A DNA stretch of 64,000 bases from positions 372,001 to 436,000 of the forward strand of contig NW_027590264.1 of the NCBI RefSeq assembly GCF_964213995.1, in the 5' to 3' direction. Both the position numbers and the translations under genes were made by a program. The DNA comes from Mustelus asterias. Its lineage: Eukaryota. The notes under the pieces are model-generated. The model saw only the letters and a list, made by a program, of their open reading frames with translations, was not told where the DNA came from and searched no databases. Shown piece by piece: positions 1-64,000 of this stretch (its first letter is position 1; the number at the start of each line of letters is the position of its first letter).

Positions 1-270
1 ATGCCGCAGTCAAAGGTTCCAGGAAACTGGGAGGGGATATGGAGAGAGGGTTGTTCAATGTTAGAGTCATGGAAAACACATCGAAAGGAAAAAAGTACAT
101 TGGAGTAATGAAATAGATTTATGAAGGTCGCTCTCAGTATAACTGTACGCTGGAGTTAATACAATTCCTGACGTTGTTTTTGTTTTGAGACTGCCGGTGA
201 CTCAGACTTTGGAGGCGGAGTTTTTGATTTTGTTTAGCAATGAGAGCGGTGTCTGGAACCCCCAGTGTGG

Positions 271-309
271 GATTTTTGTCCCGAATCTGCTACTTCTCTG
301 CTGGCTGTG
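271..309 (-). other. 23-RSS of the V pseudogene
   Basis: CACAGCC (309-303), 23-nt spacer, ACAAAAATC (279-271). Confidence 0.85.
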
Positions 310-490
310 TGGCACAGAAATGCGGTGTCAGAGAAAACATCTCCCGTGATATTTCAAGGGACCGTTTTGTTTCCTTTGTGGAAATCAGCAGAGATCTTGC
401 CTTGTACGTTTGGAAACATTTTTTCAGCCCTCAGCAAAGGAGAGCGTCTGGAGAATGTATCCACAAGAATGATCCCAGCAGATCCGAACA
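310..490 (-). pseudogene. TCR V (TRAV-like) pseudogene, 3' half only
   Basis: The minus strand translates as ...YILQTLS../EKMFPNVQGKISADFHKGNKTVP*NITGDVFSDTAFLC. This resembles FR3 of the V at 5496-5802 (PDFPDRFSADLDKDKKTVLLNIAG). It has an in-frame stop and a damaged YYC motif, and an RSS follows directly. The 5' limit is approximate. Confidence 0.8.
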
Positions 491-915
491 GAGGAGTTCG
501 CTGTCAGGCTCACGTCAAACTGAGCAATAGGGTGCAGCCCTTTAACGTGTATTTGATAAACCAACCTTTTTAACACACGCTAAATTTGGAATTTTAACCT
601 ATTCACTGTCATTGTATTTTCCCGCTCTGTTTGATACGTCACTATCACAGAAAAAAAATCTTAGATCATCTTCCCAATTGACACCCGTCTCAAACTCAGT
701 CTGATCATTGACAGTGACTCAAATACTCGGAACATCTTCATCCACATTCAACACTTGCATTTCCTTCTTCAAGGCGAATTCTTTCAGATCAATTGAAGGG
801 AAAAATGTCTCTGAGCTCAATTAGGCTCAACCTAGCTGTGTTTACTCGTCTAGCTCTGAACAGCAGAGTGTATCGCCAATGTCTCAGTTCTCTGTCATCA
901 ACAATTGTGTTTAAG

Positions 916-927
916 CCAATGACGTCA
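916..927 (+). promoter_or_regulatory. V promoter: CCAAT box overlapping a CRE (TGACGTCA)
   Basis: CCAATGACGTCA lies ~150 bp upstream of the leader ATG at 1078. A CRE-containing element is typical of TCR V promoters. Confidence 0.65.
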
Positions 928-1077
928 GACCAGTGAGATCCAGTGATTTCAGATCTACCGAACATACGTTAGGAAGTGAGGTCAGACCAGCCTCAGCCAA
1001 TGGTCTCAGTTTTATCTTGTTCGATATTCGAAGCTTTTGGAGACACAAGACGTCCCTAGAATCTTGGAACAGCAGCA

Positions 1078-1123
1078 ATGCGGCGCTCCGTCCTCACTGT
1101 GATCTGGGTGACATTCGTTGTCG
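1078..1123 (+). CDS. TRDV: Leader exon of TCR V segment 1
   Basis: MRRSVLTVIWVTFVV is a hydrophobic signal peptide. It ends at a phase-1 donor G|GTACGT (GT at 1124). Confidence 0.85.
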
Positions 1124-1790
1124 GTACGTTTAACACTTTAAAAATGAGTGTAACTTCGAGAGGAATAAACTTCAAAAGCAGGGCGCTCCAGTTCATCAGA
1201 CATCGGGCCTGCCATAGAGCACTTGAGTCTTTGCTCTTGGCTTTTCCTTACAGGACTATCGGTTGGCAAATAGCACAGCAAGCCTGATACCAGAATTGGG
1301 ATATGACATCGATCAGAATGCAATCTAAACATTATGGTTCATTTCTCTTCTGGCTGGAGACTAAAGAGTAACTTGATTGATGTATTCACAATAAGGTTCA
1401 GTCAGGTGGACGGGGAAAGGAAGATTCCACTCGGGGAGGATTCCAAATGGATGTCCCATCAATCTGAGTCAAATGAAAAGATTAACTGGAAATTACAGCA
1501 AATCTACTTTCGAGGGAGCTCTGTAGAAAGTGACTCACATTAAAACAATGAGACACTTGAACGGAGGAGTAAAGACACAGTTGGGGGAGACCTAGATTAG
1601 CCGCTGAGGGGGAAAGGGGCAGAGGCATTTGAGATGAGGTGGGACGGCGGATTCTCCTGGGGATACTGAACGGGAACTAGATTAGTTGATGCGAATGTGA
1701 GATTATTTAAAGCCTATTTTTATGCTGCATCGTCTGCGAATGTTCACCCTCAGTTCTGCTGAATGTTTTTTCTTTAACCGTGTGTTCCAG

Positions 1791-2094
1791 ATCTGAGCGA
1801 TGGGGATTCTGTTACTCAGGGGGAATCCTCACTCACACGGACAGAGGGGGAAGATGTCACTTTAAGCTGCACCTATACCGACGATGCATATTATTTATTC
1901 TGGTACCGTCAATACCCAGGCAGACAGCCCGTGTTTGCGGTCCGGAGGCATACTGGCGGCGGTGATGAATTGAAGGCGGATTTCGCTCAGACCCGTTTTT
2001 CCGATACAATCCAGAAGTCAGAAAAGTTGTACCGATTGACCATCTCGGAGTTGCTGCTGTCTGACACTGCGGTCTATTACTGTGCACAGAGTCT
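1791..2094 (+). CDS. TRDV: TCR alpha/delta V exon 1 (delta-like), apparently functional
   Basis: Acceptor TTCCAG| at 1790, then an open frame (D)LSDG-DSVTQGESSLTRTEGEDVTLSCTYTDDAYYLFWYRQYPGRQPVFAVRRHTGGGDELKADFAQTRFSDTIQKSEKLYRLTISELLLSDTAVYYCAQS. Cys, WYRQ and DTAVYYC are canonical. The alpha versus delta assignment is tentative. Confidence 0.93.
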
Positions 2095-2133
2095 CACAGT
2101 GATGAACATGAGTGAAATCCTCGTACAAAAACT
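2095..2133 (+). other. 23-RSS of V1
   Basis: CACAGTG (2095-2101), 23-nt spacer, ACAAAAACT (2125-2133). Confidence 0.97.
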
Positions 2134-2362
2134 GCCGCAGGTTTCTGGGCCACAGCTGCTGTCTACTGGGTCCCGTTTACAACAGCGGGTCTGACATTGG
2201 CACCTGAATATATTCCCGTGAACTCAAACCCCGAGAACAATCCACATAAACACCATTTAAAACCGTTCACATCGAAGGCAGATTCCTGCTGATTCTTAGA
2301 TTCGCTGGACGAGGGAAGAATTGGCTGCTCTTTAATTGGGGGTCACTGGGAACTCGGCACTA

Positions 2363-2860
2363 ACAAAGAACAAAGAACAATACAGCACAGGAACAGGCCC
2401 TTCGGCCCTCCAAGCCCGCGCCGCTCCCCGGTCCAGGATTGAATCCTGAATCCAGGATCCCCGCCCAATTTTCCAGCCTATCTACATCCTAATATCCTAT
2501 CCACCGAGCTGTCCCTCACAGCTACGATGCTTTGTTCATCACAACCTATTAACTCACCCCCACCCCCCCATTCCAGACCATGTGATCTCCAGGGAGAGGC
2601 GAAAACCCAGAGTGAAAACCCCAGGGCCAATATGGGGAAAAGAAAATCTGGGAAATTCCTCTCCGACCCCCTGTGGCGATCGAAACGAGTCCAGGAGATC
2701 ACACTGGCCCTGATCGGGAAATGCTTCCCAACCCTATTCATTTCCACTTCTGCTTTACGAACACCATCTGAATTCCCTGCCCCCGAGACAGGTTCCCAAC
2801 TATCCGCAGTCTCGCTCTGTACTGGCACCACCAAGATGATCATAGAATGAAGCCTTGAAA
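2363..2860 (-). mobile_element. CR1-type LINE 3' UTR fragment (or derived non-autonomous element)
   Basis: The minus strand ends in the CR1-like terminal stem and short repeat tail GGGCCGAAGGGCCTGTTCCTGTGCTGTATTGTTCTTTGTTCTTTGTT. The same tail type ends CR1 fragments at ~20480 and ~27720. Confidence 0.7.
2578..2712 (+). ncRNA. Candidate structured RNA (multi-helix with pseudoknot), antisense within the CR1 3' UTR
   Basis: Nested helices: 2581-2590/2694-2703, 2593-2599/2658-2664, 2606-2611/2647-2652 and 2619-2623/2633-2637. A loop-tail pairing joins 2622-2629 and 2705-2712. Internal loops are A-rich on the + strand. Function is unknown. Confidence 0.5.
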
Positions 2861-2882
2861 CCATATTTCTAATTAATTGTAG

Positions 2883-3115
2883 GTGTTATTGATGCATATG
2901 CCATCTCACAGGAACCGTTTTATGACAACGTTTGAAGGAGATTCGGTAATGAATGATTTCAGCAATTCGACCACAGCTAATTCATATTGATTACAGCTGC
3001 ACTGTCAGGATCAGGAAAAAGCCCCCACATTCTTGATCCACATCCCTAAATATGGCGATGTTTTCAGACCAGACCAGAGGGAGTGGGGACTCAATTTTCT
3101 GCATCCATTAAAAAT
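2883..3115 (+). pseudogene. Degenerate TCR V pseudogene (delta-like), frameshifted, 3'-truncated
   Basis: Acceptor TGTAG| at 2882, then (G)VIDAYAISQEPF / TTFEGDSVMNDFSNSTTANSY*LQLHCQDQEKAPTFLIHIPKYGDVFRP / GVGTQFSASIK. This keeps V framework spacing (ISQ..EG.SV..KAPTFLI..FSA). No YYC or RSS was found. Confidence 0.7.
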
Positions 3116-3343
3116 TGTCAATGTTATCAAGTTAACGGAATTGTTTGCAAGCAGTGGAAAAACAGATAAACGGGTGATTTCCAAATCCGTATCGCAAGCA
3201 AAGTGAAACTTATTCAATTTCGGAACTTGCCAGTTAAGTGCTCTGCAGCTGTGACGATTTCTGCAAAGGTAACATTTAATATGTTCACAGAGCTGATGCT
3301 GGATCTGAACGCCAGGTTAAAGTCCAACAGGGTTTATTTGGTA

Positions 3344-3382
3344 GCACAAGCTTTCGGAGTGTCGCTCCTTCTCCAGGTGAGT
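3344..3382 (-). ncRNA. Second hammerhead-like motif (core mutated)
   Basis: Minus strand reads CTGGAGA-AGGAG-CGACA-CTCC-GAAA-GCTTGTG. The first core box has G in place of the conserved A. Confidence 0.5.
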
Positions 3383-4744
3383 GAGGAGCTGTGTTCACAA
3401 ACAGGGCATATACAGACACAAACTCAATTAAAACGATAATGGTTGGATTGCGAGCCTTTACAGGTAATCAAGTCTTAAATGTACAGATAACGTGAGTGGA
3501 GAGGGGGTTAAACACAGGTTAAAGAGATGTGTATTGTCTCCAGCCAAGACAGTTAGTGAGATTTTTCAAGCCCAGGCAAGTCGTAGGGGTTACAGATAGT
3601 GTGACATGAACCCAAGATCCCGGTTGAGGCCTTCCTCATGTGTGCGGAGCTTGGCTATCAGTTTTGCTCAGCGATTCTGCGTTGTCGTATGTCGTGAAGG
3701 ACGCCATGGAGAACGCTTACCCAAAGATCAGAGGCTGAATGCCCGTGACTGCTGAAGTGTTCCCAACAGGAAGAGAACACTCCTGTCTGCTGATTGTTGA
3801 GCGGTGTTCATTCATCTGTTGTCGTAGCGTCTGCATGGTTTCCCCAATGTACCATGCCTCGGGACATCCTTTCCTGCAGCGTATCAGGTAGATAATGTTG
3901 GTCGAGTCACAAGAATATGTACCGTGTACCTGGTGGATGCTGTTCTCACGTGAGATGATGGCATCCGTGTCGATGATCCGGCACATCTTGCAGAGGTTGC
4001 TATGGCAGGGTTGTGTGGTGTCGTGGTCACTGTTCTCCTGAAGGCTGGGTAGTTTGCTGCTGACAATGGTCTGTTTGAAGTTGTGCGGTTGTTTGAAGGC
4101 AAGAGGTGGGGTGTGGGGATGGCCTTGGTGAGATGTTCGTCTTCATTGACGACATGTTGAAGGCTCCGGAGAAGACGTCGTAGCTTCTCTGCTCCGGGGA
4201 AGTACTTGGTGACGAAGGGTACTCTGTCCGCCGTGTCCCGTGTTTGTTTTCTGAGGAGGCCGGTGCGGTTTTTCGCTGTGGCGCGCCGGAACTGTCGATC
4301 GATGAGTCGAGCGCTATATCTTGTTCCTATGGAGGGTGTCTTTCAGCATCTGTAGGTGTCTATTGCGATCCTCCTCATCCGAGCAGATCCTGTGTATTCG
4401 GAGGGCTTGTCCGTAGGGGATGGCTTCTTTAACATGTTTAGGGTGGAAGCTGGAGAAGTGGAGCATCGTGAGGTTATCCGTGGGCTTGCGGTACAGTGAA
4501 GTGCCGAGGTGACTGTCCTTAATTGAGATGCATGTGTCCAAGAATGCAACCGATTCCGGAGAGTAGTCCATGGTGGCTGTCCTGTCTGGAGACAATACAC
4601 ATCTCTTTAGCCTGTCTTGATGCTCTCTCCACTCACATTGTTTGTATCTTAAAGACTTGATTAGCTGTAAGTATTCGCATTCCAACCATTATTCATGTAA
4701 ATTGAGTTTGTGTCTTTATAAGCTCTGTTTGTGAACAGAATTCC

Positions 4745-4787
4745 CACTCACCTGAAGAAGGGGCTTGGAGCTCCGAAAGCTTGTGTG
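4745..4787 (+). ncRNA. Minimal hammerhead-ribozyme-like motif in the pLTR
   Basis: CTGAAGA, then A-GGGGC-TTGGA-GCTCC, then GAAA-GCTT. This gives the CUGANGA and GAAA core boxes, stem II, and a palindrome at stem III, as known for Penelope pLTRs. Confidence 0.6.
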
Positions 4788-4957
4788 GCCTTTGCGACCA
4801 AATAAACCTGTTGGACTTTAACCTGGTGTTGTTAAACTTCTTACTGTAAAAACTAACAGACAGCAGTCTCGCCGAGCTGGTGCTGGATCTGAACTCAGTG
4901 AGTTCAAACTGTTTTAGTTCAGAGTTCAGAAGATGGTGAGTAATATCCGGCCTCACT

Positions 4958-5079
4958 GGCGATTGGTTCATTCCTGACAAAGAGCCAGCAGGAGGCACCC
5001 AATCAGCTCACAGCTTCTCTGTCCTACATTTCATCCAATCAGCTCAGAGAGTCTTTGTTCTCCAATGCATGACGTCAGA
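4958..5079. promoter_or_regulatory. Orphan V-type promoter module (multiple CCAAT boxes plus CRE)
   Basis: GCGATTGGTTCA is identical to the motif upstream of V2. CCAATCAGCTCA occurs twice. CCAATGCATGACGTCAGA (CRE 5070-5077) resembles the V1 promoter. Confidence 0.5.
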
Positions 5080-5456
5080 GCGAGGAGCCGGAACCATTAG
5101 AATCTGTTCTCAGACAATGAACTGGACTCGAAGAAGCGGAACGACCGAATGGTGATGTCGCTCTTTGACAAAGTGAGGGCATGGAAACGAATATTGGTCA
5201 TTTTCCGGAGTTCATCTTTGAGATAGGACGCAGATGGATCTTGGTTAACGTTGTGGCAACAGCGGCAGAGTTTTCCATTGGAAGAGTTGCTCCAAAGGGC
5301 TATAAAAATGGAATTTATATAGAATGGCACATTCAGCACCATGGAAAGAGAGCATTCGGGCTAACTCTTCGTTATGCTATTGTCTTGTTTATATTAACAG
5401 TTCACAATCCAGGTCACAGATCTGATTCAGTGAGAGGAGGTGAGAGTGCCTTTGTT

Positions 5457-5495
5457 GGTTTTTGTACGGGCTGACTGTGTCTCTGTAACAGTGTG
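5457..5495 (-). other. 23-RSS of V2
   Basis: CACACTG (5495-5489), 23-nt spacer, perfect ACAAAAACC (5465-5457). Confidence 0.96.
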
Positions 5496-5802
5496 GGGCT
5501 CAGCGCACAGTGATACACGGCACAGTCAGAGACATGGACACCGGCGATATTTAAAAGAACCGTTTTCTTGTCCTTGTCCAAATCAGCAGAAAACCGGTCA
5601 GGGAAATCTGGAGACTTTTCTCCGCCACCCGTGCCATATTTCTGCAGTAAATATCTCGGAGCTTCCCCGGGATACTGGATGTACCAGAAGAGATTTGGAA
5701 AAGCATTTTTTGCTGTGTAATTACAATTCACTGTTACGTTCAATCCTTCCTGAACCGTTAATTCAGCCGGGTCCTGGGAAACTGAATCTTGGCCATTGAT
5801 TC
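5496..5802 (-). CDS. TRAV: TCR alpha/delta V exon 2 (alpha-like), open frame
   Basis: Acceptor TTGCAG|, then (G)INGQ-DSVSQDPAELTVQEGLNVTVNCNYTAKNAFPNLFWYIQYPGEAPRYLLQKYGTGGGEKSPDFPDRFSADLDKDKKTVLLNIAGVHVSDCAVYHCALSP. Confidence 0.93.
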
Positions 5803-5887
5803 CTGCAACAAAATGTAGAATGTGTGAGAAATCTGTGAACAAATATAACCCATGAAACACACACTGAGGATTTGAACTCAGACTCAC

Positions 5888-5933
5888 CGGGCAGCGTGGC
5901 CATTATTATCAGTAAAGCACACAGGGAACACAT
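5888..5933 (-). CDS. TRAV: Leader exon of V2
   Basis: MCSLCALLIIMATLP ending at a phase-1 donor G|GTGAGT. The intron is 85 nt. Confidence 0.88.
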
Positions 5934-6063
5934 GGTTCCTGATAGGACAGTAAGCAGCGACAATGTTTACAATAAGTTGCTGCCTCTAGTCTTATATCAC
6001 AGAGTCAACTCAGATCAGAGGCAGCTTCTATTATTAGGAAACTGGGAGGCGTTTCTCAGTGCT

Positions 6064-6094
6064 GCGATTGGTTCATCTCCCTGAGCTGACGTCA
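6064..6094 (-). promoter_or_regulatory. V2 promoter: CRE and CCAAT box
   Basis: TGACGTCA at 6087-6094 and CCAAT on the minus strand at 6071-6067, ~140-160 bp upstream of the ATG. Confidence 0.65.
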
Positions 6095-6102
6095 GCTGCG
6101 AA

Positions 6103-6424
6103 TCATAAAATCCCTACAGTGCAGAAGGAGGCCATTCGCCCCATCGAGTCTGTACCGGTCACAATCCCACCCAGGCCCCACTCCCGCAACTCCGTGTATT
6201 TACCCTGCGTATCCCCTGAGACTCGGGTCAATTTAGCATGGCCAATCAACCCAACCTGCACATCTTTGGACTGTGGGAGGAATCAGCAGCAGCCGAAGGG
6301 GACCCACGTAGACACGGGGAGAACATGCAAACTTCATACAGAAAGTGATCCGAAGCCGGAATTGAACCCGGGTCCCTGACACTGTGAGACAGCAGCGCTA
6401 ACCATTGTGGCATCATGCCGCCCC
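6103..6424 (-). mobile_element. tRNA-derived SINE (HE1-like, CR1 tail)
   Basis: tRNA-like head with A/B boxes (TGGTTAGC...GGTTCAATTCC) and a CR1-like tail. Confidence 0.85.
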
Positions 6425-6673
6425 GTAACCAGTGAAGCAATCACTGTTAGTTAATGATTTAATATAGCTGGCTCTTTCCAATCACATTCCTTCCCTGGCC
6501 GTAAACGTATTTCTAAGTTCCTTGTTCTGTCTCTGCTCTCTCCCACATAACCAGTTATTGTGTCTCATGAACTGGTGAACTCGCTTTCCTCAGAACTCAG
6601 TCCATCAATCTTTCTGAAGGCAGATCCTTTTTTTCTAATTCAGGTGAAAAGTGAAATTAATTTAATCATTTAT

Positions 6674-6965
6674 GGGCGACACGGTGGCGCAGTGGTTAGC
6701 ATTGCTGCCTCACAGCCCCAGGGACAGGGGTTCGATTCCAGCCTCGGGTCACTGTCTCTGTGGAGTTTGCACTTTCTCACCGTGTCTGCGTGGGTTTCCT
6801 CAGGTGCTCCAGTTTCCTTCCACAGTCCTAAACTGTGCAGGTTTGCTGGATTGGCCACGCAAAATTAGCCTAAGTGTCAGGGGATAGCAGGTTAAATATG
6901 TGGGTTACGGGGATAGGGCCTGGGTGGGATTGTTGTCGGGACAGGCTCGTTGATCCTAATGGCCA
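6674..6965 (+). mobile_element. tRNA-derived SINE (HE1-like)
   Basis: GGGCGACACGGTGGCGCAGTGGTTAGC...GGTTCGATTCC head and conserved body. Confidence 0.85.
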
Positions 6966-7052
6966 TGACTCAACATAATTAATAGTTAGTGCTGTAAGTG
7001 TACCGGGGATAAGTCGTCACTCAACTCTGCACCAGGAAATATTTCACGGACT

Positions 7053-7520
7053 CATAACATAGAAACTAGAAGCAGGAGCCTTCTCCGCCAATCATCGTAA
7101 TCATAGCTGATCATGGAATTCAATATCCTGATCCCCCTTCCCCCTCGCCCATATCCCTCGACCCCTTTAGCCCCAAGAGCTATATCAAATTTCTTCTTGA
7201 AATCAGACAACGTTTTGGCCTCAACTACATTCGGTGGAACTGAATTCCATACATCCAACACTCTCTGGATGAAGGAATTTCCCTTCACCTCAGTTTATCC
7301 CTTATCTTCAAAAGATGACCCTTAGTTCTGGATTCCACCATTGGGAACAGTCTCCTGAATCCACCCTGTCTAACCCTGTTAGAATTTTATAAGTTTCTAT
7401 GAGATCCCCTCACACTGATCGAAACCCCAGTGAATATAATCCTAACGGATTTAATCTCTCCTCATATGACAGAGCTGCCATCCCAGGAATCAGCATGGTA
7501 AATCTTCACTGTACCCCTCT
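7053..7520 (-). mobile_element. CR1 LINE 3' fragment
   Basis: Translates to FIQRVLDVWNSVP..VVEA..FKKKFD..GVEGYG, the CR1 ORF2 C-terminus. Confidence 0.85.
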
Positions 7521-7629
7521 ATTCCCCAAATAGAAAAGCTCTGATTTCAATCAGTTATTATTTCTGCTCCACGGACTTGAAAATGGGACAATTCTGAGGC
7601 TGCATTTGACAATAGATCACTTTTAAAAT

Positions 7630-7830
7630 GTGTGGCCGGGCAGATAGGCACCGAATCCAGAATCTTTCTAAGTACAGATTAAGGAAGTTATTCACCCGGG
7701 ATAATCTGCAGATTTTGTGCGGATGGGGTCGGAGAATGGTTGGATTTGATCCGGGAATAATAGGACGGCAAATGTGACATTTCACAACACTGACAATGGC
7801 TGAGCTCAGTGGGGGAATATTATTCAGCTG
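7630..7830 (+). pseudogene. Possible highly decayed V relic
   Basis: Scattered FR3-like pieces across frames (ADFV..., FDPG/NNRTANVT, EYY). No RSS. Weak call. Confidence 0.25.
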
Positions 7831-7910
7831 GGGCTGTATTGTGGCCTTCATTTTCTGCGCATTTTCGTTGAGATCCGACTCTTTTTCTCTGACCCTGAAA
7901 CGTCTGCGTC

Positions 7911-7949
7911 ACTTTTTGTCTGAGGCCCGCGGGAGCCTCACTCACTGTG
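7911..7949 (-). other. 23-RSS of V3
   Basis: CACAGTG (7949-7943), 23-nt spacer, ACAAAAAGT (7919-7911). Confidence 0.95.
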
Positions 7950-8259
7950 GGTCTCAGTGCACAGTAATACACGGCGCTGTCCCTCATCTTCAAATCTTTC
8001 ATGGACAAGTGAAAAGTGCTTTGTGTCTGGTTGAGATTCCCGCTGAAGTGTCCAAAGCCGGGAGCCGTATCGGTAAACCCATAACTATTGGCTCTGAGCA
8101 GATACTGAGGAGCTCGGTGTGGATACTGGCGATACCAGAACAGGTGATGCTGTATAGCTGAACTCGGCACAGAGTAACTGCAGGGTATTGCTGAATCTTC
8201 ACCCTCTGCTGCTTCAACTCCTGGTTCTGACTGGAACACTGAGTCTCCGTTACTCATCT
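7950..8259 (-). CDS. TRAV: TCR alpha/delta V exon 3 (alpha-like), apparently functional
   Basis: Acceptor TTTTCAG|, then (E)MSNG-DSVFQSEPGVEAAEGEDSAIPCSYSVPSSAIQHHLFWYRQYPHRAPQYLLRANSYGFTDTAPGFGHFSGNLNQTQSTFHLSMKDLKMRDSAVYYCALRP. Confidence 0.94.
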
Positions 8260-8386
8260 CTGAAAATAAACAGCGGACGCACAGCGGGTTAGGAGACAGA
8301 GGAAGACGATAGTCACACAGCGCTGGGAAAGGGAAATTGCACAAGGTTTGCGATATACTTTACAATCTGTGACCAGAATCACTGAC

Positions 8387-8420
8387 CTGGGATCAGTGCA
8401 ATAACTAGAATCAGGAACAT
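8387..8420 (-). CDS. TRAV: Leader exon of V3
   Basis: MFLILVIALIP ending at a phase-1 donor G|GTCAGT. A CCAAT box lies on the minus strand at 8532-8528. Confidence 0.85.
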
Positions 8421-8620
8421 TTTCACCCCCAGCGTTCCAGTCTGAGCTCCAGAAACGGAAACAATGATCTCTGTCTGTACCGGACCTGGAATGTGAGAAG
8501 TTGAAAGAGTCAACAAGGTGTGGTGCGATTGGCTGGGGTTTATTTCCCCACCCATTTTTATATCTGCAAATAGTCACTCTCTGCAGAAGGCAACTGTGAT
8601 GTTCGGTAAGTGATCAGAGA

Positions 8621-8634
8621 GCGCCCTCCCGTGG
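8621..8634 (-). promoter_or_regulatory. CTCF-like motif upstream of V3
   Basis: Minus strand CCACGGGAGGGCGC, an imperfect match to CCASYAGRKGGCRS. Confidence 0.4.
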
Positions 8635-8739
8635 ACATTACAACCGCATTGGGAACAGACGCAGAAACAAGAGCCCAGATATACACACGCCGAGAAATAT
8701 AAAGACCCAGAAATACCCAGTGCAGCTACAACACGGACA

Positions 8740-9370
8740 CGAGGGAATAGCCGCTCCACATCCACACCGTTAATACCCCTTATGGTTTTAAAGGTTTCAA
8801 TGAAGTTATCTCTCAGTCTTCGAAACTCAAGTGGATACAAACCCAACATCAATATTCTTACCGCGGATACAGATAACCCGCACGTACCTGGATACTATTA
8901 TAGCAAACCTTCTCTGAACGTTTTTTAACGCATTACCAGCTTTCTTTAGATAAGGAGATACGTATTGTCCGCAATACTCCAGGTGTGGTCTCACCAATGC
9001 CCCGTACAACGGAAACATACCCTTCCTATTTTATAATAGATTCCCTCGCAGTAAATGATCATATCTTATGACGTTTTTAATTAATTACTATACCTGTACC
9101 TTAGCCCCTTTCGATTCGTGCCCTAGGACAGCCCAATCCCTCTGTACCTCAGAATTTTGTAATCTTTCACCGTTTAAATATTAAGTGTATTTTATATTCA
9201 TCCTGCCAATATGGACATTTTCACATTTGACCACATTATACTCAATTTGGCGGAGCTTTGCCAATTCACTTAACCTATTTATGTTTCTTTATCGTATCTT
9301 CACACGCACTTCATCATTTATCGTCCTACCTATCTTTGTGTTGTCTGCAAATTTAGCATCCATATCTGCT
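8740..9370 (-). mobile_element. Old CR1 LINE ORF2 fragment
   Basis: LYGALVRPHLEYC..SPYLKK and LGLYPLEFRRLRDNFIETFK motifs. Confidence 0.85.
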
Positions 9371-9560
9371 CTGTAAATATTACAGTGTATTCTAACAATT
9401 AATGCAGTTCTCTTAGATTTCTGCTCTGTAACATATCACTGTGTATTCCAACAATTAAAGCAGAGTTCTCCTGCATTACTGCTCTCTATCCTTTAACCGT
9501 GTAATTGAACAATTCATCCTGTTCTCTTGGATTGTGGCTCCCCAACACATCAATGTGTTA
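9361..9560. repeat. Degenerate ~56-bp tandem repeat (4 units), each RSS-like
   Basis: Units start at 9361, 9416, 9474 and 9530. Unit 2 reads GATTTCTGC-12 nt-CACTGTG. Confidence 0.65.
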
Positions 9561-9606
9561 TGGAACCTGCTCCTGAAACAGTGAACACAAAAACACGGTG
9601 AGGGAT

Positions 9607-9619
9607 CGCCCTCTGGTGG
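9607..9619 (-). promoter_or_regulatory. CTCF motif
   Basis: Minus strand CCACCAGAGGGCG, a near-consensus core. Confidence 0.65.
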
Positions 9620-10639
9620 TGATGTGAGGTAAATGGGAGATCAGTGAATTCTCAGATTACTGGAAGATCTTGTTGCAGGATTTTGCTGCTGTATTTTTTC
9701 TTGTTCTCATGATTCTTATTATAATATACTTAAATTCAGGTGGACTCATGCACGGAACTAATACGAACTTCAGTCTGAATCCTCATCAATTAATTGCTTT
9801 ATCTGTTTTGAATGTTCCAGGCCTTTCTGTTAAACTATATTCGTGTTACAAAATTTGAAACCACAGCAATACTGCTAAGATTCGATCTCTTATTAAAGTT
9901 CTCTCCACACATCGAAAGGATGTAAATTTGACTCCTACCTCACATTTATCTGACAGATTGTCGGATTTCAGTGCATCTGCTTCAAGTTTAAACTTTCCTC
10001 AGAGTTGTCATGATGATATTTTGGCTAACACATCAGCTGTCCCCTAATGGGGCTTGGAGAATTTATTGAAATAGGAGACTGGGAGAAATTGCAGGTTCTA
10101 AATTCTGCACGTTCCTGGAAAACGGTTGAGGGAGAGAGGGGCTTTGAGACACAGAGAGAGGAGACAGACATTAGCCGCCAAAATATTGAGAGTGCAGGAT
10201 GGACACCGAGGTGAACAGAGACCCAGAGGCGCAGAGAAAGACAGGCAGGGGCAGGTAAAGTTATTGGGCTACAACCAATGTTGTTCGGTGGCCAATTCTT
10301 GACAACACTGAGCAACAAGCCAATCCTGTCATTGGGTAACGCCTCTTAGTCTCCCAATAAATGAGGACTGCCCATGATATAAAATTACTTCTTCACATCA
10401 GAGTACAAGAGTTGACATAATTTTACAATTCTGCTGATTTTGTGGAATTCTTAAGCTGGAAGCATGTTCTCCCAATGTTCTTCACTGCTTTGTCTAGGAA
10501 ACAATGACTGAACACAGGGGGTGAATGTGAGAAGCTGAAGTTTCCACTTGAAGACATTCCCAGTGTCTCTGAGCAGCTGAACTGGGGAAGCCTTTGGGCA
10601 GAGACTGTGCTGCTGCTATTGCCCTTCCTGGCCACCAGG

Positions 10640-10960
10640 CGTCGCTGTAACGCTCCCGGGGGGGGGGCTGCTCCTCCCCAGTGTCACCTCTTGCCCACTC
10701 CGGCCCGGCCCATGCTCGTTGGCGGGACAACAGGGGGGGTCAGTCGAGGGGGAAGGGCTGCCTGTGCGCATGTGCGGGACGGGAATGCTCCCAGAGGTCA
10801 GCGCGCGGGACGCCGCCGCATCGATGCCGTCTCCCCTGGCAACGCAAGATGGTCGCCGCCGCCGTCTCCCTTGGCAACGGAATATGGCCGCTGGCCGTCT
10901 CCCTTGGCAACGCAAGATGGCCGCCGGCGGTGGGTGTCATTGCGGCGCACGCGCAGTGAG
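10640..10960. promoter_or_regulatory. CpG-island promoter with three X-box/YY1-like repeats and NRF1-like sites (copy A)
   Basis: CpG-rich. GTCTCCC(C/T)TGGCAAC at 10829, 10864 and 10897, each followed by (CAAG/GAAT)ATGG(C/T)CGC. TGCGCATGTGC and GCGCACGCGCA flank the cluster. Confidence 0.7.
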
Positions 10961-11065
10961 GTCTGTCTGCAGCCATTGTCCAGATTGCCCCCAGTGGATG
11001 GGGTTGGGATTGTGCAGCAGATGGAGCAACAATCCCAGTTTCAATAGGGGGACAGAAGCTGCAAT

Positions 11066-11080
11066 GCTGCCCCCTGGTGG
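11066..11080 (-). promoter_or_regulatory. CTCF motif
   Basis: Minus strand CCACCAGGGGGCAGC matches the consensus. The paralog near 38228-38242 is altered to CCAACAGGGGGCAGC. Confidence 0.7.
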
Positions 11081-11159
11081 TCACTTCTCCCAGTCTCAGC
11101 ATTGCAGAGTGTTTAAACAAGAGTGCATTGTCACAGCAGCACCTTGACCTTCAGTTTCA

Positions 11160-11361
11160 GTTTATTTATTAGTCTCAGAAGTAGGCTTACATTAACACTA
11201 CAATGAAGTTACTGTGAGAATCCCCTAGTCGCCCACACTCCGGCGCCTGTTCGGGTTACACTGAGGGGGAATTTAGCACGGCCAACGCACCCTAACCGGC
11301 ACATCTTTCAGACTGTGGGAGGAAACCGGAGCACCCGGAGGAAACCCACGCAGACACGGGG
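11160..11361 (-). mobile_element. SINE, 5'-truncated, alternative-tail subfamily (copy at ~38322-38524)
   Basis: SINE body followed by the tail ...TCACAGTAACTTCATTGTAGTGTTAATGTAAGCCTACTT..TAATAAATAAAC. Confidence 0.75.
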
Positions 11362-11581
11362 ACGGGACAGCCCGGGGGAAAGCTCCATTCCAACTGTCCC
11401 TGGAGTGTCAGATTAACCTGGGTCACTCACGCACCCCCCCGGCTAAGACTCACCTCCCTCAGACAGTGAGACCCTCCTGTATCACTCACCTTACTGTAGT
11501 CAGATACCCTCAGACTCAGCACTGGGCCCTGGGCGTGTTCTTTAAATGCTGCGACCTATCGTGGAGGAAAGAATTGGGAGG

Positions 11582-12560
11582 ATTTTGATTTGATTTATTA
11601 TTGTCACATATATTGGGATACAGTGAAAAGTATTGTTTCAAAGAAATCATAGAAACCCTACAGTGCAGAAGGAGGCCATTCGGCCCATCGAGTCTGCACC
11701 GACCACAGCCCCACCCAGGCCCTACCCCCACATATTTACTTGCTAATCCCTCTAACCTACGCATCTCAGGACTCGAAGGAGCAATTTTTTAACCTGGCCA
11801 ATCAACCTAACTCGCACATCTTTGGACTGTGGGAGGAAACCGGAGCACCCGGAGGAAACCCACGCAGACACGAGGAGAATGTGCAAACTCCACACAGACA
11901 GTGACCCGCGCCAGGAATCGAACCCGGGACCCTGGAGCTGTGAAGCAGCAGTGCTAACCACTGTGCTACCGTGCCGCCGTTTCTTGTATGCTGTACAGAC
12001 AAAACATACCGTTCATAGAGTACATCGGGGAGAAGTAAAAGAGAGGGTGCAGAATGTAGTGTTGCAGTCATAGGGAGGGTGTAGAGAAAGATAAATCTAA
12101 TATGTAGCAGGTCCATTCAAAAGTCTGAGGGCAGCAGGGAAGTTCTTGAGTCGGTTGGTACGTGATCTCAGACTTTGTACCTTTTTCCTGACGGAAGAAG
12201 GTGGAAGAGAGAATGTGTGCATGAGGTCCTTAATTATGCTGGCTGCTTTTCTAAGGCGGCGGGAAGTGTAGACAGAGTCAATGAATGGGAGGCTCGTCTG
12301 CGTGATGGACGGGGCTACATTCACGACCTTTTGTAATTTCTTGCAGTCTTGGACAGAGCAGAAACCAGACCAAGCCGTGATACAGAAAGGATGCTTTCTA
12401 TGGTGCATCTGTAGAAGTTGGTGAGAGTCGTAGCTGACATTCCAAATTTCCTTAGCCTCCTGAGAAAGTAGACGTGTTGGTGGGCTTTCTCAATTATAGT
12501 GTCGGCATGGGGGGGACCAGGACAGGTTGTTGGTGATCTGGACACCTAGAAACCTGAAGT
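11582..12560 (-). mobile_element. Rex1/Babar-type LINE 3' fragment (copy at ~38744-39380)
   Basis: KAHQHVYFLRRLRKFGMSATTLTNFYRCTIESILS..CITAW..DCKKLQKVV..KAASIIKD..RTNRLKN motifs, plus a (ATCAA)n tail. Confidence 0.8.
11640..11978 (-). mobile_element. Young full-length HE1-like SINE, present only in unit A
   Basis: Flanked by GTTTC direct repeats. The empty site GTATTGTTTCTTGTATGC is present in unit B near 38800. Confidence 0.9.
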
Positions 12561-12579
12561 TGAGACCCAAATGACAAGT

Positions 12580-12920
12580 TGTCATAGTGTCACAGATGTT
12601 TACAGCATGGAAACAGGCCCTTTGGCCGAACTTGTCATGCTGCCCTTTTTCTTTTAACCCCTAAGCTGGTCCCAATTCCCCACATTTGACCCATATCCCT
12701 CTACATCTATCTTACCTATGTAACTGTCTAAATGCTTTTTAAAAGATAAAATTGTGTCCATCTCTACTACTACCTCTGGCAGCTTGTTCCAGACGCTCAT
12801 CACTCTCTGTGTGAAAAGATTGCCCCTCTGGACACTTTTGTATGTCTCCCCTCTCAACTTAAACCCATGCCCTCGGGTTTTAGACTCCCCTACCTTTGGG
12901 AAAAGATATTGACTATCTAT
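12580..12920 (-). mobile_element. CR1 3' fragment (copy at ~39403-39742)
   Basis: FTQRVMSVWNKLPEVVVE..FKKHLD motif. Confidence 0.85.
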
Positions 12921-13974
12921 TGTGTGTCAACCATAGAATAGCCACAGAATGAAGGAGGCCATTCAGCCCATTCAGCTGGTGTTGACTCTCTGCTAGAGCA
13001 ATCGAGCCAGTCCCACTGCTCCACCTTGTCCCTGGAGCCCTGCAAATCTTTTCCCATCAGCTTCCCATCCCATTTCCTCCGGAAAGACAGCGAGGAGCAG
13101 AGAGGAAAGAGGGACTTGGGGAATGGGAGGTTTCATCTGATGTTCTTGTTGGCAGATGCTCTGTGGCGGATAAAGCTGGCAGCCTCCTCCAGAAAGCAGC
13201 ACAGAGTGAATGGAAGGGGCAGAATGTGAGTGAGATGAGACACGAGAGAGAGAGAGAGAGAGAGAGAGGTGAAAGCTTTCTGTTTGTCAGCAAAAAGCAC
13301 AATGGTGGCCCTGTGTCCTTCAGGGAGCGGCCCAGGCCTCGCTCAAAGCCTGCCCTGTCCTCACACTCACTGGGAGACGGCCATTTCTAACATGTTGTCC
13401 ATGCTTCTGAGCTGACACTGAGACAAACACAACAACAGCAGCCACTATCCGGACAAGTCCTCACGGAGAATGAAATGTCCAAAGCCACTTCAAAGGAAGA
13501 TTGCGTGGCAGGATTTGTCCCCGAGCTGCGGAGGGAGAGATTTGGATGGATGACCAGAAGCTGGGTCAGTGAGGTTGTGTTTTAGCAATGGAGGTCCAGA
13601 GAACAGAAAAGGCCCTTCGGCCCATTGCATCTGTGCCGGTCAAAGACAAACCACCCAACTTGGCTCACGGCCTGGTAAGCCTTGGCATTGCAAATGCATA
13701 GCTAAGCACTTCTTAAACGTTCTGAGGGTCTCTGCCTCCACCACCCTTTCAGGCAGAGAGTTCCAGACTCCCACCACCCTCTGGGTGAAAAAGGTTTTCC
13801 TCACATCCCCTGTAAACCTCCTGCCCCTTACCCTAAATCTATACCCCCTGGTCATTGATCCCACCACCAAGGGGAAAGCTTTCTTCCCGTCTACTCTATC
13901 GATGTCCCTCATAATCTTATCCATCTCCATCATGTTCCCCCTCAGCCTCCTCTGCTCCACGGAAAACAACCCCA

Positions 13975-14109
13975 GGGTGGAATCTTATCACTGTTCAGGC
14001 CGGCAGGATTTTCCCATCCCACTGCAGTGAAAGGAGATTTGGCAAGTCACCAGATTCTCCGACCTCGCTGAGCGGGAGTGTGGCGTCAACAGGTGGTAAG
14101 ATCACACCC
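13975..14109. mobile_element. MITE-like element with imperfect terminal inverted repeats (copy at ~40789-40923)
   Basis: GGGTGGAATCTTATCACTGTT ... AACAGGTGGTAAGATCACACCC, ~135 bp, interrupting a CR1. Confidence 0.6.
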
Positions 14110-14140
14110 TCAGTCTATAAAATCTCTCTTCAGTTCGAGT

Positions 14141-14434
14141 GGCGGCACGGTAGCACAGTGGTTAGCACTGCTGCCTCACAGCGCCAGGGACCCGGGTTCA
14201 ATTCCGGCCTCGGGTTACTGTCTGTGTGGAGTTTGCACATTCTCCCCATGTCTGCGTGGGTTTCCCCCGGGTGCATTGTCCATGCAAAATTGCCCTGAGG
14301 GTCCCACGATGTATAGGTTAGGGGGATTAGCGGGAACATACGTGGGGTTACGGGGTAAGCCTGGGTTAGAGTCCGTGCAGATTTGATGGGTCGAATGGCC
14401 TCATTCTGGACTGTAGGGATTCTATGATTCTATG
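14141..14434 (+). mobile_element. HE1-like SINE (copy at ~40955-41248)
   Basis: tRNA head and (TTCTATGA)n tail. Confidence 0.85.
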
Positions 14435-14547
14435 AACTAAAACTCTCCAGGCCAGGCAACATCCTGGTGAATCTCCTCTGCACCTTTTCCAGTGCTATCA
14501 CATCCCTCCTATCCTGTGCATTCCACAACTGCACAATTTTTCGATGA

Positions 14548-14847
14548 GGGGCAGCACAGTGGTTAACACTGCTGCCTCACAGCGCCAGGGACCCGGGTTT
14601 GATTCCTGGCTTGGGTCACTGTCAGTGTGGAGTTTGTACATTCTCCCCGTGTCTGCGTGGGTTTCCACCGGGTGCTGCGGTTTCCTCCCACAGTTCGAAA
14701 GACGCGCTGGTTAGGTGTATCAGCCATGCTAAATTCTCCCCAAGTTGCCCAAACAGGCGCCAGAGCATGGCGACTACGGATTTTCCACAGTAACTTCATT
14801 GCAGTGTTAATGTAACCCTACTTGTGACACTAATAAATAAACTTTTA
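14548..14847 (+). mobile_element. SINE, alternative-tail subfamily (copy at ~41362-41661)
   Basis: tRNA head, tail ending CTTGTGACACTAATAAATAAAC. Confidence 0.85.
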
Positions 14848-15874
14848 AACCTGATACTCGATTCCCCCATGTTGGCCTTGTTCTGTGATCATTAATGCGG
14901 ATGTTTAGATTATTCAATAGTTCTTTGAGGACAGCAGACACAGGGGAAAAAAAACATGTGACTCTGTACACAACAGATATATTTCAAGGGGATATTGCAG
15001 CCAGCTGTATCTGAGTGGCAGTAATCTTCCCTCAGAATCAGACAGATTGTGGGTTCAGCTCAGAGCCTCAAATACTAGGCCCTTAGCATCGATCAGAGCC
15101 TCCGCGCACAGCATGATGGGAGAGCGGACAAAGGAAAGTGGTGTTGAATTTGTGAGCCTTGTTTTGTGGAAAGCTTTAGTGTTTGGTCAGAATGTTAATT
15201 TTTGAGTGGACCTACCATACATTAAGCTGATCTTTCTCTATACCCTATCGGCAACACTGTATTCTGCACCCTCTCCTCTCCTTCTCCCGAATGGACTCTA
15301 TGAACGGTATGTTTTGTCTGTGTAGCGTGCAAGAAACAAAACTTTTCACTGTGTCCCAATACATGGGATAGGGCTACATGGTGGACAGTGTTTAGCACTG
15401 CTGCCTCACAGCACCAGGAACCCGGGTTCAATTCTCGTTTGGGAGTTGAGTTTGCACATTCTCCCTGTGTCTGCGTGGGTTCCCTCCGGGTGCCCCGGTT
15501 TCCTTCCACAGTCCAAAGATGTGCAGATTAGGTGGAATCCGAGACGCTACAGAAGCAGGGTAAAGATTTGAAAATGAAGTGTTTCTTACCCACTTTTAAA
15601 AGACAATCCACATTCGCACCAGTCACATTTCACACACTCTGCTCAGTCCTGTGTTGGGGGGGGTGTTTAGTGCGGGATCAGTGTCCGCTTTTCTCAAACC
15701 GCAGTGATATTCCCAACAAGGGCACGAGGTTTCAGTGTTTAAACATGTAAAGATTACAAAACTAAACCAGACAGAAAGTGATGAGGCCTCACACCTTCAA
15801 TGTAGTAATCTTCGCTCAGAGTCAGAGAGATTGTGGGTTCAGGTCAGAGCCTGAAATACTAGGCCCTTAGCATC

Positions 15875-16480
15875 GAGACACACAGAGACAGAGAAACACA
15901 GAGACAGAGACAGATACAGAGAAATGCAGAGACAGAGAGACACACACAGATACATAGAGAGATATACACACAGAGGCAGAGAGAGAGACACAGATCCAGA
16001 GAAGTACAGAGACAGAGAGACACACAGATACAGAGAAATAGAGACAGAGAGAAACAAAGAGAGAGACACAAACACAGAGACAGAGTGAAATATACAAATA
16101 TACAGAGAGAGACACAGATACAGAGAAATACAGAGACAGATACACAGAGAGATAGAGACACAGAGAGATAGAGACACAGAGAGACACATAGATACACAGA
16201 GAGATAGAAACAGAGAGACACACAGACACACAGAGAGATAGAGACACAGAGAGACACACAGATACACAGAGAGATAGAGACAGAGAGACACACAGACACA
16301 CAGAGAGATAGAGACAGAGAGACACACAGATACACAGCGAGATAGAAACAGAGAGACACACAGATACACAGAGAGATAGAGACACAGAGAGACGCACAGA
16401 TACACAGAGAGACGCACAGATACACAGAGAGATAGAGACAGAGAGACACACACATAAACACACCAACAGAGAAATACAGA
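15875..16480. repeat. Complex (GA/CA)-rich microsatellite (copy at ~45763-46470)
   Basis: Degenerate GAGACACAGA/GATACACAGA repeats. The two copies differ in length. Confidence 0.95.
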
Positions 16481-16499
16481 AAGAGAGTTTGGCAAAGTC

Positions 16500-16987
16500 A
16501 GATTTTATTTTCCATTCAATATTTATTTACAAATTCAGAGAATATTTGACAGGAAAATTGATTTTAAAGTTAACAAAAGTGAATCTGACCTTTGAGCTTC
16601 ACAATGAGATCAGAACCCCCCCGCTCTGAACTGCCCAATATCTGTACAGCTGTACCAGACACCAGAAAGAGAAAACCAGAGCTCAACATCACGGGAAATG
16701 AACAATTGTGAATAAGGAACGAGAAAAGTTATTAATTTATACCTGAGATTTAAACTACAGGAAAACTATGAACTACAATTACAGAACAACAAAAGTTACC
16801 GTATACATTTCACACTGAAAACTGAACTACCGCCCACAATTGTCTCAGTGACAGATTCAGAATGATAAACTGAGAGAATTTCACTGTTGGAGTCACCGAC
16901 AGCAGATATTGTATTTGTGCCAATCAGGAATCTTAATAATCAGCTGAGGGAAATCTACACCGTCCAAAATTCAACCCATCACTTGAT
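16500..16987 (-). other. Candidate 3'-terminal exon of an unidentified minus-strand gene (copy at ~46490-46982)
   Basis: Strong acceptor TCTTTCTTTTACAG|ATCAAGTGA. AATAAA at 16527-16522 and 16509-16504 is followed by GT-rich sequence. Confidence 0.45.
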
Positions 16988-17299
16988 CTGTAAAAGAAAG
17001 ATACAATAATGAAGCAGATGTTTATGATGCGGGACATTAATGTTAGAGTTTTTAATCAATGAATCATTTAGAGATTTTTCAAATCCCTTCTGTCAGTTTG
17101 ACAATCCACTCTGACACCAGTCACATTTCACACTCTCTGCTCAGTCCTGTGTTGGGGGGGGGCGGGGTGTTTAGTGTGGGATCAGTGTTTGCTTTTACTC
17201 AAACCGCAGTGATATTCCCAACAAGGGCAAGAGGTTTCAGTGTTTAAAAATGTAAAGATTTCAGAACAAAACCAGACAGAGAGTGATGAGGCCTCACAC

Positions 17300-17381
17300 C
17301 TTCAATGTAGTGATTCCCCCAATCTTTCCTTTTGTATATTGTTTCCTTCCTCTGTCTGAAGTATTGGAGACGTCGACATCA
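17300..17381 (-). other. Candidate internal exon (copy at ~47287-47368)
   Basis: TTGTTTCAG| ... AAG|GTGTGA. One open frame, DVDVSNTSDRGRKQYTKGKIGGITTLK, would splice to IK* in the terminal exon. Confidence 0.35.
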
Positions 17382-18164
17382 CTGAAACAATACAATCTCT
17401 CGGGACAATCACTGTAAACAGCTTCTGGAAACAAATTAACACTTTAATCACCCAAAAAGCTGAATGTCCATTCAAACACCTCCCTCCCCATATCCTTGTA
17501 AATGCAAAGATAACTGCCATTTCCCCAAAGCAGGAAGATGTGAAATGGAAACATCTTCAGCTTTTTACACACTGCACTTTTCCACGGACCAAAATGTTTC
17601 AAAACATTTGCTGAAGTTTTGTTTTAAACTCTTTATCAATGTCCTTCCAGGTTTAGTGTGAAGGTTTGTGTTCCACACTGAGCCCCTCTCAGTCTCCACA
17701 CGGAGCTTGTGTGTGTTGCTGATGCTCCTGTCATTTTGGATGGATACTGTGTGAAGCTGCATTCTCTCCCAGTGAGTTTCTGATGTACTTCACTCTCTCT
17801 GCGGCTGGAGCAATGTCCAGCAGGCAGCAGAGGATGGCAGTGTATCACAGTCAGCACAATATAGACAAACAGCCTTTAGCAAGAGAGGCTTTGACCCTTT
17901 TTCAAACCAAATCCCCAATTTGATGTTTCCAGCTGCGCTGTTTACAATGCTGCTGAATATTGTGTGTCTTTGGTAAACTGGGATGTGTAGCATTCAGTCA
18001 CATTAAGTGGTCAATAAATACGTCCACACTGTGTATATCTTTCTGTGTGTGTCTGTCAGCGTGCATGTGTGTCAATGTATTTAAATCTCAAAGGAAAATA
18101 GGAGCAGGTGTAGGCCATTTGGCCCATCGATCCTGCGCCAGCATTCAAACAGATCATGGTGCAC

Positions 18165-18870
18165 GTACGCACACAAAACACGCACACACCAACACACACA
18201 AAACACGCACACACACAAAACACGCACACACACAAAGCACGCACACACCAACACACACAAAACACGCACACACACAAAGCACGCACACACAAACACACAT
18301 AAAACATGCACAAAAAGCACACACACACACACACAATAAACACACACACACAAACACACAGAAACACACACACACACATCAAACACACAGTTAGCACTGC
18401 TGCCTCACAGTGCCAGGGACTCGGGTTCGGTTTCCGCCTTGGGTCACTGTCTGTGCGGAGTTTGCACGTTCTCCCCGTGTCTGTGTGGGTTTCCTCCGGG
18501 TGCTCCGGTTTCCTCCCACAGTCTGAAAGACGTGCTGGTTAGGGTGCATTGGCCGTGCTAAATTGTCCCTCCGCGTCAGGGAGACTAGCTCGGGTAAATG
18601 CATGGGGTAATGGGGATAGGGCCTGGGTGGGATTGTGGTCGGTGCAGACTCAATGGGCCAAATGGCCTCCTTCTGCACTGTAGGAGTCCAGGATTCTATG
18701 AAAACACACAGAAACAGATATTCTCACCCAGTAACACTCACACGCACACAGTAATAAACACACACGGAAACATGTATACGCACACACACGCACACACACA
18801 CACACAAACAAACACACAAACACACACACACACAAACAAACACACAAACACAAACACACACACACAGATT
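18165..18870. repeat. CA-rich microsatellite with embedded 5'-truncated SINE (18389-18700)
   Basis: (CA)n/(CAAA) tracts flank a SINE body. Copies at ~42655-43310 and ~48150-48740. Confidence 0.85.
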
Positions 18871-20200
18871 CCTATTTTATTTCACACAATCGATTTGACT
18901 CTTGAACATGCTGAATGATTGGGCTTCCACATCCCCCTGGAATAGAAAATTCCAAAGATTCACCACCCTCTGAGTGAAGAAATTCATCCTCATCTCAGTC
19001 TTCAATGGTCTGCCCCTGATTCTGAGATTGTGTCCCCTGGTTCTAGTCTCACCAGCCAGGGGAAACATCCAATCTACATCCACCCTGTCACAGCCTGTAA
19101 GAATTTTAAGTCTGTTTCAATGGGGTCGCCTCTCATTCTTCAAGGGTTCAAGGCCGACTTCCGGACTTGATGGCCATGGAAGGTGTGCTCATAACGGGGC
19201 CAAACAGCTGGATTATCAAACAGTAAATCCTGCCGGGATCATGTATCAGTGAACTCTGCCCGAAACCTCTCTCAGTTATTACAATCTGGGCCTTGTATCA
19301 GTAATCTCTGCCCGAAACCTCTCTCAGTTATTACAATCTGGGCCTGGTATCAGTAATCTCTGCCCTAAACCTCTCTCAGTTATTACAATCTGGGCCTTGT
19401 ATCAGTAAACTCTGCCCGAAACCTCTCTCAGTTATTACAATCTGGGACTTGTATCAGTAATCTCTGCGCTAAACCTCTCTCAGTTATTACAATCTGGGAC
19501 TTGTATCAGTAATCTCTGCCCTAAACCTCTCTCAGTTATTACAATTTGGGCCTTGTATCAGTAATCTCTGCCCGAAACCTCTCTCAGTTATTACAATCTG
19601 GGCCTTGTATCAGTAATCTCTGCGCAAAACCTCTCTCTGTTTTTACAATCTGGGCCTTGTATCAGTAAACTCTGCCCGAAACCTCTCTCAGTTATTACAA
19701 TCTGGGCCTTGTATCAGTAAACTCTGCCCTAAATCTCTCTCAGTTATTACAATCTGGGCCTGGTATCAGTAATCTCTGCCCGAAACCTCTCTCAATTATT
19801 ACAATCTGGGTTTTGTATCAGTAATCTCTGCCCTAAACCTCTCTCAGTTATTACAATCTGGGACTTGTATCAGTAAACTCTGCCCGAAATCTCTCTCAGT
19901 TATTACAATCTGGGCCTTGTATCAGTAATCTCTGCCCTAAACCTCTCTCAATTATTACAATCTGGGACTTGTATCAGTAATCTCTGCCCTAAACCTCTCT
20001 CAGTTATTACAATCTGGGACTTGTATCAGTAAACTCTGCCCTAAACCTCTCTCAGTTATTACAATCTGGGCCTTGTATCAGTAATCTCTGCCCTAAACCT
20101 CTCTCAGTTATCACAATCTGGGACTTGTATCAGTAATCTCTGCCCGGAACCTCTCTCAGTTATTACAATCTGGGACTTGTATCAGTAATCTCTGCCCAAA

Positions 20201-20480
20201 ACTATAGGGTTCAGGCATAACTATAGGGTTTGTGGTGGGAGATATAGGAAGGATATCAGAGGTAGGTTCTTTACGCAGAGAGTGGTTGGGGTGTGGAATG
20301 GACTGCCTGCAGTGATAGTGGAGTCAGACACTTTAGGAACATTTAAGCGGTTATTGGATAGGCACATGGAGCACACCAGGATGATAGGGAGTGGGATAGC
20401 TTGATCTTGGTTTCAGATGAAGGTCGGCACAACATCGTGGGCCGAAGGGCCTGTTCTGTGCTGTACTGTTCTATGTTCTA
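20201..20480 (+). mobile_element. CR1 3' end inserted in the satellite
   Basis: FFTQRVVGVWNGLP-coding segment plus terminal stem and tail. Confidence 0.85.
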
Positions 20481-20659
20481 AAACCTCTCTCGGTTATTAC
20501 AATTTGGGCCTTGTATCAGTAATATCTGCCCAAAACCTCTCTCTCAGTTATTACAATATGGGCCTTGTATCAATAATCTCTGCCCAAAACATCTCTCAGT
20601 TAATACAATCTGGGACTTGTATCAGAAATCTCTGCCCGAAAACTCTCTCGGTTATTACT

Positions 20660-21157
20660 GGCACTGGAGCGGGTCCAGCGGAGATTCACACGGATGATCC
20701 CGGGAATGGTAGGCCTGACATACGATGAACGTCTGAGGATCGTGGGATGGTATTCGTTGGCGTTTAGGAGGTTGAGGGGAGATCTGATAGAAACTTACAA
20801 GATAATGAACGGCTTAGATAGGATGGACGTAGGGAAGTTGTTTCCATTAACAGGGGAGACTAGGACGCGGGGGCACAGCCTTAGAATAAAAGGGAGTCAC
20901 TTTAGAACAGAGATGAGGAGAAATTTCTTCAGCCAGAGAGTGGTGGGTCTGTGGAATTCATTGCCACAGAGGGCTGTGGAGGCCGAGACGTTGAGCGTCT
21001 TCAAGACAGAAATTGATAAATTCTTGATTTCTCGAGGAATTAAGGGCTATGGGGAGAGAGCGGGTAAATGGAGTTGAAATCAACCATGATTGAATGGTGA
21101 AGTGGACTCGATGGGCCGAATGGCCTTACTTCCGCTCCTATGTCTTATGGTCTTATT
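20660..21157 (+). mobile_element. CR1 3' end inserted in the satellite
   Basis: Intact 127-aa ORF2 C-terminus (RRLRGDLIETYKIM..FFSQRVVGLWNSLP) and (TCTTATG) tail. Confidence 0.9.
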
Positions 21158-23974
21158 ATAATATGGGCCTTGTATCAGTAATCGCTGCCCGAAACCTCTC
21201 TCAGTTATTACAATCTGGGCCTTGTATCAGTAATCTCTGCCCTAAACCTCTCTCGGTTATTACAATATGGGCCTTGTATCAGTAATCTCTGCCCGAAACC
21301 TCTCTCAGTTATTACAATCTGGGCCTTGTATCAGTAATCTCTGCCTTAAACCACTCTCAGTTATTACAATCTGGGCCTTGTATCAGTAATCTCTGCCTTA
21401 AACCACTCTCAGTTATTACAATCTGGGCCTTGTATCAGTAATCTCTGCCCTAAACCTCTTCAAGTTATTACAATCTGGGCCTGGTGTCAGTAAACACTGC
21501 CCTAAACCTCTTCAAGTTATTACAATCTGGGCCTGGTGTCAGTAATCTCTGCCCTAAACCTCTCTTGGTTATTACAATATGGGCCTTGTATCAGTAATCT
21601 CTGCCCTAAACCTCTCTCAGCTATTACAATCTGGGACTTGTATCTGTAATCTCTGCACAAAACCTCTCTCAGTTATTACAATCTGGGACTTATATCAGTA
21701 ATCTCTGCTTTAAACTTCTCTCAGTTATTACAATCTGGGACTTGTATCAGTAATCTCTGCCCGAAACCTCTCCCAGTGATTACAGTCTGGGACTTGTATC
21801 AGTAATCTCTGCCCTAAACCTCTCTCAGTTATTACAATCTGGGCTTTGTATTAGTAATCTCTGCCATAAATCTCTCTCAATTATTACAATCTGGGCTTTG
21901 TATCAGTAATCTCTGCCCTAAACCTCTCTCAGTTATTACAATCTGGGACTTGTATCAGTAATCTCTGCCATAAACCTCTCTCAGTTATTACAATCTGGGC
22001 CTTGTATCAGTAATCTCTGCCATAAACCTCTCTCAGTTATTACAATCTGGGCCTTGTATCAGTAATCTCTGCCCGAAACATCTCTCAGTTATTACAATCT
22101 GGGACTTAAATCAGTAAACTCTGCCCGAAACCTCTCTCAGTTACTACAATTTGGGCGTTGTGTCAGTTTAATCTGCCCTAAACATCTCTCAGTTATTACA
22201 ATCTGGGCATTGTATCAGTAATCTCTGCCTTAAACCTCTCTCAGTTATTACAATCTGGGCCTTGTATCAGTAATCTCTGCCGAAACCACTCTCAGTTATT
22301 ACAATCTGGGCCTTGTATCAGTAAACTCTGCCCGAAACCTCTCTCAGTTATTACAATCTGGGCCTTGTATCAAGAATCTCTGCCCAAAACCTCTCTCAGT
22401 TATTACAACCTGGGCTTTGTATCAGTAATCTCTGCCCTAAACCTCTCTCAGTTATTACAATCTGGGCTTTGTATCAGTAATCCCTGCCCTAAACCTCTCT
22501 CAGTTATTACAATCTGGGCTTTGTATCAGTAATCTCTGCCCTAAACCTCTCTCAGTTATTACAATCTGGGCCTGGTATCAGTAATCTCTGCTCTAAACCT
22601 CTCTCAGTTACGACAATCTGGGCCTTGTATCAGTAATCTCTGCCTGAAACCTCTCTCAGTTATTACAATCTGGGCTTTGTATCAGTAATCTCTGCCCTAC
22701 AACTCTCCCAGTTATTACAATCTGGGCCTTGATTCAGTAAACGTTGCCCTAAACCTCTCTCAGTTATTACAATCTGGGCCTGGTATCAGTAATCTCTGCC
22801 CTAAACCTCTCTCAGTTATTACAATCTGGGCCTGGTATCAGTAATCTCTGCCCTAAACCTCTCTGTTATTACAATCTGGGCCTGGTATCAGTAATCTCTG
22901 CCCTAAACCTCTCTGTTATTACAATCTGGACCTGGTATCAGTAATCTCTGCCCTAAAAATCTCTGTTATTACAATCTGGGCACTGTATCAGTAATCTCTG
23001 CCCTAAACCTCTCTCAGTTATTACAATCTGGGCATTGTATTAGTAATCTCTACCCTGAACCTCTCTGTTATTACAATCTGGGTCCTGTATCAGTAATCTC
23101 TGCCCTAAACCTCTCTGTTATTACAATCTGGGCCTGGTGTCAGTAATCTCTGCCCTAAACCTCTCTCAGTTATTACAATCTGGGTCTTGTATCAGTAATC
23201 TCTGCCCTTCAGCTGATTGGAGAATATCATTGTGAATATTACTGTGTTTGGGATGTAATATTTTCCTGCTGTTGCCAATATGGCTATTTTTAACATAGTT
23301 TCTGGGATCCTCCAGTCTCCCCTCAGCAGCTTTCTGGGCAGTGAGAGGTGACACACCGTTCACTAGCAGAGGGAGTTTTTGGTCCTGTCGCTGTCAATGG
23401 GATTTCCCATTGAAGTCACCTCACGCTAGCAGGAAACCAGAGGCAGGGGAACGAGAGCAGAGAATTCCCCACGAGTGAACAGCCGGAGAATCCCGGACAG
23501 TCGCTCCTTTCCCAGTTATCACTGCACTCAACCCAGTCGCTGTTTATACGCTCAGTTGTCTCAGTGAATACTACATTACACCATGCTGCTGTGGACACTA
23601 CAATCAACCCTTTTTGAGTTCTCACTGTATTAATACCATGTATGGATTGATATTTCATTGGACAATGTGCTGGGTTAGATGAATATTTATTGATTCTTGT
23701 GATGTGGCTAGGTCAGCATTTATTGCCCATTCCTAGTTGCCCTGGAGAAGGTGGTGATGAGCAGCCGTCTTGAACCCGCTGCTGTCTATGTGGTGTAGGT
23801 ACACCCACAGTGCTGTTAGGGAGGGAACCTGCTTAAATTATCACTGCATTTAACCATGTCACTCTTTATAAAAAATAAACTCGACCATGTCTGGGTAATG
23901 AATGTGGAGCATGTCTCCATTTCTCTTTACCTCAGCACTGTATCTGTGTATGTAACACTTTATACAGTTTCAAT

Positions 23975-24263
23975 GTTATTTATTAGTGTCACAAGAAGGC
24001 TTACATTAACACTGCAATGAAGTTGCTGTGAAAATCCCCTAGTTGCCACACTCCGGCGCTGTTCGGCTTCACTGAGGGAGAATTTAGCATGGCCAATCCA
24101 CCGAACAGCATGTCTTTCAGACTGTGGGAGGAAACCAGAGCACTCGGAGGAAACCCAGACACGGGGAGAACATACAGACTCCACACAGACAGTGACGCAA
24201 GTCGGGAATCGAACCCCGGTCCCTGGCGCTGAGAGGCTGCAGTGCTAACCACTGCGCCACCCC
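23975..24263 (-). mobile_element. SINE, alternative-tail subfamily (copy at ~50549-50837)
   Basis: tRNA head on the minus strand, with the same tail as 14548-14847. Confidence 0.85.
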
Positions 24264-26154
24264 TATAAACTAGATACAGTTTCTCTTCTTAATGCATGGG
24301 GCCATCCCTCTGTATATACTACAATTGGTCTTTACTTAGTTATTGCTTCACTCAACTATGTCACTGTTTCCAATGCACTCAGTGAAGTCACAGTTATTAA
24401 CGCACGCAGCCATGCCTCTATCTACACCACACCCGACAATTTCTAAGCTGTTGCTGCACTTCCCCAGGAATAGATTTGATCTGTTTCTCTTACATTCAGC
24501 ATCATCGGAGATACTGCTGTGTTCGGCCTTGTTTCATTCATTACTCAACTCACCTGTGTCTCAGTTTTATTTTACACAAGTTCCTGTCTTTCTTATTCCT
24601 ACATTCTACCCTGTTTCAGTTGTTACTGCACTGAAAAATCTCTCTGTTAGATAGACAGAGAAAGAGAGTCAGCTGGATGGATAGACAAATATTCCTTTCA
24701 AGTTATATATTTGTGTGGGTCAGCTGGTGCCACCACTCTTGTTTGGAACAGTTTTTGTTTGGTCTTGTTACCAGCTATTGGGTGTTGTGTGAAATGTCCA
24801 ATTGCTCCAGTATTGTGTGTGTAATATTGGTGTTGAAAGATTGGGTGAATTTCGCTCGAGTCTCTTGGAGATGAGCAGAAATTGAGGAAGGGAAATAAAG
24901 TTGAACATCGGTAAAGGGAAAGTGACCACAGTCCCAGATGACGATCTGCTGCTCTCCCCTTTGAGGGGGAGAACTCACTGGCGGTGATTTACCACACCTC
25001 AGGCCAGGGGAAAGGTTGAAAGGGTTGGGCTTTCATGACGTGTTGGAGACTTTGTGCATCTCAGACCAGCTGTCCAGCCAACTGAGTGAACCAACTTCCA
25101 TATTGCCACATTTCAATGCATGTTGCACAACCTGGTCACAAACTATTGCATTGGAGATTACTCACTGATATTGGGATTGATCTGTGACAATTCTCACAGT
25201 CGCGTACGTGTGTGTGTTTGTGTGTGTGTGTGTGTGTGTGTACGTATGTTTCTGTCTGTGTGCATGTTAGTGGATATGTTTTTACAGATTCCCAGAGAGA
25301 GAGAGCGAGAGATGCAGAGACCAACAGATGACAGAGTCAAGGGGAGTGAGAGAAAGAGAGCCAGATTGAGAGAGGCACTGAGAGACAATGTCTGTCCAAA
25401 TCCTCTTGAAGCCACTTTGCATTTTCCTCACAACTCACATTCCCACCTAGCTTTGTGTCATCCGCAAACTTGGAAATATTACATTAGGTCCCCACATCCA
25501 AATCATTGATAAACATTGTGAACATCTGGGAACAAAGTCCAGATCCTTGTGGCACAGCCGGCCGACACAAGACGGAGAAATCATCTGGCCGGGAACACAA
25601 CAGCGACATTTTTCAGGGAAGCTTGGAGCCAGCTGTGTCTCAGTGGATCATAATCTGACCTCAGAATCATTCAATTGTGGCTTCAGTTACAGCATCAAAT
25701 TCTCGGCCAGGCTGGAAAACAAATCACTCCTCAAATCCCCAAATAAAACGTTCTGGGATCTGAACTTAAAATGCTGTAACTGATCATGGAGGAAAGAGTG
25801 GGGTCTAATAGACACTGAGAAGATAACTTGCATCTGAATCATAGAACGGTGACAGCACAGGAGGCCATTCAGCCCCATCAAGCCAGTGCGACACTCTGCA
25901 AGAGCAATGTCACTATTCCCACTCCTCCACCCTTTCCCCGTCACCCTGTAAATATTTCCCCTTCAGCTTCCCATTCAACTTCTCCTGGAAGTCCTTGATG
26001 GAATCTGCTTCCACCTCACGCTCAGACAGTACATTCCAGATACTGGACACTCACTACGTTAGAAACATTTCCTCATGTTGCCGCTGTCGCCATTTACCTG
26101 AATTCAGCATCCTCTGGTTTTCAACCTTTCCCCCAATGTGCCGATTATCTCAAA

Positions 26155-26330
26155 GCCGATCCTCTCAGTCCCGGGACGTCCCTGCAGGAGTTCCTCAGGG
26201 TGAGTGTCCGAGGCCCCAACCATCTTCAGCTGCTCCATCACTGACCTTCCCTCCATCACAAGGTCTGAAGTGGGGATGTTCGCTGATGATTGCACAATGT
26301 TCAGCACCATGCGCAACTCCTCAGATACTT
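26155..26330 (+). mobile_element. LINE (CR1/L2 clade) RT core fragment (copy at ~52717-52892)
   Basis: GVPQG and (MF)ADDCT motifs, split by a frameshift. Confidence 0.7.
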
Positions 26331-27139
26331 AAACAGAAAATAAGAACATCCCAAACAGGTCAGGCAGCATCTGTGGAGAGAGAAACAGATTCTGGGACCA
26401 GGGGGACTGAGAGACAGGCAGATTGAGAAAAATATGCACGCACACTAACACTCACACTCAGACAGCCTAAAACTAAACAGATATATAATGGAGGAGGAAT
26501 CCCTTCTCCCTCTGTAAATAGAGATTAACTAGATTTCTCTTCCAAAAAGACAGCACATCTGGATGGGCAGAATAGTCTCCAATTCTACCCATGGTCCTTT
26601 TCTGATCTCCATTCTTCACATCTGCACACGTTGGCTTCAGCTCCAGTTTGTGAATGAAAGCAAACCCCTGTTCATTACAAATCCACTCAGCCTTTTCCCT
26701 CTGCTCTCTCCACACACAATCTACAAGACACAAACAGGAAACATGGATTCCAGGAGAGAAAGGTCACACCTGATCCTCCTCTCAATGGATTCTCTGTCGC
26801 CAGAGAGAACATTCCAGCTCCTACAGAAAGTCACAACTGATTAATGTCAGGGACAGAATTGGAATGAATGAGACACAAGAGAGAGGAAAGGCTTCTGCTC
26901 ATCATAAAAAGCTAAAGAGTCACTCAATGTCATTAAGGGAGAGACCTCGCTGGTCTATCTTTGACCCAAGTCACGCACTGACTCTGAATGTCCTCACACC
27001 AACTTGGGGGATGGACATTTCTAAAGTACTATTCATGGCTTTAGGGTTTCCAAAAGTGTTTCACCGACAATGGAGCGCTTTTGAAATGTTGTCAGTGTTA
27101 TTTAGGAAATAAGCAAAATTTTGACGCCACACACATTGA

Positions 27140-30100
27140 GATAAAAGTTGGCAAGCCATGTTGCAGCTTTATAGAACCATTGTTAGGCCGCACTTGGAAT
27201 ATAGTGTTCAATTCTGGTCGCCACACTACTAGAAGGATGTGCAGGCTTTGGAGACGGTACAGAAAAGATTTACCAGGATGTTGCCTGGTATGGAGGGCAT
27301 TAGCTATGAGGAGAGTTTGGAGAAACTTGGTTTGTTCTCACTGGAATGACAGAGGCAAGGGGGGTGACCTGATAGAAGTCTACAGGATTATGAGAGGCAT
27401 GGACAGAGTGGATAGTCAGGAGCTTTTTCCCGGGGTTGAAGAGTCAATTACTAGGGGGCACAGGTTTAAGGTGCTAGGGACAAGGTTTAAAGGAGACGTA
27501 CGAGGCAAGTTTTTTCCACAGAGGGTGGTGGGTGCCTGGAACTCGCTGCTGGGAGAGGGAGTGGAAGCAGATACGATAGTGAGTTTTAAGGGGCGTCTGG
27601 AGAAATACAAGAATAGGATGGGAATAGAGGGATATGGTCCCTGGAAGGGGAGGGGGTTTTAGTTCACACATGGTTGGTGCAGGCTTGGAGGGCCGAAGGG
27701 CCTGTTCTTGTGCTGTAATTTTCTTTATTCTAATTTCAGAGAGAGATATATACAGATACAGAGCCATAGAGAGACAGAAACAGGATGGGATTGTGCTGTA
27801 CATGTTTACGAGCTGACATTGAGACACACACGAGATGTACACCAATGATTTGGATGAGGGAACCAAAAATAATATTTCCAAGTTTGCTGATGCCATGAAA
27901 CTTGTTGGGAATGTGAGTAGTGAGAAGGATGTTAAAATGTTTCACAGTGACTTCAGAAAATTGAGTGAATGGGTAAATGCACGGCAGATGCTGTATAACG
28001 TGGACAAACGTGAATTTAACTACTTCGGACAGAGAAGCAGAATGGCAGAGGATGATTTAAATGGTGATAGATTGGGAAATGTTGATATACAAAGGGACCT
28101 GGGTGTCCCAGTACACCAGAGACTGAAAGCAAGCATGCAGCTACAGCAAACAGTTAGGAAGGCAAATGATATGTTGGCCTTCATTGCAAGAGAACTTGAG
28201 GAAAGGGGCAAGGATGTCTTACTGCAGCTGTACAGGCCCTCGGTGAGACCACACCTGGAATATTGTGTACAGGTTTTGTCTCTGTAACTATGAAATGCTG
28301 CACTTACCATAGAGGGAGAGCAGCGGAGGCACACCAGACTGATTCCTGGGATGGCAGGATTGTCGTATGAGGAGAGATTGAGTCGACTGGGCCTGTATTC
28401 ACTGGAGTTCCGAAGAATGAGAGGGGATCGAATTGAAATGTGTAAATTCTGACTGGGCTGGAGTGACTGAATACAGGGATGTTGTTTCCTCCAGCTGAGG
28501 GGCTGAGGGGGTGGGGAGAGGGGGGGGGGGGGCGGGGGAGAGGCTGGAACAAGGGGTCACAGATGGTGAAACTTTGCAATATGTTTAATCTGTAGAAACC
28601 TATCCATCTCAGTCTGTGAACGATGACTGAGCCTCCACAGCCCCCTGGGACAGGGAATTCCAAAGATTTACCATCCTGCAAGCACATGGAATTCAGGAAA
28701 ACTTGGCGAGATGGATCGGAAACTGGTTTAGTAATTGGACACAAAGGGTGGTGTTGGAAGGCTGTTTGAGTGGCTGGAGGCCGGTGTCCAGTGGTGCACC
28801 ACAAGGCTCCGTGCTGGGGGGCTTGTTGTTGTTATACATAAATGAGACAGATGATAATGTGGGGGCAATGATAAGCAAGGTTCCAGATGACACCAAGATT
28901 GGTAGGATGGTTAATAGTGAAGAAGGTTGTAGGTTACAGGAAGATATCGCTGGGTTGGTCAGATAGGCAGAGCAGTGGCAGATGGTATTTGACCCTGATA
29001 GGTGCGAGGTGATGCACTTTGGAAGCAGTAACAAGGCAAGGGAGTATTTAATGAGTTGCAGGACACTGGGAAGCTCAGAGGAACATATGGATCTTGGGCA
29101 ATTATTCACAGATCCCTGAAGGCAGCAGAGCAGGTGAATCAAGTGGTAAAGAAGGCAGATGAGACACTTGCTTTTACCAGTCATGGTGCAGAGTAGAAGA
29201 GCAAAGAGTTAATGTTGGAGTTGTACAGAGCGTTGGTTAGGCCACAGCTGGAGTACCGTGTGCAGATCTGGTCACCACACCAGAGGAAGGATATGATAGC
29301 ACTAGAGGGGGTACAGAGGAGGCTCAGCAGCAAGTTGCCTGGGATGGAGTATTTGAGCTATAAGGAGAGACTGGATAGGTTTGGATTGTTTTCTTTAGAG
29401 CAGAGAAGGCTGATTGAGGTGTGTAAGATTATGAGGGGTATGGACAGGGTGAATAGGAAACGGCTGTTCCCCTTGGTTGAGGGATCAATCATGAGGGGAC
29501 ATAGTTTTAGGGCAAAGGGCAGGAGATTCAGAGGAGAGTTGAGAAAAACATTCACTCAGAGGGTGATGGGAATCAGGAATGTACTGCCTGGGAAGGCAGT
29601 GGAGGTCGGAAACCTTACAACCTTTCAAAAGCATTTGGATGAGCACTTGAAACATCACAACATTCAAAGATATGGTACAAGAGATGGAAAATTGGATTAG
29701 CACAACTTTAGTGGTAGTTACTGTTGGTGCAGACTCATTGGGTCGAAGGGCCTTTTCTTCACTGTACCACTCTATGACTCTGAGGGAAGAAATTCCTCCT
29801 CACAGGAAGCAGAGAGTCGGAATAAATGGGTGCTTTTCTGGTTGGCGGATGGTAACTAGTGGCGTGCCGCAGGGATCGGTACTGGGGCCTCAACTATTTA
29901 CCATTTATATAGACGATCCGGAGGAGGGGACTGAGTGTAGGGTAACAAAGTTTGCAGACGACACAAAGATAAGTGGAAAAGTGAATCGTGTGGAGGGCGT
30001 AGAAGGTATGCAGAGAGATTTGGACAGGCTGAGTGAGTGGGCGAGGATCTGGCAGATGGAGTATAACGTTGACAAATGCGAGGTTATTCACTTTGGAGGA

Positions 30101-32830
30101 AATAATAGCAAATTGGATTATCATCTAAATGGAAAAAAATTACAACATGCTGCTGTGCAAAGGGACCTGGGGGTCCTTGTGCATGAGACGCAAAAACCCA
30201 GTCTGCAGGTGCAACAGATGATCAGGAAGGCAAATGGGATGTTGGCCTATATCGCAAGGGGGATAGAATATAAAAGCAGAGATGTCTTGCTGCATCTGTA
30301 CAGGGCATTTGTGAGGCCGCAGCTGGAATACTGTGTGCAGTATTGGTCCCCTTATTTGCGGAAGGATATATTGGTCTTGGAGGGAGTGCAGAGAAGGTTC
30401 ACCAGGTTGATACCAGAGATGAGGGGTGTTGATTATGAGGAGAGACTGAGCATATTGGGTTTGTACTCGTTGGAATTTAGAAGGCTGAGGGGGGATCTTA
30501 TAGAGACCTATAAGATAATGAAGGGGCTGGATAGGGTAGAGATGGAGAGATTCTTTCCACTTAGAAAGGAAGCTAGAACAAGAGGGCACAGCCTCAAAAT
30601 AAAGGGGGGTCAGCTTAGGACAGAGTTGAGGAGGAACTTCTTCTCTCAGAGGGTGGTGAATCTCTGGAATTCTCTGCCCACTGAAGTGGTGGAGGCTACC
30701 TCGTTGAATTTGTTTAAATCACGGAGAGATGGATTCCTGATCGGTAAGGGAATTAGGGGTTATGGGGATCAGGCGGGTAAGTGGAACTGATCCACTTCAG
30801 ATCAGCCATGATCTTATTGAATGGCGGGGCAGGCTCGAGGAGCTAGATGGCCTACTCCTGCTCCTATTTCTTATGTTCTTATCTCAGTCCGAAATGTCCT
30901 GCCCCCTTACTCTGCGACTATGCCATGGTTCTAGACACCCCCCTCCCCCCCTCCCCCCGCCAGCCGGGAGAAACATCCTTCCTGTATCTACTCAGCTCAT
31001 GTTTGGGGGTTGGGGAGAGTTATAGAACAAAGAGATCTCGGGGTACAGGTTCATAGCTTCATGACAGTGGAGTCACAGGTGGACAGAGTGGTGAAGAAGG
31101 CATTCAGCATGCTTGGTTTCATTGGTCAGAACATTGAATACAGGAGTTGGGACGTCTTGTTGAAGTTGTACAAGACATTGTCAAGGCCACGCTTGGAATA
31201 CTGTGTACAGTTCTGGTCACCCTATTTTAGAATGGATATTATTAAACTAGAAAGAGTGCAAAAAAGATTTACTAGGATGCTACCGGGACATGACGGTTTG
31301 GGTTTTAAGGAGAGGTTGCACAGACTGGGACTTTTTTCCCTGTAGCGTAGAAGACTGAGGGGCGATTTTATATAAAATAATGAGGGGCATAGATCAGCTA
31401 AATTGTCAATATCTTCTCCCAAAGGTAGGGGAGTCTAAAACTAGAGGGCATAGGTTTAAGGTGAGAAGGGAGAGATACAAAAGGGTCCAGAGGGCAATTC
31501 TTTTCACACAGAGGGTGGTGAGTGTCTGGAATGAGCTGCCAGAGGTAGTAGTAGAGGCGGGTACAATTTTAGGTTTTAAAAAGCATTTAGACAGTTACAT
31601 GGGTAAGATTGGTATCGAGGGATATGGGCGAAACACAGGCAATTGTGATTTGCTTAATGGTAAAAACTGGGCGGCATGGACAAGTTGGGCCAAAGCGCGT
31701 TTCCATGCTGTAAACCTCTATGACTCGACCCTGCTGAGCCCTGTAAGAATTGTCCAAGTTTGAATGAGGTCACCTCTCATGCTTCTCAAGTGCATAAAGT
31801 AAAAGTCCATTTTCTTTCCTCAGAGGACAATCCCTCCATCCCAGGAATTAATGCAGTGAAATGTCATTGAAGTCCCTCTCGGACAAGAATGTCTTTCCTT
31901 AGGTAAGAGGATAAAACTGTCCACAACACTCCGTGTGTGGTTTCACCACTAATTCAGCCTCTTCCACTACCCCTTGAAGAGTCTACATCCCCCTCACAAC
32001 TCACACTTCCACCTGCTTTCATGTCATCTGCAAACTCGGAAATATTACATTTGATCCCAAACGTCCAAATCAATGATATGGATTGTGAATAGCTGGGCTC
32101 CCGAGTACTGATCCTTGTGATAAGCCGCTGGTCACAGCCTGCCACCCTGAAAATGACCCATTTGTACCTAAGCTCTGTTTTCTGTCCGTTAACCATTTCT
32201 CAATTCATGCCGGTATTATCAGGGTAAATACGTTGCATCACGGGGATAGGGCCTGGGTGGGAATGTTGTTAGCGCAGGCTCGATGGGCTGTATGGCCTCC
32301 TTCTGCACTGGAGGGATTCCATGATTCTAATATGTACATACGTCAGTGAAGGTGGCAGGGCACTTTGAGAGAGCAGTAAATGAAGTATATGGTATCCCAA
32401 CTTTTATTAATGGAGGAATTGAGGACACGAGTAAGGAGTTCATATTGAACTTGTATAAGACACTTGTTAGGCCTCATCTGGAGACTGCCCAGTTCTGGGC
32501 ACCGTACTTGAGGAGAGATGTGAAGACATTGGAGAGAGTGCAGAGGAGAGTCACAAGAATGATTCCAGGGAATAAGATCCGTAGCTACGAGGGTAGATTG
32601 GAGAGGTTGGGACTGTTTTCCTTGGAGAAAAGAAGGCTGAGGTGAGACTTGAAAGAGAGATTCAAGATCCTAAGGGGTATCCACAGGTTAAAGAGTGAGA
32701 AACTCTTCCCTCTCAAGAGATGGTGATGAACTAGAGGGCACAGATTCTAAATGATGGGGAAATGGATCAGAAGTGAAGTGAGGAAAAGCACTTCATCAAG
32801 AGGGTGTTTGGAATCTGGAACAATCTTCCT
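27140..32830 (+). mobile_element. Stack of nested CR1 ORF2 fragments (copy at ~53700-58855)
   Basis: At least six partial ORF2s (SKFADDTK, LYRALVRPQLEYC, RRLRGDLIE, FFSQRVVNLWNSLP), mostly on +, with short minus-strand remnants. Confidence 0.9.
29802..30882 (+). mobile_element. Young 5'-truncated CR1 with open RT C-terminal ORF
   Basis: Uninterrupted RKQRVGING..GVPQGSVLGPQLFTIYIDD..KFADDTK..GKWN*. It splits an older sequence at AAATTCCTCCTCA|TCTCAGTC. The unit B copy (56361-57008) lacks the last ~520 bp of this region. Confidence 0.92.
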
Positions 32831-34539
32831 GAAAGCCTGTTCCAATATTCAGTAAGATCCTGGCTGATCTGTGATCTAACTCTCTATCTCTTAACCCCTT
32901 GGACTGAGGAAAATCTATCAACCCCAGATTTAAAATAATAACAAGTGACTGAGCATCAATAGCCATTTGCAGAAGATTGTTTCAAACTAACTCCACACCA
33001 CATCTGGCAATGTTTCCATTTCTACAATTCTAAAATTCTAAACTGAGGCTAACATTCAAATATTCCCAAATCCTGGAGTTCCCAGCCAGCAGAAAAACTT
33101 GTTCTTTATCAGCCTCTCCCTTTCCCTCATTATTTTCAATGTTTGATTAAATCAGCCCCCAACTTAAATTCCAGCGGTTAAGAATAACGTTTAATCTGCA
33201 CTGTTCATCAAATGTTCCCAACACAAATACTGTAATGGGGTAAATACAGAGTAAAATCCCCTCTGCTCTGTCCAAGGAATGTTTCATCACAGATTTTTAT
33301 TTTGAAGTTGAGGAAAAACAGGTATCAAATTGCTCAGCATCCCAGTGTGGCCTCCTGTTTATTTCAATCAGCCCTTCACATTCAAACATGAAGTTGAAGC
33401 TTCGAATACTGTCTGTGGCAGCGTTTGTGGGTTCAGTTGTTCTCCTGCTTTTTCACTTGTCTGAAGGATTTGAATTCTCGACATTGTTTAATCATTCCTT
33501 TCTCTCAGCACATGGAACTTGTGAATCTTCAAGGCAGACAATCTCATGTAATTAACAACAAACTGCATCTTTATTCATCCGTCCATTTCCTATCTCTGAA
33601 TGGATCACACACATTTCCAGAATGCAGGAAGCTCTCAATGGAAACTGCTTCCAATTATTCCCCAATACAATTGTTCACACTTTACTGTGAACTACATTCC
33701 ACTGACATTCCCAAAGCAGCCACAGAAAAGTGACTGGTTATTTTAAACATTGAACCTGAACTATTTGAGCTGATGATTCACTCACATTGTACAGAAATGT
33801 TGACCCTGTTTTGATGAGAGTGATCAGATTAACATTGTAACATGAAGACAGCCTCCGTACTGAGATTCACCACATTTACAACAATTCCGCAATATCAGAT
33901 CCATTGCTGTGTGTTTTGTGTGAATCCAGCTGTGAAATATCTGGACATTTGGAGCTTCCACTGTTTCTGTCATTTCATCATTTATTAAAGTACGCTGTTC
34001 TATCCCTTTTAAATCTAAGTTGTGTCAGTTTACATTTCCCTGCACTGAAACCTCTCCACCAGTTTTGTCCATGTACAAAATATGAATAACTCTTTGCAAT
34101 GTGATGTTTCCAGCTACGCTGCTTACAATGCTGTCTAATATTTTGTGTCATCGGCAAACCAGGATGTGTAGCATTCAGTCACATTAAATGGTCAATAAAT
34201 ATGTCAATACTGNNNNNNNNNNNNNNNNNNNNNNNNNNNNNNNNNNNNNNNNNNNNNNNNNNNNNNNNNNNNNNNNNNNNNNNNNNNNNNNNNNNNNNNN
34301 NNNNNNNNNNNNNNNNNNNNNNNNNNNNNNNNNNNNNNNNNNNNNNNNNNNNNNNNNNNNNNNNNNNNNNNNNNNNNNNNNNNNNNNNNNNNNNNNNNNN
34401 NNNNNNNNNNNNNNNNNNNNNNNNNNNNNNNNNNNNNNNNNNNNNNNNNNNNNNNNNNNNNATGTATTTGAATCTCAAATATGTTCAGTTGGAGGCCATT
34501 TGACCCATCGAGCCTGCTCCACCACTCAAACAGATCATG

Positions 34540-34909
34540 ACAAACACACACACACACAGACACACACACACACACACAGACAAAGAGAGAGGCACACAGA
34601 CACTCACGGACACACACACACAGAGACACAAACACACACTCACGGACACACACGCACACACGCAGAGAGACACAAACACACACTCACAGACACACATGCA
34701 CAAAGACACAGAGAGAGACACACACACAGACACACAGGCAAAGAGAGAAACACACAGACACTCACGGACACACACGCAGAGGGACACAAACACACACTCA
34801 CAGACACACATGCACAAAGACAGAGAGAGAGAGACAGACACACACTCACTCACAATCACACACACAGAAGCACACATTGAAATAGACACTTGCACACACT
34901 TAGAAACTG

Positions 34910-34945
<36 letters not shown>

Positions 34946-34950
34946 AGAAA
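34540..34950. repeat. CA/GA microsatellite
   Basis: Degenerate (CA)n/(CAGA)n tract next to the N gap 34213-34460. Confidence 0.9.
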
Positions 34951-35354
34951 TACAAAAACATAAGCGCACCGACACTCTCATTCCTATTTCTGTTTTACTC
35001 CTCAATGCCCCAACTAAAAAGTACTGGGATCTGAACTTGAAATGCTGGAACTGATCATGGAGGAACGAGTGGGGCCTAATAGACACTGAGAAGTTAACTT
35101 GTGTGTGAATCATAGAATGGTGACAGCACAGGAGGCCATTCAGCCCGTCAAGCCTGGATCAACACACTGCAAGAGCAGTTTCACTATTCCCAATCCTCCA
35201 CCCTCTCCCCGTAACCCTGTCAATATTTTCCCTTCAGCTTCCCATTCAATTTCCTCTTGATGGAATCTTCTTCCACCTCTGACTCAGGCAGAACATGATG
35301 TGGAGATGCCGGCGTTGGACTGGGGTAAACACAGTATTTTTGTCTAAACAACAA

Positions 35355-35664
35355 TATACATAGAATCCCTACAGTGCAGAGGAGGCCATTCGGCCCAACG
35401 AGTCTGCACCAACCCACAATCCCACCCAGGCCCTATCCCCATATATTTACCCTAGCTTGTCGCTAAGGGTCAATTTATCATGGCCAATCCACCCAACCCG
35501 CACATCTTTGGACTGTGGGTGGAAACCGGAGCACCCGGAGGAAACCCACAAAGACACGGGGAGAATGTGCCAACTCCGCACAGACAGTGACCCGAGCTGG
35601 GAATGGAACCCGGGTCCCTGGTGCCGTGAGGCAGAAGTGGTAACCACTGTGCCACCGTGCCGCC
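35355..35664 (-). mobile_element. HE1-like SINE
   Basis: Full tRNA head and CR1-type tail. Confidence 0.88.
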
Positions 35665-35670
35665 ACTGAC

Positions 35671-36640
35671 CTTTTGGAGAATCCTCCTTAGTTCCATTTA
35701 TTCTCCGAGGCAAAACTTCCATTTCCCAGCTCTTGTCTGTAAATGCTCAGTCTCTTGTTCCAGGTATTTTCCCAGTATTTCCACACGCTAACCTGCTGTG
35801 GGTCATTGGCCCAAATTTTCTTCAACCATTTTCAGAATTTCATTCAAATACTTCTGATGTTTCAGCAAAATGGTTTGCTGCTCCTGTTTGGTCTTTGAAC
35901 TTTTCATAACCCTGGAGTTTCTCCTGATCTCATTCAGATTGAGTTTTATTTAATTTTTTTCCAGTGATGTCAAAACGTATTCATTCTGGACTTTCATTTT
36001 GTTTTCTAATATTGAGTCTATCTCGTCACTCACAAACTACTCATTTGAATCATTTGAGGGGGTTTAAATAATGTGTTTTTAAATAATTTGTCAACTTCCC
36101 TGAACTCTGCCGTTGTTACATCTTGTTCTGTCTCAGCAATGGGCGGCACGGTAGCACAGTGGTTAGCACTGCTGCTTCACAGCTCCTGGGTTCGATTCCC
36201 GGCTCGGGTCACTGTCTGTGTGGAGTTTGCACATTCTCCTCGTGTCTGCGTGGGTTTCCTCCGGGTGCTCCGGTTTCCTCCCACAGTCCAAAGATGTGCG
36301 GGTTAGGTTGATTGGCCGGGTTAAAAATTGCCCCTTAGAGTCCTGAGATGCGTGGGTTAGTGGGATTAGCGGGTAAATATGTGGGGGTAGGGCCTGGGTG
36401 GGATTGTGGTCGGTGCAGACTCGATGGGCCGAATGGCCTCCTTCTGCACTGCAGGGTTTCTATGATTTCTATGAAGCCCCTTAAATTAAAATGAGCAGCT
36501 ACTCAGTGTTAATTGTCATTAACCCTTGGAGCTCTTATTTCCTCTGGGGTGAACTTTTATCTTGATGTTTCGGGCACTTTTCCTGCCTCTGCACTGTCCA
36601 TTACCAGGGTGGATACATCAATATCTTTACTCACATCAGT
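35671..36640 (-). pseudogene. Decayed large exon encoding a charged, coiled-coil-like protein (unidentified), split by a SINE
   Basis: DVSKDIDVSTLVMDSAEAGKVPETSR*..IAETEQDVTTAEFREVDKLFKN../FVSDEIDSILENKMKVQNEYVLTSLEKK/LNLNEIRRNSRVMKSSKTKQEQQTILLKHQKYLNEILKMVEENLGQ*..VEILGKYLEQETEHLQ..MELRRILQK, ending at donor AAG|GTCAGT. Contains stops and frameshifts. Confidence 0.55.
36141..36473 (+). mobile_element. Young HE1-like SINE
   Basis: Full-length, very similar to 11640-11978. Confidence 0.9.
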
Positions 36641-37040
36641 TTGACTTGATTTATTCTTATCACATTAATATACAGTGAAAAGTATTGTTTCTTGTGCACT
36701 ATACAGACAAGGCATACCATTCATAGAGAAGGAAAGGAGAGAGTGCAGAATATAGTGTGACAGTCATAGCGAGAGTGTAGAGAAAGATCAACTTAGTGTG
36801 AGGCAGATCCATTCAAAAGTCTGATGGCAGCAGGGAAGAAGCTGTTTTTGAGTCGGTTGGTACATAACCTCAGACTTTTGTGTATTTTTCCGACAGAAGA
36901 AGGTGAAAGAGAGAATGTCCAGGTGCGTGGGGTCCTTAATTATGCTGGCTGCTTTTCCGGGGCAGCGGGAAGTGTAGACAGTCAATGGATGGGAGGCTGG
37001 TTTGCGTGATGGACTGGGCTTCATTCACAACCCTTTGTAT
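36640..37040 (-). mobile_element. Rex1/Babar-type LINE 3' fragment
   Basis: VYTSRCPGKAASIIKDPTH motif, with the same 3' tail as 11582-12560. Confidence 0.78.
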
Positions 37041-37805
37041 AGTCCCCACCAGTCACACACGACACACACACAGTCCAGAAGAGACACACGTGTGGAAGAT
37101 GATGCTGTCGGAGGCAGAGGTGCCTCGAGCTATCCGTGCAGCAATGCAGGTCCAGTGCGCTGAAGGCTGTCCTCCTCGGCAGCAATGACCTGCCACCGGT
37201 CTGCGCCTTCACAAGACTCTGGACACAATGGGTGAAGAGAGATAGAGAGTGAGAGATGGATTGATATATATACATGATGAGAGAGAGAGAGAGATTGCCC
37301 CAATACAAACATCGCTCCCCAACCTCTCTATTCCCCCTCCCCAGCAACTACCTGAAGCTAAATTAATGTCACAACATCACTGCCATCTTTTACCCAAAAC
37401 TTAGCTTCAGACCCTTTCCCTCTATATTTAACCAGCCCGTCTCTGACATCTCCTCCAGTCACACAACCCTGTGAGATGTCTGCACCGCTCTAATTGTGGC
37501 ATCGTGAGCGTTCCACATGCAACATGACTTGCATCGATAAACTCTCATCTCCAACATTTCAATTGAAATTTCAAAGCTCAATGGCTTTGAAGCCGAATGG
37601 TCCAGATTGCCATGGCCTTCAATGTGAACAAGTTGTTTGTGATGTCACTACAGAGGTTGCCTAGGAAACAATGACTGAACACAGGGGGTGAATGTGAGAA
37701 GCTGAAGTTTCCACTTGAAGACATTCCCAGTGTCTCTGAGCAGCTGAACTGGGGAAGCCTTTGGGCAGAGACTGTGCTGCTGCTATTGCCCTTCCTGGCC
37801 ACCAG

Positions 37806-38122
37806 GCGTCGCTGTAACGCTCCCGGGGGGGGGCTGCTCCTCCCCAGTGTCACCTCTTGCCCACTCCGGCCCATGCTCGTTGGCGGGACAACAGGGGGAC
37901 TTGTCGAGGGGGGCGGGGCGGCCTGTGCGCATGTGCGGGACGGGAATGCTCCCAGAGGTCAGCGCGCGCGGACGCCGCCGCATTGATGCCGTCTCCCCTG
38001 GCAACGCAAGATGGTCGCCGCCGCCGTCTCCCTTGGCAACGGAATATGGCCGCTGGCCGTCTCCCTTGGCAACGCAAGATGGCCGCCGGCGGTGGGTGTC
38101 ATTGCGGCGCACGCGCAGTGAG
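37806..38122. promoter_or_regulatory. CpG-island promoter (copy B)
   Basis: Duplicate of 10640-10960. This copy has an intact GC box GGGGCGGGGC near 37910. Confidence 0.7.
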
Positions 38123-41100
38123 GTGTGTCTGCAGCCATTGTCCAGGTTGCCCCCAGTGGATGGGGTTGGGATTGTGCAGCAGATGGAGCAACAATCCCAG
38201 TTTCAATAGGGGGACAGAAGCTGCAATGCTGCCCCCTGTTGGTCACTTCTCCCAGTCTCAGCATTGCAGAGTGTTTAAACAAGAGTGCATTGTCACAGCA
38301 GCACCTTGACCTTCAGTTTCAGTTTATTTATTAGTCTCAGAAGTAGGCTTACATTAACACTACAATGAAGTTACTGTGAGAATCCCCTAGTCGCCCACAC
38401 TCCGGCGCCTGTTCGGGTTACACTGAGGGAGAATTTAGCACGGCCAATGCACCCTAACCAGCACATCTTTCAGACTGTGGGAGGAAACCGGAGCACCCGG
38501 AGGAAACCCACGCAGACACGGGGAGGGGACAGCCCGGGGGAAAGCTCCATTCCAACTGTCCCTGGAGTGTCAGATTAACCTGGGTCACTCACGCCCCCCC
38601 CCCGGCTAAGACTCACCTCCCTCAGACAGTGAGACCCTCCTGTATCACTCACCTTACTGCAGTCAGATACCCTCAGACTCAGCACTGGGCCCTGGGCGTG
38701 TTCTTTAAATGCTGCGACCTATCGTGGAGGAAAGAATTGGGAGGATTTTGATTTGATTTGATTTATTATTGTCACATGTATTGGGATACAGTGAAAAGTA
38801 TTGTTTCTTGTATGCTGTACAGACAAAACATACCGTTCATAGAGTACATCGGGGAGAAGTAAAAAAGAGGGTGCAGAATGTAGTGTTGCAGTCATAGGTA
38901 GGGTGTAGAGAAAGATAAATCTAATATGTAGCAGGTCCATTCAAAAGTCTGAGGGCAGCCGGGAAGTTCTTGAGTCGGTTGGTACGTGATCTCAGACTTT
39001 GTATCTTTTTCCTGACGGAAGAAGGTGGAAGAGAGAATGTGTGCATCAGGTCCTTAATTATGCTGGCTGCTTTTCTAAGGCCGCGGGAAGTGTAGACAGA
39101 GTCAATGAATGGGAAGCTAGTCTGCGTGATGGACGGGCCTACATTCACGACCTTTTGTAATTTCTTGCAGTCTTGGACAGAGCAGAAACCATACCAAGCC
39201 GAGATACAGAAAGGATGCTTTCTATGGTGCATCTGTAGAACTTGGTGAGAGTCGTAGCTGACATGCCAAATTTCCTTAGCCTCCTGAGAAAGTAGACGTG
39301 TTGGTGGGCTTTCTCAATTATAGTGTCGGCATGGGGGGACCAGGACAGGTTGTTGGTGATCTGGACACCTAGAAACTTGAAGTTGAGACCCAAATGACAA
39401 GTTGTCATAGTGTCGTAGATGTTTACAGCATGGAAACAGGCCCTTTGGCCCAACTTGTCATGCTGCCCTTTTTCTTTTAACCCCTAAGCTGGTCCCAATT
39501 CCCCACATTTGGCCCATATCCCTCTACATCTATCTTACCCATGTAACTGTCTAAATGCTTTTTAAAAGGTAAAATTGTGTCCATCTCTACTACTACCTCT
39601 GGCAGCTTCTTCCAGACGCTCATCACTCTCTGTGTGAAAAGATTGCCCCTCTGGACACTTCTGTATCTCTCCCCTCTCACCTTAAACCCATGCCCTTTAG
39701 TTTTAGACTCCCCTACCTTTGGGAAAAGATATTGACTATCTATTGTGTGTCAACCATAGAATAGCCACAGAATGAAGGAGGCCATTCAGCCCATTCAGCT
39801 GGTGTCGACTCTCTGCTAGAGCAATCGAGCCAGTCCCACTGCTCCACCTTGTCCCTGGAGCCCTGCAAATCTTTTCCCATCAGCTTCCCATCCCATTTCC
39901 TCCGGAAAGACAGCGAGGAGCAGAGAGGAAAGAGGGACTTGGGGAATGGAAGGTTTCATCTGATGTTCTTGTTGGCAGATGCTCTGTGGCGGATAAAGCT
40001 GGCAGCCTCCTCCAGAAAGCTGCACAGAGTGAATGGAAGGGGCAGAATGTGAGTGAGATGAGACACGAGAGAGAGAGAGAGGCGTGAAAGCTTTCTGTTT
40101 GTCAGCAAAAAGCACAATGGTGGCCCTGTGTCCTTCAGGGAGCGGCCCAGGCCTCGCTCAAAGCCTGCCCTGTCCTCACACTCACTGGGAGACGGCCATT
40201 TCTAACATGTTGTCCATGTTGCTGAGCTGACACTGAGACAAACACAAAAAAGCAGCCACTATCCGGACAAGTCCTCACGGAGAATGAAATGTCCAAAGCC
40301 ACTTCAAAGGAAGATTGCGCGGCAGGATTTGTCCTCGAGCTGCGGAGGGAGAGATTTGGATGGATGACCAGAAGCTGGGTCATTGAAGTTGTGTTTTAGC
40401 AATGGAGGTCTAGAGAACAGAAAAGGCCCTTCGGCCCATTGCATCTGTGCTGGTCAAAGACAAATCACCCAACTTGGCTCACGGCCTGGTAAGCCTTGGC
40501 ATTGCAAATGCATAGCTAAGCACTTCTTAAACGTTCTGAGGGTCTCTGCCTCCACCACCCTTTCAGGCAGAGAGTTCCAGACTCCCACCACCCTCTGGGT
40601 GAAAAAGGTTTTCCTCACATCCCCTGTAAACCTCCTGCCCCTTACCCTAAATCTATACCCCCTGGTCATTGATCCCACCACCAAGGGGAAAGCTTTCTTC
40701 CCGTCTACTCTATCGATGTCCCTCATAATCTTATCCATCTCCATCATGTTCCCCCTCAGCCTCCTCTGCTCCACAGAAAACAACCCCAGGGTGGAATCTT
40801 ATCACCGTTCAGGCCGGCAGGATTTTCCCATCCCACTGCAGTGAAAGGAGATTTGGCTGGTCACCAGATTCTCCGACCTCGCTGAGCAGGAGTGTGGCGT
40901 CAACAGGTGGTAAGATCACACCCTCAGTCTATAAAATCTCTCTTCAGTTCGAGTGGCGGCACGGTAGCACAGTGGTTAGCACTGCTGCCTCACAGCGCCA
41001 GGGACCCGGGTTCAATTCCGGCCTCGGATTACTGTCTGTGTGGAGTTTGCACATTCTCCCCGTGTCTGCGTGGGTTTCCTCCGGGTGCATTGTCCATGCA

Positions 41101-43680
41101 AAATTGCCCTGAGGGTCCCACGATGTATAGGTTAGGGGGATTAGCGGGAAAATACGTGGGGCTACGGGGTAAGCCTGGGTAAGTGTCCGTGCAGATTTGA
41201 AGGGTCGAATGGCCTCATTCTGGACTGTAGGGATTCTATGATTCTATGAACTAAAACTCTCCAGGCCAGGCAACATCCTGGTGAATCTCCTCTGCACCTT
41301 TTCCAGTGCTATCACATCCCTCCTATCCTGTGCATTCCACAACTGCACAATGTTTCGATGAGGGGCAGCACAGTGGTTAACACTGCTGCCTCACAGCGCC
41401 AGGGACCCGGGTTTGATTCCTGGCTTGGGTCACTGTCAGTGTGGAGTTTGTACATTCTCCCCGTGTCTGTGTGGGTTTCCCCCGGGTGCTGCGGTTTCCT
41501 CCCACAGTTCGAACGACGCGCTGGTTAGGTGTATCAGCCATGCTAAATTCTCCCCAAGTTGCCCAAACAGGCGCCAGAGCATGGCGACTACGGATTTTCC
41601 ACAGTAACTTCATTGCAGTGTTAATGTAACCCTACTTGTGACACTAATAAATAAACTTTTAAACCTGATACTCGATTCCCCCATGTTGGCCTTGTTCTGT
41701 GATCATTAATGCGGATGTTTAGATTATTCAATAGTTCTTTAAGGACAGCAGACACAGGGAAAAAAAAACATGTGACTCTGTACACAACAGATATATTTCA
41801 AGGGGATATTGCAGCCAGCTGTATCTGAGTGGCAGTAATCTTCCCTCAGAATCAGACAGATTGTGGGTTCAGCTCAGAGCCTCAAATACTAGGCCCTTCG
41901 CATCGATCAGAGACTCCGCGCACAGCATGATGGGAGAGCGGACAAAGGAAAGTGGTGTTGAATTTGTGAGCCTTGTTTTGTGGAAAGCTTTAGTGTTTGG
42001 TCAGAATGTTAATTTTTGAGTGGACCTACCATATATTAAGCTGATCTTTCTCTATACCCTCTCGGTAACTGCAACACTGTATTCTGCACCCTCTCCTCCT
42101 GACAGTTTTGTTTTAAACTCTTTATCAATGTCCTTCCAGGTTTAGTGTGAAGGTTTGTGTTCCACACTGAGCCCCTCTCAGTCTCCACACGGAGCTTGTG
42201 TGTGTGTGTTGATGCTCCTGTCATTTTGGATGGATACTGTGTGAAGCTGCATTCTCTCCCAGTGAGTTTCTGATCTACTTCACTCTCTCTGCGGTTGGAG
42301 CAATGTCCAGCAGGCAGCAGAGGATGGCAGTGTATCACAGTCAGCACAATATAGACAAACAGCCTTTAGCAAGAGAGGCTTTGACCCTTTTTCAAACCAA
42401 ATCCCCAATTTGATGTTTCCAGCTGCGCTGTTTACAATGCTGCTGAATATTGTGTGTCTTTGGTAAACTGGGATGTGTAGCATTCAGTCACATTAAGTGG
42501 TCAATAAATACGTCCACACTGTGTATATCTTTCTGTGTGTGTGTGTCAGCGTGCATGTGTGTCAATGTATTTAAATCTCAAAGGAAAATAGGAGCAGGTG
42601 TAGGCCATTTGGCCCATCGATCCTGCGCCAGCATTCAAACAGATCATGGTGCACGTACGCACACAAAACACGCACACACCAACACACACAAAACACGCAC
42701 ACACACAAAGCACGCACACACCAACACACACAAAACACGCACACACACAAAGTACGCACACACAAACACACATAAAACACGCACAAAAAGCACACACACA
42801 AATTTACACACACAAACACAATAAACACACACACACAAACACACAGAAAAACACACACACACATCAAACTGACAGTTAGCACTGCTGCCTCACAGTGCCA
42901 GGGACTCGGGTTCGGTTCCCGCCTTGGGTCACTGTCTGTGCGGAGTCTGCACGTTCTCCCCGTGTCTGCGTGGGTTTCCTCCGGGTGCTCCGGTTTCCTC
43001 CCACAGTCTGAAAGACGTTCTGGTTCGGGTGCATTGGCCGTGCTAAATTGTCCCTCCGCGTCAGGGAGACGAGCTCGGGTAAATGCATGGGGTTACGGGA
43101 ATAGGGCCTGGGTGGGATTGCGGTCGGTGCAGACTCAATGGGCCAAATGGCCTCCTTCTGCACTGCAGGAGTCTAGGATTCTATGAAAACACACAGAAAC
43201 AGATATTCTCACCCAGTAACACTCAGACGCACACAGTAATAAACACACACGGAAACATGTCCACACACAAACACGCATGCACACACGCACACAAACACAC
43301 ACACAGATTCCTATTTTATTTCACACAATCGATTTGCGTCTTGAACATGCTGAATGATTGGGCTTCCACATCCCCCTGGAATAGAAAATTCCAAAGATTC
43401 ACCACCCTCTGAGTGAAGAAATTTCTCCTCATCTCAGTCTTCAATGGTCTGCCCCTGATTCTGAGATTGTGTCCCCTGGTTCTAGTCTCACCAGCCAGGG
43501 GAAACATCCAATCTACATCCACCCTGTCACACCCTGTACGAATTTTAAGTCTGTTTCAATGGGATCGCCTCTCATTCTTCAAGGGTTCAAGGCCGACTTC
43601 CGGACTTGATGGCCATGGAAGGTGTGCTCATAACGGGGCCAAACAGCTGGATTATCAAACAGTAAATCCTGCCGGGATCG

Positions 43681-45028
43681 TGTATCAGTAAACTCTGCCC
43701 GAAACCTCTCTCAGTTATTACAATCTGGGCTTTGTATCAGTAATCTCTGCCCTAAACCTCTCTAAGTTATTACAATCTGGGCCTTGAATCAGTAAACTCT
43801 GCCCGAAGCCTCTCTCAGTTTTTACAATCTGGGCCTTGTATCAGTAAACCCTGCCCGAAACCTCGCTCTGTTATTACAATCTGGGCCTTGTATCAGTAAA
43901 CTCTGCCCGAAACCTCTCTCAGTTATTACAATCTGGGCCCTGTATCAGTAAACTCTGCCCGAAACCTCTCTCTGTTATTACAATCTGGGCCTTGTATCAG
44001 TAAACTCTGCCCGAAACCTCTCTCAGTTATTACAATCTGGGCTTTGTATCAGTAATCTCTGCCTGAAACCTCTCTCTGTTATGACAATCTGGGCCTTGTA
44101 TCAGTAAACTCTGCCCGAAGCCTCTCTCAGTTATTACAATCTGGGCCTTGTATCAGTAAACTCTGGCCGAAACCTCTCTCAGTTATTACAATCTGGGCCT
44201 TGTATCAGTAATCTCTGCCCTAAACCTCTCTCAGTTATTACAATCTGGGCTTTGTATCAGTAATCTCTGCCCTAAACCTCTCTCAGTTATTACAATCTGG
44301 GCCTGGTATCAGTAATCTCTGCCCGAAACCTCTCTCAGTTATTACAATCTGGGCCTTGTATCAGTAATCTCTGCGCTAAACCTCTCTCAGTTATTACAAT
44401 CTGGGCCTTGTATCAGTAAACTCTGCCCTAAACCTCTCTCAGTGATTACAATCTGGGCCTTGTATCAGTAAACTCTGGCCGAAACCTCTCTCAGTTATTA
44501 CAATCTGGGCCTTGTATCAGTAATCTCTGCCCTAAACCTCTCTCAGTTATTACAATCTGGGCTTTGTATCAGTAATCTCTGCCCGAAACCTCTCTCAGTT
44601 ATTACAATCTGGGCCTTGTATCAGTAATCTCTGCCCTAAACCTCTCTCAGTTATTACAATCTGGGTCTTGTATCAGTAAACTGTGTCCTAAACCTCTCTC
44701 AGTTATTACAATCTGGGCCTGGTATCAGTAATCTCTGCCCGAAACTTCTCTCAGTTATTACAATCTGGGCCTTGTATCAGTAATCTCTGCCTAAACCTCT
44801 CTCAGTTATTACAATCTGGGCTTTGTATCAGTAATCTCTGCCCTAAACCTCTCTCAGTTATTACAATCTGGGCTTTGTATCAGTAATCTCTGCCATAAAT
44901 CTCTCTCAATTATTACAATCTGGGCTTTCTTTCAGTAATCTCTGCCCTAAACCTCTCTCAGTTATTACAATCTGGGCCTTGTATCAGTAATCTCTGTCCT
45001 AAAACTCTCTCAGTTATTACAATCTGGG
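43681..45028 (+). repeat. 52-bp satellite array 2
   Basis: Same unit as array 1, with no CR1 insertions. Confidence 0.97.
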
Positions 45029-48000
45029 AAATTTGTGAGCCTTGTTTTGTGGAAAGCTTTAGTGTTTGGTCAGAATGTTAATTTTTGAGTGGACCTACCA
45101 TACATTAAGCTGATCTTTCTATATACCCTATCGGTAACTGCAACACTGTATTCTGCACCCTCTCCTCTCCTTCTCCCGAATGAACTCTATGAACGGTATG
45201 TTTTGTCTGTGTAGCGTGCAAGAAACAATACTTTTCACCGTGTCCCAATACATGGGATAGGGCGACATGGTGGACAGTGTTTAGCACTGCTGCCTCACAG
45301 CACCAGGAACCCGGGTTCAATTCTCGGTTGGGAGTTGAGTTTGCACATTCTCCCTGTGTCTGCGTGGGTTTCCTCCGGGTGCCCCGGTTTCCTTCCACAG
45401 TCCAAAGATGTGCAGATTAGGTGGAATCTGAGACGCTACAGAAGCAGGGTAAAGATTTGAAAATGAAGTGTTTCTTACCCACTTTTAAAAGACAATCCAC
45501 ATTCGCACCAGTCACATTTCACACACTCTGCTCAGTCCTGTGTTGGGGGGGTGTTTAGTGCGGGATCAGTGTTTGCTTTTCTCAAACCGCAGTGATATTC
45601 TCAACAAGGGCACGAGGTTTCAGTGTTTAAACATGTAAAGATTACAAAACTAAACCAGACAGAAAGTGATGAGGCCTCACACCTTCAATGTAGTAATCTT
45701 TGCTCAGAGTCAGAGAGATTGTGGGTTCAGGTCAGAGCCTGAAATACTAGGCCCTTAGCATCGAGACACACAGAGACAGAGAAACACAGAGACAGAGACA
45801 GATACAGAGAAATGCAGAGACAGAGAGACACACACAGATACATAGAGATATATAAACACAGAGGCAGAGAGAGAGACACAGATCCAGAGAAGTACAGAGA
45901 CAGAGAGACACACAGATACAGAGAAATAGAGACAGAGAGAAACAAAGAGAGAGACACAAACACAGAGACAGAGTGAAATATACAAATATACAGAGAGAGA
46001 CACAGATACAGAGAAATACAGAGACAGATACACAGAGAGATAGAGACACAGAGAGATAGAGACACAGAGAGACACACAGATACACAGAGAGATAGAAACA
46101 GAGAGACACACAGACACACAGAGAGATAGAGACACAGAGAGACACACAGATACACAGAGAGATAGAGACAGAGAGACACACAGACAGATAGAGACACAGA
46201 GAGATAGAGACACAGAGAGACACACAGATACACAGAGAGATAGAAACAGAGAGACACACAGACACACAGAGAGATAGAGACACAGAGAGACAGAGAGACA
46301 CACAGATACACAGAGAGATAGAGACAGAGAGACACACAGATACACAGTGAGATAGAAACAGAGAGACACACAGATACACAGAGAGATAGAGACACAGAGA
46401 GACGCACAGATACACAGAGAGATAGAGACAGAGAGACACACACATAAACACACCAACAGAGAAATACAGAAAGAGAGTTTGGCAAAGTCAGATTTTATTT
46501 TCCATTCAATATTTATTTACAAATTCAGAGAATATTTGACAGGAAAATTGATTTTAAAGTTAACAAAAGTGAATCTGACCTTTGAGCTTCACAATGAGAT
46601 CAGAACCCCCCCCCCCCGCTCTGAACTGCCCAATATCTGTACAGCTGTACCAGACACCAGAAAGAGAAAACCAGAGCTCAACATCACGGGAAATGAACAA
46701 TTGTGAACAAGGAACGAGAAAAGTTATTAATTTATACCTGAGATTTAAACTACAGGAAAACTATTAACTACAATTACATTACAACAAAAGTTACCTTCTA
46801 CATTTCACACTGAAAACTGAACTACCGCCCACAATTGTCTCAGTGACAGATTCAGAATGATAAACTGAGAGAATTTCACTGTTGGAGTCACCGACAGCAG
46901 ATATTGTATTTGTGTCAATCAGGAATCTTAATAATCAGCTGAGGGAAATCTACACCGTCCAAAATTCAACCCATCACTTGATCTGTAAAAGAAAGATACA
47001 ATAATGAAGCAGATGTTTATGATGCGGGACATTAATGTTAGAGTTTTTAATCAATGAATCATTTAGAGATTTTTCAAATCCCTTCTGTCAGTTTGACAAT
47101 CCACTCTGACACCAGTCACATTTCACACACTCTGCTCAGTCCTGTGTTGGGGGGGTGTTTAGTGTGGGATCAGTGTTTGCTTTTCTCAAACCGCAGTGAT
47201 ATTCCCAACAAGGGCAAGAGATTTCAGTGTTTAAAAATGTAAAGATTTCAGAACAAAACCAGACAGAGAGTGATGAGGCCTCACACCTTCAATGTAGTGA
47301 TTCCCCCAATCTTTCCTTTTGTATATTGTTTCCTTCGTCTGTCTGAAGTATTGGAGACGTCGACATCACTGAAACAATACAATCTCTCGGGACAATCACT
47401 GTAAACAGCTTCTGGAAACAAATTAACACTTTAATCACCCAAAAAGCTGAATGTCCATTCAAACACCTCCCTCCCCATATCCTTGTAAATGCAAAGATAA
47501 CTCCCATTTCCCCAAAGCAGGAAGATGTGAAATGGAAACATCTTCAGCTTTTTACACACTGCACTTTTCCACGGACCAAAATGTTTCAAAACATTTGCTG
47601 AAGTTTTGTTTTAAACTCTTTATCAATGTCCTTCCAGGTTTAGTGTGAAGGTTTGTGTTCCACACTGAGCCCCTCTCAGTCTCCACACGGAGCTTGTGTG
47701 TGTGCTGATGCTCCTGTCATTTTGGATGGATACTGTGTGAAGCTGCATTCTCTCCCAGTGAGTTTCTGATCTACTTCACTCTCTCTGCGGCTGGAGCAAT
47801 GTCCAGCAGGCAGCAGAGGATGGCAGTGTATCACTGTCAGCACAATATAGACAAACAGCCTTTAGCAAGAGAGGCTTTGACCCTTTTTCAAACCAAATCC
47901 CCAATTTGATGTTTCCAGCTGCGCTGTTTACAATGCTGCTGAATATTGTGTGTCTTTGGTAAACTGGGATGTGTAGCATTCAGTCACATTAAGTGGTCAA

Positions 48001-49040
48001 TAAATATGTCCACACTGTGTATATCTTTCTGTGTGTGTGTGTCAGCGTGCATGTGTGTCAATGTATTTAAATCTCAAAGGAAAATAGGAGCAGGTGTAGG
48101 CCATTTGGCCCATCGATCCTGCACCAGCATTCAAACAGATCATGGTGCACGTACGCACACAAAACACGCACACACCAACACACACAAAACACGCACACAG
48201 CAACACACACAAAACACGCACACACCAACACACACAAAGCACGCACACACACAAAACACACACACACAAGCACACATAAAACACGCACAAAAAGCACACA
48301 CACAAATCACACACACAAACAATAAACGCACACACACACAAACACACACACACGCATCAAACACACAGTTAGCACTGCTGCCTCACAGTGCCAGGGACCC
48401 GGGTTCGATTCCCGGCTTGGGTCACTGTCTGTGCGGAGTTTGCACGTTCTCCCCGTGTCTGTGTGGGTTTCCTCCGGGTGCTCCGGTTTCCTCCCACAGT
48501 CTGAAAGACGTTCTGGTTCGGGTGCATTGGCCGTGCTAAATTGTCCCTCCGCGTCAGGGAGACGAGCTCGGGTAAATGCATGGGGTAATGGGGATAGGGC
48601 CTGGGTGGGATTGTGATCGGTGCAGACTCAATGAGCCAAATGGCCTCCTTCTGCACTGCAGGAGTCTAGGATTCTATGAAAACACAGAGAAACAGATATT
48701 CTCACCCAGTAACACTCAGACGCACACAGTAATAAACACANNNNNNNNNNNNNNNNNNNNNNNNNNNNNNNNNNNNNNNNNNNNNNNNNNNNNNNNNNNN
48801 NNNNNNNNNNNNNNNNNNNNNNNNNNNNNNNNNNNNNNNNNNNNNNNNNNNNNNNNNNNNNNNNNNNNNNNACACAATCGATTTGCGTCTTGAACATGCT
48901 GAATGATTGGGCTTCCACATCCCCCTGGAATAGAAAATTCCAAAGATTCACCACCCTCTGAGTGAAGAAATTCCTCCTCATCTCAGTCTTCAATGGTCTG
49001 CCCCTGATTCTGAGATTGTGTCCCCTGGTTCTAGTCTCAC

Positions 49041-49772
49041 TGCCCGAAACCTCTCTCGGTTATTACAATCTGGGCCTTGTATCAGTAATCTCTGCCCGAA
49101 ACCTCTCTCGGTTATTACAATATGGGCCTTGTATCAGTAATCTCTGCCCTACAACTCTCTCAGTTATTACAATCTGGGCCTTGATTCAGTAAACTCTGCC
49201 CTAAACCTCTCTCAGTTATTACAATCTGGGCCTTGTATCAGTAAACTCTGCCCTAAACATCTCTCAGTTATTACAACCTGGGACTTATATCAGTAAACTC
49301 TGCCCGAAACCTCTCTCAGTGATTACAATCTGGGACTTGTATCAGTAATCTCTGCCATAAACCTCTCTCAGTTATTACAATATGGGCACTGTGTCAGTAA
49401 TCTCTGCCCTACAACTCTCTCAGTTATTACAATCTGGGCCTTGATTCAGCAAACTTTGCCCTAAACCTCTCTGTTATTACAATCTGGGCCTGGTATCAGT
49501 AATCTCTGCCCTAAACCTCTCTCAGTCATTACAATCTGGGCTTTGTATCAGTAATCTCTGCCCTAAACCACTCTCAGTTATTACAATCTGGGTCTGGTAT
49601 CAGTAATCTCTGCCCGATACCTCTCTCAGTTATTACAATCTGGGCCTTGATTCAGCAAACTCTGCCCTAAACCTCTCTCAGTTATTACAGTCTGGGCCTG
49701 GTGTCAGTAATCTCTGCCCTAAACCTCCCTCTGTTATTACAATCTGGGTCTTGTATCAGTAATCTCTGCCCT
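49041..49772 (+). repeat. 52-bp satellite array 3
   Basis: Same unit, with the same right-hand junction as array 1. Confidence 0.97.
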
Positions 49773-52700
49773 TCAGCTGATTGGAGAATATCATTGTGAA
49801 TATTAGTGTGTTTGGGATGTAATATTTTCCTGCTGGTGCCAATATGGCTATTTTTAACATAGTTTCTGGGATCCTCCAGTCTCCCCTCAGCAGCTTTCTG
49901 GGCAGTGAGAGGTGACACACCGTTCACTAGCAGAGGGAGTTTTTGGTCCTGTCGCTGTCAATGGGATTTCCCATTGAAGTCACCTCACGCTAGCAGGAAA
50001 CCAGAGGCAGGGGAACGAGAGCAGAGAATTCCCCACGAGTGAACAGCCGGAGAATCCCGGACAGTCGCTCCTTTCCCAGTTATCACTGCACTCAACCCAG
50101 TCGCTGTTTATACGCTCAGTTGTCTCAGTGAATACTACATTACACCATGCTGCTGTGGACACTACAATCAACCCTTTTTGAGTTCTCACTGTATTAATAC
50201 CATGTATGGATTGATATTTCATTGGACAATGTGCTGGGTTAGATGAATATTTATTGATTCTTGTGATGTGGGTGTCACTGGCTAGGTCAGCATTTATTGC
50301 CCATTCCTAGTTGCCCTGGAGGAGGTGGTGGTGAGCTGCCGTCTTGAACCCGCTGCTGTCTATGTGGTGTAGGTACACCCACAGTGCTGTTAGGGAGGGA
50401 ACCTGCTTAAATTATCACTGCATTTAACCATGTCACTCTTTATAAAAAATAAACTAGACCATGTCTGGGTAATGAATGTGGAGCATGTCTCCATTTCTCT
50501 TTACCTCAGCACTGTATCTGTGTATGTAACACTTTATACAGTTTCAATGTTATTTATTAGTGTCACAAGAAGGCTTACATTAACACTGCAATGAAGTTGC
50601 TGTGAAAATCCCCTAGTTGCCACACTCCGGCGCTGTTCGGCTTCACTGAGGGAGAATTTAGCATGGCCAATCCACCGAACAGCATGTCTTTCAGACTGTG
50701 GGAGGAAACCAGAACACTCGGAGGAAACCCAGACACGGGGAGAACATACAGACTCCACACAGACAGTGACGCAAGTCGGGAATCGAACCCCGGTCCCTGG
50801 CGCTGAGAGGCTGCAGTGCTAACCACTGCACCACCCCTATAAACTAGATACAGTTTCTCTTCTTAATGCATGGGGCCATCCCTCTGTATATACTACAATT
50901 GGTCTTTACTTAGTTATTGCTTCACTCAACTATGTCACTGTTTCCAATGCACTCAGTGAAGTCACAGTTATTGACGCACGCAGCCATGCCTCTATCTACA
51001 CCACACCCGACAATTTCTAAGCTGTTGCTGCACTTCCCCAGGAATAGATTTGATCTGTTTCTCTTACATTCAGCATCATCGGAGATACTGCTGTGTTCGG
51101 CCTTGTTTCATTCATTACTCAACTCACCTGTGTCTCAGTTTTATTTTACACAAGTTCCTGTCTTTCTTATTCCTACATTCTACCCTGTTTCAGTTGTTAC
51201 TGCACTGAAAAATCTCTCTGTTAGGTAGACAGAGAAAGAGAGTCAGCTGGATGGATAGACGAATATTCCTTTCAAGTTATATATTTGTGTGGGTCAGCTG
51301 GTGCCACCACTCTTGTTTGGAACAGTTTTTGTTTGGTCTTGTTACCAGCTATTGGGTGTTGTGTGAAATGTCCAATTGCTCCAGTATTGTGTGTGTAATA
51401 TTGGTGTTGAAAGATTGGGTGAATTTCGCTCGAGTCTCTTGGAGATGAGCAGAAATTGAGGAAGGGAAATAAAGTTGAACATCGGTAAAGGGAAAGTGAC
51501 CACAGTCCCAGATGACGATCTGCTGCTCTCCCCTTTGAGGGGGAGAACTCACTGGCGGTGATTTACCACACCTCAGGCCAGGGGAAAGGTTGAAAGGGTT
51601 GGGCTTTCATGACGTGTTGGAGACTTTGTGCATCTCAAACCAGCTGTCCAGCCAACTGAGTGAACCAACTTCCATATTGCCACATTTCAATGCATGTTGC
51701 ACAACCTGGTCACAAACTATTGCATTGGAGATTACTCACTGATATTGGGATTGATCTGTGACAATTCTCACAGTCGCATATGTGTGTGTGTTTGTGTGTG
51801 TATGTTTCTGTCTGTGTGCATGTTAGTGGATATGTTTTTACAGATTCCCAGAGAGAGAGAGAGAGCGAGAGATGCAGAGACCAACAGATGACAGAGTCAA
51901 GGGGAGTGAGAGAAAGAGAGAGCCAGATTGAGAGAGGCACTGAGAGACAATGTCTGTCCAAATCCTCTTGAAGCCACTTTGCATTTTCCTCACAACTCAC
52001 ATTCCCACCGAGCTTTGTGTCAACCGCAAACTTGGAAATATTACATTAGGTCCCCACATCCAAATCATTGATAAACATTGTGAACATCTGGGAACAAAGT
52101 CCAGATCCTTGTGGCACAGCCGGCCGACACAAGACGGAGAAATCATCTGGCCGGGAACACAACAGCGACATTTTTCAGGGAAGCTTGGAGCCAGCTGTGT
52201 CTCAGTGGATCATAATCTGACCTCAGAATCATTCCATTGTGGCTTCAGTTACAGCATCAAATTCTCGGCCAGGCTGGAAAACAAATCACTCCTCAAATCC
52301 CCAAATAAAACGTTCTGGGATCTGAACTTAAAATGCTGTAACTGATCATGGAGGAAAGAGTGGGGTCTAATAGACACTGAGAAGATAACTTGCATCTGAA
52401 TCATAGAACGGTGACAGCGCAGGAGGCCATTCAGCCCCATCAAGCCAGTGCGACACTCTGCAAGAGCAATGTCACTATTCCCACTCCTCCACCCTTTCCC
52501 CGTCACCCTGTAAATATTTCCCCTTCAGCTTCCCATTCAACTTCTCCTGGAAGTCCTTGATGGAATCTGCTTCCACCTCACGCTCAGACAGTACATTCCA
52601 GATACTGGACACTCACTACGTTAGAAACATTTCCTCATGTTGCCGCTGTCGCCATTTACCTGAATTCAGCATCCTCTGGTTTTCAACCTTTCCCCCAATG

Positions 52701-55700
52701 TGCCGATTATCTCAAAGCCGATTCTCTCAGTCCCGGGACGTCCCTGCAGGAGTTCCTCAGGGTGAGTGTCCGAGGCCCCAACCATCTTCAGCTGCTCCAT
52801 CACTGACCTTCCCTCCATCACAAGGTCTGAAGTGGGGATGTTCGCTGATGATTGCACAATGTTCAGCACCATGCGCAACTCCTCAGATACTTAAACAGAA
52901 AATAAGAACATACCAAACAGGTCAGGCAGCATCTGTGGAGAGAGAAACAGATTCTGGGACCAGGGGGACTGAGAGACAGGCAGATTGAGAAAAATATGCA
53001 CGCACACTAACACTCACACTCAGACAGCCTAAAACTAAACAGATATATAATGGAGGAGGAATCCCTTCTCCCTCTGTAAATAGAGATTAACTAGATTTCT
53101 CTTCCAAAAAGACAGCACATCTGGATGGGCAGAATAGTCTCCAATTCTACCCATGGTCCTTTTCTGATCTCCATTCTTCACATCTGCACACGTTGGCTTC
53201 AGCTCCAGTTTGTGAATGAAAGCAAACCCCTGTTCATTACAAATCCACTCAGCCTTTTCCCTCTGCTCTCTCCACACACAATCTACAAGACACAAACAGG
53301 AAAGATGGATTCCAGGAGAGAAAGGTCACACCTGATCCTCCTCTCAATGGATTCTCTGTCGCCAGAGAGAACATTCCAGCTCCTACAGAAAGTCACAACT
53401 GATTCATGTCAGGGACAGAATTGGAATGAATTAGACACAAGAGAGATGAAAGGATTCTGCTCATCATAAAAAGCTAAAGAGTCACTCAATGTCATTAAGG
53501 GAGAGACCTCGCTGGTCTATCTTTGACCCAAGTCACACACTGACTCTGAATGTCCTCACAGCAACTTGGGGGATGGACATTTCTAAAGTACTATTCATGG
53601 CTTTAGGGTTTCCAAAAGTGTTTCACCGACAATGGAGTGCTTTTGAAATGTTGTCAGTGTTATTTAGGAAATAAGCAAAATTTTGACGCCACACGCATTG
53701 AGTTTAAAAATTGGCAAGCCATGTTGCAGCTTTATAGAACCATTGTTAGGCCGCACTTGGAATGTAGTGTTCAATTCTGGCCGCCACACTACTAGAAGGA
53801 TGTGCAGGCTTTGGAGACGGTACAGAAAAGATTTACCAGGATGTTGCCTGGTATGGAGGGCATTAGCTATGAGGAGAGTTTGGAGAAACTTGGTTTGTTC
53901 TCACTGGAATGACGGAGGCAAGGGGGGTGACCTGATAGAAGTCTACAAGATTATGAGAGGCATGGACAGAGTGGATAGTCAGGAGCTTTTTCCCAGGGTT
54001 GAAGAGTCAATTACTCGGGGGCACAGGTTTAAGGTGCGAGGGACAAGGTTTAAAGGAGACGTACGAGGCAAGTTTTTTACACAGAGGGTGGTGGTGCCTG
54101 GAACTCGCTGCTGGGAGAGGGAGTGGAAGCAGATACGATAGTGAGTTTTAAGGGGCGTCTGGAGAAATACAAGAATAGGATGGGAATAGAGGGATATGGT
54201 CCCCGGAAGGGGAGGGGGTTTTAGTTCACACATGGTTGGTGCAGGCTTGGAGGGCCGAAGGGCCTGTTCTTGTGCTGTAATTTTCTTTATTCTAATTTCA
54301 GAGAGAGATATATACAGATACAGAGCCATAGAGAGACAGAAACAGGATGGGATTGTGCTGTACATGTTTCCGAGCTGACATTGAGACACACACGAGATGT
54401 ACACCAATGATTTGGATGAGGGAACCAAAAATAATATTTCCAAGTTTGCTGATGCCATGAAACTTGTTGGGAATGTGAGTAGTGAGAAGGATGTTAAAAT
54501 GTTTCACAGTGACTTCAGCAAATTGAGTGAATGGGTAAATCCGTGGCAGATGCTGCATAACGTGGACAAACGAGAATTTAACTACTTCGGACAGAGAAGC
54601 AGAATGGCAGAGGATGATTTAAATGGTGATAGATTGGGAAATGTTGATATACAAAGGGACCTGGGTGTCCTAGTACACCAGAGACTGAAAGCAAGCATGC
54701 AGCTACAGCAAACAGTTAGGAAGGCAAATGATATGTTGGCCTTCATTGCAAGAGAACTTGAGGAAAGGAGCAAGGATGTCTTACTGCAGCTGTACAGGCC
54801 CTCGGTGAGACCACACCTGGAATATTGTGTACAGTTTTTGTCTCTGTAACTATGAAATGCTGCACTTACCATAGAGGGAGAGCAGCGGAGGCACACCAGA
54901 CTGATTCCTGGGATGGCAGGATTGTCGTATGAGGAGAGATTGAGTCGACTGGGCCTGTATTCACTGGAGTTCCGAAGAATGAGAGGGGGTCGAATTGAAA
55001 TGTGTAAATTCTGACTGGGCTGGAGTGACTGAATACAGGGATGTTGTTTCCTCCAGCTGAGGGGCTGAGGGGGTGGGGAGAGGGGGGGGGGGGGGGGAGA
55101 GGCTGGAACAAGGGGTCACAGATGGTGAAACTTTGCAATATGTTTAATCTGTAGAAACCTATCCATCTCAGTCTGTGAACGATGACTGAGCCTCCACAGC
55201 CCCCTGGGACAGGGAATTCCAAAGATTCACCATCCTGCAAGCACATGGAATTCAGGAAAACTTGGCGAGATGGATCGGAAACTGGTTTAGTAATTGGACA
55301 CAAAGGGTGGTGTTGGAAGGCTGTTTGAGTGGCTGGAGGCCGGTGTCCAGTGGTGCACCACAAGGCTCCGTGCTGGGGGGCTAGTTGTTGTTATACATAA
55401 ATGAGACAGATGATAATGTGGGGGCAATGATAAGCAAGGTTCCAGATGACACCAAGATTGGTAGGATGGTTAATAGTGAAGAAGGTTGTAGGTTACAGGA
55501 AGATATCGCTGGGTTGGTCAGATAGGCAGAGCAGTGGCAGATGGTATTTGACCCTGATAGGTGCGAGGTGATGCACTTTGGAAGCAGTAACAAGGCAAGG
55601 GAGTATTTAATGAGTTGCAGGACACTGGGAAGCTCAGAGGAACATATGGATCTTGGGCAATTATTCACAGATCCCTGAAGGCAGCAGAGCAGGTGAATCA

Positions 55701-58700
55701 AGTGGTAAAGAAGGCAGATGAGACACTTGCTTTTATCAGTCATGGCGCAGAGTAGAAGAGCAAAGAGTTAATGTTGGAGTTGTACAGAGCGTTGGTTAGG
55801 CCACAGCTGGAGTACCGTGTGCAGATCTGGTCACCACACCAGAGGAAGGATATGATAGCACTAGAGGGGGTACAGAGGAGGCTCAGCAGCAAGTTGCCTG
55901 GGATGGAGTATTTGAGCTATAAGGAGAGACTGGAAAGGTTTGGATTGTTTTCATTAGAGCAGAGAAGGCTGATTGAGGTGTATAAGATTATGAGGGGTAT
56001 GGACAGGGTGAATAGGAAACAGCTGTTCCCCTTGGTTGAGGGGTCAATCATGAGGGGACATAGTTTTAGGGCAAAGGGCAGGAGATTCAGAGGAGAGTTG
56101 AGAAAAACATTCACTCAGCGGGTGATGGGAATCAGGAATGTACTGCCTGGGAAGGCAGTGGAGGTCGGAAACCTTACAACCTTTCAAAAGCATTTGGATG
56201 AGCACTTGAAACATCACAACATTCAAAGATATGGTACAAGAGATGAAAATTGGATTAGCACAACTTCAGTGGTAGTTACTTGTTGCTGCAGACTCAATGG
56301 GTCGAAGGGCCTTTTCTTCACTGTACCACTCTATGACTCTGAGGGAAGAAATTCCTCCTCACAGGAAGCAGAGAGTCGGAATAAATGGGTACTTTTCTGG
56401 TTGGCGGATGGTAACTAGTGGCGTGCCGCAGGGATCGGTACTGGGGCCTCAACTATTTACCATTTATATAGACGATCTGGAGGAGGGGACTGAGTGTAGG
56501 GTAACAAAGTTTGCAGACGACACAAAGATAAGTGGAAAAGTGAATCGTGTGGAGGGCGTAGAAGGTATGCAGAGAGATTTGGACAGGCTGAGTGAGTGGG
56601 CGAGGATCTGGCAGATGGAGTATAACGTTGACAAATGCGAGTTTATTCACTTTGGAGGAAATAATAGTAAATTGGATTATTATCTAAATGGAAAAAAATT
56701 ACAACATGCTGCTGTGCAGAGGGACCTGGGGGTCCTTGTGCATGAGACGCAAAAACCCAGTCTGCAGGTGCAACAGGTGATCAAGAAGGCAAACGGGATG
56801 TTGGCATTTATCGCGAGGGGGATAGAATATAAAAGCAGAGATGACTTGCTGCATCTGTACAGGGCATTGGTGAGGCCGCAGCTGGAATACTGTGTGCAGT
56901 ATTGGTCCCCTTATTTGCGGAAGGATATATTGGCCTTGGAGGGAGTGCAGAGAAGGTTCACCAGGTTGATACCAGAGATGAGGGGTGTTCATTATCAGGA
57001 GAGACTGATGGAAACATCCTTCCTGTATCTACTCAGCTAATGTTTGGGGGTTGGGGAGAGTTATAGAACAAAGAGATCTCGGGGTACAGGTTCATAGCTT
57101 CTTGACAGTGGAGTCACAGGTGGACAGAGTGGTGAAGAAGGCATTCAGCATGCTTGGTTTCATTGGTCAGAACATTGAATACAGGAGTTGGGACGTCTTG
57201 TTGGAGTTGTACAAGACATTGTTAAGGCCACGCTGGGAATACTGTGTACAGTTCTGGTCACCCTATTTTAGAATGGATATTATTAAACTAGAAAGAGTGC
57301 AAAAAAGATTTACTAGGATGCTACCGGGACATGATAGTTTGGGTTTTAAGGAGAGGTTGCACAGACTGGGACTTTTTTCCCTGTAGCGTAGAAGACTGAG
57401 GGGTGATTTTATAGAGGTCTATAAAATAATGAGGGGCACAGATCAGCTAGATAGTCAATATCTTCTCCCAAAGGTAGGGGAGTCTAAAACTAGAGGGCGT
57501 AGGTTTAAGGTGAGAGGGGAGAGATACGAAAGGGTCCAGAGGGGCAATTCTTTTCACACAGAGGGTGGTGAGTGTCTGGAATGAGCTGCCAGAGGTAGTA
57601 GTAGAGGCGGGTACAATTTTATGTTTTAAAAAGCATTTAGACAGTTACATGGGTAAGATTGGTATAGAGGGATATGGGCGAAACACAGGCAATTGTGATT
57701 AGCTTAATGGTAAAAACTGGGCGGCATGGACAAGTTGGGCCAAAGCGCGTTTCCATGCTGTAAACCTCTATGACTCGACCCTGCTGAGCCCTGTAAGAAT
57801 TGTCCAAGTTTGAATGAGGTCACCTCTCATGCTTCTCAAGTGCATAAAGTAAAAGTCCATTTTCTTTCCTCAGGACAATCCCTCCATCCCAGGAATTAAT
57901 GCAGTGAAATGTCATTGAAGTCCCTCTCGGACAAGAATGTCTTTCCTTCGGTAAGAGGATAAAACTGTCCACAACACTCCGTGTGTGGTTTCACCACTAA
58001 TTCAGCCTCTCCCACATCCCCTTGAAGAGTCTACATCCCCCTCACAACTCACACTTCCACCTGCTTTCATGTCATCTGCAAACTCGGAAATATTACATTT
58101 GATCCCAAACGTCCAAATCAATGATATGGATTGTGAATAGCTGGGCTCCCGAGTACTGATCCTTGTGATAAGCCGCTGGTCACAGCCTGCCACCCTGAAA
58201 ATGACCCATTTGTACCTAAGCTCTTTTTTCTCTCCGTTAACCATTTCTCAATTCATGCCAGTATTATCAGGGTAAATACGTTGCATCACGGGGATAGGGC
58301 CTGGGTGGGAATGTTGTTAGCGCAGGCTCGATGGGCTGTATGGCCTCCTTCTGCACTGTAGGGATTCCATGATTCTAATATGTACATACGTCAGTGAAGG
58401 TGGCAGGGCACTTTGAGAGAGCAGTAAATGAAGTATATGGTATCCCAGCTTTTATTAATGGAGGAATTGAGGACAAGAGTAAGGAGTTCATATTGAACTT
58501 GTATAAGACACTCGTTAGGCCGCATCTGGAGACTGCGCCCAGTTCTGGGCATTGGAGAGAGTGCAGAGGAGATTCACAAGAATGATTCCAGGGAATAAGA
58601 TCCGTAGCTACGAGGGTAGATTGGAGAGGTTGGGACTGTTTTCCTTGGAGGAAAGAAGGCTGAGGTGAGACTTGAGAGAGAGATTCAAGATCCTAAGGGG

Positions 58701-59826
58701 TATCAACAGGTTAAAGAGTGAGAAACTCTTCCCTCTCAAGAGATGGTCATGAACTAGAGGGCACAGATTCTAAATGATGGGGAAATGGATCAGAAGTGAA
58801 GTGAGGAAAAGCACTTCATCAAGAGGGTGTTTGGAATCTGGAACAATCTTCCTGAAAGCCTGTTCCAATATTCAATAAGATCCTGGCTGATCTGTGATCT
58901 AACTCTCTGTCTCTTAACCCCTTGGACTAAGGAAAATCTATCAACCCCAGATTTAAAATAATAACAAGTGACTGAGCATCAATAGCCATTTGCAGAAGAT
59001 TGTTTCAAACTAACTCCACACCACATCTGGCAATGTTTCCATTTCTACAATTCTAAAATTCTAAACTGAGGCTAACATTCAAATATTCCCAAATCCTGGA
59101 GTTCCCAGCCAGCAGAAAAACTTGTTCTTTATCAGCCTCTCCCTTTCCCTCATTATTTTCAATGTTTGATTAAATCAGCCCCCAACTTAAATTCCAGCGG
59201 TTAAGAATAATGTTTAATCTGCACTGTTCATCAAATGTTCCCAACACAAATACTGTAATGGGGTAAATACAGAGTAAAATCCCCTCTGCTCTGTCCAAGG
59301 AATGTTTCATCACAGATTTTTATTTGAAGTTTAGGAAAAACAGGGATCAAATTGCTCAGCATCCCAGTGTGGCCTCCTGTTTATTTCAATCAGCCCTTCC
59401 CATTCAAACATGAAGTTGAAGCTTCGAATACTGTCTGTGGCAGCGTTTGTGGATTCAGTTATTCTCCTGCTTTTTCACTTGTCTGAAGGATTTGAATTCT
59501 CGACATTGTTTAATCATTCCTTTCTCTCAGCACATGGAACTTGTGAATCTTCAAGGCAGACAATCTCATGTAATTAACAACAAACTGCATCTTTATTCAT
59601 CCGTCCATTTCCTATCTCTGAATAGATCACACACATTTCCAGAATGCAGGAANNNNNNNNNNNNNNNNNNNNNNNNNNNNNNNNNNNNNNNNNNNNNNNN
59701 NNNNNNNNNNNNNNNNNNNNNNNNNNNNNNNNNNNNNNNNNNNNNNNNNNNNNNNNNNNNNNNNNNNNNNNNNNNNNNNNNNNNNNNNNNNNNNNNNNNN
59801 NNNNNNNNNNNNNNNNNNNNNNNNNN

Positions 59827-60690
59827 AGAGAGTGTGTGAGAAAGTGTGTGTGTGTGAGAGAGAGTGTGTGGGAGAGAGAGAGAGTGTGTGAGGAAGTGTG
59901 TGTGTGAGAGAGAGTGTGTGAGAAAGTGTGTGTGTGAGAGAGAATGTGTGTGAGAGAGTGAGTGTGTGCGAGAGAGAGAGAGTGTGCGTGAGAGAGAGTG
60001 TGTGTGAGAAAGAGTGTGCGGGTGAGCAAGAGTGTGTGTGAGAGAGAGAGTGTGTGTGTGAGAGAGAGTGTGTGAGANNNNNNNNNNNNNNNNNNNNNNN
60101 NNNNNNNNNNNNNNNNNNNNNNNNNNNNNNNNNNNNNNNNNNNNNNNNNNNNNNNNNNNNNNNNNNNNNNNNNNNNNNNNNNNNNNNNNNNNNNNNNNNN
60201 NNNNNNNATATGTTTGAGAGAGAGTGTATATGTGCGAGAGAGAGTGTGTGTGAGACAAAGTGTGTGTGTGAGAGAGAGTGTGTGTGTGACAGAGAGTGTA
60301 TGTGTGAGAGAGTGAGTGTATGTGTGTGAGAGGGTGTGTGTATGTGTGTGAGAGAGTGAGTGTATGTGTGTGTGAGAGAGTGAGTGTATGTGTGTGTGAG
60401 AGAAACTGAGTGCATGTGTGTGAGAGTGTGTCAGTTGGAGAGAATGCATGGGTGAGAGTGTGTGAGCGTGAAAGTGTGTGTGAGAGAATGTGTGAGAGAG
60501 AACGTGTGTGTGAGAGAGAAAGTGTGTGTGAGAGAATGTGTGTGAGAGAGAAAGTGTGTGAGAGAGAGAGAAAGAGTGTGTGTGACAGAGAGAAAGAGCA
60601 TGTGTGTGAGTGAGAGAGTGCGTAAGAGATAGCGTATGTGTGTGTGAGAGACAGAGAGAGCATGTGTGTGTGTGTCTGAGAGTGTGTGTG
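59827..60690. repeat. (GA)n(GT)n compound microsatellite
   Basis: GAGAGAGTGTGT-type repeats containing an N gap. Confidence 0.95.
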
Positions 60691-60724
60691 TGACCTGATC
60701 TTCCTCTGCAGTCTATCAGTAACT

Positions 60725-61505
60725 GAATCACGGGATTAGATGTAAACTAAAGCTCCCTCGACACTGTTCCCACCAAACACTCCCAGGACAGACACAGCAC
60801 AGAGTTCGATACAGAGTAAAGCTCCCTCTACACTGTCCCCATCCAACACTCCCAGGACAGGTACAGCACGGGTTTAGACACAGAGTAAAGCTCTCTCTAC
60901 ACTGTCCCCATCCAACACACCCAGGACAGATACAACACGGGGTTAGATACAGAGTAAAGCTCCCTCTACACTGTCCCCATCCAAGACACCCAGGACAGAT
61001 ACAGCACGGGTTTAGATACAGCGTAAAGCTCACTGTACACTGTCCCCATCAAACAGTCCCAGAACAGATACAGCACGGGGTTAGGTATAGAGTAAAGCTC
61101 CCTCTACACTGTCCCCATCAAACAAACCAAGTACAGGTACAGCACGGGTTCAGATACAGAGTAAAGCTCCCTCGATACTGTCCCCATCAAACACTCCCAG
61201 GACAGGGACAGCATGGGTTAGATACAGAGTAAAGCTCCCACTGCACTATCCCCATGAAACACTCCAACAACAGATACAGCAAGTGGTTAGATATAGAGTA
61301 AAGCTCCCACTTCACTGTCCTCATCAAACACTCCCAGGACAGGTACAGCACAGGGTTAGATCCAGAGTGAAGCTCCCTCTACACTGTCCCCATCAAATAA
61401 TCCAATGACAGATACAGCATGGTGCTAGATTAAACGAAAAGCTGCCTCCACATTGTGCACATCAAACAGACCCAGGACAGGTACAGCACGGGGTTAGATA
61501 CAGCT
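60725..61505 (+). repeat. 69-bp satellite (diverged units)
   Basis: Unit CACGGGGTTAGATACAGAGTAAAGCTCCCTCTACACTGTCCCCATCAAACACTCCCAGGACAGGTACAG. Confidence 0.93.
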
Positions 61506-61534
61506 CAAATGTTTCTCTACATTTTGCCCATCTT

Positions 61535-62820
61535 GTGTGTGTGTGTGTGTGAGAGAGTGTGTGTGTGTGAGAGAGAGTGTATGCGNNNNNNNNNNNNNNN
61601 NNNNNNNNNNNNNNNNNNNNNNNNNNNNNNNNNNNNNNNNNNNNNNNNNNNNNNNNNNNNNNNNNNNNNNNNNNNNNNNNNNNNNNNNNNNNNNNNNNNN
61701 NNNNNNNNNNNNNNNNNNNNNNNNNNNNNNNNNNNNNNNNNNNNNNNNNNNNNNNNNNNNNAGAGAGACTGTGTGAGAAAGTGTGTGTGTGTGAGAGAGA
61801 ATGTGTGTGAGAGAGCGAGTGTGTGCGAGAGAGAGAGTGTGTGCGTGAGAGAGAGTGTGTGTGAGAAAGAGTGCGTGTGTGAGCAAGAGTGTGTGTGAGA
61901 GAGAGAGTATGTGTGAGAGAGAGAGTGTGTGAGAGAGTGTGTGTGTGAGAGAGAGTGTGTGAGAGAGAGAGGGTGTGCGAGAGAGTGTGTGTGAGAGAGT
62001 GTGTGTGAGAGAGAGAGTGTGTGCGAGAGAGAGTGTGTGCGAGAGAGAGAGTGTGTGTGAGAGAGTGTGTGCGTGAGAGAGANNNNNNNNNNNNNNNNNN
62101 NNNNNNNNNNNNNNNNNNNNNNNNNNNNNNNNNNNNNNNNNNNNNNNNNNNNNNNNNNNNNNNNNNNNNNNNNNNNNNNNNNNNNNNNNNNNNNNNNNNN
62201 NNNNNNNNNNNNNNNNNNNNNNNNNNNAGAGAGACTGTGTGAGAAAGTGTGTGTGTGTGAGAGAGAATGTGTGTGAGAGAGCGAGTGTGTGCGAGAGAGA
62301 GAGTGTGTGCGTGAGAGAGAGTGTGTGTGAGAAAGAGTGTGCGTGTGAGCAAGAGTGTGTGTGAGAGAGAGAGTATGTGTGAGAGAGAGAGTATGTGTGA
62401 GAGAGAGAGTGTGTGAGAGAGAGTGTGTGAGAGAGAGAGTGTGTGCGAGAGAGAGTGTGTGCGAGAGAGAGAGTGTGTGTGAGAGAGAGAGTGTGTGCGT
62501 GAGAGAGAGGGTGTGCGTGAGAGAGAGGGTGTGCGTGAGAGAGAGTGTGTGTGTGAGAGAGAGAGTGTGTGCGTGAGAGAGAGTGTGTGCGTGAGAGAGA
62601 CTATATGTTTGAGAGAGTGTATATGTGCGAGACAGAGTGTGTGTGAGACAAAGTGTGTGTGTGAGAGAGATTGTGTGTGTGAGAGAGAGTGTATGTGTGA
62701 GAGAGAGAGTGTGTGTGAGAGAGTGAGTGTATGTGAGTGAGAGATTGAGTGTATGTGTGTGAGAGAGACTGAGAGAGCATGTGTGTGTGTCTGAGAATGT
62801 GTAAGGAGAGCGTGTGTGAC
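61535..62820. repeat. (GA)n(GT)n compound microsatellite with N gaps
   Basis: As 59827-60690, and partly a duplicate of it. Confidence 0.95.
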
Positions 62821-62854
62821 CTGATCTTCCTCTACAGTCTATCAGTAACTGAAT

Positions 62855-64000
62855 CACGGGATTAGATGCAAAGTAAAGCTCCCTCGACACTGTTCCCATC
62901 AAACACTCCCAGGAAAGGTACAGGGACAGCACAGAGTTCGATACACAGTAAAGCTCCCTCTACACTGTCCCCATCCAACACACCCAGGACAGATACAGCA
63001 CGGGGTTAGATACAGAGTAAAGCTCCCTCTACACTGTACCCATCAAACAAACCAAGGACAGATACAGCACGGGGTTCGATACAGAGCAAACCTCCCTCTC
63101 CACTGTCCCTATCAAACAGTCCCAGAACAGATACAGCACGGGGTTAGATACAGAGTAAAGCTCCCTCTCCACTGTCCCCATCAAACACTCCCAGGACAGG
63201 TACAGCACGGGGTGAGATACAGATTAAAGCTCACTGTACACTGTCCCCATCAAAACAGTCCCAGAACAGATACAGCACGGGGTTAGATACAGAGCAAAGC
63301 TCCCTCTACATTGTCCCCATCAAACAGTCCCAGAACAGATACAGCACGGGGTTAGATACAGAGTAAAGCTCCCTCTACACTGTCCCCATCAAACACTCCC
63401 AGGACAGGTACAGCACGGGGTTAGATACAGATTAAAGCTCACTGTACACTGTCCCCATCAAAACATCCCAGAACAGATACAGCACGGGGTTAGATACAGA
63501 GTAAAGCTCCCTCTCCATTGTCCCCATCAAACAAACCAAGGACAGATACAGCACGGGGTTAAATACAGAGTAAAGCTCCCTCTACACTGTCCCCATCAAA
63601 CACTCCCAGGACAGATACAGCAAGTGGTTAGATATAGAGTAAAGCTCCCTCGACACTGTCCCCATCAAACACTCCCGGAACAGATACAGCACGGGGTGAG
63701 ATGCAGAGTAAATCTCCCTCTACACTGTCCCCATCAAACACTCCCAGGACAGGTACAGCACGGGGTTAGATACAGAGTAAAGCTCCCTCTACACTGTCCC
63801 CATCAAACACACCCAGGACAGGGACAGCACGTGGTTAGATATAGAGTAAAGCTCCCTCGACACTGTCCCCATCAAACACTCCCAGGACAGGTACAGCACG
63901 GGGTTAGATACAGAGTAAAGCTCCCTCTACACTGTCCCCATCAAACACTCCCAGGACAGGTACAGCACGGGGTTAGATACAGAGTAAAGCTCCCTCTACA
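62855..64000 (+). repeat. 69-bp satellite running off the window end
   Basis: Period 69 (63897 to 63966). Units become more uniform toward the end. Confidence 0.96.

Follow-up and report, generated by a model that had tools for sequence, protein, structure and literature searches.

Which strand of the strongly self-pairing segment near position 2,600 of the window (the whole stretch of 64,000 nucleotides analysed here) acts as RNA, and what might it do for the retrotransposon that carries it? An earlier note had described the segment as a pseudoknotted, possibly catalytic RNA or ssDNA element lying antisense in a CR1 3′ UTR. All coordinates are those of the window unless a locus is named, and the structured part is called the module.

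A young CR1 copy carries the module

Positions 2362–2861 (minus strand) hold a repeat copy, 95–99% identical to other genomic copies, that is 5′-truncated and retains 3′ UTR only, with the ORF2 stop expected immediately 5′ of the truncation. Longer copies have an ORF2 with endonuclease and reverse transcriptase. Because of this ORF2 and of the microsatellite tail, and in keeping with the 5′-truncated copies, we take the element to be a young CR1 LINE, the name being given from ORF2 and tail type. Its minus-strand orientation, as first proposed, was confirmed by copy identity and by the ORF2 of the longer copies. A 21-letter core pattern of the module had 9,676 matches in the same genome (0 for the reversed control), and this jumping-gene lineage, the long-UTR family with the module, numbers ~9,700 copies there.

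The UTR ends in the ordinary CR1 3′ tail (2362–2413, minus strand), which by sequence comparison is common to short-UTR families and consists of a small hairpin and a 7-nt microsatellite without poly(A); ~210 nt lie between the end of the module and this tail. Neither AATAAA nor ATTAAA occurs in the long 3′ UTR, and no A-run in it exceeds four. The sole candidate for an encoded third strand is a four-A run at 2466–2475 (minus strand), which lies ~100 nt beyond the 3′ end of the module and, in a related organism, is nearer to it through one flank deletion. Canonical CR1 copies are described without a poly(A) tail in the available part of PMC13343379.

The surroundings were inspected as well. 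Behind an immunoglobulin V-set gene segment at 1790–2133 stands a recombination signal whose spacer measures 23 nt, and the CR1 copy lies ~230 nt downstream, a setting that resembles a locus of the T-cell receptor type. The V-segment flank with this CR1 insertion is repeated over 3 kb at >99% identity in L001, L002 and L004 (contigs C1151, C1054 and C178), which are either duplicated V cassettes or unmerged haplotypes. Broken frames at ~3300–4830 (minus strand) resemble a reverse transcriptase element in L033 (6528–8458) and are presumably Penelope-like; a Pfam search with two of them returned nothing. Another short-UTR CR1 family has two nearly identical 3′ ends, at ~29485–29700 and 56044–56260, each with the same CR1 piece downstream of it, which suggests a duplicated block within the window. 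Two CR1 ORF2 proteins ~70% identical to those of the present family (P0005 and P0028) are filed under Klebsiella and Proteus names and are probably host contamination in those assemblies.

The fold favours the sense strand

The four Watson-Crick helices and the 8-nt complement reported earlier are present. In plus-strand positions they are P1 (2581–2590/2694–2703), P2 (2593–2599/2658–2664), P3 (2606–2611/2647–2652) and P4 (2619–2623/2633–2637), with the complement at 2622–2629/2705–2712. On either strand, none of 200 shuffles folds as stably as the 161-nt stretch (z −3.33 for plus, −3.88 for minus); its folding is more than chance.

Read on the minus strand, the predicted fold and the homologs delimit an ENE-like module of 136 nt (2575–2710), in which a basal stem leads to a three-way junction that bears an arm and a rod, the latter interrupted by two U-rich internal loops. 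P1 (10 bp; 2694–2703 with 2581–2590) is prolonged, beyond a one-base bulge at 2704, by P0 (6 bp including two G-U pairs; 2705–2710 with 2575–2580). The short arm (2665–2681, minus strand) is a hairpin in which one G is bulged and one U-G pair is invariant. In the rod, P2 (7 bp; 2658–2664 with 2593–2599) places G-C pairs next to the lower U-rich loop (2600–2657), whose 5′ side (2653–2657) reads AA and then UUU and whose 3′ side (2600–2605) has four U followed by a 2-nt bulge. P3 (6 bp; 2647–2652 with 2606–2611) closes this loop and splits it from the upper one (2612–2646), which has nine nucleotides including one C on its 5′ side (2638–2646), and four U followed by three nucleotides on its 3′ side (2612–2618). 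P4 (2633–2637 with 2619–2623) and a 9-nt apical loop close the upper loop.

The fold had been assigned to the plus strand, but the arm needs its U-G pair, which is present on the minus strand only and is kept in all five aligned rows. On the plus strand this invariant pair becomes C-A and the two G-U pairs of P0 become A-C, and the pair probability of the short arm is 0.98 on minus vs. 0.07 on plus. The A-rich linkers noted earlier are indeed seen on the plus strand; on the sense RNA of the LINE, however, they are two U-rich internal loops between G-C stems, and therefore an ENE-like, poly(A)-binding element is indicated. To judge from the sequences, the invariant U-G pair and the compensatory changes relative to bird-like homologs (see below) favour the sense strand and this fold. 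It is highly improbable that the functional strand is an antisense RNA or the first-strand cDNA, on which the linkers are A-rich. The four Watson-Crick helices fold as well on plus, the 161-nt test revealed no competing fold on that strand, and one 140-nt segment had the stronger z-score in antisense (−4.0 vs. −1.7 in sense), although z-scores as a whole were indecisive on strand; with C-A and A-C in place of the wobble pairs, however, the arm is not formed, and the proposed antisense-RNA or ssDNA function finds no support.

Homologs re-pair the stems

A degenerate pattern run over metagenome contigs gave eight matches, of which four were clear, one was weak and three were read as chance. A covariance model built from five shark-like copies alone found four bird-like elements (E 3e-7 to 1.5e-5). 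We call this DNA bird-like because a CR1 ORF2 piece in one such contig is closest to stork-labelled proteins (77% identity, with 39–64% to turtle and ~40% to shark or ray proteins). The motif had been expected in CR1 3′ UTRs of other vertebrates, and those of turtles and amphibians may carry it. This held in part: a conserved motif does occur in the bird-like DNA, but the modules have no attached CR1 ORF2 in those contigs, and in the contig with the ORF2 piece that CR1 ends ~700 nt ahead of the module.

Between shark-like and bird-like modules 18 of 40 pairs are altered on both sides, compared with 2–4 in slid controls, in an alignment that was fitted to the structure and whose four bird-like rows are alike and come from two assemblies, which in effect makes two lineages and one comparison. 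P1 has other paired letters in the bird-like homologs and P0 is re-paired in them. In P2, the register of which is fixed by invariant flanks, three of the seven pairs are altered on both sides and none is broken. The arm is unchanged in six of six pairs in five of five rows. The bird-like units stand in tandem and have one U-loop each; the lower loop is retained and longer, and the upper one is missing. Three second tandem units, which lay outside the pattern selection, keep P2 and the longer U-loop, with a decayed arm (E 8e-7 to 1.4e-4). Within the shark-like genome itself, the difference in conservation between stems and loops was not significant (P 0.16 and 0.57).

Tandem, progressively decayed units, two or three per contig, were observed at L071 ~790–1240, L069 9–304 and L072 962–1254 (minus strand), in a larger repeated region without ORF2. 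Such units may represent either an array domesticated for RNA stability or the remains of a satellite-like repeat.

Sequencing runs of 11 studies contain part of the UTR of this family. Among the contigs obtained from 6 of 24 runs, the variants listed inside the module of related organisms fall at the bulge, the junction, the loops or a loop edge, and two contigs of one run have flank deletions of 92 and 74 nt that spare the module. For more distant organisms, one low-depth contig has a rewritten upper loop with the four U beside P4 retained.

Two lone look-alikes, seemingly decayed relics with other paired letters in the arm, were set aside: L068 1175–1325 (metagenome) and L101 1442–1538 (contig C6 of the module's own genome, G000) scored 24 and 23 bits, barely more than the 17–20 bits of pattern-picked bacterial matches. 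Six pattern matches in prokaryote genomes and three in metagenomes were read as chance. Viral contigs gave no match to the pattern and no ORF2 relative, and none of 19 matches to a looser pattern passed the model at E 0.001; plasmids gave no motif match. A second motif-bearing family was not found in the module's own genome, where the search met just an unrelated flanking repeat. We conclude that the module is a genuine and conserved RNA element of the sense strand.

The module was most likely gained once

The long UTR equals the short UTR plus 440 nt placed between two copies of a 22-nt repeat. Comparison of long and short UTRs puts the insert of the window copy at 2436–2861 (minus strand), with its first ~14 nt cut off, and the 3′ copy of the direct repeat at 2414–2435 (minus strand); the 5′ copy can be seen in L035 at 8148–8169. 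The short-UTR junction was counted 4,966 times vs. 5,937 times for the long form. In a tree of the last 600 nt of ORF2, for which 34 of 47 extracted rows were kept (25 of 36 long and 9 of 11 short; shorter rows were dropped), the long-UTR copies group as a single clade (100/99) whose terminal branches are short and which arises from within older short-UTR copies; the bootstrap of this tree is not fully settled. Eight of the nine outgroup rows have the short UTR and one is interrupted. From these sequences a single gain is the most likely history, with the module arriving as a 440-nt insert.

The module is unnecessary for jumping, because short-UTR sisters jumped without it. These sisters have diagnostic ORF2 changes of their own, and with the count of their junctions they rule out an essential reverse-transcriptase signal. 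A 3′ recognition stem-loop of the stringent-LINE type would be expected in every mobile copy of a lineage, and the module is absent from the short-UTR sisters.

A rival helix is predicted to win in the window copy

The pseudoknot that had been proposed for the apical loop did not withstand comparison. Its 8-nt complement overlaps P4, arises in ~1.1% of shuffled flanks and has no homolog support above chance: an upstream partner of the apical loop beat shuffles in none of the four testable homologs (P 0.13–0.28, with 0.004 in the window copy), one further homolog and a relic in the module's own genome having no loop motif and hence falling outside the four. From sequence and fold prediction, the supposed pseudoknot is a rival 13-bp helix (2622–2712, minus strand; 2700–2712 with 2622–2634) that excludes P1 and P4. 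In the rival fold a G-rich tract directly 3′ of the module (2553–2569, minus strand) is predicted to pair with the 3′ strand of P2. With the full UTR, the rival fold is predicted to be better by 10 kcal/mol in the window copy and by 3 kcal/mol in copy L035, these being energies of the RNA alone, without the triplex contribution. In predictions with growing chains the rival helix forms first. That the rival fold is predicted to win in the window copy is the chief result against an ENE reading.

The balance differs between subfamilies, which are defined by a single change at the bulge (2704) that is not among the variants listed in related organisms; 5,750 copies belong to the larger subfamily vs. 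3,950 to that of the window copy. The ENE fold is predicted in 15 of 16 folded copies of the larger subfamily; in the window's subfamily it is predicted in 4 of 36, and the rival fold in 31. The U-tracts of the upper loop are purer and longer in the larger subfamily: the 5′ tract is uninterrupted in 16 of 18 copies, and the 3′ tract has five U in 15 of 18 copies, with four U in 37 of 37 others, homopolymer counts being prone to error. Private divergence is 0.35% in the larger subfamily vs. 0.70% in the window type (P 0.063, borderline), and the larger one is probably younger. Its changes look like tuning toward the ENE shape, although they represent one event and are compatible with hitch-hiking.

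A predicted poly(A) clamp and its alternatives

ENEs bind poly(A) with U-rich loops and slow decay, according to the accessible parts of PMC7583470, PMC13541005 and PMC8704770. The module has the corresponding architecture of U-rich internal loops with flanking helices, and its two loops are split by a short duplex, the 6-bp P3 (bird-like units have one loop each). The two top pairs of P2 are G-C in five of five rows; the lower stem of the upper loop ends in A-U. The lower loop has just three facing U on its 5′ side. It also has two conserved A, which may be compared in outline with the adenosine triad and 3′-end pocket of double-domain ENEs.

From the predicted fold and this analogy, we put the probability that the module is a sense-strand, double-ENE-like RNA, predicted to clamp poly(A), at about 0.55. 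Its two U-rich internal loops would bind the poly(A) tail of the transcript as U-A-U triple helices, the G-C pairs below the loop would take A-minor contacts, and the triplex would slow deadenylation and decay of the intronless LINE RNA. The weak point is the ligand: such a tail would have to be acquired once transcription had read through the element, or else at an unusual site. The module would be an accessory booster rather than a signal that reverse transcription requires. A more elaborate version is doubtful. In it, the 13-bp helix, first in transcription, would hold the module off until poly(A) flips it to the triplex; the clamp would be ancient and portable among vertebrate LINEs; its gain, and then the loss of the off-state, would have driven bursts of shark-type CR1; and the bird-like tandem copies would possibly be domesticated.

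Instead, the module might be a different kind of cis-acting signal on the sense strand, one for protein binding, export, packaging or translation, with the arm and junction as active parts and the U-loops binding protein. We regard this as possible but unlikely. It would account for the arm having the highest sequence conservation in the module, and for a contig from a more distant organism that has in common with it only the junction, the arm and the 5′ side of P2; no poly(A) source was found in the UTR, and a three-way junction with such an arm is absent from the ENE descriptions in the available text of PMC7583470 and PMC13541005. Conservation of the arm is, however, partly built in, since the homolog-finding pattern covered it, and the tandem units picked up outside that pattern lose the arm and keep the U-loop. 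An essential reverse-transcriptase signal, moreover, is impossible with 4,966 short-UTR junctions that have no module. Rather improbable, too, is a passenger, that is, a structured piece of an older element that was once functional and is now carried along, mostly misfolded. The rival fold predicted in most copies of the window's subfamily, the non-significant constraint within the genome and the sisters that jumped without the module would all fit a passenger, but all stems are intact in a young family, the flank deletions of a related organism spare the module, and the changes in the larger subfamily run toward the ENE shape.

A self-cleaving or ligating ribozyme is a most improbable reading. 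A three-way junction and an invariant arm with a bulged G would suit one, and ribozymes are known in non-LTR elements, namely at the R2 5′ junction and as twister variants, in the part of PMC8501958 available. The Rfam scan that the earlier note had proposed, however, matched no described family near its threshold: no Rfam 15 self-cleaving ribozyme matched around the module even at E 10, where three weak non-ribozyme matches appeared, and the four homolog loci gave one weak match and no ribozyme family. The 5′ end of the module is matched in 9,700 copies and its 3′ end in 9,676, about equal numbers by patterns that differ in strictness, so that insertions do not stop inside it, and three sampled copies that begin within it start at three different places. 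Cleavage at this place would separate ORF2 from its tail; in R2, by contrast, the ribozyme is situated at the 5′ junction (PMC8501958, same part). The pseudoknot is not conserved. Catalysis thus lacks support from Rfam, copy ends and pseudoknot alike. What survives of the original proposal is a structured retrotransposon RNA with a three-way junction that is not in Rfam; its catalytic, pseudoknotted and antisense parts do not.

Comparison with known systems

If the ENE works, elements whose DNA copies have no poly(A) would still use a polyadenylated RNA stage, and the long 3′ UTRs of some CR1 families would have a reason. A natural comparison is available in this genome, where some sister lineages lack the insert, some carry it and one carries what seems to be a tuned form. 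The literature searched held no description of the motif or of ENEs in vertebrate LINEs, although a prior listing is possible in subscription papers or among CR1 consensus 3′ ends. ENEs are listed in viruses, MALAT1-type RNAs, plant, fungal and slime-mould transposons and stickleback retroviruses, with no vertebrate LINE among them, in the parts of PMC7583470 and PMC13541005 at hand.

The stem-loops of ZfL2-type stringent LINEs resemble the module in being structured 3′ UTR RNA of a CR1-group element (PMC4176376, in part). They are required for ORF2 binding, a role that the short tail (2362–2413) fits here, whereas the module is absent from sister lineages; PMC3747384 and PMC4176376, in the portions available, cover just this ordinary tail signal. 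The KSHV PAN and MALAT1/MEN-beta ENEs likewise have a U-rich loop flanked by short helices, but both are single-domain. The MALAT1 loops are broken by C and G (PMC7583470, available part), and the upper 5′ tract here by one C. In MALAT1 the A-rich third strand is supplied by the RNA itself, which also has a tRNA-like cut site; here the longest A-run is four, and there was no mascRNA match.

Closer in setting is the ENE of Evade/Copia93, an Arabidopsis LTR retrotransposon, which is a fold-back with four U-tracts in an unusually long post-ORF spacer and was shown to raise RNA stability and jumping (PMC12501189, as far as its available text goes). Evade/Copia93 is an LTR element with a defined polyadenylated end and was tested, whereas the CR1 module is known from prediction.

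Double-domain ENEs of transposons were reportedly described by Tycowski, Shu and Steitz in 2016 and by Torabi in 2021. Those of plant and fungal transposons, such as rice hAT TWIFB1, are like the module in having two U-loops split by a short helix, G-C stems by the loops and a bulge in the lower domain, and they too lie in 3′ UTRs of mobile elements without introns (PMC7583470 and PMC13541005, in the sections available). The CR1 host, in contrast, is a non-LTR element of a vertebrate, with copies that terminate in a microsatellite instead of poly(A), and its module is set on a three-way junction from which the conserved arm projects, shows two A rather than a triad at the lower loop and has a rival fold. 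New here are the correction of the strand, the probable single gain relative to sisters with a short UTR, and a rival fold that is lost in the larger subfamily.
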